DNA of 63,884 nt from a virus (taxonomy: Duplodnaviria; Caudoviricetes): positions 1 to 63,884 of the IMG/VR virus record IMGVR_UViG_3300027734_000065; one strand, written 5' to 3'. The translations under genes were made by a program, and so were the position numbers. Positions within the stretch are counted from its first letter, which is position 1, and each line of letters begins with the position of its first letter. Under the pieces are notes generated by a model. That model made no database searches. It was not told the origin of the DNA and saw nothing but the letters and a program-made list of their open reading frames with translations. This document shows, in pieces, positions 1 through 63,884 of this stretch.

Positions 1-413
1 ACAACTACATCGATGGAAATGTTCTAAGTAACTGTTTCCGGGCGCAAGCCAACACCGTTGCGGCTTCGCATGCTGACAATGTTTCAGTCTTTGTCCCTCA
101 GTTACCTGCCGTGACTGTCTGGCCTACTCCTGATAACACGACTACCTACACATTTGTGTACTGGCGCATGCGTAGGGTGCAGGATGCCGGGGCTGGTGTA
201 GAGACTGCTGACATGAATTTCCGCTTCCTGCCGTGTGTAGTGGCAGGGCTGGCCTACTACATCGCTATGAAAGTCCCTGAGTTGCAGGGACGGATGGACA
301 TGCTGAAGGCAACCTACGATGAGCAATTCAATCTGGCGGCAGGGGAAGACCATGAGAAAGCCGCTTTGCGGTTGGTTCCCCGGCAGTCATTCATTGGCTC
401 TGGTGGAACATAA
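1..413 (+). CDS. 3' part of putative head-tail adaptor protein (partial; full copy at 62185-63117)
   Basis: Protein sequence identical to the C-terminus of ORF 62185..63117. Confidence 0.85.
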   Translation, partial: NYIDGNVLSNCFRAQANTVAASHADNVSVFVPQLPAVTVWPTPDNTTTYTFVYWRMRRVQDAGAGVETADMNFRFLPCVVAGLAYYIAMKVPELQGRMDMLKATYDEQFNLAAGEDHEKAALRLVPRQSFIGSGGT

Positions 414-802
414 TGGGCAACAGGTTTGCGTCAGGTAAATACTCAATTGCCGAGTGTGACCGGTGTGGTCAGCGGTATAAGCTGAAGCAGCTTAAGTTTG
501 AAGTTGTCAAGACCAAGCTGTATCAACTGAAGGTTTGTGATGAGTGCTGGGATCCAGATCAGCCGCAGCTTCAACTGGGTATGTACCCGGTGGATGACCC
601 GCAGGCTGTGATGCAGCCCCGCCCGGACACAACGTATGTAACATCAGGTGTAAACGTGGATGGGTATCCATCTGGTGGATCACGGGACATTCAGTGGGGC
701 TGGAGGCCGGTAGGCGGGGCCAGCTTCTTTGATGTAGGACTCACACCAAATTACTTGGTCGCAACGGCAAGTGTTGGTACAGTATCAATCAGCGCAACTT
801 AG
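413..802 (+). CDS. Conserved phage protein with CxxC...CxxC zinc motif
   Basis: ECDRCG...VCDECWD; TAATG coupling to the upstream gene; mostly synonymous differences from the second copy. Confidence 0.85.
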   Translation: MGNRFASGKYSIAECDRCGQRYKLKQLKFEVVKTKLYQLKVCDECWDPDQPQLQLGMYPVDDPQAVMQPRPDTTYVTSGVNVDGYPSGGSRDIQWGWRPVGGASFFDVGLTPNYLVATASVGTVSISAT

Positions 803-810
803 GAGCAGAT

Positions 811-987
811 ATGGACAAGAAACAAGTCAAGGCAATTGCCGACACCGAAGCCAAGAAAATGGTCAAAGGCCATGAATCCCGCATGCATGCCAAAGGCATG
901 AAGGCCGGTGGCCCCACCAGCTTGGATCGTAAGAAATACGGAAAGAACCTTTCCCGTGCAATGAACCAGAAATCTGGGAGCAAATAA
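811..987 (+). CDS. Small basic protein, 58 aa (MDKKQVKA...MKAGG...)
   Basis: Missing from the ORF track (<60 aa); AGGAG RBS; only synonymous differences from the copy at 63515-63691. Confidence 0.8.
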   Translation: MDKKQVKAIADTEAKKMVKGHESRMHAKGMKAGGPTSLDRKKYGKNLSRAMNQKSGSK

Positions 988-1250
988 TGGGCAAATACAG
1001 CATGAAGAAAATGGGCAAGGAAGTTGGCGATGCCAGCGTCTATGCCGAACCCCACACCATGGATGGGAAGAAGGCCAGCATCTCCAGCAACCCTGGCAAA
1101 GGGCCAAACGGGAGCGAGGCTGTGAATGTAAACATGTCAGTTGGCAACATCAACCGCAGTGGATATTCTGAACCCAAGACCAGCGGCATCAAGATGCGTG
1201 GTACGGGAGCCGCCACCAAAGGTGTGATGTCCAGAGGCCCAATGGGTTGA
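987..1250 (+). CDS. Small basic late protein (C-terminal GIKMRGTGAATKG)
   Basis: TAATG overlap; synonymous-only differences from the partial second copy. Confidence 0.8.
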   Translation: MGKYSMKKMGKEVGDASVYAEPHTMDGKKASISSNPGKGPNGSEAVNVNMSVGNINRSGYSEPKTSGIKMRGTGAATKGVMSRGPMG

Positions 1251-1257
1251 GGTTTCT

Positions 1258-2103
1258 ATGGCAATGACATATGCCCAGCTTGTAGTCGCTGTCAGCGATT
1301 ATTGTGAAAACACGTTCAATACAACGGACATGAACACAATGATCAAGCAGGCTGAACAGCGTATATACAACACGGTTCAGATTGCGAACTTGCGTAAGAA
1401 CGTGACGGGAACGCTCACCTCTGGCAACAAGTATTTGTCATGCCCGGACGATTTCCTGTCTGTTTATAGCCTTGCTGTGTTTCCAAACAACAGCACAACC
1501 GCCACCGGGACATCTGGACTGTTTACCATTGTTGTTGCCTCAACCACTGGCATCGCAGTCGGACAGCAGGTAACTGGTTCAGGCATTGGATCAAATGCCG
1601 TTGTGCGGAGCATCTCTGGGACAACGCTCACCTTGACGGTGGCAAACAGTTCCACGGTGTCGGGCACTGTTACCTTTCAGGGCGACTACCTGTACCTGCT
1701 GAACAAGGACGTTAACTTCATTCGTGAGGCTTACCCCTTGTCTGCGTTCTCTTCTGAGCCAAAGCATTACGCCATCTTTGGCCCACAATCATCAAACGTC
1801 ACTGAGTTGTCGTTCATTGTTGGCCCAACGCCAAACAGCACCTTCAGTGCTGAATTGCATTATTACTACTACCCGGAGTCCATCGTGACTGCGTCAACCA
1901 CTTGGTTGGGCGACAACTTTGATTCTGCGCTGTTGTATGGGACTCTGTGTGAGGCTTATACCTACATGAAGGGTGAGCCTGATATGGTCAAGCTGGTCAA
2001 TGATCGGTATATCCAATCAATTGCTCTGCTCAAGAACTTGGGTGATGGCAAACAGCGTCAGGATGCTTATCGTGATGGTCAGGTTAGGGTTCAGGTGAGT
2101 TAA
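1258..2103 (+). CDS. Putative tail adaptor/tubular protein with inserted beta-rich domain
   Basis: MTYAQL...IKQAEQRI N-terminus and GPTP...YY...TWL...LLYG C-terminus typical of podovirus adaptors; position in the structural module. Confidence 0.65.
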   Translation: MAMTYAQLVVAVSDYCENTFNTTDMNTMIKQAEQRIYNTVQIANLRKNVTGTLTSGNKYLSCPDDFLSVYSLAVFPNNSTTATGTSGLFTIVVASTTGIAVGQQVTGSGIGSNAVVRSISGTTLTLTVANSSTVSGTVTFQGDYLYLLNKDVNFIREAYPLSAFSSEPKHYAIFGPQSSNVTELSFIVGPTPNSTFSAELHYYYYPESIVTASTTWLGDNFDSALLYGTLCEAYTYMKGEPDMVKLVNDRYIQSIALLKNLGDGKQRQDAYRDGQVRVQVS

Positions 2104-2525
2104 TGTCAATTGTCCAAACCCAGACCACCAGCTTTAAAGCGGAGCTTTATCAGGGCATCCATGACTTGACCACGGATGTGATCAAAATCGCCCTGTATAC
2201 AGCCAATGCAAATTTAAACGAAGACACCACCGCCTACAGCAGTGTGAATGAGGTGGCCGCTACAGGCACTTATGTGTTAGGTGGTCAGACAATGACCGGG
2301 ATCACCGTCAGCACATCTGACTACACGGCTTATGTTGGGTTCAACAATGTGTCTTGGACGGGCGTAATCACGGCCCGGTGTGCCTTGATTTACAACGACA
2401 CTGTTGTTGGTAAGCCATCCATAGCAGTGCTGGACTTTGGGTCTGACAAGACATCGACCACCACATTCTTAATCACAATGCCAGCCAACACATCAACCAC
2501 AGCATTGATCAGGAGTTCAAATTGA
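2103..2525 (+). CDS. Virion structural protein (paralogue of 2727-3203)
   Basis: TTSFK.EL..G.HD...D.IKIALY...TTAYS...EV pattern. Confidence 0.7.
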   Translation: MSIVQTQTTSFKAELYQGIHDLTTDVIKIALYTANANLNEDTTAYSSVNEVAATGTYVLGGQTMTGITVSTSDYTAYVGFNNVSWTGVITARCALIYNDTVVGKPSIAVLDFGSDKTSTTTFLITMPANTSTTALIRSSN

Positions 2526-2716
2526 TAGTCACGACCACCAAAGGCGACATGGATGATTCCCTGCTTGAGAAGCGGGAAGGAACCGTGGACAATGACAATG
2601 AACTGACCACCTGGGTTGAGTATTGGCTGGAAGCTGAACTTGTGCATCGTTCTGTACATGTCCAGTTGAAGAAAATGCCGGTATTTGCTGGCGCTCAAGC
2701 CGCATCATTAGGTTAA
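2522..2716 (+). CDS. Hypothetical protein
   Basis: AGGAG RBS, TTG start, fills the gap between structural genes. Confidence 0.7.
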   Translation: MIVTTTKGDMDDSLLEKREGTVDNDNELTTWVEYWLEAELVHRSVHVQLKKMPVFAGAQAASLG

Positions 2717-2726
2717 AGGAAACAAA

Positions 2727-3203
2727 ATGGCGAACACACAATCAATGACCACCTCGTTCTTGGGCGAGGTGCTGACTGCAACCCACAACTTTGGTGTTGC
2801 TCCTACACGGGGAACGACCGCTGCTGACACGTTTAAAGCAGCCCTGTACCTGACATCTGCAACGATCAATGCCTCCACCACGGCATATTCGGCAACTGGT
2901 GAAGTGTCGGGCACAAACTACTCCGCAGGCGGCGTGACGGTGACCAATGCCACTGTCCCGGCATCCACCAACACTTCAACAACGGCTGGCACGGCCTATT
3001 GGACTCCTTCGGCATCAATCACCTACACCACAGTGACGTTGTCCACGGCGTTTGATGCGGTGTTAATCTATAACTCAACGCAGAGTAACAAGGCGGTCAG
3101 TGTCCACACCTTTGGTTCACAGACGATCACGGCTGGAACCTTCACCTTGACGATGCCTTCCAACACGACTTCGACTGCTCTGTTGCGCTTGGCTACCACC
3201 TAA
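2727..3203 (+). CDS. Virion structural protein (paralogue of 2103-2525)
   Basis: TTSFL.E....HNF...DTFKAALY...TTAYS...EV pattern; AAGGA RBS. Confidence 0.7.
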   Translation: MANTQSMTTSFLGEVLTATHNFGVAPTRGTTAADTFKAALYLTSATINASTTAYSATGEVSGTNYSAGGVTVTNATVPASTNTSTTAGTAYWTPSASITYTTVTLSTAFDAVLIYNSTQSNKAVSVHTFGSQTITAGTFTLTMPSNTTSTALLRLATT

Positions 3204-3214
3204 AGGGGTAGATC

Positions 3215-4225
3215 ATGGCCGGGTGGGGCGTTGGCGCTTGGGGCTACGGCACTTGGGGCAACGGCGAAACCATCCTCACCGGGGATGATGCAACCGGGGC
3301 TGTTGGCACAGTCACGCCTAGCGGGTCAGTTGCCCTATCAGGTGTAAACGCTTCTGGCTCTGTTGGGACAGCCTCTCCGGGCATAACGATAGCCCTAACG
3401 GGCGTTGTAGCTTCTGGGGCCGTAGGCACAGTAACGGTCGATGAGAGATCACTGGCCCTGACCGGAGTATCAGCTTCTGGCGCAGTTGGGACGATGGCTC
3501 CCAGCACATCAGAGGATGAAGACGGTGACATTGCTTATGGCTATGTTGGGGATGTTGGAAATGCCCATACAGTTGCCCTGACAGGTGTTTCTGCGGCTGG
3601 ATCAGTTGGAACGATTGTTCCCAGCAAAGATGTTGAGATCACGGGGGTGTCAGCCTCTGGGTCGGTGGGTTCTGTCACTCCAGCTATATTGGTAGCCCTG
3701 ACGGGCGTAACAGCGTCCGGTGCGGTTGGAACTGTTACAGCAGACAAGAGCAGGGATTTGTCGGGTGTTTCAGCCAGCGGGGCCGTAGGCACAGCCACTC
3801 CAAGTGCAACGATAGCCTTAACGGGCAATCTGGCGTTTGGATACCCAGGCGGGGTGATTGTTCCACTCCAACCGGTTACAGCGACAGCTTCTGTTGGATC
3901 GGTTGTTCAAGAGGTGTCGATTGCCCTGTCTGGTGTAAACGCATCAGGCTCCGTGGGTACGATGTCGGTAGCCGCAAGGGTGCTGGCTCTGACAGGTGTA
4001 AACGCAACAGGATCAGTGGGTGATGTGATTGCTGTGTATTGGAAGCCAATACCGGATGATCAAACTCCTAACTGGGCAAACATTGGAAATTCACAGACGC
4101 CAGGATGGGCAAATGTTGGTGACACGCAGACACCTTCGTGGCAAAATATCAGCAACCCGCAGACACCCGGTTGGGGAGATGTTTCAGATGAACAGACCCC
4201 CGCCTGGGAAGCAGTCGTAACTTGA
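3215..4225 (+). CDS. Repeat-rich fibre-like structural protein
   Basis: About 12 copies of a ~20-aa VALTGVSASGAVGTV repeat; N-terminal GWGxGxWG; C-terminal QTPxW repeats. Confidence 0.7.
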   Translation: MAGWGVGAWGYGTWGNGETILTGDDATGAVGTVTPSGSVALSGVNASGSVGTASPGITIALTGVVASGAVGTVTVDERSLALTGVSASGAVGTMAPSTSEDEDGDIAYGYVGDVGNAHTVALTGVSAAGSVGTIVPSKDVEITGVSASGSVGSVTPAILVALTGVTASGAVGTVTADKSRDLSGVSASGAVGTATPSATIALTGNLAFGYPGGVIVPLQPVTATASVGSVVQEVSIALSGVNASGSVGTMSVAARVLALTGVNATGSVGDVIAVYWKPIPDDQTPNWANIGNSQTPGWANVGDTQTPSWQNISNPQTPGWGDVSDEQTPAWEAVVT

Positions 4226-4234
4226 GGTTTAAAC

Positions 4235-7072
4235 ATGACTACAGCATATACATCACTCTTAGGCTTCGCCCTCCCCGTCACGGGAGAATTGAGCGGGACA
4301 TGGGGCGATACAGTCAACAACAGCATTACATCATTGCTGGACTCTGCAATCGCCGGGACAACAACTCTCTCCACGGACGCAGATGTAACTCTGACTAACC
4401 TGGACGGGACAGCGGACACATCCCGACAGGCCATTCTCTTATGCACAGGCGCACGGACGGCAATAAGGACAATTACCGCCCCGGCACTGTCCAAGATTTA
4501 TACGGTCATCAACAGCACAACTGGCGGTTTTTCCGTACAAATTGTGGCCGCAGGCCCAACCACAGGCGTAACAATTGTTGCTGGTGAGGCTGCGTTAATT
4601 GCATGGAACGGATCTGACTTCATTAAAGTCAGCAACACAGGCGGGTCGTTTACAACTCAGAACCTGACAGTGACCGGGAACACCATCCTGGGTGATGCAA
4701 TAACCGACACAACAACCCTTAATGCCCAGACAAGGTTTCAGTCTCGGGCAATCTTGGGTTATGCCAATATGACGGGGCCAGCGTCCACCAGCCTGTCAAC
4801 CACGGCCCCTGCCTTCCTGTATAGCGGGGCAACAACTTACACCGTGTCAGATGTATCTGGCGGCACACAGACACATGCCCCCGTAATAAGTTTGGGTCAG
4901 GCAACAATAACCAACGCAACAACAAACACAATTTTTACCAATGCGTCTACCCTGTACATTGGCGGCACACCAAACGCAAGTACAAACATTACGTTTACAC
5001 GCCCATATGCCCTGTATCTAGATTCAGGAACAACGACAGCAGCAGCGGCTGTAACTTACACCAATGCGGCAACTCTGTATATTGCTGGCGCTCCCACTGC
5101 TGGATCAAATGTCACCCTGACAACCCCATACGCCTTGTATGTGGCCGCTGGTGCTTCGTATTTGGGTGGCAACACAGCAGTCACTGGAACGCTGACTGCT
5201 ACAAGCACTTTGGCAACTGCTACGGCAATTGTTAATACGACCAATGCCAACGGCACATTTTTGCAAATACAACTTAGCGGCACACCTAAAACTTACCTTG
5301 GTTCATCTGTAGCCATATCTGGCGTTGGCACATCTTCTGACACCGATGTTTATGCCACCGGAAAATTACGATTATTTGGCGACAATCAAGTAACAAACTA
5401 TGCCACCATGTCCTCCACTGGCCTTGCAGTTACTGGAACGCTGAGTTCTACGGGACTAGCAACATTGACATCAAGCCAAATCACGGGAGCTACTTTCCCA
5501 GCAAGCGGCTCGGGCTTGGAACTTGTATTTCAAAGCGGAACCTCAAAACTTCAATCGTTTAATCGAACTGGTAGTGCATATTTACCATTAACGATAGACG
5601 GGACAACAGTAGGAGTTTTATCTTCTGGTGCAACAATAGGCGCTTTCTCCTCCACTGGCCTTGCAGTCACTGGAACATTCAGTAGCACCCTTGGAGCAAC
5701 CATTCAAGGACTCACTGTAGGTCTTGGCGGCGGTGCTGTAGGAACAAACACTGCGGTGGGTTCGGGTGCTATTGCCGCAACGGCAACGGGCACTTATGCA
5801 ACTGCAATTGGATACTACGCCCTTCCGGCATTGACAAGCGGGCTTTACAACACTGCTGTTGGGGCCAACTCTCTTGCGCTCAATAAAGGCGGCTCATCAA
5901 ATTCAGCTTTGGGTGTTAGCGCACTTGGGGCAAATGTTTCTGGAAATCAAAACACGGCAATTGGCGTTGATGCGTTGCGGTTTACAACATCCTCAAATAA
6001 CACTGCTGTAGGTTTTGAGGCGGGAAAAACAAATGTTTCAGGCACAGAAAACTTCTACGGTGGGTATTTAGCTGGTCAACCAGCAACGGGAAGTTATTTA
6101 ACTTTTGTTGGAAGCCGTGCAGGTAATGCAAGTATTACTGGTGATGGTAACACTGCTGTTGGTTATTATGCTTATGGCTCTGGTGCAGGCGGTGCAAACA
6201 ATACTGCTATTGGAGTACAAACCCTGTATTTGAACAACTCAGGCTCAAACAACACTGTTGTAGGTTATACGGCAGGGTATACAAACCAAACTGGCTCTTA
6301 TAACACTTTTATGGGTGTAAGTGCTGGTCGTTTATCTAACTACAACGGTAACGCTTTCAACGCTGCTTATGGCTATGCGTCAGGATATAACCTAAGCATT
6401 GGAATAAACAACTCGTTTTACGGGACTAATTCTGGTTCTGAAGTAACCTCAGGCTCAAAGAACACCATCATTGGTAACTACAACGGCCTTGCCGCACCTA
6501 TTTCCCAAACAGGTAGCAACTACATCGTGCTGTCTGATGGGGATGGAACTATTGGTCTTTCAACGACTTTTAACTCATCAGTAGCACTTAATGGCGCAGT
6601 CCCTCAAAGCGGCACAGGCATCACATTCCCCGCATCTCAAAACGCATCGTCCAATGCAAACACGCTAGATGATTATGAGGAGGGGACTTTTGACCCCACA
6701 ATTACAAGAAGTGGCTCAAATCCTACTGTTACCTACACCAATCAACTTGGTTCTTATGTAAAAGTTGGACGATTGGTCAATGCAACTTTTGCTGTTTTTT
6801 GGTCTGCAAATTCGGGTGGTAGTGGAAACTTTACCATTTCTGGATTACCTTTTACAAACACCAATAGTGCTGACAACTACTCTCAAGCATTTGGCGTTGA
6901 CATGTCTGGAGTAACTTTTGCAGTAGGCACAACAACATTTGGCGGTTATGTAAATGTAAATACCACAACAATTTTTTTAACATGTGCTGGTTCTGCTGTA
7001 TCTTCTTCTGCGCCAACTTTAGGAAGTACTGGTTACTTATATATGAGCGTTGCTTACATGGCATCCGCTTAA
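4235..7072 (+). CDS. Tail fibre / receptor-binding protein
   Basis: N-terminal GELSGTWGDTVN anchor; Thr/Gly/Ser-rich; NTA[VI]G repeats; C-terminal NANTLDDYEEGT...YVKVGRLV domain. Confidence 0.85.
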   Translation: MTTAYTSLLGFALPVTGELSGTWGDTVNNSITSLLDSAIAGTTTLSTDADVTLTNLDGTADTSRQAILLCTGARTAIRTITAPALSKIYTVINSTTGGFSVQIVAAGPTTGVTIVAGEAALIAWNGSDFIKVSNTGGSFTTQNLTVTGNTILGDAITDTTTLNAQTRFQSRAILGYANMTGPASTSLSTTAPAFLYSGATTYTVSDVSGGTQTHAPVISLGQATITNATTNTIFTNASTLYIGGTPNASTNITFTRPYALYLDSGTTTAAAAVTYTNAATLYIAGAPTAGSNVTLTTPYALYVAAGASYLGGNTAVTGTLTATSTLATATAIVNTTNANGTFLQIQLSGTPKTYLGSSVAISGVGTSSDTDVYATGKLRLFGDNQVTNYATMSSTGLAVTGTLSSTGLATLTSSQITGATFPASGSGLELVFQSGTSKLQSFNRTGSAYLPLTIDGTTVGVLSSGATIGAFSSTGLAVTGTFSSTLGATIQGLTVGLGGGAVGTNTAVGSGAIAATATGTYATAIGYYALPALTSGLYNTAVGANSLALNKGGSSNSALGVSALGANVSGNQNTAIGVDALRFTTSSNNTAVGFEAGKTNVSGTENFYGGYLAGQPATGSYLTFVGSRAGNASITGDGNTAVGYYAYGSGAGGANNTAIGVQTLYLNNSGSNNTVVGYTAGYTNQTGSYNTFMGVSAGRLSNYNGNAFNAAYGYASGYNLSIGINNSFYGTNSGSEVTSGSKNTIIGNYNGLAAPISQTGSNYIVLSDGDGTIGLSTTFNSSVALNGAVPQSGTGITFPASQNASSNANTLDDYEEGTFDPTITRSGSNPTVTYTNQLGSYVKVGRLVNATFAVFWSANSGGSGNFTISGLPFTNTNSADNYSQAFGVDMSGVTFAVGTTTFGGYVNVNTTTIFLTCAGSAVSSSAPTLGSTGYLYMSVAYMASA

Positions 7073-7136
7073 CAATTTTTTAGCTTGATTGGATTTATCA
7101 AGCTGGACACAACGCCAACTTTAAGGAGAAACCCAA

Positions 7137-7397
7137 ATGGCAATCACCAAAGAAAAAGCAATCGATCAAATCACCGTGACTGAGAACGGCATCGTTCTCT
7201 ACCGTGAAGCTACCCGCATCATGGAAGATGGTCAGCAACTGAGCCAAACTTACCATCGCTCAAGCCTCACGCCGGGCCAAGACTTGACGGGCATCCCTGC
7301 CAATGTTGCGGCAATCTGCAATGTCGCTTGGACTGCTGAGGTCATTGCGGCATATCAAGCGCAAGTGGCGGCACAAACGCAAGGAATGCCAACATGA
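7137..7397 (+). CDS. Putative tail fibre assembly/accessory protein
   Basis: Follows the fibre gene; AAGGAG RBS; DQITVTENG..LYRE...YHR motif. Confidence 0.6.
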   Translation: MAITKEKAIDQITVTENGIVLYREATRIMEDGQQLSQTYHRSSLTPGQDLTGIPANVAAICNVAWTAEVIAAYQAQVAAQTQGMPT

Positions 7398-7708
7398 CCA
7401 CTTTCACCACGACCATCATTGCCATGTACACCCTGCAACAGCCTGACCCCAACTATGTGGTCAATGCTTTGTGGGAAGTCACTGGCGTGGACGGGGAGTA
7501 CACCGCATCCATCGGCGGCAACACCACCTTTGACTCAACCCAAGCGCCTGAGACATTCATCCCATACGACCAGCTTACCCAAGCCATCGTCATTGGGTGG
7601 ATTCCAGAAAACGCCATGGCAAGCGCACAGGCGTGTGTACAGGGCCAGATCGACAGCATGATCACGCCGCCTGTCAGTCCTGCAAATACAGCTTTGCCTT
7701 GGGCATAA
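7394..7708 (+). CDS. Tail-fibre-associated protein
   Basis: FIPYDQLT...V.GW...LPW motif; ATGA overlap. Confidence 0.6.
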   Translation: MTTFTTTIIAMYTLQQPDPNYVVNALWEVTGVDGEYTASIGGNTTFDSTQAPETFIPYDQLTQAIVIGWIPENAMASAQACVQGQIDSMITPPVSPANTALPWA

Positions 7709-7748
7709 TTGATATGGGCAACCCGCTGGCCCTGACAGCGGTATTTTT

Positions 7749-7958
7749 TTGGAGAAACGCATGACTGAGCAAGAGACTCTGGCAACCCCTGTCAAACTGG
7801 AACTGCCCTTGGGCGCAGTGAACATGATCCTGGCCGCCTTGGCAAAAGCACCTTATGAGCAAGTCGCTGACTTGGTGCAAGCCATTCGTGAGCAGGCCAT
7901 CCCCCAAGTGCCAATGCCTGAAGAAGCCAAGCCTGCGGAGCAGCCATTGATCCAATAA
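7749..7958 (+). CDS. Small hypothetical protein
   Basis: GGAG RBS (true start probably ATG 7761); IL.AL...PY..VA.L motif. Confidence 0.7.
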   Translation: MEKRMTEQETLATPVKLELPLGAVNMILAALAKAPYEQVADLVQAIREQAIPQVPMPEEAKPAEQPLIQ

Positions 7959-8515
7959 CCGCATTTGCCCTGTGCAAAGGGGCATATGAAGGCATAAAGG
8001 GCTGTATCAGCGTTTACCAAGACCTGAAGAAAACCGGGTCTGATCTGACAAAGATCACAGGTGAAGTTGGTACAGCCCTTTCAAGTTTTTTCAAGGGCCA
8101 CGCAGAGTTGGAATCTAGCCATGAAAAGGCTGAGTACCAACGTGAAGAGAACCAGAAGAGGGGGATAAAAGACGATCTTGCCACACAAGCCATAGACAAT
8201 GTGATGTATCTGCGGCAGACCAAGCAGTTTTATGCCGATCTTGAGAGAATGGTGCGCTGGGAGATGGGGCAACCTGATCTCTGGCGTGAAATTGTTGAAG
8301 AGTATCAAAAGCTGTTGGATCAGAAATCGGAGCAAGCGGCACGGGAGTTGCACGAAAAGCGGGTGAAAGCATGGCGGCGACAAAGGTTAAAAAATCTGAT
8401 GCTGGACAGGGTGCTGGAAACGGTGGTGGTGGTTTTCGTAACCGGATACCTGATATGCCTAATGTGGATAATCAGTCTTCATCATCGGGGTCGTTTGGAT
8501 ACCTTTTTGTCCTGA
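7946..8515 (+). CDS. Coiled-coil membrane protein, probable ATT start (MDPITAFA...)
   Basis: Frame of track ORF 8108..8515 stays open back to the TGA at 7919; GGAG at 7937-7940 then ATT GAT CCA ATA ACC; C-terminal TM segment. Confidence 0.65.
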   Translation: MDPITAFALCKGAYEGIKGCISVYQDLKKTGSDLTKITGEVGTALSSFFKGHAELESSHEKAEYQREENQKRGIKDDLATQAIDNVMYLRQTKQFYADLERMVRWEMGQPDLWREIVEEYQKLLDQKSEQAARELHEKRVKAWRRQRLKNLMLDRVLETVVVVFVTGYLICLMWIISLHHRGRLDTFLS

Positions 8516-8667
8516 TCTTGTTTGCATTGGTCTTTGTGCTGGTCATCCCTCTGGTGGGGATGCTGTATGTGGACACGTTGGTGGTGAAAAGAGAAGCCAA
8601 GGCCCAGATGGAAAAGGTGGAAAAACTGCGTAAGCAGGTTGAAGAAGAAAGGAAGAAAGATGATTGA
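8455..8667 (+). CDS. Small membrane protein (lysis region)
   Basis: One hydrophobic segment followed by a charged coiled coil. Confidence 0.55.
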   Translation: MPNVDNQSSSSGSFGYLFVLILFALVFVLVIPLVGMLYVDTLVVKREAKAQMEKVEKLRKQVEEERKKDD

Positions 8668-9115
8668 TCTTACCAAAGCCATCGGAGCAGTTGCCGCAAG
8701 CGTTGCCGCACTGGGCGGCAGCTATACGCTGGCCGATAAGTTTGGCTGGTTTGATAGAGCCATTCTTGAATGGTCACCAGAGCATTTTAAAATCGTAGCA
8801 GAGGCTGGACAACCCATCAATGTCACCGTTGCCAGAATTAAAAAACGGGACGATTGTTCTGTTGAGAGCTTTACGCCAAGCATTCGGGACGCAGCAGGCA
8901 TGGTGCATGAGGCAACCACCACCGCAAGCAAGTTCAGCGGCCCGGCAGGCCCAGAGATCGACACGTTTACATACCAACTCACCATGGTAAGAAAAGAGAA
9001 GATTGCTGAAGGCAAGGCCACTTTGCTGGCAACCATCAAATACAAGTGTCCCGAGGGCGAGCGTGTTGTGCAATACCCCCGCCATGCAAATCTAAGTTTT
9101 GAACTAAAAGGTTAA
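8660..9115 (+). CDS. Membrane-anchored/exported hypothetical protein
   Basis: N-terminal hydrophobic helix, two Cys; ATG at 8660. Confidence 0.7.
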   Translation: MIDLTKAIGAVAASVAALGGSYTLADKFGWFDRAILEWSPEHFKIVAEAGQPINVTVARIKKRDDCSVESFTPSIRDAAGMVHEATTTASKFSGPAGPEIDTFTYQLTMVRKEKIAEGKATLLATIKYKCPEGERVVQYPRHANLSFELKG

Positions 9116-9118
9116 ACA

Positions 9119-9625
9119 ATGCTCACTCTATTCTCATCCCTAATAAGTTTTCTCATGGGCGGCTTGCCCAAGATCCTTGAGTTCTTCCAAGACCGGGCTG
9201 ACAAGAAGCATGAGTTGGCACTTGCCGCCATGCAGACCGAGCGTGAATTGACCCTAAAGAAAGCTGGCCTGGAAGCGCAGGAACGCATTGAACACATCCA
9301 GACCGAGCAGATCCAGATCAACGCAGAGGTCACCAATGCCCAGACCCAAATGCAAGAGCGCCAAGCCCTCTACGCCCACGATATAGCCTTAGGTCAAGGG
9401 GCAAGTACCTGGGTGATCAATATGAGGGCCGCAACCCGCTCTGTGATCACTTACGGCATGTTCGTGATGTTCATGTTCGTGGAGATCTTTGGCTTCTACT
9501 ACGCTTGGCACACGGATGTGGCGTTTGATGTGGCGATCAACCAGCTTTGGGACGATGAAACACAAATCATCTGGTCGTGTATCGTGTCGTTTTGGTTTGG
9601 CGGTCAAGCGTTTAAATCAAAATGA
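9119..9625 (+). CDS. Putative holin (3-TM type)
   Basis: Hydrophobic segments, C-terminal SFWFGG, adjacent to lysozyme. Confidence 0.6.
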   Translation: MLTLFSSLISFLMGGLPKILEFFQDRADKKHELALAAMQTERELTLKKAGLEAQERIEHIQTEQIQINAEVTNAQTQMQERQALYAHDIALGQGASTWVINMRAATRSVITYGMFVMFMFVEIFGFYYAWHTDVAFDVAINQLWDDETQIIWSCIVSFWFGGQAFKSK

Positions 9626-9783
9626 ACTTAAACGCTGGAAAAATGGCCGCTGGATTGGTCGAGGAAATACTTGAGGTTATCCACAAGTACGATGAATCCA
9701 TGTATCTGCCCACCGTCTTGGGGGTTCTGGAGTTGGTAAAAATGCAACTTATTCAAGACCACCAAGAGGATGACGAAGAATGA
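9622..9783 (+). CDS. Small hypothetical protein, 53 aa
   Basis: ATGA overlaps with both neighbours (MNLNAGKM...EDDEE). Confidence 0.6.
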   Translation: MNLNAGKMAAGLVEEILEVIHKYDESMYLPTVLGVLELVKMQLIQDHQEDDEE

Positions 9784-10256
9784 ACGTCAGCCCAGAGGCC
9801 ATTAAGGTCATCTGCCACCATGAAGGTATACGGTTTAAACCATACCGTTGCCCCGCACAGCTTTGGACAATAGGAGTCGGCCATGTACTTTACCCAGACC
9901 AAGCTAAGCTACCAATGGATCAAAGAGGCGCTTACCAGCTACGGCCAGAAGATAGCCGCACGTTTTCAAAGGACGAAGTAGATGGGATTCTCAGGTCTGA
10001 TCTTGCAAGGTTCGAGCGTGGAGTTGTTCAATTCTGTCCCGTTCCTCTTACACAAGGCATGTATGATAGCCTTGTTAGCTTTAGTTTTAATGTCGGTCTT
10101 GGAACACTCCAGCGTTCAACGCTTCGTCAAAAGCTGCTTCGGGGCGATAAAGCGGGTGCTGCGGAAGAACTCTTGAAGTATTGCATGGCTGGTGGGAAAA
10201 TACTCAAAGGGCTGCAAAATCGGCGTATCGATGAACGAGCCATGTTCTTGTCATAA
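9780..10256 (+). CDS. Endolysin, phage lysozyme (GH24)
   Basis: HEGIRFKPYRCPAQLWTIGVGH catalytic motif; SFSFNVGLG; GL..RR..E. Confidence 0.92.
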   Translation: MNVSPEAIKVICHHEGIRFKPYRCPAQLWTIGVGHVLYPDQAKLPMDQRGAYQLRPEDSRTFSKDEVDGILRSDLARFERGVVQFCPVPLTQGMYDSLVSFSFNVGLGTLQRSTLRQKLLRGDKAGAAEELLKYCMAGGKILKGLQNRRIDERAMFLS

Positions 10257-10264
10257 GGTAGACC

Positions 10265-12865
10265 ATGCCACTCAAAAAAATTCAACTCAGGCCCGGTGTA
10301 AACAGAGAAAACACACGTTACACCAATGAGAACGGGTGGTATGACAGCGACAAGATCCGGTTCCGTCAAAGCACCCCAGAGAAAATTGGCGGGTGGCAAC
10401 GTATTTCTTCAAGCACGTTTGTTGGTATCTGCCGCTCTCTGTGGGCCTGGGTAACGCTGGGCGCTGCCAATCTTCTGGGGCTTGGCACAAACCTGAAGTT
10501 CTACATTGAAAACGGCGGGTCGTATTACGACATCACACCAATTAGGGCTTTAAACGTCTTAACTAACCCGTTTACCACAACCTCCGGGTCAACGACAGTT
10601 GTTGTGACTGACACAATTGGCGGGTACATAAACAAAGACTATGTAATTTTTTATCCCAGCTATTTGTTTACTGTAGCCATCACTGGCACGGCAGGTCAGT
10701 TTTCTTGTGCAGCCACCACTCTAACGGTGGGACAGGCCATTCAGATCAGCGGAACATATGGTGGCGGTGGATCCATTACCGGGTACGTTAATCCGACAAC
10801 CTACTACATCATCGTAACCAACGGAACAACCACGTTTGAATTGTCAGCAACCCCCGGTGGAACCGCCATTGCAACAACAACAGGAACCCCGACAGGATTG
10901 ACCTACACCCAGACAGTAGGTGGGTTAAGCATTACAGGCGAGTATGCTATTTCTTATGTAGCTACAAGCCTGTCAAATGTCAATATCACCGGCATAGCAG
11001 GGCAATTCTCATGCAATGCAGCCGCATTATTTGTTGGGCAAGCATTGACCATTAGCGGCACATATGGCGGCACTGGATCAATATCTGGATATGTCAACCC
11101 AACAACTTACTTCATTATTACAACTAACGGAACCACCACGTTTACACTATCTGCCACCCTGAGCGGGCCAGCAATCACCACAACCTTAGGTACTCCTTCG
11201 GGGCTAACTTATAGCGGGGTTGCGGCATTCACAATTCAATCTGCCACTGCGGCAACATCCACCGCTAATGGTGGAGGCGTTGTAAATGCGGTGTATGAAA
11301 TAAATAACGGGCCAGAGTTTGCCGTGACTTTAAACGGATGGGGCGCAAGTGCATGGGGGTCTGGAGCGTGGGGTATTGGTGGCTCATCAACTGACTCCCT
11401 GCGTTTGTGGAGCCAAACAAACTTTGGTGAAGATCTGATCTATGCCCCCCGTGGCGGGCCAATATATTACTGGGACGCTTCCATTGGCTTCACAGGCTCT
11501 ACCTTTACGGTGACTATTGCCAACCCAGGGGTTCTGTCTACCAGTTTAAACCTTACCAACGGAACAGCTTTAACGCTAACCACTACCGGGGCGTTGCCCA
11601 CGGGGTTAACAGTAGGCACGGTCTACTACGTTGTGAGCGTATCAGGAACGCAGTTTAGCCTTGCCGCCACATACAACGGGGCCGCTATAAACACCACCGG
11701 ATCACAGTCTGGGGTTCATTCATTTTCGCCCAGAGGTATTGACCTCACAGACCTGGGTGGGGCATCAAGTGTCCCCATCATTCAGAACTTTATCCTTGTG
11801 TCAGACACAAGCCGATTTGTATTTGCATTTGGATGTAATGATTACGGGACAGCAACTCAAAATCCAATGTTGATACGGTGGTCAGATCAGGAGTCGGTTG
11901 TCAACTGGAATCCAGCGGCAACAAACCAAGCTGGTAGTTTGCTGCTCTCTCATGGATCAGAGATCATCACGGCCATGCAGGCCCGTCAGGAGATTTTGGT
12001 GTGGACGGATTCATCCCTGTACTCCCTCCAGTACGTTGGGCCACCTGTTGTATGGGGTTCCCAGCTTGTGGGGGACAACATATCTATCGCCTCAGAAAAC
12101 GCAACGGCATACGCCAACGGCGTAGCCTACTGGATGGGTGTAGACAAGTTCTACAAATACGATGGTCGTACCCAGACCTTGAACTGTGATCTGCTTCAGT
12201 ATGTTTTTAACAACATCAACAAGCTTCAGTATCAGCAGGTGTTTGCCGGGACAAATGAAGGCTTCAATGAAGTCTGGTGGTTCTATGTCAGCAATGACAG
12301 CTTGGACAACACAATTGACAGCTACGTTGTATTCAACTACTCAGAGAATCAAGGGCAGGGATGCTGGTACTACGGGTCATTGGCCCGGACAGCGTGGCTG
12401 GACAGTGGCCTGAGGGACTACCCCATGGCCGCCACATACAGCTACAACCTTGTCAACCATGAGCAGGGCGTGGACAACAATGAAACGGCAACCGCATTGC
12501 CGATTGAGTCCTTCATCACCTCATCTGAGTTTGATTTGGAAGACGGGGATAGATTTGGATTTATCTGGCGTGTGTTGCCCGATGTGAAGTTTGTGGGGTC
12601 AACTGCGGCAAATCCACAGATGACCATGTATCTCAAGCCCATGCAGAACTCAGGCTCTGGGTATAACAACCCTACATCGTTGGGTGGGTCTGATAACGCC
12701 ACCGTGACCCGCACTGCAACAGTTCCCATTGAAGCATTCACCGGGCAGGTTTACATCCGTGTGCGGGGCCGTCAAATATCCATGGAGTACAGATCAACCA
12801 CCTTGGGTGTTCAGTGGCAGGCTGGCTCTCCACGGATTGACATCCGTCAGGACGGCAGAAGATGA
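10265..12865 (+). CDS. Tail nozzle/stabilisation protein with inserted repeat domains
   Basis: PGVNRENT...DKIRFR...PEKIGGW N-terminus; IRWSDQE; C-terminal DIRQDGRR. Confidence 0.75.
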   Translation: MPLKKIQLRPGVNRENTRYTNENGWYDSDKIRFRQSTPEKIGGWQRISSSTFVGICRSLWAWVTLGAANLLGLGTNLKFYIENGGSYYDITPIRALNVLTNPFTTTSGSTTVVVTDTIGGYINKDYVIFYPSYLFTVAITGTAGQFSCAATTLTVGQAIQISGTYGGGGSITGYVNPTTYYIIVTNGTTTFELSATPGGTAIATTTGTPTGLTYTQTVGGLSITGEYAISYVATSLSNVNITGIAGQFSCNAAALFVGQALTISGTYGGTGSISGYVNPTTYFIITTNGTTTFTLSATLSGPAITTTLGTPSGLTYSGVAAFTIQSATAATSTANGGGVVNAVYEINNGPEFAVTLNGWGASAWGSGAWGIGGSSTDSLRLWSQTNFGEDLIYAPRGGPIYYWDASIGFTGSTFTVTIANPGVLSTSLNLTNGTALTLTTTGALPTGLTVGTVYYVVSVSGTQFSLAATYNGAAINTTGSQSGVHSFSPRGIDLTDLGGASSVPIIQNFILVSDTSRFVFAFGCNDYGTATQNPMLIRWSDQESVVNWNPAATNQAGSLLLSHGSEIITAMQARQEILVWTDSSLYSLQYVGPPVVWGSQLVGDNISIASENATAYANGVAYWMGVDKFYKYDGRTQTLNCDLLQYVFNNINKLQYQQVFAGTNEGFNEVWWFYVSNDSLDNTIDSYVVFNYSENQGQGCWYYGSLARTAWLDSGLRDYPMAATYSYNLVNHEQGVDNNETATALPIESFITSSEFDLEDGDRFGFIWRVLPDVKFVGSTAANPQMTMYLKPMQNSGSGYNNPTSLGGSDNATVTRTATVPIEAFTGQVYIRVRGRQISMEYRSTTLGVQWQAGSPRIDIRQDGRR

Positions 12866-13185
12866 CAGACATTTCCAAAGTTGTTGCGCCACGACTGCCC
12901 AATGCGCCACTTGCGTATGAGCCAACATACCAAGAACAGTTTATGAACATCCTGCGGTTGTACTTCAACCAACTGGACAACTCTACCCAACAACTCACTA
13001 CAGACCGCAACCTGCTGTATTCTGTTTACACAGTGGCTACGCTGCCCAGCGCAGTGACCAGCGGCAAGGGCGCAAGGACATTTGTGTCAGATGCCTTGGC
13101 TCCTACATTTGGGGCAACCGTGGTTACCGGCGGAGCGATAGCCACCCCCGTGTATTCAGACGGCACGAATTGGAAGGTTGGTTGA
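12862..13185 (+). CDS. Tail-associated protein
   Basis: APRLP.AP..Y...NILRLYFNQLD; YTVATLPSA...PVYSDGTNWKVG. Confidence 0.65.
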   Translation: MTDISKVVAPRLPNAPLAYEPTYQEQFMNILRLYFNQLDNSTQQLTTDRNLLYSVYTVATLPSAVTSGKGARTFVSDALAPTFGATVVTGGAIATPVYSDGTNWKVG

Positions 13186-13186
13186 T

Positions 13187-16100
13187 ATGGCAGATAAAGA
13201 AACAGCGCAAAGTCTGCTGGACAAAATACTAAAGGAAGCTACCGATAGCAAATTGTCGCCCATGGATTTCCTGGGCACAAAGAATGCAACATTAAACACC
13301 GCATTAAAAGCATTAAAAAGCGGAGAGGCAACTATCAGCCCACAAGGGGCCATCGTTTCCAAAACGAAAATGGTTCCTTTTGATAAGCAAACGTATCAAC
13401 TTGGTAGTCAAAAATATTTTATCAATGATGGCGGCGATTGGGAAATTGCGCCAGAGCCAAAACCAGTAACTTATCTTCAATTAAAAACTATGCCCGATGG
13501 TAGCTATGGCCTACCAAAAATCAAAAATGAAAAAGATGGCGGGTGGTTTGAGTTTTCTCTGCCAAAAACAGTTAACCCGGTATACAAAGAAAGAATCGTA
13601 CCTGCAAAAGAGGCTCAGACGTATATTGATATTGATGGATTTTGGCAAACCTCCCCAGCGGTTCCGCAAAAAGTTTATCAAGACTTGGTTAGCCAGGATC
13701 TTCCCAAAGATTGGGATACCAATGCTTCTGTAAAAGTAATTCCAAAAATACCCGGCGGCAAGGACTTTAGCTACCAAGATTATTACCACACTTCAACGGG
13801 CGTTGGGAACGACATTGCGGCAATTCAGCAGGGTGATGTGGTTGCTGAGAAATACATAGAACATTACGAAGATGGCTCTGAGGAGATGTACAAGCTTGTC
13901 AATTCTGATGGAAGCGTTGTTGCATACGGGTACAAGAAATATGCAGATGGCGTTTTAAAATCTCAAAACTACTGGGATCATGTACACGCTGGTTCGCATA
14001 ATGTGTATATTGGGTTTGATGATAAATCAGGTCGTGTAGCGCCGGTACAAAATTTTGAAGAACAGGTAAGGTATAACCTAGACCAAACAAAATCAGGGCT
14101 ACAGTTAATTACTGATAACGCAAAAGCAGCATTGCCTGTTTTTGCAATGATTTTTGCGCCTGTAATAGGCGAAGTTATTGGTGCAGCCCTGATGGAGGCT
14201 GGCGTTTTAACAAGTGCCAGTGCAGCAACAGGTGCAGCTATTACCGCTGGTGCAGATGCCGCCGCCGCCGCAACCGCAGGAGCCGCCGCAACAGCAACCG
14301 CAACAGCCGTTGGTACAGGTATAGCAAATGCAACAACAAACATGTTGCAGGGCATGCCAGCAGATCAAGCTATTGGAAGTGCGGCAATAAACACGGGAAT
14401 ACAGCTTGGCATGCCCGGAGCAGTGACTGACATTAAAAATGCAGTCTCCACTGTAACAAGCAACCCAGCAATAACTAATATTGTTACAGGCGCAACAGTG
14501 GCCGCCGGAACGGCATTGTTAAAGGGCAAGAATGCATTAGAAGCTTTTCAAAACGGTGGCACATATGCTCTTATAAATCAGATTGGTTTGGATATACCGG
14601 GCTTTGCGGACATGAACGCAACGGCCAGAAAGGTAATAACAGATGCAATAACGGCCAAAGTATCAGGTGGTAATTTCAGTCTTACCCCTGAGTACATGCT
14701 CAATACGGTTATTGCAACGGCAAACCAAAATAAAGCCGCTCTTGACGCTGGGTATGACAATGCTGACCAGAAGTTGGCAGCCGAAGATGGGGGCTTCCCT
14801 GACGCAAAGACGTTTAAAGCGGCAGACAAAGCAGGTTTCACAAACATTGGCGAATACAACGATGCCAAAGACAAAGGCTATGACAACGCAAATGATTTCC
14901 GTATAGCCAAGGCATCCGGATACCTTGATGCAATTGAGTACAAGGAAGGCAAGGCCGGTGGCTTTTTATCTGCCGACAGTTTCCATGAGGCCAAATATCT
15001 GGGCCTTGATGATCAGACCGAGTTAAATAAATATAAAGATGGTAAATTTACCAATGTTGATGCATTCAATGATGCAGAAACAAAAGGGTATAAGGATGTG
15101 GGAAGTTATTCTGAGGCAATGATTGCGGGATGGAATAGCAAAAATGAACAAGATGCCGCCGCAAAGTTAAACATAACTTCCCCAGAAGAATATAGGACGT
15201 TACTTAAAACAGACGCAGCAGAAGCCGATGCTAAAACGCATGATTATGACTCTGCGGCACAAATGCGTGCGGCACTGGATGGGGGCTTTACCGATTCCAA
15301 GACGTTTAAAACGGCTGACGCATTGGGTTATACCAATATTGGCGAGTACCAAGATGGAACGGCCAAAAAATTCGATAATGCCGATGATTACAGAACAGCA
15401 AAAAACGCTGGTTTTGAAGATGAATTTACCTGGAAGGAAGCCAGAGCACAGGGCTTCAACAACTTTGCCGATTATGATGATGCTAAGGATATTGGCATAG
15501 CCAGTTTAGATGCGTATAAAAAATACAAAAATGGGGCCTTCACCGATATAGAAGAATACACAGACGCTGTAAACAGGGGCTATTCCAACAAGGCTGAATA
15601 TGATGATGCTATGGAAACGGGCTGGGAGAATAAGAACGAGCAAATAGCCGCCGGTAAGGTAAACATAACTGATCCAACAGAATACAGACAGGTTTTAACT
15701 GATGCCGCCAATGAACGCTCTGCCAAGGCAGAGGGCTACGACTCAGCGGCACAACGACAGGCCGCCCAAGACGGGGGGTTCCCCAATGCCGCCACGTTCA
15801 AGGTAGCAGACAAGGCTGGTTTTACAAACAACGCAGAGTTTGAAGCCGCAGGCAACGCAAGATTCAATAACGCCTCTGACTACCGTGGCGCTCTGGCCGC
15901 AGGTATTGAAACGCCTGAAGAGTTTAAACAGTACAAAGACAGTAATTATTCGGATGTGCTGGATTACCGCAATGCGGCGGCAAAAGGTTTTTACACAAAA
16001 GCTGAGTTTGATGATGCAACCACCAAGGGATACTCAGACAAAGCAACATATGACAAAGCCGAGGATCTTGGCTTTAGAAATGCCAGCGATTATTCAATTG

Positions 16101-16780
16101 CAACCGCAAACAACATTGATGCAAAGACATGGAATGAAAACAATCATCTGGCAGTGGATGATGGCTGGGATAACTACGCCGAGCAATTAAACGCAGAAAA
16201 GCTGGGCTTTGATGACCCGGAGATCTGGAAATATGCCAATGCAGTTGACCTTGAGAATGAAGGGTCAGAAATAACCGAAAACTACCTTGCCTCACAGATG
16301 GTAGAGATCGGGAATGATTGGTGGGCCATGCCAGACATGGATGTGATATTCAATGTGAACACTGGCGAAGTGCAGGACGAGTCAGGCAATAAAGTAGATG
16401 CTGGCTCATTAAAACTAGGTAACCAGAAGTTGCCAGTGGATTTTTTCCAAGGCATCTTGACCAATCCGTTTGTAAACAAGCAACCACCTACAAAGCCCAC
16501 TACGCCAGATCCTTCTACTGACCCAGCATCCCAGGCTGGACAGGTCATTCCGGACTTCCAAGACCCCAGCCAGATTGCCAAACGCAAGGAGCGGGGTACG
16601 CCGTATTCCTACAATCCGGAGTGGAGCGTGTTGAATCCTCAGGCTTCAACCAATCCGCAAACTCAACCTCAACAGAAGACTCAGCCACTAGCACCAAACA
16701 CCTCAGATGTGGTGCAATCAGGGCTGTTTTCTGGTATTCTTTCCCCGTATAACCCGCAGCAAGGTGGCCCTTATGGATGA
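13187..16780 (+). CDS. Large repeat-containing protein, putative internal virion/ejection protein
   Basis: ~1200-aa ORF; central hydrophobic Ala-rich segment; many ~16-aa A..AG[FY].[ND]..[ED][YF] repeats. Confidence 0.7.
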   Translation: MADKETAQSLLDKILKEATDSKLSPMDFLGTKNATLNTALKALKSGEATISPQGAIVSKTKMVPFDKQTYQLGSQKYFINDGGDWEIAPEPKPVTYLQLKTMPDGSYGLPKIKNEKDGGWFEFSLPKTVNPVYKERIVPAKEAQTYIDIDGFWQTSPAVPQKVYQDLVSQDLPKDWDTNASVKVIPKIPGGKDFSYQDYYHTSTGVGNDIAAIQQGDVVAEKYIEHYEDGSEEMYKLVNSDGSVVAYGYKKYADGVLKSQNYWDHVHAGSHNVYIGFDDKSGRVAPVQNFEEQVRYNLDQTKSGLQLITDNAKAALPVFAMIFAPVIGEVIGAALMEAGVLTSASAATGAAITAGADAAAAATAGAAATATATAVGTGIANATTNMLQGMPADQAIGSAAINTGIQLGMPGAVTDIKNAVSTVTSNPAITNIVTGATVAAGTALLKGKNALEAFQNGGTYALINQIGLDIPGFADMNATARKVITDAITAKVSGGNFSLTPEYMLNTVIATANQNKAALDAGYDNADQKLAAEDGGFPDAKTFKAADKAGFTNIGEYNDAKDKGYDNANDFRIAKASGYLDAIEYKEGKAGGFLSADSFHEAKYLGLDDQTELNKYKDGKFTNVDAFNDAETKGYKDVGSYSEAMIAGWNSKNEQDAAAKLNITSPEEYRTLLKTDAAEADAKTHDYDSAAQMRAALDGGFTDSKTFKTADALGYTNIGEYQDGTAKKFDNADDYRTAKNAGFEDEFTWKEARAQGFNNFADYDDAKDIGIASLDAYKKYKNGAFTDIEEYTDAVNRGYSNKAEYDDAMETGWENKNEQIAAGKVNITDPTEYRQVLTDAANERSAKAEGYDSAAQRQAAQDGGFPNAATFKVADKAGFTNNAEFEAAGNARFNNASDYRGALAAGIETPEEFKQYKDSNYSDVLDYRNAAAKGFYTKAEFDDATTKGYSDKATYDKAEDLGFRNASDYSIATANNIDAKTWNENNHLAVDDGWDNYAEQLNAEKLGFDDPEIWKYANAVDLENEGSEITENYLASQMVEIGNDWWAMPDMDVIFNVNTGEVQDESGNKVDAGSLKLGNQKLPVDFFQGILTNPFVNKQPPTKPTTPDPSTDPASQAGQVIPDFQDPSQIAKRKERGTPYSYNPEWSVLNPQASTNPQTQPQQKTQPLAPNTSDVVQSGLFSGILSPYNPQQGGPYG

Positions 16781-17828
16781 TGAAGATTTTTCCCAGTATT
16801 TCACAGACCAAGCTGAACAATCAAATTACAACCAGCCTGCGCCTTTTGATATGTCAGCATATCAAAGCCCGGAAATCGACCAGTACATGGCACAGGTTTC
16901 AGGTGGGGATCCTGAAGGCGCAAGGGCGTATGCCGATCTTCAGCAAATGATGCAAGATAGACAGGCAACTGGACAAGGCATAGTGCCAAACTTTGTTGGC
17001 AATGACCAAAGCTTTGGGTTCATACCACCCAACCAAGAGTTAACTCCAGCGGAAAAAGCCGCAATTGCACGGGAAGAGGCAAGCCCCGGCGGCACAGCCA
17101 TGTCCGAAGGTGATAAAAAGTATTTGACGGGCGGTATTTCAAGCGCCTACAAGGCTTTGCAACAGGCCAATAAAAAAGCTGGCCCGGATCAAATCTCCAA
17201 GAAAGACATGCTGTCCATGCTCATGCCCATGCTGTTGGCAATGATTGCCAAACAACAAGGTGGTGGTGGGTCAAGCATGTCCCCTGAACAGCAGGCCACT
17301 CAGCCAAAGATTCCATCCTTAGCCGCCACACGGGAAATGACTCCCTATGTTGCCCCCGGCGAAAAGGGATACACCCGTCCCGGCGCTGGTGGTAAGACGT
17401 ATTTTTCTGATGTCCAGTACAAGGCTGATGGTGGCGCAATCCAATCACAGCCCTTTAATCCTGGACAGACAAATTACAAAAATCCTTACTCGCCTCAGGA
17501 TCCTGTGCCAATTGCTATGCCAACCACATACAAAGCCGCTGGCGGTGGCATTGGTGACCTTGGTGGGTACTCAGATGGCGGTAGGCTATTAAAAGGCCCA
17601 GGGGATGGTGTTTCCGACTCAATTCCTGCGAAAATAGGCCAAGACCGGCCAGCGAGGTTGTCTGATGGGGAGTTCGTTATCCCCGCCCGTATTGTTTCAG
17701 AACTTGGTAATGGCTCAACAGAGGCTGGGGCGAAAAAGCTCTACGCAATGATGGACAGGGTCAAGAAGGCCCGGAACCACAAAAACATTGCAGCCAACAC
17801 CAAGGCCGACAAATATTTACCCGCTTGA
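16773..17828 (+). CDS. Putative internal virion protein
   Basis: C-terminal GGRLLKGPGDGVSDSIPA...LSDGEFVIPA domain; ATG at 16773. Confidence 0.7.
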   Translation: MDDEDFSQYFTDQAEQSNYNQPAPFDMSAYQSPEIDQYMAQVSGGDPEGARAYADLQQMMQDRQATGQGIVPNFVGNDQSFGFIPPNQELTPAEKAAIAREEASPGGTAMSEGDKKYLTGGISSAYKALQQANKKAGPDQISKKDMLSMLMPMLLAMIAKQQGGGGSSMSPEQQATQPKIPSLAATREMTPYVAPGEKGYTRPGAGGKTYFSDVQYKADGGAIQSQPFNPGQTNYKNPYSPQDPVPIAMPTTYKAAGGGIGDLGGYSDGGRLLKGPGDGVSDSIPAKIGQDRPARLSDGEFVIPARIVSELGNGSTEAGAKKLYAMMDRVKKARNHKNIAANTKADKYLPA

Positions 17829-17837
17829 GGTTTAAAC

Positions 17838-19157
17838 ATGACAACTCCCGCCTCTACAACCCCAGGAATGACCACCACTGCCGGTGGTACGACTCAGTCG
17901 GGCCTGTCTGATTTTGCACAGCCATACATCGTTGGCTCTGCATCTGACCCTGGTTACCTTACCAAGGCGAAGGCTCTTGGCAACATGGGGTATCAGGCAT
18001 ACGGCGGCCCATTGACCGCCGGGACATCTGATCTTCAGACAAAGGCGTTCCAAGGTATCGGGGGCCTGTCAGTTCCAAGTTCAATTGGTACAGCCGCAAC
18101 CACGGCGGGGAATGTGGCAAACAAGTTTGCAGGGATGAGTTACAACCCAGCGCAGTTCAACAACCAATTCACTGCGCCCGGAGCGTACCAAACAGGTCAG
18201 TTTACAAATCAGTACCAAGCACCCGATCAGTATCAGGCGGGGCAGTTTGATACCGGCACGTTTGGTGCTGATCAAGCCCAGCAGTACATGAATCCGTATT
18301 TGCAGTCTGCGTTGAATCCTCAGTTGGAAGAGGCCCGGAGGCAGTCCCAGATTACCCAGTTGGGCAACCAAGCCAAGGCAACTCAGGCCGGTGCTTATGG
18401 CGGTGGCCGTCAGGCAATCATGGAAGCTGAAACTCAACGTGCTTTGGGGTCTAACCTTGCCAACATTACCGGGCAGGGTTACAACACGGCCTACGACAAG
18501 GCCATGGGCCAGTTTAATGCTGACCAGACCCGCCAGTTACAGGCCCAGCAGGCCGGGGAGCAATCCAGGCAGTTTGGCGCAACTCAATCTGCCACAGCCG
18601 CCGATCTCATGGCAAAGTACGGCCTGTCTGCACAACAAGCGCAGGAAGCGTCACGGCAATTTGGCGCTGGTCAGGCCATGACCGCCGCCCAGCAGGCCGC
18701 TCAATACGGCTTGGCAGGTCAGCAAGAGACAGAGAAGTCCAAACAGTTTGGCGCAAACTATGGTTTAGAAGCCTTGAAGAGCCAGCTTGCCGCCGCACAG
18801 GCACAAGGCGCATTGGGTCTTACCGAGAACACGGCCAACCTTGCCAACCTCCAGCAACAACTTACAGCGGGTGATACCCAACGCAAGATTGAGGCAGAGG
18901 GCATCAAGGCTGATCTGGATGAATTTAATGTGCAGCGGGAGTTCCCGTATAAACAGGTTCAGTTCCAACGGGACATTTTGTCTGGTCTGCCCGTCACTGC
19001 AATCACATCTCAGGGGCCACAGCCCAATGATTACGCTTCATTGATCGCCAGTTTTGGTGGCATGGACAAGATGATCACGGATGCAAATGCAAACCCAACC
19101 ACAAAGAAACTTTTGAAATATCTGGGCCTTGACTTGGATGAGGCTTTAGGGGGTTAA
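17838..19157 (+). CDS. Putative DNA ejection/pilot protein
   Basis: Gln/Ala/Gly-rich; YMNPY; AGAYGGGRQ; three S[RK]QFGA repeats. Confidence 0.7.
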   Translation: MTTPASTTPGMTTTAGGTTQSGLSDFAQPYIVGSASDPGYLTKAKALGNMGYQAYGGPLTAGTSDLQTKAFQGIGGLSVPSSIGTAATTAGNVANKFAGMSYNPAQFNNQFTAPGAYQTGQFTNQYQAPDQYQAGQFDTGTFGADQAQQYMNPYLQSALNPQLEEARRQSQITQLGNQAKATQAGAYGGGRQAIMEAETQRALGSNLANITGQGYNTAYDKAMGQFNADQTRQLQAQQAGEQSRQFGATQSATAADLMAKYGLSAQQAQEASRQFGAGQAMTAAQQAAQYGLAGQQETEKSKQFGANYGLEALKSQLAAAQAQGALGLTENTANLANLQQQLTAGDTQRKIEAEGIKADLDEFNVQREFPYKQVQFQRDILSGLPVTAITSQGPQPNDYASLIASFGGMDKMITDANANPTTKKLLKYLGLDLDEALGG

Positions 19158-19158
19158 T

Positions 19159-20955
19159 ATGAATCTAATACAAGTACAAGACCGCCTGAAGGACATGCCT
19201 ACACAGGCAATCATGTCCTATGCCAATGGATCAAACCCGGACGTTCCTCCTTACCTTGCTCTAGGCGAATTAAACCGCAGAAAGCAGATGGAGCAGAAGC
19301 ACGCCGAGGCTCCGCAAGGCACGGTCAAGGATCAGATAGAGCAGTCCGTCAAGCTTGCCCAAGCCCAGAAGGCCGCACAGGCCCAAGGTCAGCAGAAGAT
19401 GACTGAGGCCATGGGGTCACAGCAAACTCCCGTACCCGGTGGCACACCTCAACCCCAGGAGCAGCCTGAGTCAGGCATTGCTCAACTGCCCACAGGCCCC
19501 ATGAATTTCCGTGACGGCGGGATTGTTTCGTTTGACGGGGAAAATGCAAGTCTTGTTGATCAAAACATGCCGTCAGACGAAGAGTCGCAGTTTATGAAAG
19601 ATCTGCGAAAAATGTTACCAGGGTTAAGCCCTCAGAATTTACGGCTGAGAGGGATGCAGGAAAGAGCAGTCCCAAGCCAAGACGCTTTAAAACGACAGGC
19701 CGCTGGCCCGGTAGGGTATTTTTCTAGTTCGGCAGATGAATTTGCACGGGCAAAAGCTGATGCATTGGCGGCTGAACGGAATCCACAGGGTTCTTCTGCA
19801 ACTGCCGCATCTGAATTGGCCGCTGCAAGTGCATTTGAAAATCAAGGCGCTCCCGCAAAAGCGTTGCCACCTACGACCCAAAGACCTCCAAGCGTTGGCG
19901 GTGGCAGAGTGCCCAGTGGCGCACCCCCATCTGGAGCACCACAGGCTGGCGCTCCTACGCCTGAAAACATGTACGACACGCTGATGAAGCGGTCTGAGTC
20001 TAGAACGGCAAGCCAGCCAGAGTTGCCTGAAGATTTGCGGAAGAAAATGGCTGAATATCTGCCATATTTAAACACTCAGCCCGGATCAAAGCTGGAAGAG
20101 CTTTACACCCAAATTGCAAAACGTGATGAAGAAGATCGTGCCCGCTTCCTTAAAAACGAGGAAGAACGCAAGCAAGGTCGTTTAAACAGAGGATTGATGG
20201 CTGGTGCAGAAGCAACCCGAGGCCGTGGTGGTATCGGTGCTTTAGGTTCATTCTTTATGGGCTACGGCAAAGCTGGCGAAGCAGAGGATGAGGCCGCAAG
20301 AACCCGTACAGATGCCCAGCGGAAGATAGAGCGTGAGCAGGAAGTTCTGCGTGCAACAGTGTTGGGCGGTATTGAGGACGCAAGGAGAGCAGGTCAAGAA
20401 GGTCGATTCAAAGATCAAAAAGAAGCATTGGCTAAAGTGGCAGACGCAAACAATAGGCTGGAAGAAAATAAACTTTCAACAGCAGTTGCAATTACCACCT
20501 CCAAAGAGGCTCAACGTCACAACATGACTGAGGAGCAATTTCGGCGTGAGCAGTTGCATTACACAAGAGTGGCCGCTGAAAAAGGGCCTCAGATTGAACA
20601 GAACTACAACTTCATCCGCAAGGCCAGACCTGATCTAACACCTGCCCAAGCCTATGACCAAGCAGTTCAATTAAGTCCTGGCGGCATTGCTGGCGATAGA
20701 TTGCAGTCAAAAGAGATGCATGAGGCTCAATCAGAATACAAAGCAGACCCATTGACGGCATCTTTGGTTATGGATGTGAAGTTGGCTGGTAGTGACCAAG
20801 CCAAACGGAAAAAAGCCATGGATGCATTGAATGAGCATGAGCGTTCTTTCTATGCAAAGAAAGGTTTGACCCTACCCGGAGGATCAAGCGGTGCTTCCGG
20901 TGTGCCGTCCAATACAATCAAAGTTGATGCAAACGGCAAGCCAATCAATCAGTGA
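19159..20955 (+). CDS. Putative internal virion/ejection protein
   Basis: Helical, charged; GIAQLP...FRDGGIVSF motif; position in the operon. Confidence 0.65.
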   Translation: MNLIQVQDRLKDMPTQAIMSYANGSNPDVPPYLALGELNRRKQMEQKHAEAPQGTVKDQIEQSVKLAQAQKAAQAQGQQKMTEAMGSQQTPVPGGTPQPQEQPESGIAQLPTGPMNFRDGGIVSFDGENASLVDQNMPSDEESQFMKDLRKMLPGLSPQNLRLRGMQERAVPSQDALKRQAAGPVGYFSSSADEFARAKADALAAERNPQGSSATAASELAAASAFENQGAPAKALPPTTQRPPSVGGGRVPSGAPPSGAPQAGAPTPENMYDTLMKRSESRTASQPELPEDLRKKMAEYLPYLNTQPGSKLEELYTQIAKRDEEDRARFLKNEEERKQGRLNRGLMAGAEATRGRGGIGALGSFFMGYGKAGEAEDEAARTRTDAQRKIEREQEVLRATVLGGIEDARRAGQEGRFKDQKEALAKVADANNRLEENKLSTAVAITTSKEAQRHNMTEEQFRREQLHYTRVAAEKGPQIEQNYNFIRKARPDLTPAQAYDQAVQLSPGGIAGDRLQSKEMHEAQSEYKADPLTASLVMDVKLAGSDQAKRKKAMDALNEHERSFYAKKGLTLPGGSSGASGVPSNTIKVDANGKPINQ

Positions 20956-20962
20956 GAAATAA

Positions 20963-23900
20963 ATGGCAGTTAACATCCAACTGGTTGATGGTCGTGTCAT
21001 TCAATTTCCTGATGGCACAGACCCAAAGGTAATTGAGGAAACTGCACGAAAAGCTACCCAAAACCCGTTGTTTGGGGTTTCAACCCAGGAACTCAAAGAA
21101 GCCCCAAGCGCCCCATCCAAACTCAAGGATGTGGGCATTGCCGCCCTGACGGGCTTGGCAGGTGGCGCACAGTCCCTGACTGACTTATTCGGCGCAGGGA
21201 ACATTGCATCCAGGGGCCTGTCCAGCGTTCAGCAATCAGCGCAGGAAGGTCTATCAGAGGCCCGTAAGGCAGAGATTGCCAGGGACGAAGAACTGAAGAA
21301 ACGTGCCGAAGGTAGCTTCCTGGACGAGGCTGGTGCTGGCTTTCGCTCCTTTGCCAACGCCCCATTGCAGGAGGGCATCCAAGCCCTCTTCTCCTCCGCT
21401 CCAATCATTGCCGCAGGCGCTTTGACAGGTGGTGCTGGCGCTGTCCCATTGACTGCGGCCCGTGCAGGTCTTGCCGCCCGTGCGGCACAGGCTGGACGAG
21501 TCGCTACAAGCGGCACAGGGGTTGGTGCGGCCATGGGCCTGGGTGGTCAGAAGGGTCAGGACTACGAGACGGTCAAACGGGAACTGATGAACCGTGGCAT
21601 GCCAGAACCCGAAGCAGAGGCCAAGGCCCAAGAGGCGGCGGCTTACAGTCTTCAGAACCTACCCCGTCAAGCTGTTGCCGCTGGTGCTGGTGCATTAGAA
21701 GGCCGCTACGGTGTTGAAGGTGCGCTGTCCAACTTTATGAAACAACGAGCAGCCACTGCTGCTGCCGGTAAAGCGTTTACACCAGAGCTACCCCCAGGCT
21801 ACGGCAAGGCCGCAGTCTCATCAATATTTGGCGAGGTAATCCCCGAAGGCATCCAGGCCGCTACAGGGCAAGTGGGCACTAACATCGCATTGACGCAAGC
21901 AGGCATACCAACTGATGCTCTTCAAGGTGTGACCAGTGCAGTGGCCCATGATGCCGCAGTTGCCGCTTTGCTTGGCACGGCAGTGACCCCGTTTCAGAAG
22001 GCCAACATGGTTCGGGAGTTCAACCAAACGATGGTCGAAAGACAGCAGAAAGCGTTTGAGGAAGAGGCCAAGAGGCGGGAAGAGTTTGAGCGCAAGAGGC
22101 AGGAAGAAATTGCCAAGACCCGCCAGGAGTTGGGCATACAAGAAAAGCCGCCATTGCTTCTGGAATCAGACCTGTATAAGGATGAAAAGACAGGGGAACT
22201 CAAGTCCAAAACCAAACTGGATGTTGCACCTCCCGTCACCGATCCATTGATTAACCCATTGGGTAACCTGACCAAGGATGAACTTGGTCAAGCTGTTGGT
22301 GTGTCTGATGTTTACAAGTTTGTAGACAATTACCGCCGAAAAAATAATTTACCCAAGCTTGAAACCTATTCCATTGAAGACCTGAAAGATGCCCAGCCAG
22401 GACTGGCAGAGGTTGGGGAGAAGGGTTCGCTTGAGTCAATCCTGACGTTTAAAACAGGGTACGAAGCCAACACACCAATAGCTGCCGAAAATGTTTTAAA
22501 CACGGCTTTGCAGAAGAATGTTGAAACGGGAACCAAAGGGTGGAATGACTTCTTGGCCCGGACAACAGGCAACAACTCCCTAGACACCATGTCTGGCCCT
22601 GAGTTGCTTGCAGTCTCACAGGCTTTAAACAGATTGCCAGACCCGAAGCCAGAATCTGCGCCCATTATTCTGCCCGAAGGCACTAACGCCAAGCTGTTTA
22701 AACAGAGCCAATACGACCAAGCAATCAGCGCAGTTGATACTGCCTTGTCCGGTCAGGGTCTGTCCTTGACCCCTGGGCCAATGACTGAACAGGCCACGCT
22801 GGACGTAATCAAGCAGGCAACTGGCCTGACCTTGGACAAGCATGCCAAAGCCATTCTGGACACCGCAGTCAAGCAAGGTGACTTTGATCTGGAGATGACC
22901 CCGAAGTACGAGGTCACTGACCCAGCCACTGGTGTCAGGGTTGGTGACTTGTACGAAACCCGCACGGAAGCGCAGGCCGCTGCCAAGCCCAAAGGTTTAA
23001 ACGTCAACGAGATAACGGAGAGCGCAGTCGTTGCGCCCAAGACCGCCACCACCCTGCCTGATGAGTTTGACATCCAAGAAGGCGAGTTCAAGGCTGGCGA
23101 AGCACCCGAAAGCTTTGACATCATGGCCGGGAATACGGTTCTTGCCAATACAGCGTCTTACGAAGATGCCGCAGGAAGAATTGAAGGCTTTACCAAAATA
23201 AGACAGCGGATGGCTGACCAAGCGTTAGCCAAGGTTACAAAACTGCAAGAAGAAATTGCCAACAGTCAGAGTGACCTTGAACAAATGGAAGCCAAGGGTC
23301 AGGCAAACACCCAAGAGTACATCAATGCCCGTGGCGCTCATGCAAAACTGCTTAAAGAGCAGGAAGTCAAAACAAACGAAGCATTTGACGAGGCAGATAA
23401 ATATAACCCGGAGACAAATCCGATCTCCATCAAGCCCCGCAAGTTAGCTCCTGTTCGCCGCAGGGGCCTAACGGTGCTTCAGAAGGGCATCCCTTCTGCT
23501 ACCTTCCCCACCCGGACAGCCGCAGAAGAGCACATCATCGCCAACATGTCTGATCAGCAACTCAAGAAGCTGACCAAGACTAAAGGCCGCAGAACATTGG
23601 CAAAACGGGCATTGGCCGAGTTGCAGGCCCGTGAGGACAAGAAGGCCGGGGTCACCAAAGGCTTTGCGGTCAAACGTTCTGAGATTGAAGCGGAGCCAGA
23701 GGTTTCCCAGGAGGTCAAAGACAAGATTGCCGAACTGGAGAAGTTTTTGCTCCCAGCCCTGCGTAAGCTGGGTTTAAACGATGTTGCCCTGAAGATTGAG
23801 CAATCCATCGCAGGCGGTAGGGCAGGAGGCTCCTACTACGAGAGCCTAATTAAGATTGCCATGGACGAGGAGAATCCTCTGTTGACCATGCGCCATGAGG

Positions 23901-26900
23901 CGTTGCATGCCCTGAAGGCTCTGGGATTCTTCACACCCCAGCAATGGGCCACCCTTGAGCGTAAGGCCCGGACAGAATGGGTGAACAAGTATCTGCGTCA
24001 GCGTAACGTGAATGGAGGGCCAATCCAGCCCAATGAGAATTCCCGCTACTATGCCTACGAGTTGATGAACATCATTGAGCCAACTGTGTTCAATGAGCAG
24101 AACCCTGACCAGCCCCAGAGAACGGTCATGTCCCAAGCGGACTTCATGGACTTGATCATTGAGGAAGCAATTGCTGATGCGTTTGCCGACTTCACTGTAA
24201 ACAAACCCCCACCTGGGATGATCGCTGCGCTGATGCAGCGTTTAAACAAGTTCTTTGAAGCTCTGCGTAATGCCATGGCTGGCGCTGGGTTCCAGACAGT
24301 GGATGACATCTTTGGCAAAGTTGAGGCCGGTGAGTTGAAGGCCCTGGGTCAAGGCCCCGCTGGAGCCAAAACAAAACTTTCGGTGACTGCCGAAAAGGTT
24401 GAAGAAGTTGACCCCAAAAATGTTGGCAATATTGTCACCAATAGCGCATACAAAGATGCCGGTATTAATGTACTAGGCTCCCAGATTGAAAAAACTTCAA
24501 AGCCACTGGAAGTTGATGATGTTGGCAAATTGTTTGACGATGCGTATATGGCAGAGTTTGGCAAAGCTGGCGATTGGCGCAACCCCGTTGATTTTAAACG
24601 TGCTGTAGTGCAGGCTGTAGATGAGCTTAAAGTCCAAATGCAGCAGGCAAAATCTGGTCTAGATTGGTATGACGAGGATGTTGCTGAAGCGTTTAAACTT
24701 ACCCAGCGTTACATACCAAGTTTAAAAAATCCTGAAAAGCGTGCTTTGTTTTCGGTTATTGCAGGGATCATGTCCCCCAGCACTAACGCAAGAGACAACT
24801 GGGTAATTGCCGCCCAAGCCTATCAGCACTATGAAAAAACAGGAACTTTGCCTGGAACCAATCCTGCAACAGGTGGGCTTTGGATGGGTGGCCTGGAATC
24901 GGCCAACAAGAAAAAACAATTGGACATGCTTAACGCAATGCTTCAACCAAAATCAAAGGGTGGCTTGGGTGAGAAGGGCGCTGTTGAATGGTTGCAGGGC
25001 GTGCATACAGTTGCAGAAATAACAAGTTTTCGCTCTAAATACGGCGGCATGGGCAAGTCTAGTACTGGTGGCAAAGCAACAGATATTCTGCCCGGCTTTA
25101 CAGCCTTTGGCCCAAAAGTTGGGCCATTCGTTATGAACATAAATGGTATACACGAAGTAACTGTTGATGTGTGGATGACACGCACCTTCAATAGATATTT
25201 TGGACAAATGATGGGGCCTGATGGTAAGATGGTTCGTGCCCCAACAGAACCACAACGTGTTGCAATTAAAAACCTCGCAGTTTTAGCAGCACAGCAACTT
25301 GGTATTAAGCCTTACCAAGTGCAGTCAATGCTTTGGTTCATGGAGCAGCAAATATTTAACAAGCTTGGAACAGGAGCGAAAAGCTATGGGTTCAGTGACG
25401 GGGCAACCAAGTTCAGCGAAACGCAGGGAGGAGTTGGAGTATCAAAAGTGCCTCCTGCAAACATCGGCGCTAATGCGACTGCGAACAAACCAACCAGAAA
25501 GCAAGCTGTCGGATCTGGCGTTCAAGCGGGTAAACTATCAGTTAGATCAACTGGACAAGAAGTAACAGATGAAAACATACGATCTGCAAAACCTGCCATT
25601 CGACCCGGCGATCAAGGCGGGAGAAGAGTCACGGAAGATCAATCAGGACGAGGAAACCGAGGAGGACGGGATTCGGGCCGAGGCACTACGCCGCTTGCAG
25701 GTGCGCCAACTGTCCAAGGGGCGACAGGGCCAGACCCAGAAATAGTTAGTGTTGCCGAAGCATATGCGGCAAAAAACAACATCCCATATTCACCGCAGGA
25801 ATCCTACGTTGAAGTAGATGAAGATCGTGCAAGGCGGCTGGCACAGGCATATGAAGACATGCCCCATGCGCCAAAAGATCCCGCTGTACAAGCGGCGTAT
25901 AAAGATTTGGCTGAACAAACCAGGGCGCAATATGATGCGCTTATAGATGCTGGATACAAGTTCACATTCTTTGATAGCGAAACAGACCCCTATGATGGCA
26001 ACCCATGGAACGCTATGCGTGATCTGCGTCAGAACAAGCAGATGGCCGTGTATGGAACCTATGACGGCTTTGGCACAGAAGGTCTTACAGACACCGCTGT
26101 TGAAGACAACCCCATGCTTGAAGACACCGGGTTGCGTTGGGAAGACCAAAACGGTGTTGATCAAATCGTTACCGCCAATGATCTTTTCCGGGCCGTGCAT
26201 GATGCATTTGGTCATGGCTTAGAGGGCGCTGGCTTCCGTGCCAGGGGCGAGGAGAACGCATGGCAAGCCCACGCCAGATTGTTTACTGGCCCAGCACTCG
26301 CCGCCATTACATCTGAAACCCGAGGCCAAAATAGCTGGTTGAACTACGGGCCGTATGCAGAGAAAAACCAGAACGCCAAAGTGCAAGACACGGTTTTTGC
26401 AGAACAAAAAACTGGCTTGATGCCCGATTGGACTTGGACAGAAGGGTTGCCCAAGTTGAGCGTAAGAGGTAAACAGGGGGTAGTCCTGGGCACTTTACAA
26501 CCTGGGGCGGCAAGCTTCAAAGGCGCTCACTACGGGAATGCCAAGGTAGACACCCTCAACGGGGACAAGTACGGCACAGGCATACGGGGCGCAGAACGCC
26601 GCCGTTTAGACGAAACCGGGGATGATCGCATTCGCCGCCGTGTGTATTTCTACGTTGCCAAGGAAGACGGAACAATGCCCACGCCAGAAGCTGGTCTGGG
26701 CCAATACGTTTACACGCAGCAGTTTGACAACATCCTGCCCCCAGGCGCAGAGATGAGTAAGCTGTACAGCCAAGCCAATGCAAACTCCAACCAGTTTGAA
26801 TCGGCAGTGGTTGATGCTGGCTACGATGGATATGCCATTCCAAACATGGGCATGATGGTTGTTCTGAACCACAACGCACCTGTCGAATACCGGGGAACCC

Positions 26901-29900
26901 GTGTTGAAATGGCAGAGCGGGGCGAGAAGTTAAGCATCCGTCCCCCGCCTTTGGTTGGTCGGATAGCCCCTAACACACCAGAATTTAAACGCTTCTTTGA
27001 TGGCAGCAAGGCCATCAACGATGACGGCTCACCAAGACTGATGTTTCACGGGACAGTGGAAACGCCGGGCGAAGAGGGTAATTTATTTAGCGCCTTCAAC
27101 CTGTCAGATGATGGAAAACTTGGCTCTGGCGTTTACACAACCTCTGTGCCGGTCTACGCAGAAACATTTGGGTTCTCACAGCCTGCGCTGATGCCCCTGT
27201 ATTTGTCGGCCAAGAACCCCTACTACATCGAACTGGGAGACTTCCCAACCCGGATGAAGGGGGATAACCTTGCCCTGACGGACGATGCCTTCAATGCCCT
27301 GGAAACGCAGATGAAAGAGGCCGCTACCAAGCTGTCAGGTAAACGCCTGATGGACTTGGAAGGCGGTCAAGTAAGGAAGATGTTTGAGAAGGCTGGCTAT
27401 GATTCCATCATTGCCAGGGACAGCTACGGCAACATCATCGAAGCCCTTGCGTTTAAACCTGAACAGGTTAAGTCAGCCACCGGCAATGTGGGAACCTACG
27501 ACCCCACCAACCCTGACATTCGTCTGAGCGTCCGCAACATCATCGGTGACCAGAAGGTCATTGATGCTTATCTGTCCAAGACTACGGCACGGGAAGAGAA
27601 GGGCCATGCGGCCCGTATGCTGGATGCCATCACCCCGCCCACATATACATCTCTGCGCCAGATGTTCCTGAATCAGTACGATTCACTGGCCCGGTTGGAT
27701 AACCGCTATGCCAAGGCCAAGGGCATCGTGCGTTTGATGGCCGACTCCAGTGCAGAGGCGGCGGCGTTGATGTCCGACATGGCCGCTGGTGTTGCCGCAC
27801 GGGTCATCGGAATGGGCGGTAGCCCAGGTGGTGCTCCCGTGTATCGCAACGGCGCTACCTACATCGACAACAAGAATGGCACGATCAAAGGCCCAGCAGA
27901 AATCTTTGCTCCCCTTGCAAAGCGTAACGACCCTGAGATCTACCAAGCCTACCAATACTGGGCCGGTGTTCAACGTGGGTCACGCTACATGCAGAACCCC
28001 AATGGAACCTACGAGGAAAAGCTATTCAACGACCCAAAAGACATTGCCTACGCAAACCACCTCCTGACAAAGTTTCCTGAGTTTAAACAGGTGCAGGCCG
28101 ATTGGAACCTCTACAACGATGGGCTTGTGGACTACATGGTCAGCACAGGTGTTATTTCCAAAGAGGGTGGCGAAAAGTTTAAAAAGTATGGGGACTACAT
28201 CCCCTTCTACCGCCAGCTTGAGGGCGAAGAAACCATTGGCCCGAAGGTGTTCCAGAACATCTCTGGGGTCAAGCCTCCCAAGAAGGCAAAGGGTAGCGAG
28301 GCTCCATTGGCTGACTTCCTGGAGACAGTTGTAAGGAACACGCAAGCCGCCATTCAGGCGGGGATGAAGAATGCCGCCGCTATCCGCACTATGGATATGT
28401 TGCTTGACCCACAGATTGATCAGGCCACAAAGATCAACAAGCCTCAAGGCATCAACACCGTCTCCCTTTTGCGGGGCGGCAAGATTGAGCATTACCATGT
28501 AAACGACCCGCTGCTGGTGGACAGCCTGAAGAGTTTAAACCTCGCCAAGCTCCCAGGTTTGGGATTCCTGTCAGGCCCCGCCAATCTTCTGCGTACTCTG
28601 GTAACCAAAGACCCAGGGTTCATGCTTGTCAACTTGATGCGTGACTCCATGTCTGCATGGGTGACCAGCGGTCAGGACTTCAAGCCCGGCATTGACACCA
28701 TTCGTTACTTTGGCAAAGCACTGGCCGGGAACTCACCAGAGGTTGAGGCCATCCTAAACTTTGGCATGGGTGGATATGATTTTTCCAAGAATGTGGAAAA
28801 GAGTGGCCGGGACTTGGCCGCAACCCTGAAGAAGAAAACCCAGGGCAAGCGCACGTTTGGTCAGAAAGTCCTCAATGTAGCCCCATCCTTGTGGGAAGCC
28901 TTGGAAAAAGGCACAACCGCATCGGACATGGCAACCAGAGCGGCCATCTACAAGAGCGTGATGAAGGAAACGGGCAACGAGACTGAGGCCCTGATGCGTG
29001 CCCTTGAGGTGATGAACTTCAACCGCAGAGGAAACTCAGTTGTGGTGCGTATAGCCACAGCCGCCATTCCCTTCTTCAACGCCCGTATGCAGGGCCTGGA
29101 TGTGCTGTACCGTGCAGGTATACGCCCGTACAAGAGACAGCTTGTAAACCTAGCCTCAGATGTTTTGAAACTGGGCTTGGAAAAGCAGGAAACTACAGAC
29201 TACGAGAAGCAGATTGCCAAGACATTTGCCATCCGTGGTCTAGCCATGATGGCCGTGTCATCTCTGTACTGGGCCATGACCCATGACGATGATGAGTACC
29301 TTACCCAGGAGCAAGAACTCAAGGACAACAACTTCCTGTTGCCCAGCCTTGGTTTAAGGCTCCCAATCCCGTTTGAGGTGGGTGTGATGTTTAAAGTCAT
29401 CCCAGAGCGGTTGTTGGAACTCAGCTTTGGCAAAGACACGGGCAAGGACTTCAGCGAGGCAATGGTTCGCAACATCAAGAGCAGTCTGTTCATGGACTTG
29501 ATGCCACAGACGATCAAGCCCATCTACGAGGTCACCACCAACTACAACTTCTACACCCGCCGTCCCATCGTGGGGCAGGGCGCAGAAGGCATGGCCGCTG
29601 AATATGAAGTGGGGCCGGGTACGTCCTCCTTTGCAGAGGGCCTTGGCAAGACGTTGGGGTATTCACCTCTCAAGCTTGACCACCTGATTAAAGCCTACAC
29701 CGGAACTATTGGCACATATGGGGTTTTTCTCATTGATAGCGTTATCGATGCAAACAGTAATGTGCCAAAAGCTTCACTGCGGTTTGAGCAATTGCCGTTC
29801 TTCAGGCGCTTTACCCTTGATAAGGATGCCCGTGGGAAACAGACGGCCTACTACGACCTGAAGAACTCAGTGGATGAGGTTGTCCGCACCGTCAATCACC

Positions 29901-30151
29901 TGGAGAAGGCCGGGAACTACGAGGAGATGGGCGAGTACATGCAGGACAACATGCGAATCCTTGCGGCCAAGGACTACATCTCTGCGATTGACAAGGAGAT
30001 GAAGTCATTCCAGGAGATGGGCAACATGATCCGCAGTAGCAAGATGAGCGGGGACGAGAAGCGGGATGCCCTGCTGGCCGTCACCCAGGCCCGGAACAAG
30101 CTAACCGGGAACATTCAGGAAATCAAGAAGATGATAGCTTCAGGTGATTGA
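20963..30151 (+). CDS. Large polyvalent protein (3062 aa): HExxH metallopeptidase, four enzyme-like cassettes (including ART-like), C-terminal LPD38-like domain
   Basis: MRHEALHAL; GPKVGPF...VTVDVWM; FRAVHDAFGH; MFHGT...GVYTT...GYDSII...QVKSATGN.G; LPIPFEVG..FK.IPER. Confidence 0.8.
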   Translation: MAVNIQLVDGRVIQFPDGTDPKVIEETARKATQNPLFGVSTQELKEAPSAPSKLKDVGIAALTGLAGGAQSLTDLFGAGNIASRGLSSVQQSAQEGLSEARKAEIARDEELKKRAEGSFLDEAGAGFRSFANAPLQEGIQALFSSAPIIAAGALTGGAGAVPLTAARAGLAARAAQAGRVATSGTGVGAAMGLGGQKGQDYETVKRELMNRGMPEPEAEAKAQEAAAYSLQNLPRQAVAAGAGALEGRYGVEGALSNFMKQRAATAAAGKAFTPELPPGYGKAAVSSIFGEVIPEGIQAATGQVGTNIALTQAGIPTDALQGVTSAVAHDAAVAALLGTAVTPFQKANMVREFNQTMVERQQKAFEEEAKRREEFERKRQEEIAKTRQELGIQEKPPLLLESDLYKDEKTGELKSKTKLDVAPPVTDPLINPLGNLTKDELGQAVGVSDVYKFVDNYRRKNNLPKLETYSIEDLKDAQPGLAEVGEKGSLESILTFKTGYEANTPIAAENVLNTALQKNVETGTKGWNDFLARTTGNNSLDTMSGPELLAVSQALNRLPDPKPESAPIILPEGTNAKLFKQSQYDQAISAVDTALSGQGLSLTPGPMTEQATLDVIKQATGLTLDKHAKAILDTAVKQGDFDLEMTPKYEVTDPATGVRVGDLYETRTEAQAAAKPKGLNVNEITESAVVAPKTATTLPDEFDIQEGEFKAGEAPESFDIMAGNTVLANTASYEDAAGRIEGFTKIRQRMADQALAKVTKLQEEIANSQSDLEQMEAKGQANTQEYINARGAHAKLLKEQEVKTNEAFDEADKYNPETNPISIKPRKLAPVRRRGLTVLQKGIPSATFPTRTAAEEHIIANMSDQQLKKLTKTKGRRTLAKRALAELQAREDKKAGVTKGFAVKRSEIEAEPEVSQEVKDKIAELEKFLLPALRKLGLNDVALKIEQSIAGGRAGGSYYESLIKIAMDEENPLLTMRHEALHALKALGFFTPQQWATLERKARTEWVNKYLRQRNVNGGPIQPNENSRYYAYELMNIIEPTVFNEQNPDQPQRTVMSQADFMDLIIEEAIADAFADFTVNKPPPGMIAALMQRLNKFFEALRNAMAGAGFQTVDDIFGKVEAGELKALGQGPAGAKTKLSVTAEKVEEVDPKNVGNIVTNSAYKDAGINVLGSQIEKTSKPLEVDDVGKLFDDAYMAEFGKAGDWRNPVDFKRAVVQAVDELKVQMQQAKSGLDWYDEDVAEAFKLTQRYIPSLKNPEKRALFSVIAGIMSPSTNARDNWVIAAQAYQHYEKTGTLPGTNPATGGLWMGGLESANKKKQLDMLNAMLQPKSKGGLGEKGAVEWLQGVHTVAEITSFRSKYGGMGKSSTGGKATDILPGFTAFGPKVGPFVMNINGIHEVTVDVWMTRTFNRYFGQMMGPDGKMVRAPTEPQRVAIKNLAVLAAQQLGIKPYQVQSMLWFMEQQIFNKLGTGAKSYGFSDGATKFSETQGGVGVSKVPPANIGANATANKPTRKQAVGSGVQAGKLSVRSTGQEVTDENIRSAKPAIRPGDQGGRRVTEDQSGRGNRGGRDSGRGTTPLAGAPTVQGATGPDPEIVSVAEAYAAKNNIPYSPQESYVEVDEDRARRLAQAYEDMPHAPKDPAVQAAYKDLAEQTRAQYDALIDAGYKFTFFDSETDPYDGNPWNAMRDLRQNKQMAVYGTYDGFGTEGLTDTAVEDNPMLEDTGLRWEDQNGVDQIVTANDLFRAVHDAFGHGLEGAGFRARGEENAWQAHARLFTGPALAAITSETRGQNSWLNYGPYAEKNQNAKVQDTVFAEQKTGLMPDWTWTEGLPKLSVRGKQGVVLGTLQPGAASFKGAHYGNAKVDTLNGDKYGTGIRGAERRRLDETGDDRIRRRVYFYVAKEDGTMPTPEAGLGQYVYTQQFDNILPPGAEMSKLYSQANANSNQFESAVVDAGYDGYAIPNMGMMVVLNHNAPVEYRGTRVEMAERGEKLSIRPPPLVGRIAPNTPEFKRFFDGSKAINDDGSPRLMFHGTVETPGEEGNLFSAFNLSDDGKLGSGVYTTSVPVYAETFGFSQPALMPLYLSAKNPYYIELGDFPTRMKGDNLALTDDAFNALETQMKEAATKLSGKRLMDLEGGQVRKMFEKAGYDSIIARDSYGNIIEALAFKPEQVKSATGNVGTYDPTNPDIRLSVRNIIGDQKVIDAYLSKTTAREEKGHAARMLDAITPPTYTSLRQMFLNQYDSLARLDNRYAKAKGIVRLMADSSAEAAALMSDMAAGVAARVIGMGGSPGGAPVYRNGATYIDNKNGTIKGPAEIFAPLAKRNDPEIYQAYQYWAGVQRGSRYMQNPNGTYEEKLFNDPKDIAYANHLLTKFPEFKQVQADWNLYNDGLVDYMVSTGVISKEGGEKFKKYGDYIPFYRQLEGEETIGPKVFQNISGVKPPKKAKGSEAPLADFLETVVRNTQAAIQAGMKNAAAIRTMDMLLDPQIDQATKINKPQGINTVSLLRGGKIEHYHVNDPLLVDSLKSLNLAKLPGLGFLSGPANLLRTLVTKDPGFMLVNLMRDSMSAWVTSGQDFKPGIDTIRYFGKALAGNSPEVEAILNFGMGGYDFSKNVEKSGRDLAATLKKKTQGKRTFGQKVLNVAPSLWEALEKGTTASDMATRAAIYKSVMKETGNETEALMRALEVMNFNRRGNSVVVRIATAAIPFFNARMQGLDVLYRAGIRPYKRQLVNLASDVLKLGLEKQETTDYEKQIAKTFAIRGLAMMAVSSLYWAMTHDDDEYLTQEQELKDNNFLLPSLGLRLPIPFEVGVMFKVIPERLLELSFGKDTGKDFSEAMVRNIKSSLFMDLMPQTIKPIYEVTTNYNFYTRRPIVGQGAEGMAAEYEVGPGTSSFAEGLGKTLGYSPLKLDHLIKAYTGTIGTYGVFLIDSVIDANSNVPKASLRFEQLPFFRRFTLDKDARGKQTAYYDLKNSVDEVVRTVNHLEKAGNYEEMGEYMQDNMRILAAKDYISAIDKEMKSFQEMGNMIRSSKMSGDEKRDALLAVTQARNKLTGNIQEIKKMIASGD

Positions 30152-30419
30152 ACTCAAATAACCACCCAATTGTTTTTCGGTGAGCTTCATCCCAGGCGTT
30201 TAAACGCATCTCCTTGGACATCGACTTGCCCTGGTCAATTTCCATGTGGCAGTGGTAGCAGAGCGCCGCAATGCGGTAATCATGGGCCTTCAGCCCCCTG
30301 CCCTTGCCGTCCCGTAGCTGATTGGAGTGAGCGGCCACTATCGTGCCGTTCTTGACTCCGCATAGCTGACAGGGCGACTCCCGGACGATCTCAAGGAGTT
30401 TTTGGTTACGGTACATCAT
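30123..30419 (-). CDS. Zn-binding HNH-like nuclease (DUF1364/DUF968-like)
   Basis: PCQLCG...AAHSN...GKGRGLKAHD...LCYHCH. Confidence 0.7.
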   Translation of the reverse strand: MMYRNQKLLEIVRESPCQLCGVKNGTIVAAHSNQLRDGKGRGLKAHDYRIAALCYHCHMEIDQGKSMSKEMRLNAWDEAHRKTIGWLFEFNHLKLSSS

Positions 30420-30595
30420 GGGTTTTTCTTTGGCCGTCCACGCCGCCTGTGTTTATCCCTTGGGGCGCTGGTAGGTTGCTCAAGGGTGTTGAAGCGGTGT
30501 TCGTTGAAGCATTCTCGCATTCTGTTTACACGGGCATCCACCCTGCGTTCACTTCGTACAACCACTGTCTCGGCTCCACACTGGGGACATTTCAT
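30416..30595 (-). CDS. Small zinc-ribbon protein, 59 aa (NrdR N-terminal-like)
   Basis: MKCPQCGAET...RMRECFNEHRFNTLE; ATGA overlaps. Confidence 0.65.
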   Translation of the reverse strand: MKCPQCGAETVVVRSERRVDARVNRMRECFNEHRFNTLEQPTSAPRDKHRRRGRPKKNP

Positions 30596-30768
30596 TTCCC
30601 CTCCTTGGCTTGTTGCATGTGACGCAGGGCGTTGAACAGCAACTTGGACTCGGCCATGGCGTTTAAAGCCTCGGCAATTGCACCGTCAAGGTCATTGTCC
30701 AGAACCTTGTCATGTGCATTCTTCAGGGCCTTCTCGGCCATCATGCATGGGTACGCATAGTCAATCAT
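30592..30768 (-). CDS. Hypothetical protein, 58 aa
   Basis: MIDYAYPCMMAEKALK...; coupled to the downstream gene. Confidence 0.6.
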   Translation of the reverse strand: MIDYAYPCMMAEKALKNAHDKVLDNDLDGAIAEALNAMAESKLLFNALRHMQQAKEGK

Positions 30769-31084
30769 TTAAACACATCCCTCTTAGCTACTGGTTTGTT
30801 GGAAGCCACAATTGGAAAGCTGGGGTGGATCTTTTGTTCATAAAAGCCCCAGGATTTTTCTTGATCCCACTGCGTCCATGAATAATGTATCTCACCCTTC
30901 TTGCGATAACGCCACAACATCCTTACAGGCTTCAATTACAAGACCCCTCGCATCTCCCATCCCAGGAGGAAATAATTCCACCGCATGGTCATGTTGGAGT
31001 TGGTGAAAACTTTGCCATCCCAAGCTAGATCTGCTTCGGTATAGCCTTTGCCCGTCATTAGGGCGATAAATACTTGTCGTGCTT

Positions 31085-31309
31085 TCATTTGCGCCCCTGT
31101 GCCAAAATTGTGCAGATTGCGTAGTCTCCGGTATTTTCAGCTGAATACAAAGCACAGGCGGCAACCATCGGGTCAGCGCCGTTGCTCACAGCCTTGTCCC
31201 ACTTGTCCCGCTTGCCATGAGCGTTAATGGTGATGCAAACAGCCAAAGTTACCAAGAACGCCAACACCATGCCCCAAATACCAAGCCAAAATTTCTGATC
31301 ACTGCCCAT
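31085..31309 (-). CDS. Small membrane protein
   Basis: N-terminal TM segment; GADPMVAACA. Confidence 0.6.
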   Translation of the reverse strand: MGSDQKFWLGIWGMVLAFLVTLAVCITINAHGKRDKWDKAVSNGADPMVAACALYSAENTGDYAICTILAQGRK

Positions 31310-31550
31310 TGTTTTTCTCCTTGAGTGCTTCGTTAATGTGCGTGTAAAAAACCCAGTCTCGTGAATAGCCCGACTTGATGGCTTCTTCTTGTACGCCTTC
31401 GCCCAGCAACTTAACTTGAGTCAGCGTCAGCCCAACCCACTCACCCTTTGGATACAAAGGCCACACCTGACCAAGCGGTGTAAACAAAGGACAGTCTTTA
31501 TCTGTACTTGCTATGTCTTTGCTTGGGTCGTACCATGCTATTGGTTTCAT
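31299..31550 (-). CDS. Hypothetical protein (WVGLT motif family)
   Basis: KPIAW...PLY...WVGLT...LKEKN. Confidence 0.65.
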   Translation of the reverse strand: MKPIAWYDPSKDIASTDKDCPLFTPLGQVWPLYPKGEWVGLTLTQVKLLGEGVQEEAIKSGYSRDWVFYTHINEALKEKNNGQ

Positions 31551-31927
31551 GTGTTCTTCCCCTTCAAGGCTTGTTCAACATCTTCAATCAACTGTCTTGC
31601 TTCTGGTTCAGCCAGCGTTTCACATGGGTCTGCACTTACCAAACAGTCATTCTTCTCCTCATCCGTCAGCCCTACCCATGTGCGCTGTGGTGAGTGGGTG
31701 TAGAGAGGGATTGGAAAGCATTTATGGTCATTGTTGTCACTGACATTGCCATCAGCATCCATCCACGCTAAAGGCTCTTGGCTTTCCAGCTCTTTGATGG
31801 CTTTCTTGCCTGCTTGGATTGCTTCTTGCCGCTTTTCCTCAACTTTTTTCGGCCTGTTCATTGCGGGCCATTCAACTATGTGATCATTTTCCAACGCCTC
31901 TACCATCTGTTTCAACACTTCAATCAT
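31547..31927 (-). CDS. Hypothetical protein (WVGLT motif family)
   Basis: MIEVLKQM...QEPLAW...PLYT.PQRTWVGLTDEE. Confidence 0.65.
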   Translation of the reverse strand: MIEVLKQMVEALENDHIVEWPAMNRPKKVEEKRQEAIQAGKKAIKELESQEPLAWMDADGNVSDNNDHKCFPIPLYTHSPQRTWVGLTDEEKNDCLVSADPCETLAEPEARQLIEDVEQALKGKNT

Positions 31928-32154
31928 GCTTGTCCCCTTGCTCTGATAGCGGCGGCGCATTGGTCACGCACATCAATTTCCTGTTGCATTGGTAGGCTCT
32001 CGCACAGCTTTGCACACGCCTCACGCTCTTTAAAAGCACCATTTGCCCATGCAATCTCACACATACGCATGGTGTGTTCTTCGCAATCATGGTGCGTATA
32101 TGGGGCTTGACTGCCTTCGTTGTGCCACCATGCTTTGAATGCTTCTTGTGTCAT
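31924..32154 (-). CDS. Hypothetical protein (EREACA family, copy 3)
   Basis: EREACAKLCE...AAAIRARGQA. Confidence 0.65.
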   Translation of the reverse strand: MTQEAFKAWWHNEGSQAPYTHHDCEEHTMRMCEIAWANGAFKEREACAKLCESLPMQQEIDVRDQCAAAIRARGQA

Positions 32155-32399
32155 GCTTGTTCTCCTCTTGATCTGATGGCAGTGGCGCAATCCATGCAGG
32201 TTACATCCCACATAGATACGTCTGTGATGCTGTATATGTCGGGTGCTGGCAAACCCTCTACCAAATTTGCACACGCCTCACGCTCAGCCTTCACGGCAGC
32301 ATTCCACGCTATTTCTGCAAACAATTGACCAATTGGTTTAAACAAAATTCGAGCAGCAAAGCTCCATCCAATGCCATCCCACCATTGTTTAAATGTCAT
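32151..32399 (-). CDS. Hypothetical protein (EREACA family, copy 2)
   Basis: EREACANLVE...ATAIRSRGEQA. Confidence 0.65.
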   Translation of the reverse strand: MTFKQWWDGIGWSFAARILFKPIGQLFAEIAWNAAVKAEREACANLVEGLPAPDIYSITDVSMWDVTCMDCATAIRSRGEQA

Positions 32400-32605
32400 G
32401 CTTGTCCCCTTGCTCTGATGGCGGTAGATGCGTAAGTCACATAGCTGGTCTTTTCATCAGGCTCAAAACGCTCTGCCACCTTTGCACACGCCTCACGCTC
32501 AGCCAGGACTGCTTCTTCAATCTGGGCTTTGTACTCGGCCTCGACCGCTTTGCTCCATTCCTTTGCCATGTCATCTTGGAATTCTTTTCGTGTCAAGATT
32601 CTCAT
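32396..32605 (-). CDS. Hypothetical protein (EREACA family, copy 1)
   Basis: EREACAKVAE...STAIRARGQA. Confidence 0.65.
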   Translation of the reverse strand: MRILTRKEFQDDMAKEWSKAVEAEYKAQIEEAVLAEREACAKVAERFEPDEKTSYVTYASTAIRARGQA

Positions 32606-32964
32606 GCTTTTTCCTTCAATTGCCATGCCATTGATTCGCATTCGTTTACACAGAAGTCCAGGGAGCGAATCTCACCCTTATCGGCTGAGAAGGCAGACAT
32701 GATGGCCTTGAGTTCCTCCCTCATCAACTCAGGGTCACGGGCATCACCAAAATGGGCGCAGTCATACCCAAACCACCACAGGTCATCTCTCATGCCAGCG
32801 TAGGTCAACCCACCATGCACATCAAGGGCAGCCTCATCGTAAGTCTTGCCATGCCATGGATGATCATTCGGCACAGAGACATACCCACAGCGGTGTCCCA
32901 TGTCAGTGGCAATCACTGTTGCCTTGAGTCCTGCTTTTGTTGTCCATTCTTTTTCTATTTTCAT
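32602..32964 (-). CDS. Conserved phage protein (metal-binding motifs)
   Basis: HRCGYV...VHGGLTY...WWFGYDCAH. Confidence 0.7.
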   Translation of the reverse strand: MKIEKEWTTKAGLKATVIATDMGHRCGYVSVPNDHPWHGKTYDEAALDVHGGLTYAGMRDDLWWFGYDCAHFGDARDPELMREELKAIMSAFSADKGEIRSLDFCVNECESMAWQLKEKA

Positions 32965-33230
32965 GCTTCCCTCGCTTTCATCATTGCATCTGCAATTTCG
33001 TAGGCTGTCTTTGCAAGCTGTTCGTAAGATGAACCAACGCTTGTTCTTAACATAGCCTTTGCCGCAAAGTAATCCCGCAGGGTCATGCCTGTCATGTCAG
33101 TCCTGTGCGGGTTGGGAAATGCTTGTTCTATCTTTTCCATGATCTGTCTTTTCCTTGATCCTGATGTGTGCTGCCAATGACCTTGCCGCATGGCAAGTTC
33201 CTCGAATGCTTCGTCCTCCGGGTCAGTCAT
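32961..33230 (-). CDS. Hypothetical phage protein (GMTLRDYFAAKAM motif)
   Basis: Common phage motif; ATGA coupling. Confidence 0.7.
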   Translation of the reverse strand: MTDPEDEAFEELAMRQGHWQHTSGSRKRQIMEKIEQAFPNPHRTDMTGMTLRDYFAAKAMLRTSVGSSYEQLAKTAYEIADAMMKAREA

Positions 33231-33417
33231 TCCATTTCTCCTTTAAAAACCTATCCACTTTTTCTTGCTCAAACTTTGCATAGTGCTGGGCCGCTTCCCA
33301 AAACCCTTGCAATGAGTCTTGGTTCACAAGCCACGCAAGGCGGCGTATCGCAGGGGTCAGCTCAACGCCAGCTTCGGCGGCAAGCCTGTCTAAATTTGTA
33401 TCCAATCGTTTTGTCAT
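33223..33417 (-). CDS. Hypothetical protein
   Basis: GGAG RBS; part of a coupled gene chain. Confidence 0.6.
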   Translation of the reverse strand: MTKRLDTNLDRLAAEAGVELTPAIRRLAWLVNQDSLQGFWEAAQHYAKFEQEKVDRFLKEKWND

Positions 33418-33617
33418 GCTTTCTCCTTTGTGATCTTTGGCTTCCTACGCAAAACATACAGCCAATACTTGAATGACTTGTGCCCCGCTCTCCACGCACC
33501 AATGTTGAGTCGGATGGCATACAGGAACACGCCCCACCTGTACGCCCATGCAAGGTCTTTCTGCATTGAATCCCAGTCGGCATACATCCCATCGTTGTAT
33601 GTGATTCGGTATCTCAT
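33414..33617 (-). CDS. Hypothetical protein
   Basis: ATGA-coupled gene chain. Confidence 0.55.
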   Translation of the reverse strand: MRYRITYNDGMYADWDSMQKDLAWAYRWGVFLYAIRLNIGAWRAGHKSFKYWLYVLRRKPKITKEKA

Positions 33618-33799
33618 AGTTCTTTTTCTAATCGTTGCAGAACCTCTTGTTTTGTAAGTCGGTATTCCCAGTTACACCCATTGGCTTCTTGGCGCAAGCA
33701 AGACCACCAAAATGTGTTGGGGGTAGCAGGGTTTGGGCTACGTCCTTCGTAAGACAGCTTGTATTTGCCATCCCCCAAAGGTTCAATCCGCATATTCAT
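33614..33799 (-). CDS. Hypothetical protein
   Basis: ATGA overlap with the aaRS-like gene. Confidence 0.55.
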   Translation of the reverse strand: MNMRIEPLGDGKYKLSYEGRSPNPATPNTFWWSCLRQEANGCNWEYRLTKQEVLQRLEKEL

Positions 33800-34464
33800 G
33801 CCTTCTCCTGCATTTGTAACGCTACCAATCTGTCAATGCCAATAGCGACCTCAAACACTGCGCCATGCACCCAATCTTTGCGGACAGAACAACCCGCAAC
33901 CTCAAGGCCACCAATGTGCCAGTCCAATGTCTTCTCGCTATAGTGCGGCAACTCATCGGCGGGTTCGTATGTTCCGCCGTAAGTTTTCACCAGAGCCTCC
34001 AGTGCAGTTTCAAGATACGGCGCTTTACTTCCGTGGCTTGCAAACAACTGAAACTCCATTTGATAGAACTGCACTAACCGCAACTTGCTGGCCCGCATTG
34101 TGTCGGGATTCTCCTCATCCCTAAAACTCAACCCCACCTGCCACAAGCACATAGGTAAACGCTTCTTCATTTGCGCCTCTTGGTCATACCGCAAACGCAT
34201 GGCCTCAAAGGTTCCTGCTGTAGTTTCAGGCCGCAGGTAGCCTCGGCGACCAGCGTTAATCAAATCAAACTTAGCTTCAATGTGCCCTGCTAGGTATTCG
34301 GCAGGGGTTAACACAGGGGTTTCCACACGCTCCATTTGAACCGCAGGGTTCAAGCCACGCCACACATCGAGCAGCATTGCAGGGATTTCACGCACCAATG
34401 ATTCACGGCGCAGAATTTCTCGTTCGTTCCACATTACCGTGGCGTTTGTAAAACAATTTTTCAT
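33796..34464 (-). CDS. Stand-alone class II aminoacyl-tRNA synthetase catalytic domain, alpha2-type GlyRS-like
   Basis: ETPVLTP (motif 1), YLRPETTAG, QVGLSFRDE...R..QFYQMEFQLF (motif 2), LPHYS, LEVAG, EVAIGIDRL (motif 3). Confidence 0.82.
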   Translation of the reverse strand: MKNCFTNATVMWNEREILRRESLVREIPAMLLDVWRGLNPAVQMERVETPVLTPAEYLAGHIEAKFDLINAGRRGYLRPETTAGTFEAMRLRYDQEAQMKKRLPMCLWQVGLSFRDEENPDTMRASKLRLVQFYQMEFQLFASHGSKAPYLETALEALVKTYGGTYEPADELPHYSEKTLDWHIGGLEVAGCSVRKDWVHGAVFEVAIGIDRLVALQMQEKA

Positions 34465-34727
34465 GTTCTCTCCTTCAAATAAAACTCCATTGCAATGCGG
34501 TATGGGTCGAGCAGGGGCAACAGTAATTCTTGAGGGCCATAGTAGTAATAGGTCGGCTTGGTTTCGTCCACTGAAGTAACAACTGTGCCATCAACAATGT
34601 GGTGATACCTTGTCTTATCCTCTCGGATTGCATAGCCCTCTGCCCTTGCCACTGCCAGCTTCAATTCAATGCTCCCAATGGGTATACGGTTCTTGATGGT
34701 GTCTTCTTTGCCAATCAGCGTTTTCAT
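34461..34727 (-). CDS. Hypothetical protein
   Basis: RBS; ATGA overlap with the aaRS-like gene. Confidence 0.6.
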   Translation of the reverse strand: MKTLIGKEDTIKNRIPIGSIELKLAVARAEGYAIREDKTRYHHIVDGTVVTSVDETKPTYYYYGPQELLLPLLDPYRIAMEFYLKERT

Positions 34728-34845
34728 CTGTCCCCCCTTTCGTTTTCATCCATCCAGAACCACAGGTGCATCAGGCCAATGAACACAAGGCCGCAGACAA
34801 TGAACCCAATGCCGCCCAACAAAATCGTTGCAAGAATCGTTTCCA

Positions 34846-35049
34846 TCATTCCTCACCGCATTCGTTTAAAGCCGTGTTGGTCAAGTCCCTGACCAGGGCC
34901 AGCACCATCAAAGGATCGGCATCGTGCTTGAAATAGTTACGCACCGTTAGCTGAATGTCAATCAATGCGCTGACTGCCTTTGACCCGTTTAAAGCATGAC
35001 GCAGTCTGTCTTGATCTTCCGGGTAGGTGAACTCAAGAACTGCTTTCAT
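34846..35049 (-). CDS. Hypothetical phage protein
   Basis: MKAVLEF.YPED motif; GAGG RBS. Confidence 0.65.
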   Translation of the reverse strand: MKAVLEFTYPEDQDRLRHALNGSKAVSALIDIQLTVRNYFKHDADPLMVLALVRDLTNTALNECGEE

Positions 35050-35196
35050 TTTTATTCCTCACAATTGGTGTCCAGCCAAACCTTGCCCACGTTGCACGGA
35101 CATCAGTGCCAGCAGAGGGTGTGTATTTAAACGCAGGGTCAAGGATGCTCTTTGGCCTGTACGCCGTGGCGGGTGGCACAGCCTTTAGTTTTGTTT

Positions 35197-35412
35197 TCAT
35201 GTTGTCTCCTTTTGGAACCACTCGGTTCGTTTACTGCCAATCCAAAAACCTTGTGCGTTTACACACATGCCCTTGGCTTCCATTTCCTCGTCTGTCATGC
35301 ACCTACGGTCAACACCATATTGCCCGGTGCGGTGCTTCTCAAACGCCCCGCCACTGTTGAAGTACTTATGGCATGCCCCGCACTGGTTTCTATCGCCTCT
35401 AAGCGGTTTCAT
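35197..35412 (-). CDS. Zinc-binding protein (FDxHR-like family)
   Basis: CGACHKYF....AFEKHR...RRC. Confidence 0.65.
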   Translation of the reverse strand: MKPLRGDRNQCGACHKYFNSGGAFEKHRTGQYGVDRRCMTDEEMEAKGMCVNAQGFWIGSKRTEWFQKETT

Positions 35413-35707
35413 GTGGAACCTTCGTCAGCATTTCTTTGATCAGGTCATCCTCAATGATTTCGCCAAACGATCTGCCTGACGGGAACCGCATGTTGGACGC
35501 TTGATTGGCCTTGAGTACATCGATGGCCTTGTTGATGCCATTGTTGTATCCGGTCAGGTACTGCTCACCAGAGGAAACCCGCATGGTCACAGCCTCCCTC
35601 ATCAGTTGCGTCATTGGGGTCTTTGTCTGAGCGGAGTACTTCTTGAGCATGGTGTATTCACCCGGTTCAAGGTACGACAGGAATGGTATTTTTTTAGAAG
35701 GGGTCAT
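35399..35707 (-). CDS. Putative ribbon-helix-helix DNA-binding protein
   Basis: N-terminal strand followed by LKKYS....PMTQLMREAV helix pair. Confidence 0.5.
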   Translation of the reverse strand: MTPSKKIPFLSYLEPGEYTMLKKYSAQTKTPMTQLMREAVTMRVSSGEQYLTGYNNGINKAIDVLKANQASNMRFPSGRSFGEIIEDDLIKEMLTKVPHETA

Positions 35708-36086
35708 GGTCGGCTTTCCAACTTTCAAATTCTTTCAGCAGGTCATCAAACAATTCCTTTGCCACCTCGTTTCCGTACAACTCGGAGCGGGAAACAATCC
35801 CACATCGTTTACACAATTCCGTGGCAGCGGAATCTTCGGTTTCAAACCCTAGGAATTCCTGGAAACTTGTATCCCTGCACAACATCCCAGCCTTCTGGAC
35901 TCTGTTGTTGTACTGGGTGGCAGACTCATCATCTTGAATCCGAACCACGGCACATGCGTACCGTGTCCCGACAAAGTCCCGTAGAAGTTCCTCTGGGATT
36001 TCGTCAGGGTGCAGGGACAAGGTCAGGATGTACCCTGTCCTGTCCTGCTTCAAAGCAACCTTACGGGCCTCAAACTGGAGAGCCAT
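35694..36086 (-). CDS. Hypothetical phage protein
   Basis: 130-aa ORF in operon; AGMLCRD..FQ.FL...CGI.SR.EL. Confidence 0.7.
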   Translation of the reverse strand: MALQFEARKVALKQDRTGYILTLSLHPDEIPEELLRDFVGTRYACAVVRIQDDESATQYNNRVQKAGMLCRDTSFQEFLGFETEDSAATELCKRCGIVSRSELYGNEVAKELFDDLLKEFESWKADHDPF

Positions 36087-36399
36087 GGCTGGTGCTCTTC
36101 ATCCCAAGCTGGTTTTCCAGATAGGAAATCACAGCCTGATAGCCAACAACCTGATGCTTAAGGTTGTCCACCTCCCGGTGGAGCATGATCAGTTCATGCC
36201 GAACAACCGGGACACCTCTGTCCTCAATCTCAACCAACGGCATCGGCTTGTGCTTTGTTTGGTAGTTGAAGTTGTGAATGTCCTGTGGCTTTACGTCAAC
36301 TGCTTCGCAAATTTCTGCGGTGGTTGCATTGGGGTTTGATTTAACAAAGGCCCGGATGCGGCCCTGTGCTGATAGGGGGCGTGGTGTTTTCATGTTCAC
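36070..36399 (-). CDS. Putative HTH / coiled-coil protein
   Basis: IRAFVKSNPNATTAEICEAVDV; GAGGAG RBS. Confidence 0.55.
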   Translation of the reverse strand: MNMKTPRPLSAQGRIRAFVKSNPNATTAEICEAVDVKPQDIHNFNYQTKHKPMPLVEIEDRGVPVVRHELIMLHREVDNLKHQVVGYQAVISYLENQLGMKSTSHGSPV

Positions 36400-36402
36400 T
36401 CC

Positions 36403-36693
36403 TCAAAAGGGTACGTCATCGGCCATGTCATCAAACCCAGATGACTTCGCCGCAGGTTTTGCAGACTCAGCAACCTTGCGCTTGATGCCAATACTCAGGT
36501 AGGTCTTCCCGGCCTTCGACTGTTTCTTCCAGCCGCTGAGTTTGAAGACATGCAATCCATCCACCGTCTGGACATTTGCCATGTCCTTGAGGTTGATTGC
36601 AATTTCCCCGTAGTAGTCAGGGGACAGTTGGGACATCTTTGATTCGGCGGCCATGAGGCGACCAGCATCAGCTTTTTGTTTAAACGGTTCCAT
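36403..36693 (-). CDS. Putative single-stranded DNA-binding protein
   Basis: PDYYG...LSGWKK.SKAGK.YLS; acidic tail DDVPF; follows the SSAP gene. Confidence 0.7.
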   Translation of the reverse strand: MEPFKQKADAGRLMAAESKMSQLSPDYYGEIAINLKDMANVQTVDGLHVFKLSGWKKQSKAGKTYLSIGIKRKVAESAKPAAKSSGFDDMADDVPF

Positions 36694-37372
36694 CAGATTT
36701 TTCCTTTTCGTTAAAAGTTGCCTTCACGTTGGTGAAGTGAGCCAAGACCTTCTTGTAAAGGTCGTTATGTGAGCGCTTGAGGTCATCCAGTTGGCCTTGG
36801 TTGGCCTTCCAATAAGACTTCAATGCACCCATATCCTTGCAAATATCACAGTACTTGATCATCCCGTCAGCAAACAGTTCCTTGTTTGCAAGGTCTGCAT
36901 CCCCGGTTTCCACGGCCTTTTCAATGGCCTTGGTTACCATGGCCTCAACCTGTGCTGTATCGGCCTTTGTAATGACCTCTGCGTCCTGCATCGGAAGATC
37001 ATCTCCGCTGTAGATGTACAACCCAAGTCCGTGCAGAGCCAGCGCCTTGGTCATGCAACGCATGATGGCGGTGTTGACCTCAAAGGCATTGGGAGCCGGG
37101 ATGGGCTGGTTGCGGTGGTTCATCACCGGGAGCATGCAGGTCATTGGCTTTTCAAACATGGTGACGGTTACCCACACCAAGCCCGTGCCGTTTACATCCA
37201 TGTAAGGAACCTCGGTGTACTGATCACGCATGAATGTTTTGACTTCAAAGGATGCTGTTGGATCAGCCTTCAGGGCCTCTGCCCACGCCCATGCCCATGA
37301 CAGGTAGGTCAGACCATTCTTCTTTTCGGTATGGTCGTTGACGTTCAGTTTCAGCAGGTCAATCTGGTTCAT
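36680..37372 (-). CDS. Sak-like single-strand annealing protein (DUF1071/Rad52-like)
   Basis: EKKNGLTYLSWAWAW...LPVMN.RN...NTAIMRC..KA.ALHGLGLYIY.G.DLP. Confidence 0.85.
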   Translation of the reverse strand: MNQIDLLKLNVNDHTEKKNGLTYLSWAWAWAEALKADPTASFEVKTFMRDQYTEVPYMDVNGTGLVWVTVTMFEKPMTCMLPVMNHRNQPIPAPNAFEVNTAIMRCMTKALALHGLGLYIYSGDDLPMQDAEVITKADTAQVEAMVTKAIEKAVETGDADLANKELFADGMIKYCDICKDMGALKSYWKANQGQLDDLKRSHNDLYKKVLAHFTNVKATFNEKEKSDGTV

Positions 37373-37562
37373 AAATTCGCTCCATCAAAACATTCATTGG
37401 TGTGTAAACACGCTCGACCAGGTAGGCCAAACATGCGGGGCCGTCCATGTCGTACTCTTCAATCTCCACGGCCAGTTCCAGTAAGTCACTGAACACCCCA
37501 TAGACCAAGTCTTGATCTGAGGTATTTGCGTAACTCCTGACCATGGCATCGGTCAAACTCAT
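37359..37562 (-). CDS. Hypothetical protein
   Basis: GAGG RBS before ATG 37562; fills the operon gap. Confidence 0.5.
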   Translation of the reverse strand: MSLTDAMVRSYANTSDQDLVYGVFSDLLELAVEIEEYDMDGPACLAYLVERVYTPMNVLMERIYEPD

Positions 37563-37590
37563 CAAGACACCCTCACGCAAATGCGGGGCC

Positions 37591-38457
37591 TTAACCTTGG
37601 GCTTTGATTTCTCCTTGGTATTGCTCGCACCACTGGGCAACAGAGCAATAATTTCCTGTGCATCTTTTCGGTTCCGCTGGTCTTTCTTCGACATATCCTT
37701 TTTCCTTCACGGCCAGTTCATCGGCCTCTTCACGGGTTTCAAATAAACGGATGGCTGTTTTGCGGCCTTCACGTTTCACGGCAAAGACGGGGGTTGATTT
37801 CCATCTTTCTTCATCGGAGCAGAACGGCAGTTCTTCCCCAAAGTCATGGGACACCTTGGCATTGCGATGCATCTCAAGGCGTTCCCGGATATAGGTTTCG
37901 GTGGTGACTGCATCCCACAGGGGGATGTCAACCATGTCAATGGATGCCCGTGGGTATCCCTCTTTGACCTGTCTGCGGTTGAAGTCCCGAATGAAAGCAC
38001 ATATCTGAAGCTTGATGACCTTCTTGCGCTTGACGGTTTCAACAAACCACTTGTAGATGTTCAACTGCTGTTGCCATTCAACCTTCTCCTGCATGAAGGC
38101 CCAGGCGCTGGTGAACTTGTAATCGGTGATGACAACCCCCTCTGGGGTTTCCTCTTGCAGGTCGATGGCCCCGCTGATGGTCACGCCGTCCACATTCACG
38201 AACAGGCGTTCTTCATTAATGTGCTTGTCGTTAACTGCGTTTTCCATGTTGATATGGATGCCCTTGCCAATGAACTGCCAGCCCAGGTCAGTCACATCTG
38301 TTTCGATCACATCATCGTATTGTTCTCGCAACCTTCTCACTCTGGGTGGACTCATCAACTCTGTGACGCTATACTGGGATGCGCCCTTTGAGTATGTATC
38401 TTTTGACACCAATGAGACGAGGGGTGCTGGTAAACCGTACTTGTTGGTAATCTTCAT
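37591..38457 (-). CDS. PD-(D/E)XK exonuclease (RecB/Cas4-like)
   Basis: ISGAIDL...ITDYKFT...QLNIY; C-terminal Cys cluster RC..YC.V..WC. Confidence 0.8.
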   Translation of the reverse strand: MKITNKYGLPAPLVSLVSKDTYSKGASQYSVTELMSPPRVRRLREQYDDVIETDVTDLGWQFIGKGIHINMENAVNDKHINEERLFVNVDGVTISGAIDLQEETPEGVVITDYKFTSAWAFMQEKVEWQQQLNIYKWFVETVKRKKVIKLQICAFIRDFNRRQVKEGYPRASIDMVDIPLWDAVTTETYIRERLEMHRNAKVSHDFGEELPFCSDEERWKSTPVFAVKREGRKTAIRLFETREEADELAVKEKGYVEERPAEPKRCTGNYCSVAQWCEQYQGEIKAQG

Positions 38458-38477
38458 TTGCTCTCCAAAGGTTCGTT

Positions 38478-38912
38478 ATGACATTACAACGCAATGATAG
38501 CGATAGTGTTGACAGCTTACAAGCACTTTCTCAAATTATTTTTGGTGAGCCAGCCAGCAAGGCCAATTCCAGGAGGCTTGTTCACTTTGGCGGCATGTCC
38601 AGATTGATCAAGTCAGCCAAGGCTTTGAGCTATGTAGATGTGTTTAAACAGCAGTGCAGGCCATTGGCGAAGCTGATGGAGGGGGATCTGCGTGTGACCA
38701 TGTGGATCTTTTATGCCAGCCGCAGACCCGACCTGGACGAGTCCTTGATCTTGGACTTGATGCAGGGCCTTATATATGCCAATGATCGACAGGTGAAGGA
38801 GCGGCATACCTACTGGGGACTTGACCCCGATAAACCCCGCACAGAGATCCTTGTGGAATGCATCCCGGAAGTGGCTCCCAAAAAAAAGCCCCGCCGGGCA
38901 TGGCAGGGCTAA
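38478..38912 (+). CDS. RusA-like Holliday junction resolvase
   Basis: GEPASKANSR...RRPDLDE...D..QG.IY.NDRQV. Confidence 0.75.
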   Translation: MTLQRNDSDSVDSLQALSQIIFGEPASKANSRRLVHFGGMSRLIKSAKALSYVDVFKQQCRPLAKLMEGDLRVTMWIFYASRRPDLDESLILDLMQGLIYANDRQVKERHTYWGLDPDKPRTEILVECIPEVAPKKKPRRAWQG

Positions 38913-39271
38913 ATCCAGGAGGAACATCTGAAGGCCCCAGTTTACACGGAAAACTACAGGCAGCGATAACACTGCTGTAGGTTGCGTTTAAATAATATGC
39001 AGAGGTTGTTTTCGCTGTAACTATATGAATCTGTTCAAGAATATGCCACTTTTTGCAGAGTTTCACTTCCCCTTATAGGTGGGTGTTGTAGCCATTGTGC
39101 GTTAATACCCTGGTCAAAGACCCTGTCCATTCACCGCAATACCCTGTCCATTGCAGATACGCATCTGAAGTACCTGTTTTTTATTTGACGTTATTTGACT
39201 GGAGCTATACGTTTAAACGCTGTGTCATTCCAAACTGGCAGTTTCAACATACAGACACTCCGGAAACCCCA

Positions 39272-39518
39272 CCGAAATCTCCTCCCCCCTTATAGGGGGG
39301 GTGGAGGATTTCGGCGTGGAGTTTCTCCGAAAAGTGCCAAAACGGAGGATTTCGGCGTGCTATGTTTAAACGCATAAGAAATTTTATGGTGGCACAAGAT
39401 AACTTATTCCAGTGGTAACTTGGTGGTAGGTACGTCTCGGCGGGTACAAGGTACGTCTCCACGGGTACAGGTACGTCTCCACGGGTGCAAGGGGGGATAA
39501 GTAAGTAGTTATCCCCCC
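39272..39518. repeat. Palindromes plus direct repeats (candidate replication origin)
   Basis: Hairpin centred on CCCCCTTATAGGGGG; GGAGGATTTCGGCGTG x2 (39303, 39344); AGGTACGTCTC(CA/GG)CGGGT x3 (39428-39488); GGGGGGATAA..TTATCCCCCC. Confidence 0.6.
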
Positions 39519-39738
39519 TTGGAGGTTTGCTGAGTTTTTGATATGCTTGGGATTCCAAGACGCATGGGGATTGTGGTACGCCGATAACAGTGCCATCCTT
39601 GCAAGGCAGTCCCCAGCCGTGTTGGTGTAATGTGCGATAGACGAAGGACGCTTACCGTTGGGTTCGCAACGGCGCACGGGCAATAGGACATCCCACGAAA
39701 TCCTCACCCCACCAACAACCCACTAAGCAACTCAGGTA

Positions 39739-39767
39739 TTGCACAGCCTGACATTGCGTGATACAGT
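39739..39767 (+). promoter_or_regulatory. Sigma70-type promoter
   Basis: TTGCAC-17 bp-TACAGT with extended -10 TG. Confidence 0.6.
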
Positions 39768-39773
39768 GCGAAC

Positions 39774-39872
39774 ATTGTTGGAAGTGAAGAGCCAATAAGA
39801 AAGCCGTTACACATGACTCTGGCCCCGCAAGGGGTTCTTCACCGGGGTCAGTCGTAACGGCTTTTTTGTTTT
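39774..39872 (+). ncRNA. Candidate structured leader/antisense-type RNA ending in a terminator-like U tract
   Basis: AAAGCCGTTAC/GTAACGGCTTT outer stem; TGACTCTGG/CCGGGGTCA; CCCC-GCAA-GGGG; begins at the predicted transcription start. Confidence 0.5.
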
Positions 39873-40159
39873 CTACGCCCATCAATCGGACTCCATCCGA
39901 TAGAAAGAGGTCAGCCTGCCTGCGTGGAAGAACAGGGCTACACGGTAAGGTTTAAACCCGGTGCAAGTCCGTAAGAATCCGTGGGGCTGGTCGAATCTGC
40001 AAGCCTGGGGGTTTAGGAAACTAACATGCAGATGCCGTAAGGCGGTGAAACATCCCCCTCCCTGCTCCATTTTTCTTGATGGGGTAGGGGGGGTCTTTGG
40101 GTGAAATTAAGTAAAGTCAGACAACAGGCCCCTCAAGGGGCCGATAACAGGACGGAACA

Positions 40160-40378
40160 ATGCCAATCAAGTACAAGCCAGAAGAGGAAGATCAAGAGCC
40201 ATGCGAGGCTTGCGATGGTGTAGCCATGTATCAGGAGGCCGTCAAGCCCAAGGCAAATGGCTATGTAAGGTTCAAAATCAGATGTTTGTCTTGCTCACAC
40301 ACTGTGACAGATGAGCGGGACATCCACCTTGGATGTTCTACTTGGCCCAACTGTGATATGTATGGTTGTGGTGAATGA
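40160..40378 (+). CDS. Small Cys-rich protein
   Basis: CEAC...CLSC...C....C. Confidence 0.55.
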   Translation: MPIKYKPEEEDQEPCEACDGVAMYQEAVKPKANGYVRFKIRCLSCSHTVTDERDIHLGCSTWPNCDMYGCGE

Positions 40379-40815
40379 GAAAACCCTTTGACCCAGCCGC
40401 TCACCTTGCTTTTGATAAGCTTGGCAGAGATCGGGTGAAGCATTTCTTTCAGGACTCTTACGGGATTGAGTTGCAGGACAACGCAGATCCTTACGGGGTT
40501 GACCTGATTGCTTACCGGGCCGGGGTCAAGGTAGGCTACGTTGAGGTGGAGGTCAGGGAATCATGGAACGCAGATGAATTTCCCTTTGACAGTTTGCACA
40601 TCCCCGAGCGGAAGCAAAAACTGTTGGACAATGATTTGAAGACGGTGCTGGTGTCTGTCAATCTTCACGGGACACGGGCCTTCATCTGCAATGCAGAGGT
40701 CATCCTCCACTCCCCAAGAATGGAACGTGGCAACAAGCATGTAAACAGCGGCGAGTTATTCTTTTTGGTTGACCCGTCACAAGTTAAACAAGTTTTATTG
40801 AGGAACGAAACATGA
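40375..40815 (+). CDS. Putative PD-(D/E)XK-fold nuclease
   Basis: DPYGVDL.....YVEVEVR..W; H.PERK. Confidence 0.55.
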   Translation: MRKPFDPAAHLAFDKLGRDRVKHFFQDSYGIELQDNADPYGVDLIAYRAGVKVGYVEVEVRESWNADEFPFDSLHIPERKQKLLDNDLKTVLVSVNLHGTRAFICNAEVILHSPRMERGNKHVNSGELFFLVDPSQVKQVLLRNET

Positions 40816-41060
40816 GAGATTACAAAAAAGAATATGCCAACTACGATGGCACAGAGATGGTCAAGAAGAAACGGGCCGAACGCAACAAAGCACGGCGCAT
40901 CATGGAACGTGCTGGTGTGGTTAAGAAGGGAGACGGCAAAGACGTTGACCACAAAAAACCTTTGAGCAAAGGCGGCACAACGGTCATCAGCAATCTCAGA
41001 GCGAAGCCAGCTTCAGCCAACCGCTCATTTAAACGCAAGTCTGACGGCAGCATGAAATGA
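40812..41060 (+). CDS. Small HNH-like protein
   Basis: RDYKKEY...RNKARR...KGDGKDVDHKKPLSKGG...N...NR. Confidence 0.75.
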   Translation: MRDYKKEYANYDGTEMVKKKRAERNKARRIMERAGVVKKGDGKDVDHKKPLSKGGTTVISNLRAKPASANRSFKRKSDGSMK

Positions 41061-42757
41061 ACGCAGACTTCATTGACCAGTTCCACTTCAATGATTCAAC
41101 ACGGGTGACCTGCCCGTTGTGCTCACCAGAGCGCAGAAAACAAAACCAGAAAGACATGACACTGACCCGCAAACCTGACGGGGCCGTTGTCTATCACTGC
41201 CACCACTGTTATTCCAACGGGTCTATCCAACCACACAAGGAGCGTAAATTGTCTGCTGTCCCCGCCGTAAAAATCACAAGCAATAAACTGCAAGACCAGC
41301 ACTACGACTACCTTAAGACCAGAGGCATATCCCCTCAGACCGCAGATCGAATGCGATTGTTTGCCGCAGACAAATATTTCTCCCGGCTATCCAAAACCGC
41401 AGATGCAATTGGCTTCCCGTACTACCGGGACGGGGCACTGGTTTCAGCCAAGTACCGATCCTTTCCAGAGAAGGACTTCACACAAGACGCTGGCGGGGCG
41501 CATGATTTCTTTGGGCTGGACGAGGTCAAGAAGGGTGAGCCAATCATCATCGTGGAGGGCGAGATCGATTGCCTGACCCTCATGGAGATTGGTTTAAACA
41601 ACGTGGTCAGCGTTCCGGGTGGCGCACCCATCAAGGTTGCGGACGGCAAGGTTTCTGCTTCTGAGGACAAGAAGTTTGCCTTTGTGTGGAACGCCAGAGA
41701 GATCATCGAAGCGGCCCCCTATGTTGTGATCGCCACTGACCAGGACATCCCCGGACAAGCCCTGGCCGAGGAGTTGGCAAGGCGTATCGGCAAAGACAAA
41801 TGCAGGTTGGCGAAGTTCACGGGCAAGGATTTAAACGAAGTCTTCCTCAACGCCTCAGATGACTTCATGGTCGATGACCCGTCACAAGTACTGAAAGATA
41901 TTATTGACGGGGCCACCCCCTACCCCATCGCAGGGCTGTCGGATCCGAGCGTGTATGAGGATCGTTTAAACGACATGTTTGCGAAGGGCGTGGGTCGAGG
42001 CTTCAGCACCGGGTACGCATCAGTGGACAGCATTTACACGGTCGTTCCCGGTCAGATGACGGTCGTGACAGGTTACCCAAGTTCGGGCAAGTCCAACTTT
42101 GTCGATCAGGTCATGGTCAATCTGGCGAAGGCAGAGGATTGGAAGTTTGCAGTGTGTTCGTTTGAGAATGCGCCTGAGATACACATCTCCCGGCTCATGG
42201 AAATCTACATGAACAAGCGGTTCTTTGAGGGCAAAAACCGAATGAGCCAGGACGAAAAGGCGCAAGCGTTTAAATGGGTGAAGGATCATTTCCTGTTCAT
42301 TGATACCAACGGCGAAGAGCCAAGCACAATGGACTCAATCCTGGAAAGGTCAAGGGTCGCCGTCAAAAGAATGGGGGCACGGGGGCTGGTCATTGACCCG
42401 TACAACTACATTGATTTAAACAAGGATGCATCAGAAACCCAGGCCATCAGCGATATGTTGACCAGGGTTCAAAAATTCTGCAAGGCCAATGACTGCCACA
42501 CATGGTTTGTTGCCCATCCATCTAAGATCACAAGGTCAGGGGTCGAACAGCCAAGGCCAGACGGCATGTCCATCAGCGGGTCGATGGCGTGGTGGGCCAA
42601 GACTGACGTAGGGGTCACGGTGCATCGGGGCCAGGACAAGGACGTTCAAATCGCAGTATGGAAGTGCCGTCACCGCTGGGTAGGGGCACAGGGCGAGACA
42701 GTCCTACAGTTCAACCCAACCGCCGGGACGTACACCGAAACCATGGACGCCTTCTAA
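41057..42757 (+). CDS. DNA primase-helicase (Twinkle/T7 gp4-like)
   Basis: Zn finger CPLC..CHHC; TOPRIM EGEIDC...DQD..G; Walker A TGYPSSGKS; VIDPYN; VAHP; ISGS. Confidence 0.9.
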   Translation: MNADFIDQFHFNDSTRVTCPLCSPERRKQNQKDMTLTRKPDGAVVYHCHHCYSNGSIQPHKERKLSAVPAVKITSNKLQDQHYDYLKTRGISPQTADRMRLFAADKYFSRLSKTADAIGFPYYRDGALVSAKYRSFPEKDFTQDAGGAHDFFGLDEVKKGEPIIIVEGEIDCLTLMEIGLNNVVSVPGGAPIKVADGKVSASEDKKFAFVWNAREIIEAAPYVVIATDQDIPGQALAEELARRIGKDKCRLAKFTGKDLNEVFLNASDDFMVDDPSQVLKDIIDGATPYPIAGLSDPSVYEDRLNDMFAKGVGRGFSTGYASVDSIYTVVPGQMTVVTGYPSSGKSNFVDQVMVNLAKAEDWKFAVCSFENAPEIHISRLMEIYMNKRFFEGKNRMSQDEKAQAFKWVKDHFLFIDTNGEEPSTMDSILERSRVAVKRMGARGLVIDPYNYIDLNKDASETQAISDMLTRVQKFCKANDCHTWFVAHPSKITRSGVEQPRPDGMSISGSMAWWAKTDVGVTVHRGQDKDVQIAVWKCRHRWVGAQGETVLQFNPTAGTYTETMDAF

Positions 42758-42769
42758 TGTTTAAACGCA

Positions 42770-42800
42770 GGCGGCAGCTCAGAGTTTGAGCTGGCTGCCG
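42770..42800. terminator. Hairpin between convergent transcription units
   Basis: GGCGGCAGCTC-AGAGTTT-GAGCTGGCTGCC, flanked by GTTTAAAC at 42759 and 42807. Confidence 0.55.
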
Positions 42801-43007
42801 TTACTTGTTTAAACACTTGAACATGGCAGCGTGGATGTTTGGGAATTTCCCGCACAGGCGGGGGTAACGGTTGACCCCCATCTGGTAGACCTCCCACCGA
42901 TTGGTCAGGACTATGTAACGCTCGCCTGATTTAACGTGGGACGGGTCGGGGACAAGGGTAAGGCCCTTACCAACCAGGGCGGGGTTGCTAAGGGCCTTTA
43001 TAGGCAT
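42801..43007 (-). CDS. Hypothetical protein
   Basis: Last ORF of the minus-strand operon; start uncertain. Confidence 0.45.
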   Translation of the reverse strand: MPIKALSNPALVGKGLTLVPDPSHVKSGERYIVLTNRWEVYQMGVNRYPRLCGKFPNIHAAMFKCLNK

Positions 43008-43643
43008 AACAGAATCAGCACAATGACAAAAAATACCCTGGCGCAGTTGGTTCTAATCTTCTGCACCTCACGGTCGGTCAGTTGTTCTCTCATGGGGTTC
43101 CTTATAGTTGCCCGTCTCTCCGGGCCGTCACTGCCTCAACACATTCAAGTTGCAGTTACCTGTTTGCGTTCTAAACAGAGCAAGCGTTCACTGAGGACTC
43201 TGTTTAAACACATGTGTCATATGACTCACAAACACCTCAGTGAATTTCATCTTGGGTCGGTCTATTCAGGCGACAGCCCGTATAAAAGTATTCTGCCTTG
43301 AACATCCAATCCTCATGGGACATGCCATGCGAGGCGGCCATGATGGCGGCGATATGCAGGACGATACTGGCCTTCATCTCTGGGTCGTAGGGGTAGCCCA
43401 GGATCATGTGACTTAACTCGTCCAGCATGCGATTCTGGGCCTCCGTGAAGGCTTTTATTTCCTGGGGGGTGAGGTTAGACATGGTGATGCGCCAATGCCT
43501 TCTCCAGCATGGCCCTGGCCTCTGGCCCCAGTTCACGGGCGAGTTGTTGCAGGGTATGCATGTCCGCACGGCCCTTCTCAAACGTGCCGTAGTGATCGGA
43601 GAATTGGTAAGTCCAATCCATGTCTTCAAGCAGTTGTTTAAAC

Positions 43644-43928
43644 TCATTCATCTTGCTTCACCATTTCCAAAGCTTTGTCAATGCAACACATGGCCGTGTC
43701 CTTGTCCCCTTTGGTCAGCGCCGTGAGGGCATCCTCCAGAATGAACTGGAGGTTTGCAACCTCTGCCACCACTATGTTGTCGCCCCCAAATTCATCCCTG
43801 TCTGCAACCATGGCGGCCCAGGATACATAGCCCGAATCATCTGCGAATTGCTCCATCGCCTGGGCCTTGTCAAGGGCGCTCCAGTTGCCAAAGTCAGTCC
43901 AATTTGCTGAGAAGTTGTAGATTTTCAT
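43644..43928 (-). CDS. Hypothetical protein
   Basis: AAGGA RBS after the vWA gene. Confidence 0.65.
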   Translation of the reverse strand: MKIYNFSANWTDFGNWSALDKAQAMEQFADDSGYVSWAAMVADRDEFGGDNIVVAEVANLQFILEDALTALTKGDKDTAMCCIDKALEMVKQDE

Positions 43929-43939
43929 GCTTGTGTTCC

Positions 43940-45604
43940 TTATGCGGCTAATTTGATCTGACTGAATGCAACCTCACCCAACTTGGATACGTCATCGATG
44001 CATACCGACTGAGGGTAGGTATCGGATATGTCCACGCCGATCCCCACGCCTACCGTGGTCAGACCCAGGTGCTGACCCGACTTCACTTGGAGGGCGGTAG
44101 AGTAGGCCCCGCCCCCATCTGTGATCACAAAGCAAACCTTGCGTGCCTCACTACGGGCCAACAGCAACTCATGGGCGTAGCGCACGGCAAAATAGTCATT
44201 CGTTGAACCGCCACACTTCACGCCTTTGATCTCGCCCAGGGCCTTCTTCACGGGCATGGCCCAGGGCTTGAGGACGCTGGTATCGTTGGCAAAGGTCAGC
44301 ACGCAAGTGGCAACCCCGGCGGCATTGAGGGACTCCAGCAAAGCGGCCAGGGTCTTCACGGCGGGACGAATGCGATTGCCGCCACTCACTTCTTCCATTG
44401 ACCCTGATACGTCCAGCACGATCACAACAGCAGAGTCGATCCCCTCCACTTCCAGTCTGCGTTTAAACAGGCGGTCATTACCACGGGCCATCGATGGCAG
44501 GGCACGCACGTTCAAGGCCCCGGTCTTGCGCCCAGGTTGGAATTCTTCCATGCCGGACTTGTCGAATAATCTTTTGAGGTCATAGCGCATCTTGGCAGGT
44601 ACAATCACCTGTATGTCGTGGCATGGAACACCAACGTGCATGCCGGGACGGCCAAGCTTTGCGGCCTTGTCATACGTCCCGCAACCCGTTGCACCTTCCG
44701 GGATCCCTGCCTCTGGCTCAGTCTCCACGGCCTTGACCATCTCGCCCTTATGCGTGACGGGGGAGAACGCCTCTTTGGGGGCCTCTGGGGCCGCCTTGGG
44801 GGTAGGTGTACCCTGACCCTTGCCGCCCTCTTTTGAGGGGCCTTCCTGGCCTTCACCGCCGTCACCTTGGCCCTCACCGTCTGCGCCCTGGCCCTCGCTA
44901 TCTTCACCTTGGCCTTGACCTTCACCGCCGTCACCTTCACCTTGGGGAGGTTGCTTTGGGGGTTGTTGTGGGGGTTGCTTTGGCAGGGCCTTCAGTTGAT
45001 CGAACACCCACTCTGCGATTTCCATTGTGTCCCGTGTCCCAGGCAAGCCGGGGCGGCATGCGCCCATGCGGCTCACGGCCTCAACAAAAATAGAGTGCAG
45101 GGGGAGGGGCACTGGTATCGTTTGCTTTGCGTGGGGGCGGCACATAACGGCCAAGATAAAGGGGTACTGAGCGGGGTTTGACCAATCTTCAACCTGGGCC
45201 ATGGCCTCCGCAACGAACCCGTCAATCAGGCGGGAAAGTAATTGCGAACAATTGCCCGTCATGTTTAAACGAATGCACTCCGATTCGATGCGGCCATCTT
45301 CAATGCCGTTGTGCAGGGCCATGACGTACTGACGGGCGTGACGGGTTGTCACCACGTTGAAGTCGGTGAAGGCACGGTGTAAGAGTTCATGCAAGACCTT
45401 GCCACAATACCGCTCAAACACCGCCACACTGATGATTGCGTCATCAGCAACAATGGACAGTTCCATGCGCCCGTATGCGTCAATGGATGCGGTGCTGATT
45501 TGCGTCCAGCGCACGGTGACGCTTGGCAACCCCAGGGCGGCGCAGACCTTGTGGGTAAAGGTTTCAATGCCCCGCATGAATTCATAACCTCTCATTGTTT
45601 TCAT
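43940..45604 (-). CDS. CobT-like vWA domain protein with N-terminal HExxH domain
   Basis: VLHELLH...NGIEDGRIE; Gly/Glu/Gln linker; MIDAS DVSGSM...T...ITDG. Confidence 0.85.
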   Translation of the reverse strand: MKTMRGYEFMRGIETFTHKVCAALGLPSVTVRWTQISTASIDAYGRMELSIVADDAIISVAVFERYCGKVLHELLHRAFTDFNVVTTRHARQYVMALHNGIEDGRIESECIRLNMTGNCSQLLSRLIDGFVAEAMAQVEDWSNPAQYPFILAVMCRPHAKQTIPVPLPLHSIFVEAVSRMGACRPGLPGTRDTMEIAEWVFDQLKALPKQPPQQPPKQPPQGEGDGGEGQGQGEDSEGQGADGEGQGDGGEGQEGPSKEGGKGQGTPTPKAAPEAPKEAFSPVTHKGEMVKAVETEPEAGIPEGATGCGTYDKAAKLGRPGMHVGVPCHDIQVIVPAKMRYDLKRLFDKSGMEEFQPGRKTGALNVRALPSMARGNDRLFKRRLEVEGIDSAVVIVLDVSGSMEEVSGGNRIRPAVKTLAALLESLNAAGVATCVLTFANDTSVLKPWAMPVKKALGEIKGVKCGGSTNDYFAVRYAHELLLARSEARKVCFVITDGGGAYSTALQVKSGQHLGLTTVGVGIGVDISDTYPQSVCIDDVSKLGEVAFSQIKLAA

Positions 45605-45664
45605 TTTGATATTCCTGGTGAAATGATGATAGTGTTAGTGTAACGCAACCAATATCGAATTGGT

Positions 45665-47077
45665 TTACATGTTGTTGAAAATAAATGTCTCATCAATGTA
45701 GGACAAGCGGATGGCCTCCAGGGCATGGGCCGACTCACCGGGTTGACGGGCGGCAATTGATTGTGCCCACGCCTCGCTGGGACTGAGGTACTTCAATGCC
45801 CGGATGTAAGCAACCACTGACCTGATGCTTGGTGCGTCCACAATGTCGGCTGTTTCAACCTTGGCACGGGCGGCATGTATGGCCTTCAATACATGCTCTG
45901 CCAAGTCGGCGGTGCAACCCGTATGGTTGACCACTGCTTGCACCTCTTGCGCCATGGGCAAATAGTCGAATCGAATGATCAGGCTGAACCGATCCAGCAG
46001 GGCAGAATTCATGGGGCGTGTCCCCGCATAGCGGCCACTATCATCCCCATTGCCCAATGTGTTATCGGCCACAAAGGCCAAGACCCCAGGGGCACGGCGG
46101 TGCGTTATTCCCCCATACGACACGGCGCTCTTGCTCTCCAGTAGACCGTTCAAGACCGCCAAAACCCCTGGATCTGCATTCGTTACCTCATCCAAAAGTA
46201 TTACATTTGCAGGGGAGGTGAAAGCTTGCAGAAAATCCCCGTACTTGAAAACGGTTGCCCCGTTCTCCAGGCCAACGGCCCCAATGAAATCCTCGCACGT
46301 TGAGAATTTATTGAAGTTGATGCGTTTAAATGCCCGTCCCGTCCGGGCGCAGAATTCCTGGGCGGTCATTGATTTGCCCGTGCCCCGATCCCCTGCGAAC
46401 CAAGCATTGCTGGAGGTATCTTGGCAAAATGCCAGGGCCTTAATGATGGACTCAGTCCAAATGAACATGGGATCGATGGCCGGGGCATCGGGGTGCGTGT
46501 AAACATCGAACATCAGGGGGTTGCCCTTTGTGTCGTTCACTTCAATGCCAAAAACACTCAGCGCAGATTGTCGGACGCTGGTCAACGGGGCGAGAGCGGC
46601 CACAATGGACTCAGCACCAGCACCCCGCACCGCCGCCTCGAACGGGGCGAATGCGTCAGCGATCAAGCGGCCAACCTGGGCATGCACCGCCTGGGGGTCA
46701 ACCCCCTGCACCTTCTCGCCCAATGCGTTGGCAACCTTGCGGAGTGCCGCCACTTCATTGAACAAAATCGCAGATGCATTGGTTGAATGCTTGGCCTCAC
46801 TGATGGCCTTGTCGGCACGGGCGAGGGCATCAAGGGCAGACTGTTCAGCACGGGACGCAACCGCTTGGACGGCATCATTGATCTGGGCAGGTGCGGCGGC
46901 TTTAGCCCCGGCGGCCTCCATGTCGGTGCGGGTGAAGGCGTGGGCATCCAGCCCACTCAGCAACCACTGGAAAATGTCGTTTGCGTTTGCGCCGACAACG
47001 GGTTTGTTGTTCAGTGCGTTGTAAGCCCGGATGCGGGTTGACAGGGGCAGGGACTGAATGAATTGTGCGTTTGTCAT
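45665..47077 (-). CDS. MoxR/CobS/CbbQ-like AAA+ ATPase
   Basis: Walker A GDRGTGKS, Walker B ILLDEV, NTLGNGD..GRYAGT..MN.ALLDRF; probable ATG at 47077. Confidence 0.88.
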   Translation of the reverse strand: MTNAQFIQSLPLSTRIRAYNALNNKPVVGANANDIFQWLLSGLDAHAFTRTDMEAAGAKAAAPAQINDAVQAVASRAEQSALDALARADKAISEAKHSTNASAILFNEVAALRKVANALGEKVQGVDPQAVHAQVGRLIADAFAPFEAAVRGAGAESIVAALAPLTSVRQSALSVFGIEVNDTKGNPLMFDVYTHPDAPAIDPMFIWTESIIKALAFCQDTSSNAWFAGDRGTGKSMTAQEFCARTGRAFKRINFNKFSTCEDFIGAVGLENGATVFKYGDFLQAFTSPANVILLDEVTNADPGVLAVLNGLLESKSAVSYGGITHRRAPGVLAFVADNTLGNGDDSGRYAGTRPMNSALLDRFSLIIRFDYLPMAQEVQAVVNHTGCTADLAEHVLKAIHAARAKVETADIVDAPSIRSVVAYIRALKYLSPSEAWAQSIAARQPGESAHALEAIRLSYIDETFIFNNM

Positions 47078-47087
47078 GGTGGTCACC

Positions 47088-47675
47088 TTATGCAAATTGA
47101 AACAGAGAACGATCATTGGGGCAGATGGGCAGGTTTGTAGAACCGTCAGCGGCATACGCCCATTTGTTGGTCAGGCGCACGGCATAGTTGCATTTGGGGC
47201 ATTTCGCCAAAATCATGCGGGTGCTTTGCTTGGCTTTGAGGTAGGGGTTGACCTTGGCATGCGGGTACAGGCCCAACTCAGCCAACAGGTCATTGGGGCG
47301 AAAGCTTGGCCCCGCCACGGTTCTAGTCCAAGGGTTGGCGGTCTTGCCGTCTGCGATCAAGCCAAGGTCAGATGCGATCCGAACGAATGCGGGGCCATGC
47401 TTGGATGCCCCGGCGGTTGCGGCGCAAAGGCCATGGATCAGTCGGGCGAGAACAACAGCGGGGTCATCCAGTGTCCATGAAACAGTGATTTCAACCGCCC
47501 GGTCAGATGACTGACTGTCACTGAGCGTGACCACTTCCAGGCCATGGCGGCTGAAGTTGGGGGTCTCAGCACAGGCGACACGGATGGACGCAGGGACGGG
47601 CGCACCCGCCGCCACAAAATGGGGCCGTAGCAGGTCAATCGCCTGGGTCAGCCACTCTTCACGGGTTTGAAACAT
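47088..47675 (-). CDS. SprT-like protein with degenerate zinc site and C-terminal zinc ribbon
   Basis: TREEWL; LIHGLCAA...HGPAF; CPKC.Y..R...PICP; AGGAG RBS. Confidence 0.6.
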   Translation of the reverse strand: MFQTREEWLTQAIDLLRPHFVAAGAPVPASIRVACAETPNFSRHGLEVVTLSDSQSSDRAVEITVSWTLDDPAVVLARLIHGLCAATAGASKHGPAFVRIASDLGLIADGKTANPWTRTVAGPSFRPNDLLAELGLYPHAKVNPYLKAKQSTRMILAKCPKCNYAVRLTNKWAYAADGSTNLPICPNDRSLFQFA

Positions 47676-47736
47676 ATTGTTACTCCTGGTTGTTGATGAA
47701 ATGAACACTGCAATGCCCGTCAGGGCATGGCGCTGG

Positions 47737-47889
47737 TCACTCTTCTTCATTGAGGGCCATGGTCACGACATGGCCCATGTAGAACCCCCCGGCCACAACC
47801 AAGGCCATCCACAGATAGCCCCCGGTGAGGTTCTGCAACCCCACATAAATTAACAGCACGGACACGATGGACATGAAGATGTTGTACAT
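47737..47889 (-). CDS. Small membrane protein (MYNIFMSIV...)
   Basis: AAGGA RBS; two hydrophobic segments. Confidence 0.55.
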   Translation of the reverse strand: MYNIFMSIVSVLLIYVGLQNLTGGYLWMALVVAGGFYMGHVVTMALNEEE

Positions 47890-47934
47890 GGTTGATTCCT
47901 TTGAAGTTGTTGCGATATTGTCTAAACGGTTCTG

Positions 47935-47964
47935 ATGATAGCAAAGTTTACACGGTGGGTGCAA
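47935..47964 (-). promoter_or_regulatory. Early sigma70-type promoter
   Basis: Minus strand TTGCAC-18 bp-TATCAT with TG extension; GTGTAAAC in the spacer. Confidence 0.45.
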
Positions 47965-48283
47965 GGGTTTTCCCTGCACCGTCCAGCACGGCGTTGAAAC
48001 GAACCGATCCAATGGTTTCAATGAGGCCCTCCACCTGGGCAAAGGCCATGGCCCGAACCTCTTTGAGGCTGAACCCTTTGGTGGACACGGGGCAACCCTT
48101 GTACATGCCACGCACGGTGAGCACCACGCCCCCGGTGCGGGGATCGGACACAACCCAATGATCCTGGGGGGACTTGTGCAGGTGCAAGCAGTGAGTGGTT
48201 GACCCGGCGGTGACCACAACAATGTGGGACTTGACCTCGCCAATGATGGAACCGTCTTTACGGCGCATGGTGATTGAAGGCAT
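47948..48283 (-). CDS. Hypothetical early protein (MPSITMRRKD...)
   Basis: GGAG RBS before ATG 48283, in frame with track ORF 47948..48394. Confidence 0.6.
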   Translation of the reverse strand: MPSITMRRKDGSIIGEVKSHIVVVTAGSTTHCLHLHKSPQDHWVVSDPRTGGVVLTVRGMYKGCPVSTKGFSLKEVRAMAFAQVEGLIETIGSVRFNAVLDGAGKTLAPTV

Positions 48284-48353
48284 AAATTTCTCCAGGTTAT
48301 CGGGCAACATTGCCACTCCCATGCCCCCCGTGGGAGGCATGCGGGTGTAAACG

Positions 48354-48632
48354 TCAGGCCATTGCGGTGCGAATATCCTCACCGCAAGTGGCACGGCTGA
48401 TGATGTTCTGCCACTCGCTTATGGGGTTGTGGTCAAGGTCAAATTGAAGCTTTTCACGGTCAACCAGGGAACTACGCTTGGCCCACTGCAATTGCTGATG
48501 GGTGAACATGGCCCTGGTGCAAACATCCCAATTGGTTGCGTTGGGGTTTTTGACAAAAGCTTTATGGGCCTCAGTCAATGCGTTTTTGACCAGGGTTTCA
48601 CAGGTCATGTCGATGTAGATGGTAGGTTTCAT
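48354..48632 (-). CDS. Hypothetical early protein
   Basis: First gene of the leftward operon; AAAGG RBS. Confidence 0.65.
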   Translation of the reverse strand: MKPTIYIDMTCETLVKNALTEAHKAFVKNPNATNWDVCTRAMFTHQQLQWAKRSSLVDREKLQFDLDHNPISEWQNIISRATCGEDIRTAMA

Positions 48633-49072
48633 GGTTGCCTTTCAGGTGTTTAAACAAGTTGCGGTGATAGCAGTACAACGCCAAGGTTGATATTGACGTT
48701 GACATGAAGTTACTAGGACAAACCCTCATGTATAAAACTACAGTGGTTGGCGATTGGATGCCTTCTATATAGATGCACCGGGACTCTGCGTTTGAACTCA
48801 TTAGGATTACAACGGGAAGTATTAACGGGACGCTGAAAATGAGTACATATAGGAAAGTACTAGAAAACGATCAGAACGGCCTACAAGGCCCCTAAAACGG
48901 CGAGTGGCGGGGTGGGTAGCCTGATTTGGAATAACGCAAGCAAGGGGTGTTCTGATGCGTCCTAGAGGCATGTCGGTTTATACAGTAATCACAGGGTTAT
49001 CCCTTAGAACTTTCCTGCGTTTTGAATTCATATGCACTACAGGCCAAGGCCAATCTGTGTACCTCTGAGGTA

Positions 49073-49136
49073 TGTGGATAGGCTTGTGGGTAAGGTTGTT
49101 GATGAAATTGTGGACAAGTGCATAAGTTGTGGATAA
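49073..49136 (-). promoter_or_regulatory. Array of DnaA-box-like 9-mers
   Basis: TGTGGATAG, TGTGGGTAA, TGTTGATGA, TGTGGACAA at 12-bp spacing, then AGTGCATAA and a perfect TGTGGATAA (=TTATCCACA). Confidence 0.65.
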
Positions 49137-49199
49137 GATGCGAACAATGCTGGGTGTTTGTCCAGTATGGGAATAACCACAGATGCAAGGATGTGAGCA

Positions 49200-49904
49200 A
49201 TGGCTAACATAGGCAAGTTGAGTGCTGATGAGTACCGGGCGGCATTGGATGAGGCGATGCGGGATGATGATCAGGTTGATCAGGAAGAGCCGGGGGACGA
49301 ATTGAGCGGAGCGGAACGGATGGCGCATGACGCAGACAAGCCAAGGACACGCAGGGATGGAAAGCATGTAGGTAGTGAATGGAAAAAATACCAACCGTTG
49401 ACGGCCCTCCAATTGAAGTTCTGTCAGGGAGTCATAGAGGGCAGGACGCTGAAAGCGTCATACCGGGCGGCATACAACACCAATGCAGGTGATGCCACTG
49501 TTTCGGCCAATGCCAACAAACTGATGAGGGATCCACGCATTGCCAAGGTACTGGAAGAGGCCTGGAGCGAGACCATTGAACATCTGGCAGATGATGCGGC
49601 GGCATCAAAGAGGTACGTTCTGAAACAGCTTCTGGCACTTAGTAAGAGTAGTCAACCTGGGACGCAACTCAGGGCCTTGGAACTCATGGGTAAAGCATGC
49701 GGCTTGTTTACACCAATGGTCAGTGAAGGTGATGCACCTGTGAGTGCTGACCAGTTGAAACGTGAACTGCAAGCCCACATAAGACTGCTAGAGCGATCCA
49801 CTGGTGTCAGCGCCCAGGATACGGTCATCAAGCGCTTGCGTGTGCCGGTGGCGGTTGACGATGGGCAGGACGGCGAGGGTACGGTACTCCAGGCCCCCCT
49901 GTAG
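49200..49904 (+). CDS. terS: Terminase small subunit
   Basis: LT..Q.KF......SYRAAY...ANKL...RI HTH; ALELMGK; upstream of terL. Confidence 0.75.
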   Translation: MANIGKLSADEYRAALDEAMRDDDQVDQEEPGDELSGAERMAHDADKPRTRRDGKHVGSEWKKYQPLTALQLKFCQGVIEGRTLKASYRAAYNTNAGDATVSANANKLMRDPRIAKVLEEAWSETIEHLADDAAASKRYVLKQLLALSKSSQPGTQLRALELMGKACGLFTPMVSEGDAPVSADQLKRELQAHIRLLERSTGVSAQDTVIKRLRVPVAVDDGQDGEGTVLQAPL

Positions 49905-50068
49905 GCCAGCGACCACCCGCCTGCGCTCTACACTGTATTCCACTCATACCCTCCCCCCCCCCCAACAATTGTTCGCATTCCCACCCCACCCCCCTCAATA
50001 TGAGAAACCATATCTGAAGTACCTGTTTTAAAACAGGGGGGGGTATATATGTGAGTGAGTGCTTGCAC

Positions 50069-50080
50069 GAACACTTGTTC
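50069..50080. promoter_or_regulatory. GAAC-N4-GTTC palindrome (SOS-box-like operator)
   Basis: CGAACACTTGTTC 18 bp upstream of the LexA-like gene. Confidence 0.45.
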
Positions 50081-50097
50081 TCGTTTAAACTTCGGCC

Positions 50098-50337
50098 ATG
50101 GAACTTGTAACCGAACGCAGAAAACTTGTCTTGGACTTCATCCGGGCCTATGTGCGTTTACACGGCATCCCTCCGAGCTACGATGTGATAGCCCGTGGAT
50201 TAGGGATGAAGTCCCGTTCCAATATCCACAGGATTGTCCACAGGCTGAAGTCCGATGGTTTCATCACTGTCAAGCCCAGGAAGTTCTACGGTGTCCGGTT
50301 GGTTGATAAATCTGTTGAGAAAATGTTGTCCCTATGA
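50098..50337 (+). CDS. LexA-like DNA-binding domain protein (no peptidase domain)
   Basis: T.R...VLDFI......G.PPSY..IA..LG.KS......V..L...G.I winged-HTH signature. Confidence 0.8.
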   Translation: MELVTERRKLVLDFIRAYVRLHGIPPSYDVIARGLGMKSRSNIHRIVHRLKSDGFITVKPRKFYGVRLVDKSVEKMLSL

Positions 50338-51830
50338 GCCTCCTTACCCGTAAGGAAGTGGACGGCTATATCAGCATGGTGGACAGAGTTCCGGATGCAG
50401 AACGCAAGAAGATCTTTGCCCTACTGGAGATGGACAGGGTTGAGCGGTGCAGGGAGTCCTACCTGTTCTTTGTCCAGCAGATGTGGCCGATATTCATATC
50501 GGGCAAACATCACCAGATCATGGCAAATGCCTTTGAACGTGTTGTCAATGGGGATTTGAAACGTCTGATCATCAACATGCCTCCCAGGCATACCAAGTCA
50601 GAGTTTGCCTCCTTTTTGCTTCCAGCTTGGTTCTTGGGTAAGCACCCGGAGAAGAAGATCATCCAGACCGCCCACACTGCCGAGTTGGCCGTGGGGTTTG
50701 GACGTAAAGTCCGCAATCTTGTCCAGTCGGAGGATTACAGGAAGATCTTCAATACGCAGTTGTCTTCAGATTCAAAGGCCGCTGGCCGGTGGAACACGGA
50801 CAAAGGTGGTGACTACTTCGCTATTGGTGTTGGGGGAGCCGTTACCGGAAAAGGCGCAGATGTATTGATCATTGATGACCCGCATTCTGAGCAGGAGGCC
50901 AAGCAGGGCAACCCTGCGGTGTTTGACAATGTCTATGAATGGTACACATCTGGCCCTCGTCAGCGTTTACAGCCGGGTGGGGCCATCATCATTGTGATGA
51001 CAAGGTGGTCAAAGAGGGATTTGACAGGCCAAATCCTCAAGAATTCGGAGAAAGACGGGGTAAATGAGTGGGAAGTGATTGATTTCCCGGCCATTTTGCC
51101 CTCTGGAACCCCTTTGTGGCCTGCGTTTTGGAAGAAAGAGGAGCTAGAAGCCCTCAAAGCTGAACTTCCAGTGGCTAAATGGGAGGCTCAGTACCAACAA
51201 AACCCCACATCTGAGGAAGGGGCCATCATAAAGCGGGATATGTGGCGGCTTTGGGAGAAAGAAGACCCTCCCCCGTGTGATTACATCATCCAATCCTGGG
51301 ATACAGCCTTTGAAACCAACAACCGTGCCGACTATTCGGCCTGTACCACCTGGGGAATCTTCGATCATTCCGATGGGAAAGGCAACTTACGTCCAAACAT
51401 CATCCTTCTGGATGCGTTTAAACAACGACTTGAGTTCCCGGAGCTAAAGAAGAAGGCATATGAGATGTATCAGGAATGGAACCCGGACACATTGATCGTG
51501 GAGAAGAGGGCGGCAGGCGCTCCCTTGATCTATGAGATGCGTAGGACAGGAATTCCGGTGTCGGAATATACACCGGGCAAAGGAAACGATAAGATCGCCC
51601 GTGTAAACGCTATTGCTGACCTGTTTGCGTCCGGGATGGTTTGGTGTCCAGATCACCGATGGGCTGAAGAAGTCGTAGAAGAAATGGCTTCATTCCCCAA
51701 CGGGGACAACGATGACCTTGTGGACTCAAGTAGCCAAGCTTTGATGCGGTTTCGCCAAGGCGGGTTTATTTCCATCGATTCAGATGAGCCAGATGAACCC
51801 ATTTATCGCAGGAAAGCGGAGTATTACTAA
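50334..51830 (+). CDS. terL: Terminase large subunit
   Basis: INMPPRHTKS, IIDDPH, VMTRW, QSWDTA, FPNGDNDDLVDS. Confidence 0.95.
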   Translation: MSLLTRKEVDGYISMVDRVPDAERKKIFALLEMDRVERCRESYLFFVQQMWPIFISGKHHQIMANAFERVVNGDLKRLIINMPPRHTKSEFASFLLPAWFLGKHPEKKIIQTAHTAELAVGFGRKVRNLVQSEDYRKIFNTQLSSDSKAAGRWNTDKGGDYFAIGVGGAVTGKGADVLIIDDPHSEQEAKQGNPAVFDNVYEWYTSGPRQRLQPGGAIIIVMTRWSKRDLTGQILKNSEKDGVNEWEVIDFPAILPSGTPLWPAFWKKEELEALKAELPVAKWEAQYQQNPTSEEGAIIKRDMWRLWEKEDPPPCDYIIQSWDTAFETNNRADYSACTTWGIFDHSDGKGNLRPNIILLDAFKQRLEFPELKKKAYEMYQEWNPDTLIVEKRAAGAPLIYEMRRTGIPVSEYTPGKGNDKIARVNAIADLFASGMVWCPDHRWAEEVVEEMASFPNGDNDDLVDSSSQALMRFRQGGFISIDSDEPDEPIYRRKAEYY

Positions 51831-51838
51831 GGATCATT

Positions 51839-54220
51839 ATGGCTAACTTTGACAAAGCACTTTACCCCGCCCCAACGGGCATGGATGACTCCCGTGGCGT
51901 GAGTATTGAGATTGAAGACCCGGAGTCTGTAACGATTGACACCGGGGACGTTGAGATCACCCTGGAGCCAGAGAATGATTACGGCGGGGACTTTGATTCA
52001 AACCTCGCAGAAATCCTGGACGAAGGTGAACTATCCACCATCTCATCTGACCTCATGGAGTTAGTGGACGCTGACATATCCTCACGCAAGGATTGGGCAG
52101 AAACCTTTGTCAAGGGCCTGGAAGTGTTGGGGATGAACTATGAAGAAAGAACGCAGCCTTGGAACGGAGCATGCGGTGTTTTCTCAACCATCTTGACGGA
52201 AGCGGCCATCAAGTTTCAGGCCGAGTCCATCATGGAAACCTTCCCAGCCCAAGGCCCGGTCAAGACCGAGATCATTGGTGCGATTGACAAGATGAAGGAA
52301 GACGCAGCAGAACGTGTCCGGGATGACATGAACTTCAAGCTGACGGAAGAAATGCCCGAGTACCGCCCGGAGCACGAACGGATGCTCTACTCCCTGGGAC
52401 TTTCGGGTTCTGCGTTTAAAAAGGTCTACTACGACCCAGCCATGGGACGGCAGGTAGCCCTGTATATCCCGGCAGAGGACGTAATCGTGCCTTACGGGGC
52501 ATCGAATTTAAACAACGCAGAACGGGTCACGCATGTGATGCGTAAGACCAAGAATGAGATCAAGAAGCTTCAGGTCAGCGGGTTTTACCGGGAAATAGAC
52601 CTTGGCGACCCCGTCAACATAATGACGGACATTGAGAAGAAAAAGGCCGAACAGCAGGGTTATAAAGCTTCCGATGACAACCGCTACCAGATCCTTGAGA
52701 TCCACACTGACCTGGACATTGAAGGGTTTGAGGATGTGGACAAAGACGGGGAACCTACCGGCATCGCCCTGCCTTATGTAGTGACCATCGACCGTGGAAC
52801 CGGGGATGTCCTGGCAATTTACCGCAACTGGTTAGAAGACGATGACATCAAAGCCAAACGCCAGCATTTCGTGGACTACTGTTATATCCCAGGATTTGGC
52901 TTCTACGGGATGGGTCTGATCCATGTGATCGGCGGCTATGCCCGTGCAGGTACTTCCCTGATTCGCCAGTTGGTGGATGCGGGGACTTTGTCCAATCTGC
53001 CCGGTGGATTGAAGTCCCGTGGCATGCGGATCAAAGGAGATGACACCCCAATCGCCCCAGGTGAATTCCGGGACGTTGATGTGCCAAGCGGAGCGATCAA
53101 AGACAACGTCATGGCGCTCCCGTATAAGGAGCCAAGCGCAACCCTCCTGACTCTGCTCAATCAGATCACAGAAGAGGGACGCAGATTGGGTTCCATCTCT
53201 GACATGAAGATCAGTGATATGAGTTCCCAGGCCCCCGTAGGGACAACCCTGGCAATTCTGGAAAGAACCCTGAAAACTATGGGAGCCGTTCAGGCCCGTG
53301 TCCATTACTCCATGAAGCAGGAATTCAAACTGCTCAAGGGAATCATCCGGGACTATGCACCCAGTGAGTATGAATACGACCCCCAGGGCGGGAACCGCAA
53401 GGCCAAGCAGTCTGACTACGACATCGTTGAGGTGATTCCGGTCAGTGACCCGAACTCCAGCACGATGGCCCAGCGGATCATGCAGTATCAGGCGGTGATT
53501 CAGTTGTCCGCTCAGGCCCCGCAGATCTACAACCTGCCCAATCTGCACCGTCAGATGATTGAAGTTTTGGGGATCAAGAACGCAGATAAGCTGGTTCCAG
53601 TGGATGATGACCAAACACCACGGGATCCTGTCAGCGAGAACATGGCATTCCTCAACGGGAAGCCAACCCAGGCATTTATCTACCAAGATCACGATGCCCA
53701 CATCGCCGCTCACACATCCTTCATGCAGGATCCAATGATTGCCCAGACTATCGGACAAAACCCAATGGCCCAGAAGATCCAGGCGGCGGCAATGTCCCAC
53801 ATTGCAGAGCATTTGGCGTTCCAGTACCGCAGGAAGATCGAAGAGCAGATCGGCGTGCCATTGCCTCCCCCTGACCAGAAACTGCCAGAGGACATTGAAA
53901 TTCAGGTGTCCCGGTTGGTGGCCGATGGTGCAAAACAACTCCTCCAGGCAAATCAGGCCCAGGCCCAACAGGCCCAAGCCCAGCAACAGGCGCAGGATCC
54001 CATGGTTCAAATGCAACAGCAGGAACTGCAAATCAAGCAGATGGATGCCCAGGCAAAGGCGCAGAAGTATCAGAGCGATGCTCAGATCGCCCAGGCCCGT
54101 TTAAACATTGAGTCGCAGCGCATTGCGAATCAGAAGGAAATGGACATGGCCCGTATTGCCTCGCAGGAGAAGCAGGCCAACCAGAAAGTTCAAGTGGACA
54201 TATTTAAACGGAATCAATGA
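51839..54220 (+). CDS. Portal protein
   Basis: Follows terL; SAFKKVYYD, PGFGFYG.GL, DAGTLSNLPGG; Gln-rich barrel at the C-terminus. Confidence 0.88.
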   Translation: MANFDKALYPAPTGMDDSRGVSIEIEDPESVTIDTGDVEITLEPENDYGGDFDSNLAEILDEGELSTISSDLMELVDADISSRKDWAETFVKGLEVLGMNYEERTQPWNGACGVFSTILTEAAIKFQAESIMETFPAQGPVKTEIIGAIDKMKEDAAERVRDDMNFKLTEEMPEYRPEHERMLYSLGLSGSAFKKVYYDPAMGRQVALYIPAEDVIVPYGASNLNNAERVTHVMRKTKNEIKKLQVSGFYREIDLGDPVNIMTDIEKKKAEQQGYKASDDNRYQILEIHTDLDIEGFEDVDKDGEPTGIALPYVVTIDRGTGDVLAIYRNWLEDDDIKAKRQHFVDYCYIPGFGFYGMGLIHVIGGYARAGTSLIRQLVDAGTLSNLPGGLKSRGMRIKGDDTPIAPGEFRDVDVPSGAIKDNVMALPYKEPSATLLTLLNQITEEGRRLGSISDMKISDMSSQAPVGTTLAILERTLKTMGAVQARVHYSMKQEFKLLKGIIRDYAPSEYEYDPQGGNRKAKQSDYDIVEVIPVSDPNSSTMAQRIMQYQAVIQLSAQAPQIYNLPNLHRQMIEVLGIKNADKLVPVDDDQTPRDPVSENMAFLNGKPTQAFIYQDHDAHIAAHTSFMQDPMIAQTIGQNPMAQKIQAAAMSHIAEHLAFQYRRKIEEQIGVPLPPPDQKLPEDIEIQVSRLVADGAKQLLQANQAQAQQAQAQQQAQDPMVQMQQQELQIKQMDAQAKAQKYQSDAQIAQARLNIESQRIANQKEMDMARIASQEKQANQKVQVDIFKRNQ

Positions 54221-54417
54221 TGCTAGATCAAGCAATTAATTACCTCATCAAAGAACTGAAAGAGCGGGAATCGAGCCTGCTCGAAAGTCTTGGAGGGGGC
54301 GCAGCGCAAGACTACGCCTCCTACCGGGAAGTGTGCGGCAACATTCGGGGTCTGCTGTTTGCACAAACTTTAATCTCCGACCTTGCGAAAAAAATGGAGA
54401 ACTTTGACGATGAGTGA
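54217..54417 (+). CDS. Small conserved head-module protein
   Basis: DYASYREVCG.IRGL motif. Confidence 0.7.
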   Translation: MMLDQAINYLIKELKERESSLLESLGGGAAQDYASYREVCGNIRGLLFAQTLISDLAKKMENFDDE

Positions 54418-54808
54418 ATTTGATGTTGCGGCTGTAGATCTGTCGGGTATTTTGAATACCACGGCAGAGGAGAAGGCAAAACAAGTGCCTGATCCAGCTA
54501 CGTTCTACCTTCTATGCGTCCTCCCGGACATTGAGGAGGAGTATGAAAGTGGTCTGATTAAGTCCGGGCAAACCATACATTTCGAGGAAATACTGTCGCC
54601 GGTACTCTTTGTGGTGAAGATGGGGCCTGATGCTTTTAAGGACACCAATCGTTTCCCGTCCGGGCCTTCGTGCAAGGTGGGAGATTTCGTTCTTGTCCGT
54701 CCCAATACCGGGACACGGATCAAGATTCATGGCAAAGAATTCCGGTTGATCAACGATGACTCTGTCGAAGGTGTTGTCCAAGATCCCCGTGGAATAACCC
54801 GTGCGTAG
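54410..54808 (+). CDS. GroES-like co-chaperonin
   Basis: SGLI...VVKMGPDAF...CKVGDFVL....G......EFRLINDDSV.GVV. Confidence 0.85.
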   Translation: MSEFDVAAVDLSGILNTTAEEKAKQVPDPATFYLLCVLPDIEEEYESGLIKSGQTIHFEEILSPVLFVVKMGPDAFKDTNRFPSGPSCKVGDFVLVRPNTGTRIKIHGKEFRLINDDSVEGVVQDPRGITRA

Positions 54809-54816
54809 GGGAAGAC

Positions 54817-55773
54817 ATGGCTGAAATTGAAAAAACTGAGTTTGAGTTTCCACATGAGGTGGAAGAAAAACAATCCAAAGCTGGTGGCAAGATCGTTGAG
54901 CCTGAGTCCGATGAACCGGAAATTGAGGTAATTGACGATACCCCAGAGGAAGATCGTGGCCGGGAGCCAATGAAAACCCCGCCCGAAGAACCTACAGACG
55001 AGGAATTGGCAACGTATTCCAAGCGGGATCGAACCAAAACCCGTGAATTCCACAAGGCTTACCACGATGAACGCAGGGCAAAAGAGGCCGCTTTGCGTGA
55101 AAAAGAGGAAGCCATACGGATTGCACAGCAGGTTTATGAGGAAAACCAGCGCCTGAAAGGCACGGTTGACACCAATCAAAACCTGTTACTTGACCAAGTA
55201 AAGCGCACAATTTCCCAAGAAATTGACCAAGCCAAGGCCAAGTACAAGAAAGCCTATGAGGATGGTGACTCAGATGCCCTGGTCGATGCCCAGGAAGCCC
55301 TGACAAACGCTAAAATCAAGGCAGATCGTGTAAACAATTTTAAGCCGAAGCCTTTACAGGCCCCGGAAAATGTTGTACAAACGAGTCCAAGTGCTCCACC
55401 GCCCGATGAAAAAGCCGAGAGTTGGCAGCGTGCCAACCCTTGGTTTGGGCCAGACACTGAAATGACGGGCTTTGCATTAGCAGTGCATAACAAGCTCATC
55501 AATGAGGAGGGTGTAGACCCGAAAAGTGACGAATACTACCAGCGTTTAAACGGTAGGTTGCGCCAAGTGTTCCCAGATAAGTTTGAGTCTGCGGAACCCG
55601 GTGATGCGAATCGCCGCCCAAAGTCAAATGTAGTTGCTTCGGCAAGTCGCAGTACTGCTCCTAAAAAGATCACACTGACGGCCTCTGAGGTCAACATCGC
55701 CAAACGGCTTGGAATTCCTTTGGAACTCTATGCTCGTAAGGTTCTGGAAATTAGGAGAAGTACAAATGGATGA
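54817..55773 (+). CDS. Putative capsid scaffolding protein
   Basis: Acidic N-terminus, coiled coil, W...NPWFG, IAKRLG.PLE.YA; upstream of the capsid genes. Confidence 0.7.
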   Translation: MAEIEKTEFEFPHEVEEKQSKAGGKIVEPESDEPEIEVIDDTPEEDRGREPMKTPPEEPTDEELATYSKRDRTKTREFHKAYHDERRAKEAALREKEEAIRIAQQVYEENQRLKGTVDTNQNLLLDQVKRTISQEIDQAKAKYKKAYEDGDSDALVDAQEALTNAKIKADRVNNFKPKPLQAPENVVQTSPSAPPPDEKAESWQRANPWFGPDTEMTGFALAVHNKLINEEGVDPKSDEYYQRLNGRLRQVFPDKFESAEPGDANRRPKSNVVASASRSTAPKKITLTASEVNIAKRLGIPLELYARKVLEIRRSTNG

Positions 55774-56218
55774 GCAGAAACGTGAAAAGCGTGCCCTTGA
55801 AAGTCGTGAAGCAGATATGCGTCCCAAGCGTTGGATGCCGCCTACTCTGTTGCCTGATCCCGAACCAGAAGATGGCTATGCCTTCCGCTGGATCCGTCTA
55901 AGCACCTTGAACAACCCTGATCCCACGAATATTTCTTCGAAACTCCGTGAGGGATGGGAACCTGTAAAGGCCATTTCCCAACCAAAACTCCGCTTGGTAA
56001 GCAATCCTAACGGACGCTTCCCAGACGGCATTGAAGTTGGTGGATTGTTGCTTTGCAAAACCCCAGTTGAGTTTACGGTTCAGCGTGACGAGTATTACCA
56101 GCAAGTGGCTGATACTCAGATGCAATCTGTGGACAACAACTACATGCGTGATAGCGATCCTCGGATGCCCATGTTCAAAGAACGTAGCTCCAAGGTCACT
56201 ATCGGTAAGAGTATTTAA
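55766..56218 (+). CDS. Conserved head-module protein
   Basis: W.PP..LP.P...GY.FRWIR...REGWEPV...GGLLLCK. Confidence 0.7.
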   Translation: MDEQKREKRALESREADMRPKRWMPPTLLPDPEPEDGYAFRWIRLSTLNNPDPTNISSKLREGWEPVKAISQPKLRLVSNPNGRFPDGIEVGGLLLCKTPVEFTVQRDEYYQQVADTQMQSVDNNYMRDSDPRMPMFKERSSKVTIGKSI

Positions 56219-56236
56219 ACTTTTTTGGAGTCCAAC

Positions 56237-56833
56237 ATGGCTTACCCCACTGTCTCGGCCCCGTATGGTCTAGAGCCTGTCAATAGAATTGACGGCATGC
56301 CTTACGCTGGTGCTATTCGACAGATTCCCGTTGCCGCTTCTTTTGGTACTGCTATCTTCTCTGGAGATACGGTTCAAATCGACAGCACCGGCTATCTGAT
56401 TCTCTCAACCACCACCAACTCTGGCACTATTGTCGGCGTAGTTGTTGGCGGTCAATATGTGAACTCTAGCGGCCAAACCGTTCAGAGCCAATATATTCCC
56501 GCTTCAATCAGCACGACTAGCAACTATGCTTATGCGTATGTTGTGGATGACCCCATGGCCCTTTTCAAAGTTGCCGTTGTGTCTTCTGGCACTACCATGA
56601 GTTCCGCAGGTCGTACCGTAGTTGGCACTAACTTGGCTTTGGTTCTCAACGCAGGCAGCACCACCACTGGTAACTCTGCTTACGCTGTGACCTTGACCGG
56701 TGCTGGCACTACCGCCACTATCCCAATCCGTGTGATCGATGTTGTGCCTGAGACTGCTACCGCAGCTGACACTTACACCGAACTGTTGGTGAAGATCAAC
56801 ACTCACCAATATAACAACACCACTGGTGTTTAA
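56237..56833 (+). CDS. Putative capsid decoration/minor capsid protein
   Basis: Beta-rich, APYGL.P, VVDDP..LF; directly before the MCP gene. Confidence 0.65.
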   Translation: MAYPTVSAPYGLEPVNRIDGMPYAGAIRQIPVAASFGTAIFSGDTVQIDSTGYLILSTTTNSGTIVGVVVGGQYVNSSGQTVQSQYIPASISTTSNYAYAYVVDDPMALFKVAVVSSGTTMSSAGRTVVGTNLALVLNAGSTTTGNSAYAVTLTGAGTTATIPIRVIDVVPETATAADTYTELLVKINTHQYNNTTGV

Positions 56834-56843
56834 GGAGTAAGAA

Positions 56844-57755
56844 ATGGCTATTTCCCGTGCCCAGCTACTCAAAGAGTTGCTCCCTGGTCTGAATGCATTG
56901 TTTGGTCTTGAGTACGCCCGTTATGGTGAGGAACATAAAGAAATTTATGAAACCGAAACCTCTGAGCGTTCCTTCGAGGAAGAAACCAAACTTTCTGGCT
57001 TCTCTGCCGCACCGGTCAAGAACGAAGGTTCTGCGATCCAGTACGACAACGCACAGGAAGCATGGACTGCTCGTTACAACCACGAAACCATCGCTATGGG
57101 CTTCTCCATCACGGAAGAGGCAGTGGAAGACAATCTGTATGACAGCTTGTCCAGCCGCTATACCAAATCGTTGGCCCGTGCAATGGCATACACCAAGCAG
57201 GTCAAAGCCGCCTATGTGTTGAACAATGCGTTCAGCACCACGGTGACTTACGGTGACGGCGTGAGCTTGTGCTCTACCGCCCATCCGTTGATCTCTGGTG
57301 GAACCAACAGCAATCGCCCCACCACCGCCGCTGACTTGAATGAGACTTCGTTGGAAAACGCAGTTATTCAAATCGCCGGTTGGACGGATGAGCGTGGCCT
57401 GTTGATCGCCGCCAAGCCCAAGAAATTGGTTGTTCCCCCGAACTTGATGTTCGTTGCAACCCGCCTCCTGGAGACGGAATTGCGTGTCGGTACTACCGAT
57501 AACGACATCAACGCTCTGAAGAACAATGGTTCGATCCCAGAAGGTTACTGCGTTAACCATTATCTGACCGACACCAACGCTTGGTTCTTGTTGTCTGATG
57601 TGCCTAACGGCCTGAAGCATTTTGTCCGTTCTCCGCTGTCCAACTCCATGGACGGTGACTTTGATACCGGCAACGTGCGTTACAAGGCCCGTGAGCGTTA
57701 CAGCTTCGGCGTATCTGACCCCTTGGGAATTTTCGGTTCACCCGGATCTTCTTGA
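56844..57755 (+). CDS. Major capsid protein (Mu gpT-like family)
   Basis: MAISRAQLLKELLPGLNALFG...DFDTGNVRYKARERYSFG; strong AAGGAG RBS; terminator follows. Confidence 0.92.
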   Translation: MAISRAQLLKELLPGLNALFGLEYARYGEEHKEIYETETSERSFEEETKLSGFSAAPVKNEGSAIQYDNAQEAWTARYNHETIAMGFSITEEAVEDNLYDSLSSRYTKSLARAMAYTKQVKAAYVLNNAFSTTVTYGDGVSLCSTAHPLISGGTNSNRPTTAADLNETSLENAVIQIAGWTDERGLLIAAKPKKLVVPPNLMFVATRLLETELRVGTTDNDINALKNNGSIPEGYCVNHYLTDTNAWFLLSDVPNGLKHFVRSPLSNSMDGDFDTGNVRYKARERYSFGVSDPLGIFGSPGSS

Positions 57756-57764
57756 TAGGTAAGT

Positions 57765-57793
57765 AAAAAAGGGGGCCACAAGCCCCCTTTTTT
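57765..57793 (+). terminator. Rho-independent terminator (possibly bidirectional)
   Basis: AAAAAA-GGGGGC-CACAA-GCCCCC-TTTTTT. Confidence 0.85.
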
Positions 57794-57825
57794 CTTGTGT
57801 CCGTTTAAACTACATGGTATAAATG

Positions 57826-57905
57826 AGGCATTCCGGGAAACCCGGTGTATCAAACTGTCCCGGCAGACTGTCATGCAAGATTGATACACCTTAACGCATG
57901 GAGAT
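57826..57905 (+). ncRNA. Structured RNA downstream of the capsid gene (possibly the Mu-gpT-DE motif)
   Basis: GGTGTATCAA/TTGATACACC stem; CATGC/GCATG pseudoknot potential; located downstream of a gpT-like gene. Confidence 0.5.
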
Positions 57906-57911
57906 ATTCTT

Positions 57912-58445
57912 ATGGGATTCGCAACTCACCTTGGCCCTTGGTTGTTGGGCACTGTTAAAAACACCACCGGCACGACTGCTGGAACCATTCAAAACACGGG
58001 AACTACCCTTGTTTCCCAAACTAAAAAAGTAGTTTATGACGGCGCTATTTATACCGCTGACACTACCACTACCCTGTTTACCATCCCCGCAGGCTCGCAG
58101 ATTGTCAGTATCTTTATTGACACGCTGGTGGCCTTCACTGGCTCAACCGCTGCAAACATGTCGCTGGGTATTACAGGCTCAACCGCTTTGTATTGGGCCT
58201 CTACGGACATCACCACGCAAGGTCGTTTGGCTAATACTGGTGCTGCTGCCAAGCTGGGCAACTGGGCTGGCGCAACATCTACTGCTTCCCCCAACGGTAT
58301 TGGTGTTGGCGCTACTGATGTGTCAATCATTGCCACTGTTCGACCAACTGTCGCCAACGTGACTGTCGGCACGGTGCAGTACACCATTGTCTACGCAGTG
58401 GCAGACTCTACGGGTGTGCAATCACCTCCTGCTTCACAGCAATAA
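57912..58445 (+). CDS. Virion structural protein
   Basis: ATHLGP N-terminus, IPAGSQI, Thr-rich. Confidence 0.7.
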   Translation: MGFATHLGPWLLGTVKNTTGTTAGTIQNTGTTLVSQTKKVVYDGAIYTADTTTTLFTIPAGSQIVSIFIDTLVAFTGSTAANMSLGITGSTALYWASTDITTQGRLANTGAAAKLGNWAGATSTASPNGIGVGATDVSIIATVRPTVANVTVGTVQYTIVYAVADSTGVQSPPASQQ

Positions 58446-58453
58446 TTGATCTT

Positions 58454-58476
58454 GGGGGCTTCGGCCCCCGCTTTTT
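58454..58476 (+). terminator. Rho-independent terminator
   Basis: GGGGGC-TTCG-GCCCCC-GCTTTTT. Confidence 0.75.
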
Positions 58477-58482
58477 AAAGGA

Positions 58483-58995
58483 TTGATTATGAATCAAACC
58501 AACGTAAAGCAAGCGCACCTAAACGGTAGCGGCTTTCTGGTTCTTGGGCGCAATCGAGTCAAAGCGATTTCTTTTACCGGCACAGCAACCGCCGGTTTTG
58601 TGGCGTTGTTTGATACGACAACTGCACCTGTGACTACGGCAACTTATGGCCGCTCTGGCACAACCGTTACGGTTTCAGCAACAGCGCACGGGCTTGTGAC
58701 AGGTGATGTGATCGGCATTGACTTTGCCGCTGGAACGGGCGGCACTGCAACCAATGGAAACTACTCAATCACCCGAGTAGACGCAAACTCTTTCACGCTC
58801 ACTGACATCAATACGGGCTCTATCACCGCTGGTGCATCAATGGTGTATTCAAATCGCTGGTTGATGACCTACGATGTGAGTGCTAGTGACACGTTCAACA
58901 ACGCACCAATCATCCCCCAAGATGGCGTGTTGGCAGTCAATGGTGTATACGCATACATGCTCAACGTAACCTCATGTAACATTTACTATGGCTGA
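58483..58995 (+). CDS. Virion structural protein with inserted beta domain
   Basis: Thr/Gly-rich; AHGL.TGD motif; C-terminal IYYG. Confidence 0.7.
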   Translation: MIMNQTNVKQAHLNGSGFLVLGRNRVKAISFTGTATAGFVALFDTTTAPVTTATYGRSGTTVTVSATAHGLVTGDVIGIDFAAGTGGTATNGNYSITRVDANSFTLTDINTGSITAGASMVYSNRWLMTYDVSASDTFNNAPIIPQDGVLAVNGVYAYMLNVTSCNIYYG

Positions 58996-59731
58996 TAAAA
59001 GCTTCAACTTGGTGGGGCGCAAGCTTATGATTGCGATTCCCTGCTATGATGGCAAGGTCAACATCAAGACCTGTTTTGCCATAGCGCAACTCGTCCCCAA
59101 GTTGGACAAGATGGGCGTCCAGATTCATTTGGTTCACCTGTCTGGATGCTCAATCATCACAAAGGCCCGAAACAAGCTGGTGTCCAACTTCATGGACTCA
59201 GACTGTACTGACCTGCTGTTTGTGGACGCTGATGTGGTCATCAATGTCGAGGCCGTCACCCGCCTCATGGCTCTGTCCACAGACCGGGACATTGTGGCTG
59301 GGACGTACCCCCGCAGGGCGGCAGATGCCAAATTCTTCCTAGATTTCTATCTGGATGAAGACAACCAATTGGAATTTGACGAAAACGGCCTGATGCGTGT
59401 GGAGAGCGTGGCAACGGGCTTTATGCTCATTCGCCGTCATGTAATGGAATCCATGATCGCAGCCCATCCTGAGTGGAAATACAAGGGTGATGGGGACGGC
59501 GCAGATGAATACGCTGTGTTTGACTTTGCCATCGTGGACGGAAACTACATTGGCGAGGATTATCTGTTCTGCCGCAGGGCAAGGGAACATGGGTACAAGA
59601 TCTATCTCGACCCCATGATCAGCTTACCGCACATTGGCACACAAGAATTCACTCGCAACTTTGAGCAAGACGCTCTACAGCCACTGCTCAAGGAGCATTC
59701 ACGGTTGCACTTGAAAGTGGCAAATGGGTAG
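58988..59731 (+). CDS. GT-A fold glycosyltransferase-like protein
   Basis: IAIPCY...ARN....F......LFVDAD...TGFMLIRR...GEDYLFC. Confidence 0.8.
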   Translation: MADKSFNLVGRKLMIAIPCYDGKVNIKTCFAIAQLVPKLDKMGVQIHLVHLSGCSIITKARNKLVSNFMDSDCTDLLFVDADVVINVEAVTRLMALSTDRDIVAGTYPRRAADAKFFLDFYLDEDNQLEFDENGLMRVESVATGFMLIRRHVMESMIAAHPEWKYKGDGDGADEYAVFDFAIVDGNYIGEDYLFCRRAREHGYKIYLDPMISLPHIGTQEFTRNFEQDALQPLLKEHSRLHLKVANG

Positions 59732-59966
59732 CCCAGCATGGACACGCAAAGAAGGCAAGAATCCCAAGGGTGGTTTAAACGCCAAGGGACGGGCCTCTGC
59801 CAAAAAGCAGGGTATGAACCTGAAGCCTCCTCAACCAGAGGGAGGAAGCAGGCGAGACTCTTTCTGTGCAAGGATGACTGGAATGAAGAAGAAACTCACA
59901 TCCGAGAAGACGGCGAAAGACCCAAACTCACGGATTAACAAGGCTCTTCGGGCTTGGGCATGCTGA
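59724..59966 (+). CDS. Small basic conserved phage protein
   Basis: GKNPKGGLN.KGR...RR.SFCARM...SRINKALRAW.C. Confidence 0.75.
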   Translation: MGSPAWTRKEGKNPKGGLNAKGRASAKKQGMNLKPPQPEGGSRRDSFCARMTGMKKKLTSEKTAKDPNSRINKALRAWAC

Positions 59967-59967
59967 G

Positions 59968-60207
59968 ATGGACATTCATTCAATTTGGTCAACAGTTTTA
60001 ACCCTGTTCATGGGGCTTTTGGGCCTTGTGATGCGGGAGAAGTTTGAAGAACTTTCCCGTCTGAGCATTCTGTTAAACAAGACAAGGGAGGAAGTTGCCC
60101 GTGATTACGTTACTCAAGCAGAAGTGCAAAGAATTACTGACCACATTGACCAGCGGTTTAACCGCCTTGAAGCAAAGATTGACGAACTTATTCGTCAAAA
60201 AGGGTGA
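59968..60207 (+). CDS. Small membrane-anchored coiled-coil protein
   Basis: N-terminal TM segment; LLNKTREEVARDYVT...LEAKID. Confidence 0.7.
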   Translation: MDIHSIWSTVLTLFMGLLGLVMREKFEELSRLSILLNKTREEVARDYVTQAEVQRITDHIDQRFNRLEAKIDELIRQKG

Positions 60208-60210
60208 GTG

Positions 60211-60876
60211 ATGCCGTTACCCCTTATACCTCTTGCTCTGACCGCTGCCAAAGGGTATGCGGCAAGTAAGGCTGCCGAAAAAATTCCGGGCGCAGATGCC
60301 ATTATGAATCCTGGTCGGTGGATGAGGAATCAAGTCATTGACCAGCTACCAGAGTATTCCAGAGAGAATGCACGCAAAGTAATGGACGTTGTTACTGACC
60401 CCGTGGGTTCAGCAATCAAAGCCGGTGGTAGAGCTATCAATAAACAAATTGACCCAGATTTAAACGCAGCTATGGATAGGCAGACGGCCATGAACTCAGA
60501 TGCACAACGTGGTGTCCAAGAAGCTTATGAGAATAAAGCCGCCAACGCTTTGCCCGGAGGCATCAGTGACTTGATTCGCCCCAAGGCACAGGCCCCGGTG
60601 GACTATGGCTCAATGTCCGGTGATCAAGGGTATTTTGACGAAACCCAAAAGATGCCTGGGTTTGAGTACAACGAAAGCCCAATGTCAGATATGCCAGAGA
60701 ACGCAGATATGGCAAATTACGACATGGACAGCATTGGCTCAACAGATTTCAAAAAAGGTGGACGGGTAAAGGCCCGGAAGCCTGCAAAACGCACGACAAT
60801 GTCAACTCAATCATCTGCGTCTAAACGGGGTGATGGGATTGCCCAAAGGGGCAAGACACGGGGAAGGTATATTTAA
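60211..60876 (+). CDS. Late protein with C-terminal DGIAQRGKT tag
   Basis: FKKGG...ASKRGDGIAQRGKTRG. Confidence 0.7.
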   Translation: MPLPLIPLALTAAKGYAASKAAEKIPGADAIMNPGRWMRNQVIDQLPEYSRENARKVMDVVTDPVGSAIKAGGRAINKQIDPDLNAAMDRQTAMNSDAQRGVQEAYENKAANALPGGISDLIRPKAQAPVDYGSMSGDQGYFDETQKMPGFEYNESPMSDMPENADMANYDMDSIGSTDFKKGGRVKARKPAKRTTMSTQSSASKRGDGIAQRGKTRGRYI

Positions 60877-61415
60877 TGCCATCCTCGTCAAAGAAACAAC
60901 ACAAGTTCATGGAAGCCGTGGCTCATAGCCCAGCTTTTGCGAAGAAGGCCGGTGTCCCGCAATCCGTGGGGCAAGATTTCAGTAATGCCGACAAAGGCAA
61001 AAAATTCAATAGAGGTGGTGCTATGCCAATGGATCCAAGAATGCTTGCAATGATGGCCGAGAAACTCAAAGGCCGTTCCATGGGTGCTCGTCCGGGCGCT
61101 CGTCCCCCAATGGGCGCTCGTCCCCCTATGGCCGCTCCTGCCGCTCCTGCTGGCATTCCCGGCATGAAAAAAGGTGGGATGTTTAAAGGTAAGGAATCCA
61201 TGAAGGAAGAACTTGCCGAAGCCAAAGCCATTAAGTCTGGCAAGATCACTCCCATGCAGTATGCCAAGGGCGAGAAGTCTGAGCCTGCAATGAAACGTGG
61301 CGGCTCCACCAAGAAGATGGCAAATGGTGGCTCTGCATCCTCAAGGGCTGATGGTATTGCTCAACGTGGCAAGACCAAAGGCAAGTTGTTGAAAAAGGGC
61401 GGCATGGCCTGCTAA
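60876..61415 (+). CDS. Basic low-complexity late protein with repeated xxGG motifs and DGIAQRGKT tag
   Basis: FNRGG, MKKGG, MKRGG, MANGG, LKKGG. Confidence 0.75.
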   Translation: MPSSSKKQHKFMEAVAHSPAFAKKAGVPQSVGQDFSNADKGKKFNRGGAMPMDPRMLAMMAEKLKGRSMGARPGARPPMGARPPMAAPAAPAGIPGMKKGGMFKGKESMKEELAEAKAIKSGKITPMQYAKGEKSEPAMKRGGSTKKMANGGSASSRADGIAQRGKTKGKLLKKGGMAC

Positions 61416-61425
61416 GGAGTTTAAG

Positions 61426-61827
61426 ATGAACAAAATGAAGCGTTACGCTGGTGAAGACGAAAGCTTGGTAGGCGGTGCTGAAGATGAGCGTCCCGCACCT
61501 ACCGGCATGGCTGAAGCAACCGCTCCCACTGGTGACATGGGTATGGATGTTGAAGACGAAACCGGCGCTAAATCAAAGTTTAAACGCAACCCTGAGACGG
61601 GTGAGTTGTACAGCGAAGAGATGACCAAGACCAAGAAGAAGAAGAAAACCACTCCTTCTTTCTCTGAAAAAGCCCGTAAGGCAGGATTTACCAGCGCAGA
61701 AACCAAGGGTGGTGCGGCTCTGATGTATCGCAACCCTATGGGTAAGAAGATGGCCTCTGGCGGTACTGCATCTAGCCGTGCCGATGGCATTGCTCAACGG
61801 GGTAAGACCCGTGGGAAGATGTGCTGA
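61426..61827 (+). CDS. Late protein with DGIAQRGKT tag
   Basis: MASGGTASSRADGIAQRGKTRG; AAGGAG RBS. Confidence 0.75.
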   Translation: MNKMKRYAGEDESLVGGAEDERPAPTGMAEATAPTGDMGMDVEDETGAKSKFKRNPETGELYSEEMTKTKKKKKTTPSFSEKARKAGFTSAETKGGAALMYRNPMGKKMASGGTASSRADGIAQRGKTRGKMC

Positions 61828-62075
61828 TGTTGCCCAGCCGTGGAATGGGGGACATCAATCCCACCAAAATGCCTGGGCCGAAGCGCAAGAAGCGCCGGGA
61901 CGATACTGACTTCACGCAATATGCCGAAGGTGGGGAGGTGTGGGACAAGCCCAGCCCCGCCAAAAAGCCCAAGAAGTTGAGTCTGGCGCAGAAAGCTTTT
62001 GCAAAGGCCACGGCCAAGAAGGCTGGTAGGCCGTACCCGAACTTGGTTGACAACATGAGGGCGATGAAGAAATGA
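61821..62075 (+). CDS. Small basic late protein
   Basis: SRGMGDINP...YAEGG...AGRPYPNLVDNMRA. Confidence 0.7.
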   Translation: MLMLPSRGMGDINPTKMPGPKRKKRRDDTDFTQYAEGGEVWDKPSPAKKPKKLSLAQKAFAKATAKKAGRPYPNLVDNMRAMKK

Positions 62076-62188
62076 ACAGTTTGCATATGGAAGATTGCGC
62101 CATTAAAGATGATGGCCCATGCACTTGTGGCACGGAAGAAATTCTTGAAGAAATAGCTTTGGAAGAAGCTGGTTTGGATAACGAATGA
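62072..62188 (+). CDS. 38-aa protein with H-x3-C-x6-CxC motif
   Basis: ATGA overlaps at both ends (MNSLHMEDCAIKDDGPCTCG...). Confidence 0.55.
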   Translation: MNSLHMEDCAIKDDGPCTCGTEEILEEIALEEAGLDNE

Positions 62189-63117
62189 CAACCACAGGGA
62201 CATCAATATTTGACATGGACTTCACGGAGATAGCCGAGGAGTCGTGGGAGCGTGCGGGTCGGGAAATGAGGTCTGGTTATGACCTCAGAACGGCACGCCG
62301 CTCCATGAATTTGATGACCATCGAATGGCAGAACCGTGGTTTAAACATGTGGACGATTGAGCAAGGCTCCTTCGAGCTTACTGCCGGTTTAAACACATAC
62401 CCTCTACCGGACGATACGATTGATCTTCTGGAACACGTTATCCGGACGGGACAGAACTCAACGACCAATCAAGCAGACCTGACAATCACCCGTATAAGTG
62501 TTAGTACCTATGCCACGATCCCCAATAAGCTGACTCAGGCCAGACCCATTCAGGTTCTAATTCAGCGCAATTCAGGTCAAACTGGGGCAACTGCACTGAC
62601 CTTGGACGGCTCAATTACCAGCACAGCCACCACCATAACCCTAGACTCTGTCGTGGGCTTGGCGGCGGCAGGGTACATCAAGCTGGAAAATGAAATAATT
62701 TATTACAACTACATCGATGGAAATGTTCTAAGTAACTGTTTCCGGGCGCAAGCCAACACCGTTGCGGCTTCGCATGCTGACAATGTTTCAGTCTTTGTCC
62801 CTCAGTTACCTGCCGTGACTGTCTGGCCTACCCCCGATAACACGACTACCTACACATTTGTGTACTGGCGCATGCGTAGGGTGCAGGATGCCGGGGCCGG
62901 TGTAGAGACTGCTGACATGAATTTCCGCTTCCTACCATGTGTGGTGGCGGGGCTGGCCTACTACATCGCCATGAAAGTCCCTGAGTTGCAGGGACGGATG
63001 GACATGCTGAAGGCAACCTACGATGAGCAATTCAATCTGGCGGCTGGGGAAGACCATGAAAAGGCCGCTTTGCGGCTGGTTCCCCGTCAGTCATTCATTG
63101 GATCTGGTGGCACATAA
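62185..63117 (+). CDS. Putative head-tail adaptor protein
   Basis: GYDLRTARRSMNL...WQNRGLN.W; VWPTPD; RFLPC..AGLAYY. Confidence 0.7.
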   Translation: MTTTGTSIFDMDFTEIAEESWERAGREMRSGYDLRTARRSMNLMTIEWQNRGLNMWTIEQGSFELTAGLNTYPLPDDTIDLLEHVIRTGQNSTTNQADLTITRISVSTYATIPNKLTQARPIQVLIQRNSGQTGATALTLDGSITSTATTITLDSVVGLAAAGYIKLENEIIYYNYIDGNVLSNCFRAQANTVAASHADNVSVFVPQLPAVTVWPTPDNTTTYTFVYWRMRRVQDAGAGVETADMNFRFLPCVVAGLAYYIAMKVPELQGRMDMLKATYDEQFNLAAGEDHEKAALRLVPRQSFIGSGGT

Positions 63118-63506
63118 TGGGCAACAGGTTTGCGTCAGGTAAATACTCAATTGCCGAGTGTGACCGGTGTGGTCAGCGGTACAAGCTGAAACAGCTTAAA
63201 TTTGAGGTTGTCAAGACCAAGCTGTATCAACTGAAGGTTTGTGATGAATGCTGGGATCCGGATCAGCCGCAGCTTCAACTGGGTATGTATCCGGTGGATG
63301 ACCCGCAGGCTGTAATGCAGCCCCGCCCGGACACAACGTATGTAACATCAGGTGTAAACGTGGGTGGGTATCCATCTGGTGGTTCCCGAGACATTCAGTG
63401 GGGCTGGAGGCCTGTAGGTGGCTCCAGCTTCTTTGACGTAGAACTCACGCCAAATTACTTGGTGGCAACGACAAGTGTTGGTACAGTATCAATCAGCGCA
63501 ACTTAG
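63117..63506 (+). CDS. Second allele of the 413-802 zinc-motif protein
   Basis: Differs from the first copy by 4 amino-acid substitutions. Confidence 0.85.
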   Translation: MGNRFASGKYSIAECDRCGQRYKLKQLKFEVVKTKLYQLKVCDECWDPDQPQLQLGMYPVDDPQAVMQPRPDTTYVTSGVNVGGYPSGGSRDIQWGWRPVGGSSFFDVELTPNYLVATTSVGTVSISAT

Positions 63507-63514
63507 GAGCAGAT

Positions 63515-63691
63515 ATGGACAAGAAACAAGTCAAGGCAATTGCCGACACCGAAGCCAAGAAAATGGTCAAAGGCCATGAATCCCGCATGCATGCCAAAGG
63601 TATGAAGGCCGGTGGCCCCACCAGTTTGGATCGTAAGAAATACGGAAAGAACCTTTCCCGTGCAATGAACCAGAAATCTGGGAGCAAATAA
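63515..63691 (+). CDS. Second allele of the 811-987 small basic protein
   Basis: Identical protein sequence. Confidence 0.8.
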   Translation: MDKKQVKAIADTEAKKMVKGHESRMHAKGMKAGGPTSLDRKKYGKNLSRAMNQKSGSK

Positions 63692-63884
63692 TGGGCAAAT
63701 ACAGCATGAAGAAAATGGGCAAAGAGGTTGGCGATGCCAGCGTCTATGCCGAACCCCACACCATGGATGGGAAGAAGGCCAGCATTTCCAGCAACCCCGG
63801 TAAAGGGCCAAACGGGAGCGAGGCCGTGAATGTAAACATGTCGGTTGGTAACATCAACCGCAGTGGATATTCTGAACCCAAGAC

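Follow-up and report, generated by a model that had tools for sequence, protein, structure and literature searches.

A pentapeptide recurring at the cassette joints of a giant phage virion protein is a candidate processing site for the HExxH domain encoded in cis

MARTX and related toxins are giant delivered proteins in which a swappable effector array is combined with a built-in protease that cuts the linkers in the target cell; the MARTX protease is a cysteine protease with a eukaryotic cofactor, and delivery is by bacterial secretion. In T4-like and phiKZ/SPN3US-like phages, the sites of a separate head protease occur also in capsid and scaffold proteins, and the prohead proteases of T4-like and phiKZ-like phages cut internal and ejection proteins at short motifs. 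Polyvalent proteins, which occur in phages and conjugative elements, have a zincin-like metallopeptidase as hub domain; ART-PolyVal and LPD38 are further domains of such giant multidomain proteins, LPD38 being given as phage-type only (Iyer, Burroughs, Anand, de Souza and Aravind, 2017; PMC5512222). MPTase domains have been proposed to process polyvalent proteins into functional units, yet the virion RNA polymerase of N4, which has an MPTase, is packaged unprocessed (Iyer et al., 2017), and thus the presence of an MPTase does not imply processing. The available part of that article names no processing site: 'cleavage site' occurs just in its references, and 'linker', 'interdomain' and 'boundar' are absent.

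The window analyzed here is the whole 63,884-nt stretch of a Caudoviricetes virus (IMGVR_UViG_3300027734_000065, positions 1 to 63,884). Its structural block ends with a giant ORF, P0001, with tail and virion genes upstream. This placement, at the end of the block and after the tail and internal-protein genes, is likewise that of T7 gp14-16 and the cyanophage A4 pre-ejectosome, whose proteins are smaller and, in the available part of the A4 paper, are not described as cassette arrays (PMC12002296); 'ADP-ribosyl', 'polyvalent' and 'peptidase' are absent from the same text, and the sole 'cleav' is in a reference title. Pfam matches in P0001 are LPD38, ART-PolyVal and DUF7178, and the protein is probably a polyvalent, ejection-type virion protein that enters the host with the phage DNA. 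Its features are as follows.

20963..30151, + strand: giant ORF P0001, 3062 aa (ORF list, translation)
20963..23707, + strand: N-terminal module, aa 1-915, free of motif copies; contains a hydrophobic stretch rich in Gly and Ala (translation)
23708..24328, + strand: folded core of the HExxH domain, aa 916-1122 (AF2 model)
23894..23908, + strand: HEALH within MRHEALHAL, aa 978-982, upstream of all five motifs
24161..24178, + strand: EEAIAD, aa 1067-1072, upstream of all five motifs
24374..24388, + strand: motif 1, KLSVT, aa 1138, about 15 aa past the end of the HExxH domain, a weak-consensus copy
24389..25531, + strand: cassette 1, aa 1143-1523, with DUF7178 inside (Pfam)
25532..25546, + strand: motif 2, KLSVR, aa 1524 (pattern match)
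25547..26452, + strand: cassette 2, aa 1529-1830, with a conserved HDAFGHG stretch (phrog_3170)
26453..26467, + strand: motif 3, KLSVR, aa 1831 (pattern match)
26468..26926, + strand: cassette 3, aa 1836-1988, no assigned family (cluster of motif-bounded segments)
26927..26941, + strand: motif 4, KLSIR, aa 1989 (pattern match)
26942..27520, + strand: cassette 4, aa 1994-2186, ADP-ribosyltransferase ART-PolyVal (Pfam PF18760)
27521..27535, + strand: motif 5, RLSVR, aa 2187, border to the conserved C-terminal module
27536..30148, + strand: conserved C-terminal module, aa 2192-3062 (Pfam LPD38)

P0001 thus shares its general build with the polyvalent proteins, but differs from those in the available part of the Iyer et al. 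paper in that a defined pentapeptide marks the joints and the HExxH domain matches no Pfam peptidase model. It is like MARTX in having an effector array and one built-in candidate protease, but is a phage virion protein with a bacterial target, a candidate HExxH protease and putative cleavage. With the prohead-protease systems it has in common a short recurring consensus in a packaged protein and, as predicted here, several products from a large precursor; unlike in those systems, the motif is confined to one protein and no head protease is recognized.

The preliminary description reported five [KR]LS[VI][RT] pentapeptides in the 3062-aa ORF, and an exact pattern search returns the identical five sites, compared with 0.016 matches expected from composition. 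Of 5000 shuffles of P0001, 4903 have no match, 97 have one and none has two or more. A widened motif has no copy in the other 77 ORFs of the window (about 16,500 aa). Conservation at the protein level, claimed earlier from differing codons, is borne out: the serine codons of motifs 1 to 5 are TCG, TCA, AGC, AGC and AGC, and a repeat search found no DNA repeat family joining the five sites. As both serine codon families occur and no DNA repeat is present, selection acts at the protein level. The order of domains is also as first described, with the peptidase-like HExxH and EEAIAD elements before the motifs and LPD38 (aa 2776-2946, nt 29288-29800; Pfam E 1.4e-26) downstream of all of them.

The motif is enriched throughout the family, with the consensus [KR]-[YFL]-S-[LVI]-[RK]. 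There are 314 copies in 120 giant homologues (16 expected) and 201 copies in 135 further independent 50%-cluster representatives (16.8 expected), a 12- to 20-fold enrichment with near-invariant Ser and Leu, whereas the adjacent domain is only 38-50% identical; the five residues are kept where their flanks have fully diverged. In 247 giant proteins, position 1 is K or R, and the enriched residues are Y (45-fold), F (27-fold) and L (24-fold) at position 2, S (29-fold) at position 3, L (60-fold), I (9-fold) and V (6-fold) at position 4, and R (55-fold) and K (12-fold) at position 5; Thr at position 3 is not enriched (8/686). Judged from the sequences, these preferences look like a sharp, subsite-like specificity, and binding is also compatible with them. 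Position 4 is V or I in all five window copies, compared with 76/505 family-wide, which points to a constraint common to a lineage.

The distribution of the motif is polar with respect to HExxH. In 102 homologues no copy is upstream and 284 are downstream; in the 135-representative set the counts are 1 and 193, and residues upstream of HExxH make up 30% (97,313/320,548). A degenerate [KR]xS[LV]x occupies the place of motif 1, right after the HExxH domain, in most homologues displayed. In 73 of the 120 homologues, the distance between the last strict motif and the C-terminus is 825-899 aa, and proteins lacking the ART also carry the motif at the start of the C-terminal module. The distant giant proteins of ctQRb9, Octadecabacter BD1, Pag-Yong1 and PTXU04 have no motif, and their HExxH is of another type or missing; aligned ART tails in distant giant proteins continue with NILNQS or NLLAQR instead. 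Nothing like the motif is present in 15 of 118 unique ART tails, and P0157, with three HExxHA sites and four matched stretches, has no strict copy. In an HExxHG subclade, 15 of 19 ART tails carry RKSL[RS], apparently a lineage-wide change of motif flavor alongside a variant of the peptidase domain. That motif and HExxH type occur together, and that RKSLR goes with HExxHG, may each reflect one ancestry event rather than co-evolution.

The zincin-like label first given to the HExxH domain is supported by its residues only; no peptidase family or fold was recovered. H86, E87, H90, E175, E176 and D180 are invariant in 71/71 sequences, whose identity to the window copy ranges from 38 to 93%, and the domain profile matches 2699 cluster representatives at E<=1e-3. 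No Pfam peptidase family matches P0001 at E<=1, and weak Peptidase_M13 matches occur in just 3 of the 71 domain members (best E 0.082). The domain has no match in the PDB by sequence or by profile and none by Foldseek at E<=1e-3; in VIA-align the top matches are unrelated helical proteins (Z at most 4.9). None of the 40 phage-database matches listed (184 further records lie outside the list) covers the HExxH part of P0001, and hence no cultured family member is known from the list.

Models place three of the five window copies of the motif outside folded cores. The AF2 model of the HExxH domain, built from the 71 sequences, has a confident helical core at model residues 24-230, with motif 1 in the tail of pLDDT<50 (residues 246-250). 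In the ART model the core spans residues 24-201, and motifs 4 (residues 16-20) and 5 (residues 214-218) lie in segments 1-23 and 202-243, both of pLDDT<50. The motifs would have lost their meaning as borders had they been found inside folded domains; the modeled copies 1, 4 and 5 are outside the confident cores. Low pLDDT at the joints could in part come from non-homologous alignment flanks. In the ART alignment a 17-aa insert varies the spacing from the upstream motif to the domain, and the 45-aa context of motif 2 consists to 84% of small or polar residues.

The cassettes had been described as four enzyme-like domains, which applies only to the ART cassette, as a recognized enzyme family (PF18760, aa 2019-2178, between motifs 4 and 5; 56.8 bits, cut-off 31.2); cassette 1 is a DUF7178 protein segment (aa 1343-1460, E 1.3e-7), and no family could be assigned to cassettes 2 and 3. 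With Foldseek, the ART cassette matches an anti-CRISPR protein, ART domains of PARP/tankyrase and a chain of the cyanophage A4 pre-ejectosome; this A4 chain, 9k3a_B with 1071 aa, is its best fold match in the PDB (E 3.3e-4, TMq 0.30). Cassette 1 is one of 7 motif-bounded segments that cluster together, and its homologues in phages ctQRb9 and Octadecabacter BD1 occupy different positions. Cassette 2 is 56% identical to a part of ctQRb9, in an alignment that stops at TWTEG just ahead of motif 3; its mycobacteriophage relatives form parts of genes that stand on their own, the Atlas clusters closest to it consist of unnamed viral proteins (267-320 aa), and it has no PDB match. Cassette 3, which clusters with other motif-bounded segments (11 in all, 158-168 aa), has no PDB match, and its profile gives no significant match to the ART alignment.

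Cassettes are shuffled between conserved motifs, as anticipated in the preliminary description. Motif-bounded segments are the size of domains (median length 208 aa) and can be grouped into 32 cassette families, within each of which length varies rather little. Among 89 proteins these families make up 57 different internal architectures, and the ART cassette is preceded by 17 kinds of cassette and followed by 8 kinds. The N-terminal module aligns at 79-92% with homologues L003, L005 and L008 from aa 33 onward. The C-terminal module is 87-90% identical in L003, L004, L005 and L008, 51-55% in L006, L007, L009 and L010, and about 23-28% in giant proteins of cultured phages (e.g., PTXU04, Pag-Yong1). 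Homology breaks at the motif: the common C-terminal module is preceded by ART...NPDI-RLSVR in the window but by ...ESASDE-KLSVR in L008, where the cassette is unrelated to the ART. A motif at cassette edges is found in the window and many homologues, but not at the cassette 2/3 joint of the close relatives L003 and L005 (EPASVVTGKG) or between an inserted cassette and cassette 2 in the same two proteins, and 45 of the 135 diverse representatives have no strict copy. The data are compatible with the further proposal of a cassette-swapping junction; the lack of a DNA repeat and the differing codons exclude swapping through DNA homology.

Motif enrichment, position and residue preferences would fit any site-specific protease, and the HExxH domain is tied to no peptidase family; the cut might be made by a phage head-maturation protease, or by a host protease after ejection. 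This is unlikely. No prohead protease is recognized among the head-module ORFs (PHROGs, Pfam), the 303-aa capsid protein appears to have the size of one without a removable N-terminal domain, and the motif is in no other ORF of this phage, which would leave a separate protease nothing else to cut in this phage. The strict polarity of the motif, on the downstream side of HExxH, would be left unexplained, and a host protease fits poorly with motif flavors that change by phage lineage. A better case, though still a rather doubtful one, can be made for an uncut short linear binding motif which, being multivalent in flexible linkers, would dock the array onto a partner: a capsid packaging or core partner, DNA, or a hub protein of the host, for example its beta sliding clamp. 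Five conserved residues in low-confidence linkers are the typical linear-motif picture, and the L-S-L core resembles the clamp-binding consensus QL[SD]LF. RFSLK, RFSLR, RYSLR, KYSLR and KFSLK fit the APIM pattern, which we take to be [KR]-[FYW]-x-[LIVA]-[KR], and exact RFSLK has 16 copies in the first 120 homologues. In the available part of the APIM study, RFSLK, a natural variant of the present motif, was supplied synthetically or by overexpression; it bound the beta-clamp of E. coli (KD below 50 uM by MST) and blocked growth, and replacement of the aromatic residue (RALVK) weakened clamp binding (PMC7261172). Where APIM needs that aromatic residue, however, L is present in about half of the natural copies and K in a whole subclade. 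Moreover, a binding motif need not occupy each module edge, mark the start of the C-terminal module in so many proteins or avoid the N-terminal third altogether, and exclusion of Thr with strong preference for Leu is more like subsite specificity, though still compatible with binding.

It is more improbable again that the pentapeptide has no recognition function and is a linker remnant that travels with the cassettes and marks places where in-frame recombination is tolerated. Cassettes do travel with their flanking motif, in that 'imported' cassettes of close relatives carry KYSLR or RYSLR and resident sites are KLSVR, KLSIR or RLSVR; the motif is also missing from some joints (L003, L005). 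Against a remnant stand the family-wide enrichment with near-invariant Ser and Leu beside a diverged domain, the two serine codon families without a DNA repeat, the retention of five residues between diverged flanks, and the uniform V/I at position 4 of the window copies.

The reading we prefer, tentatively and at somewhat less than an even chance, is that the pentapeptide is a candidate processing site of the HExxH domain in cis, through which cassettes would be released from the ejected polyprotein. Counting against such processing are the HExxH domain, with its lack of detectable kinship to known peptidases, and the joints that lack the motif. P0001 would be an internal, ejected virion polyprotein laid out as an N-terminal module, a conserved HExxH domain, a variable effector-cassette array and a conserved C-terminal LPD38 module, the pentapeptide being maintained at the array's flexible joints as a short linear site for recognition. 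Zincins generally prefer a hydrophobic P1' residue, and the scissile bond is for this reason guessed to be Ser-[LVI]. The HExxH domain, as a putatively active metallopeptidase recognizing this motif, would cut the array into single cassettes and free the C-terminal module; the cut would more probably follow ejection than take place inside the assembled capsid.

The last gene in the structural block of the window is the giant ORF, in a 63,884-base IMG/VR record that is rated 100% complete and carries genes for terminase, portal, capsid, adaptor and tail proteins together with a replication/recombination block. Its main features are the following (aa numbers refer to the ORF product):

20963–30151, + strand: giant ORF, 3062 aa
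aa 916–1122: core of the HExxH domain (HEALH and EEAIAD), a candidate metallopeptidase
aa 1138, 1524, 1831, 1989 and 2187: junction motifs 1–5, bounding cassettes 1–4
aa 1343–1460: DUF7178 (Pfam), in cassette 1
aa 2019–2178: ART-PolyVal (PF18760; Pfam, 56.8 bits vs 31.2, above the gathering score), in cassette 4
aa 2776–2946: LPD38 (Pfam, 94.2 bits vs 27)

The presence of ART-PolyVal, LPD38 and DUF7178 in one 3062-aa protein identifies the predicted product as a polyvalent protein of the phage type, as defined by Iyer et al. (2017; PMC5512222), and the LPD38-like C-terminus anticipated in the preliminary description is borne out by the Pfam match. Genomic context (last structural-block gene) and the match of the ART model to a pre-ejectosome chain suggest a putative virion-packaged protein co-delivered with the DNA. 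A megablast search of the giant gene against the phage collection gave no match.

Other features of the record are noted here. Positions 1–1180 and 62705–63884 form a direct repeat at the record ends (1180 bases, 96% identity, 46 mismatches, no gaps), a pattern resembling either a terminal repeat or a circularly permuted genome whose assembly drew on a mixed population; the IMG/VR class of the record is linear. An ORF at 1258–2103 (+) matches the Pfam SU10 adaptor protein family (E 7.1e-19), which suggests a podophage-type portal–tail connection. A 98-aa HNH endonuclease ORF (30123–30419, −; phrog_131, E 1.7e-23) lies on the strand opposite to the giant gene and overlaps its last 29 bases. Two adjacent minus-strand ORFs (43940–45604 and 45665–47155), whose PHROGs matches are a cobalamin/cobaltochelatase CobT-like protein and a porphyrin-biosynthesis ATPase, look like an auxiliary-gene pair.

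All five pentapeptides of the preliminary description were recovered in the giant ORF at exactly the positions given there, and no others; in this ORF about 0.016 copies are expected from composition and two or more copies arose in 0 of 5000 shuffles. The serine codons of motifs 1–5 are TCG, TCA, AGC, AGC and AGC, and a repeat search found no DNA repeat family joining the five sites, so that DNA-level repeats were ruled out as the origin of the motif. Because the serine codons differ and no DNA repeat is present, conservation of the motif lies in the protein, as had been proposed. A search of the other 77 ORFs in the window (about 16,500 aa) found no copy even of the widened motif.

The motif is a property of the family rather than of a single protein. 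A search with the HExxH region yielded 525 giant relatives, and in the 120 of these that were listed and analysed [KR][LYFMIV]S[VIL][RK] occurs 314 times vs 16 expected, with at least one copy in 109. A profile search with the HExxH domain, screening 1.84 billion cluster representatives, matched 2699 proteins at E ≤ 1e-3 (256 at E ≤ 1e-30); the 135 newly listed proteins contain 201 motif copies vs 16.8 expected, and the strict motif is missing in 45 of them. When one position at a time was freed in 247 proteins of more than 1500 aa, the enriched residues were K/R at position 1, Y (45x), F (27x), L (24x) and K (8x) at position 2, S (29x) at position 3, where T is not enriched, L (60x), I (9x) and V (6x) at position 4, and R (55x) and K (12x) at position 5. 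Among 283 unique copies, 47% have Y or F at position 2 and 51% have L.

Distribution of the motif along these proteins is strongly polar. Upstream of the HExxH domain it was found in 0 of 284 copies in the first listed homologues and 1 of 194 in the newly listed representatives, whereas the residues upstream of this domain make up 30% of the total. A weaker copy directly follows the HExxH domain in most of the homologues printed (KTKLSVT, EKKSVRE, ERLSVKE, KQLSLGA). At the other end, the last strict motif lies 825–899 aa from the C-terminus in 73 of the 120 listed proteins, where the conserved C-terminal module begins, and proteins without any ART still have the motif at this place.

Between these ends, the motif bounds domain-sized segments (median 208 aa). 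The 211 internal segments cluster into 32 families, within each of which lengths vary fairly little; the largest is the ART cassette (99 members), next to which 17 different types of cassette occur upstream and 8 downstream. Comparison of homologues for varying cassette content, as the preliminary description had proposed, revealed 57 different internal architectures in 89 proteins. The sequence NIIGDQKVID... is preceded by ...NPDI-RLSVR in the window and by ...ESASDE-KLSVR after an unrelated cassette in the relative L008, indicating that homology between relatives breaks at the motif. Compared with the features of a polyprotein, the same short site thus recurs at module joints, and in low-confidence linkers where these were modelled, with exceptions. 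In some relatives, a second, different HExxH-containing cassette (GHEGRHRARAL) is present within the array (L010 aa 1903, L006 aa 409).

Several exceptions were found. Among 118 unique ART tails gathered by an anchor outside the motif, 65 have the strict motif, 38 a near variant (RKSLR, RYNLR, RYSLS, RFSLP and others) and 15 none. The close relatives L003 and L005 have no motif at the joint of cassettes 2 and 3, nor beside an inserted cassette. An extra cassette with a ...GKSG[FI]ALKGDDIVSVFSG... stretch follows a KYSLR site in both (L005 aa 1570–1860, L003 aa 1657–1950). P0157, a 4460-aa protein with three HExxHA sites and four stretches matching the HExxH profile, has 0 junction motifs, an exception that could test the link between peptidase and site. 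Free-standing ART proteins (133–426 aa), sought as a check of motif retention, gave no match at E ≤ 1e-5.

A natural gene split at a joint was sought and rejected, as in all 15 loci that contain the end of the giant ORF it reads through to a C-terminus; the conserved LPD38-type tail closes 13 of these, the exceptions being L060 and L061. Separately, two database proteins end a few residues past the GELK sequence with which the HExxH domain closes: P0134 (744 aa; contig of 10.5 kb) and P0151 (644 aa; 21.8 kb). A natural split of the gene at the first joint may account for them, or else a frameshift.

In structure models, motifs 1, 4 and 5 lie outside folded cores. The confident core of the AF2 model of aa 893–1162 (71 sequences; pTM 0.69) is mostly helical and spans residues 24–230, and motif 1 lies in a tail of pLDDT < 50; in this single-chain prediction of domain plus tail, the tail is placed in no groove and is of low confidence. 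In the model of aa 1974–2216 (26 sequences), the ART domain is folded at residues 24–201 and motifs 4 and 5 are in segments of pLDDT < 50, although low pLDDT at motifs may partly stem from non-homologous flanks in the alignments. In the ART alignment, a 17-aa insert makes the spacing between the upstream motif and the domain variable, and flanks beyond the motifs are unalignable. The 45-aa contexts of motifs 2 and 3 consist of small or polar residues to 84% and 69%, respectively. The earlier proposal that motifs mark domain edges is supported for motifs 1, 4 and 5, and does not extend to the motif-less joint of L003 and L005.

Cassette 4 combines the ART fold with the Pfam score characteristic of PF18760. 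Its best match among solved structures (cassette at window 26942–27520) is cyanophage A4 pre-ejectosome chain B (9k3a_B); a term search of the A4 paper (PMC12002296) found no mention of 'ADP-ribosyl'. Further Foldseek matches, with E between 6.5e-4 and about 0.06, are to an anti-CRISPR protein and to the catalytic domains of PARP/tankyrase. TM-scores are low for all these matches (0.23–0.32 for the latter two). Cassette 3 was rejected as a divergent ART by hhalign (probability 1%); an Atlas hint of 0.90 for ART is a lead only.

The HExxH domain is a candidate peptidase on the basis of its residues. All 71 sequences share H978, E979, H982, E1067, E1068 and D1072, and HExxH with downstream conserved acidic residues fits the zincin-like pattern, in which the choice of third ligand would be provisional. 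Pfam has no peptidase family for the giant ORF at E ≤ 1, and Peptidase_M13 matches weakly in 3 of 71 family members (best E 0.082). A zincin fold would comprise an active-site helix, a substrate-binding sheet and a ligand helix, and searches for such a fold or family recovered no peptidase: no PDB chain matches the domain by phmmer or profile, Foldseek of the model against PDB gave nothing at E ≤ 1e-3, VIA-align in wide mode reached at best Z 4.9, to unrelated proteins, and BFVD yielded solely fragments of other large phage proteins. Beyond the invariant H, E, H, EE and D, nothing links the domain to known peptidases; the zincin-like label given to it earlier thus stands for the residue pattern and finds no counterpart in peptidase families. 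A complex prediction of the domain (residues 20–236 of modelled region A2) with a 38-aa joint peptide (residues 195–232 of region A3) scored 0.02 with no pose and counts neither way.

Motif and HExxH type vary together. Four cultured or named phages, ctQRb9, Octadecabacter BD1, Pag-Yong1 and PTXU04, have giant proteins with other HExxH types or none, and the junction motif is absent from all four. Cassettes 1, 2 and ART of the window recur in the first two in a different order, and their ART tails read NILNQS or NLLAQR where the HExxH family has R[YL]S[LV]R. Reduced-alphabet 5-mers revealed no other recurrent junction motif above shuffles in the four, by a weak method in which the window's own motif scored 4 vs a null maximum of 6. 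The 40 phage-database matches listed include no cultured member of the HExxH family. Within the family, a subclade of 18 proteins with HExxHG instead of HExxHA (e.g., P0060, P0065 and P0173) retains HExxH in all 18 and has RKSL[RS], with Lys at position 2, at 15 of 19 ART tails. This co-variation, seen in sequence comparisons, would fit a recogniser evolving with the phage lineage; each of the two patterns may equally be one inherited event.

In the favoured reading, the motif may be a processing site of the cis HExxH domain, that is, a candidate cleavage site, with a chance that we put a little short of even. The giant protein would then be an ejected polyprotein, and the cassettes and C-terminal module would be released by cutting at the motifs. 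Zincins in general prefer a hydrophobic P1' residue; because of this preference and the exclusion of Thr at the small position, the scissile bond might be guessed to lie between Ser and the aliphatic residue. Cutting by another protease is improbable, as PHROGs/Pfam annotation of the window recognised no protease family among the head-module ORFs and the lack of the motif in other window ORFs leaves no further substrates in the phage; neither feature of a prohead-protease substrate was found, although a protease of an unrecognised family may be encoded. Self-cleavage by N–O acyl shift at the serine was set aside, since the copies probably lie in low-confidence linkers between unrelated folds, and a Ser/Thr-kinase site was rejected, since Thr is not enriched at position 3. 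A functionless linker remnant is very unlikely, being hard to reconcile with the motif enrichment and codon evidence.

The motif might instead stay uncut and act in binding, which is rather unlikely but more probable than the other rivals. The APIM consensus is a basic–aromatic–x–aliphatic–basic pentapeptide. The natural variant RFSLK is the exact peptide that, according to PMC7261172, binds the E. coli beta-clamp and stops growth. Position 2 is aromatic in APIM/beta-clamp motifs, whereas here fewer than half of the unique copies have Y or F and the HExxHG subclade has K; L or K in most copies is a poor fit to an RFSLK-type clamp peptide. It is a long shot that the motif is a multivalent host-targeting tag, more than a cut site alone, in which RFSLK, RYSLR and KYSLR mimic APIM-type/clamp-binding peptides and tether the array or tagged cassettes to the host sliding clamp. 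If so, ADP-ribosyltransferases and other effectors would be brought to the replisome, or host replication would be blocked in the first minutes of infection.

In the excerpts available, Iyer et al. (2017; PMC5512222) propose that MPTase domains process polyvalent proteins, define no processing site, and state that the N4 virion polymerase has an MPTase yet is packaged uncut. Literature searches with six pentapeptide variants retrieved no phage paper, and none was found on experimental mapping of polyvalent-protein processing. Polyvalent proteins and the processing idea are already known; searchable papers yielded no defined junction motif, no account of its polarity with respect to HExxH and none of its use as the seam of a cassette system.

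Phages and conjugative elements commonly encode polyvalent proteins, and a five-residue motif that is family-wide, downstream of HExxH and at the edges of shuffled cassettes offers a concrete test of the peptidase-processing idea. As a binding tag, in contrast, the motif would lead to a host hub targeted by these phages. If processing by the HExxH domain is true, the motif would be a practical parser for delimiting unknown anti-host effector domains in giant metagenomic proteins, such as those of the cluster representatives matched by the HExxH profile, and the system would be a bacteriophage counterpart of the polyprotein or multi-effector-toxin strategy.
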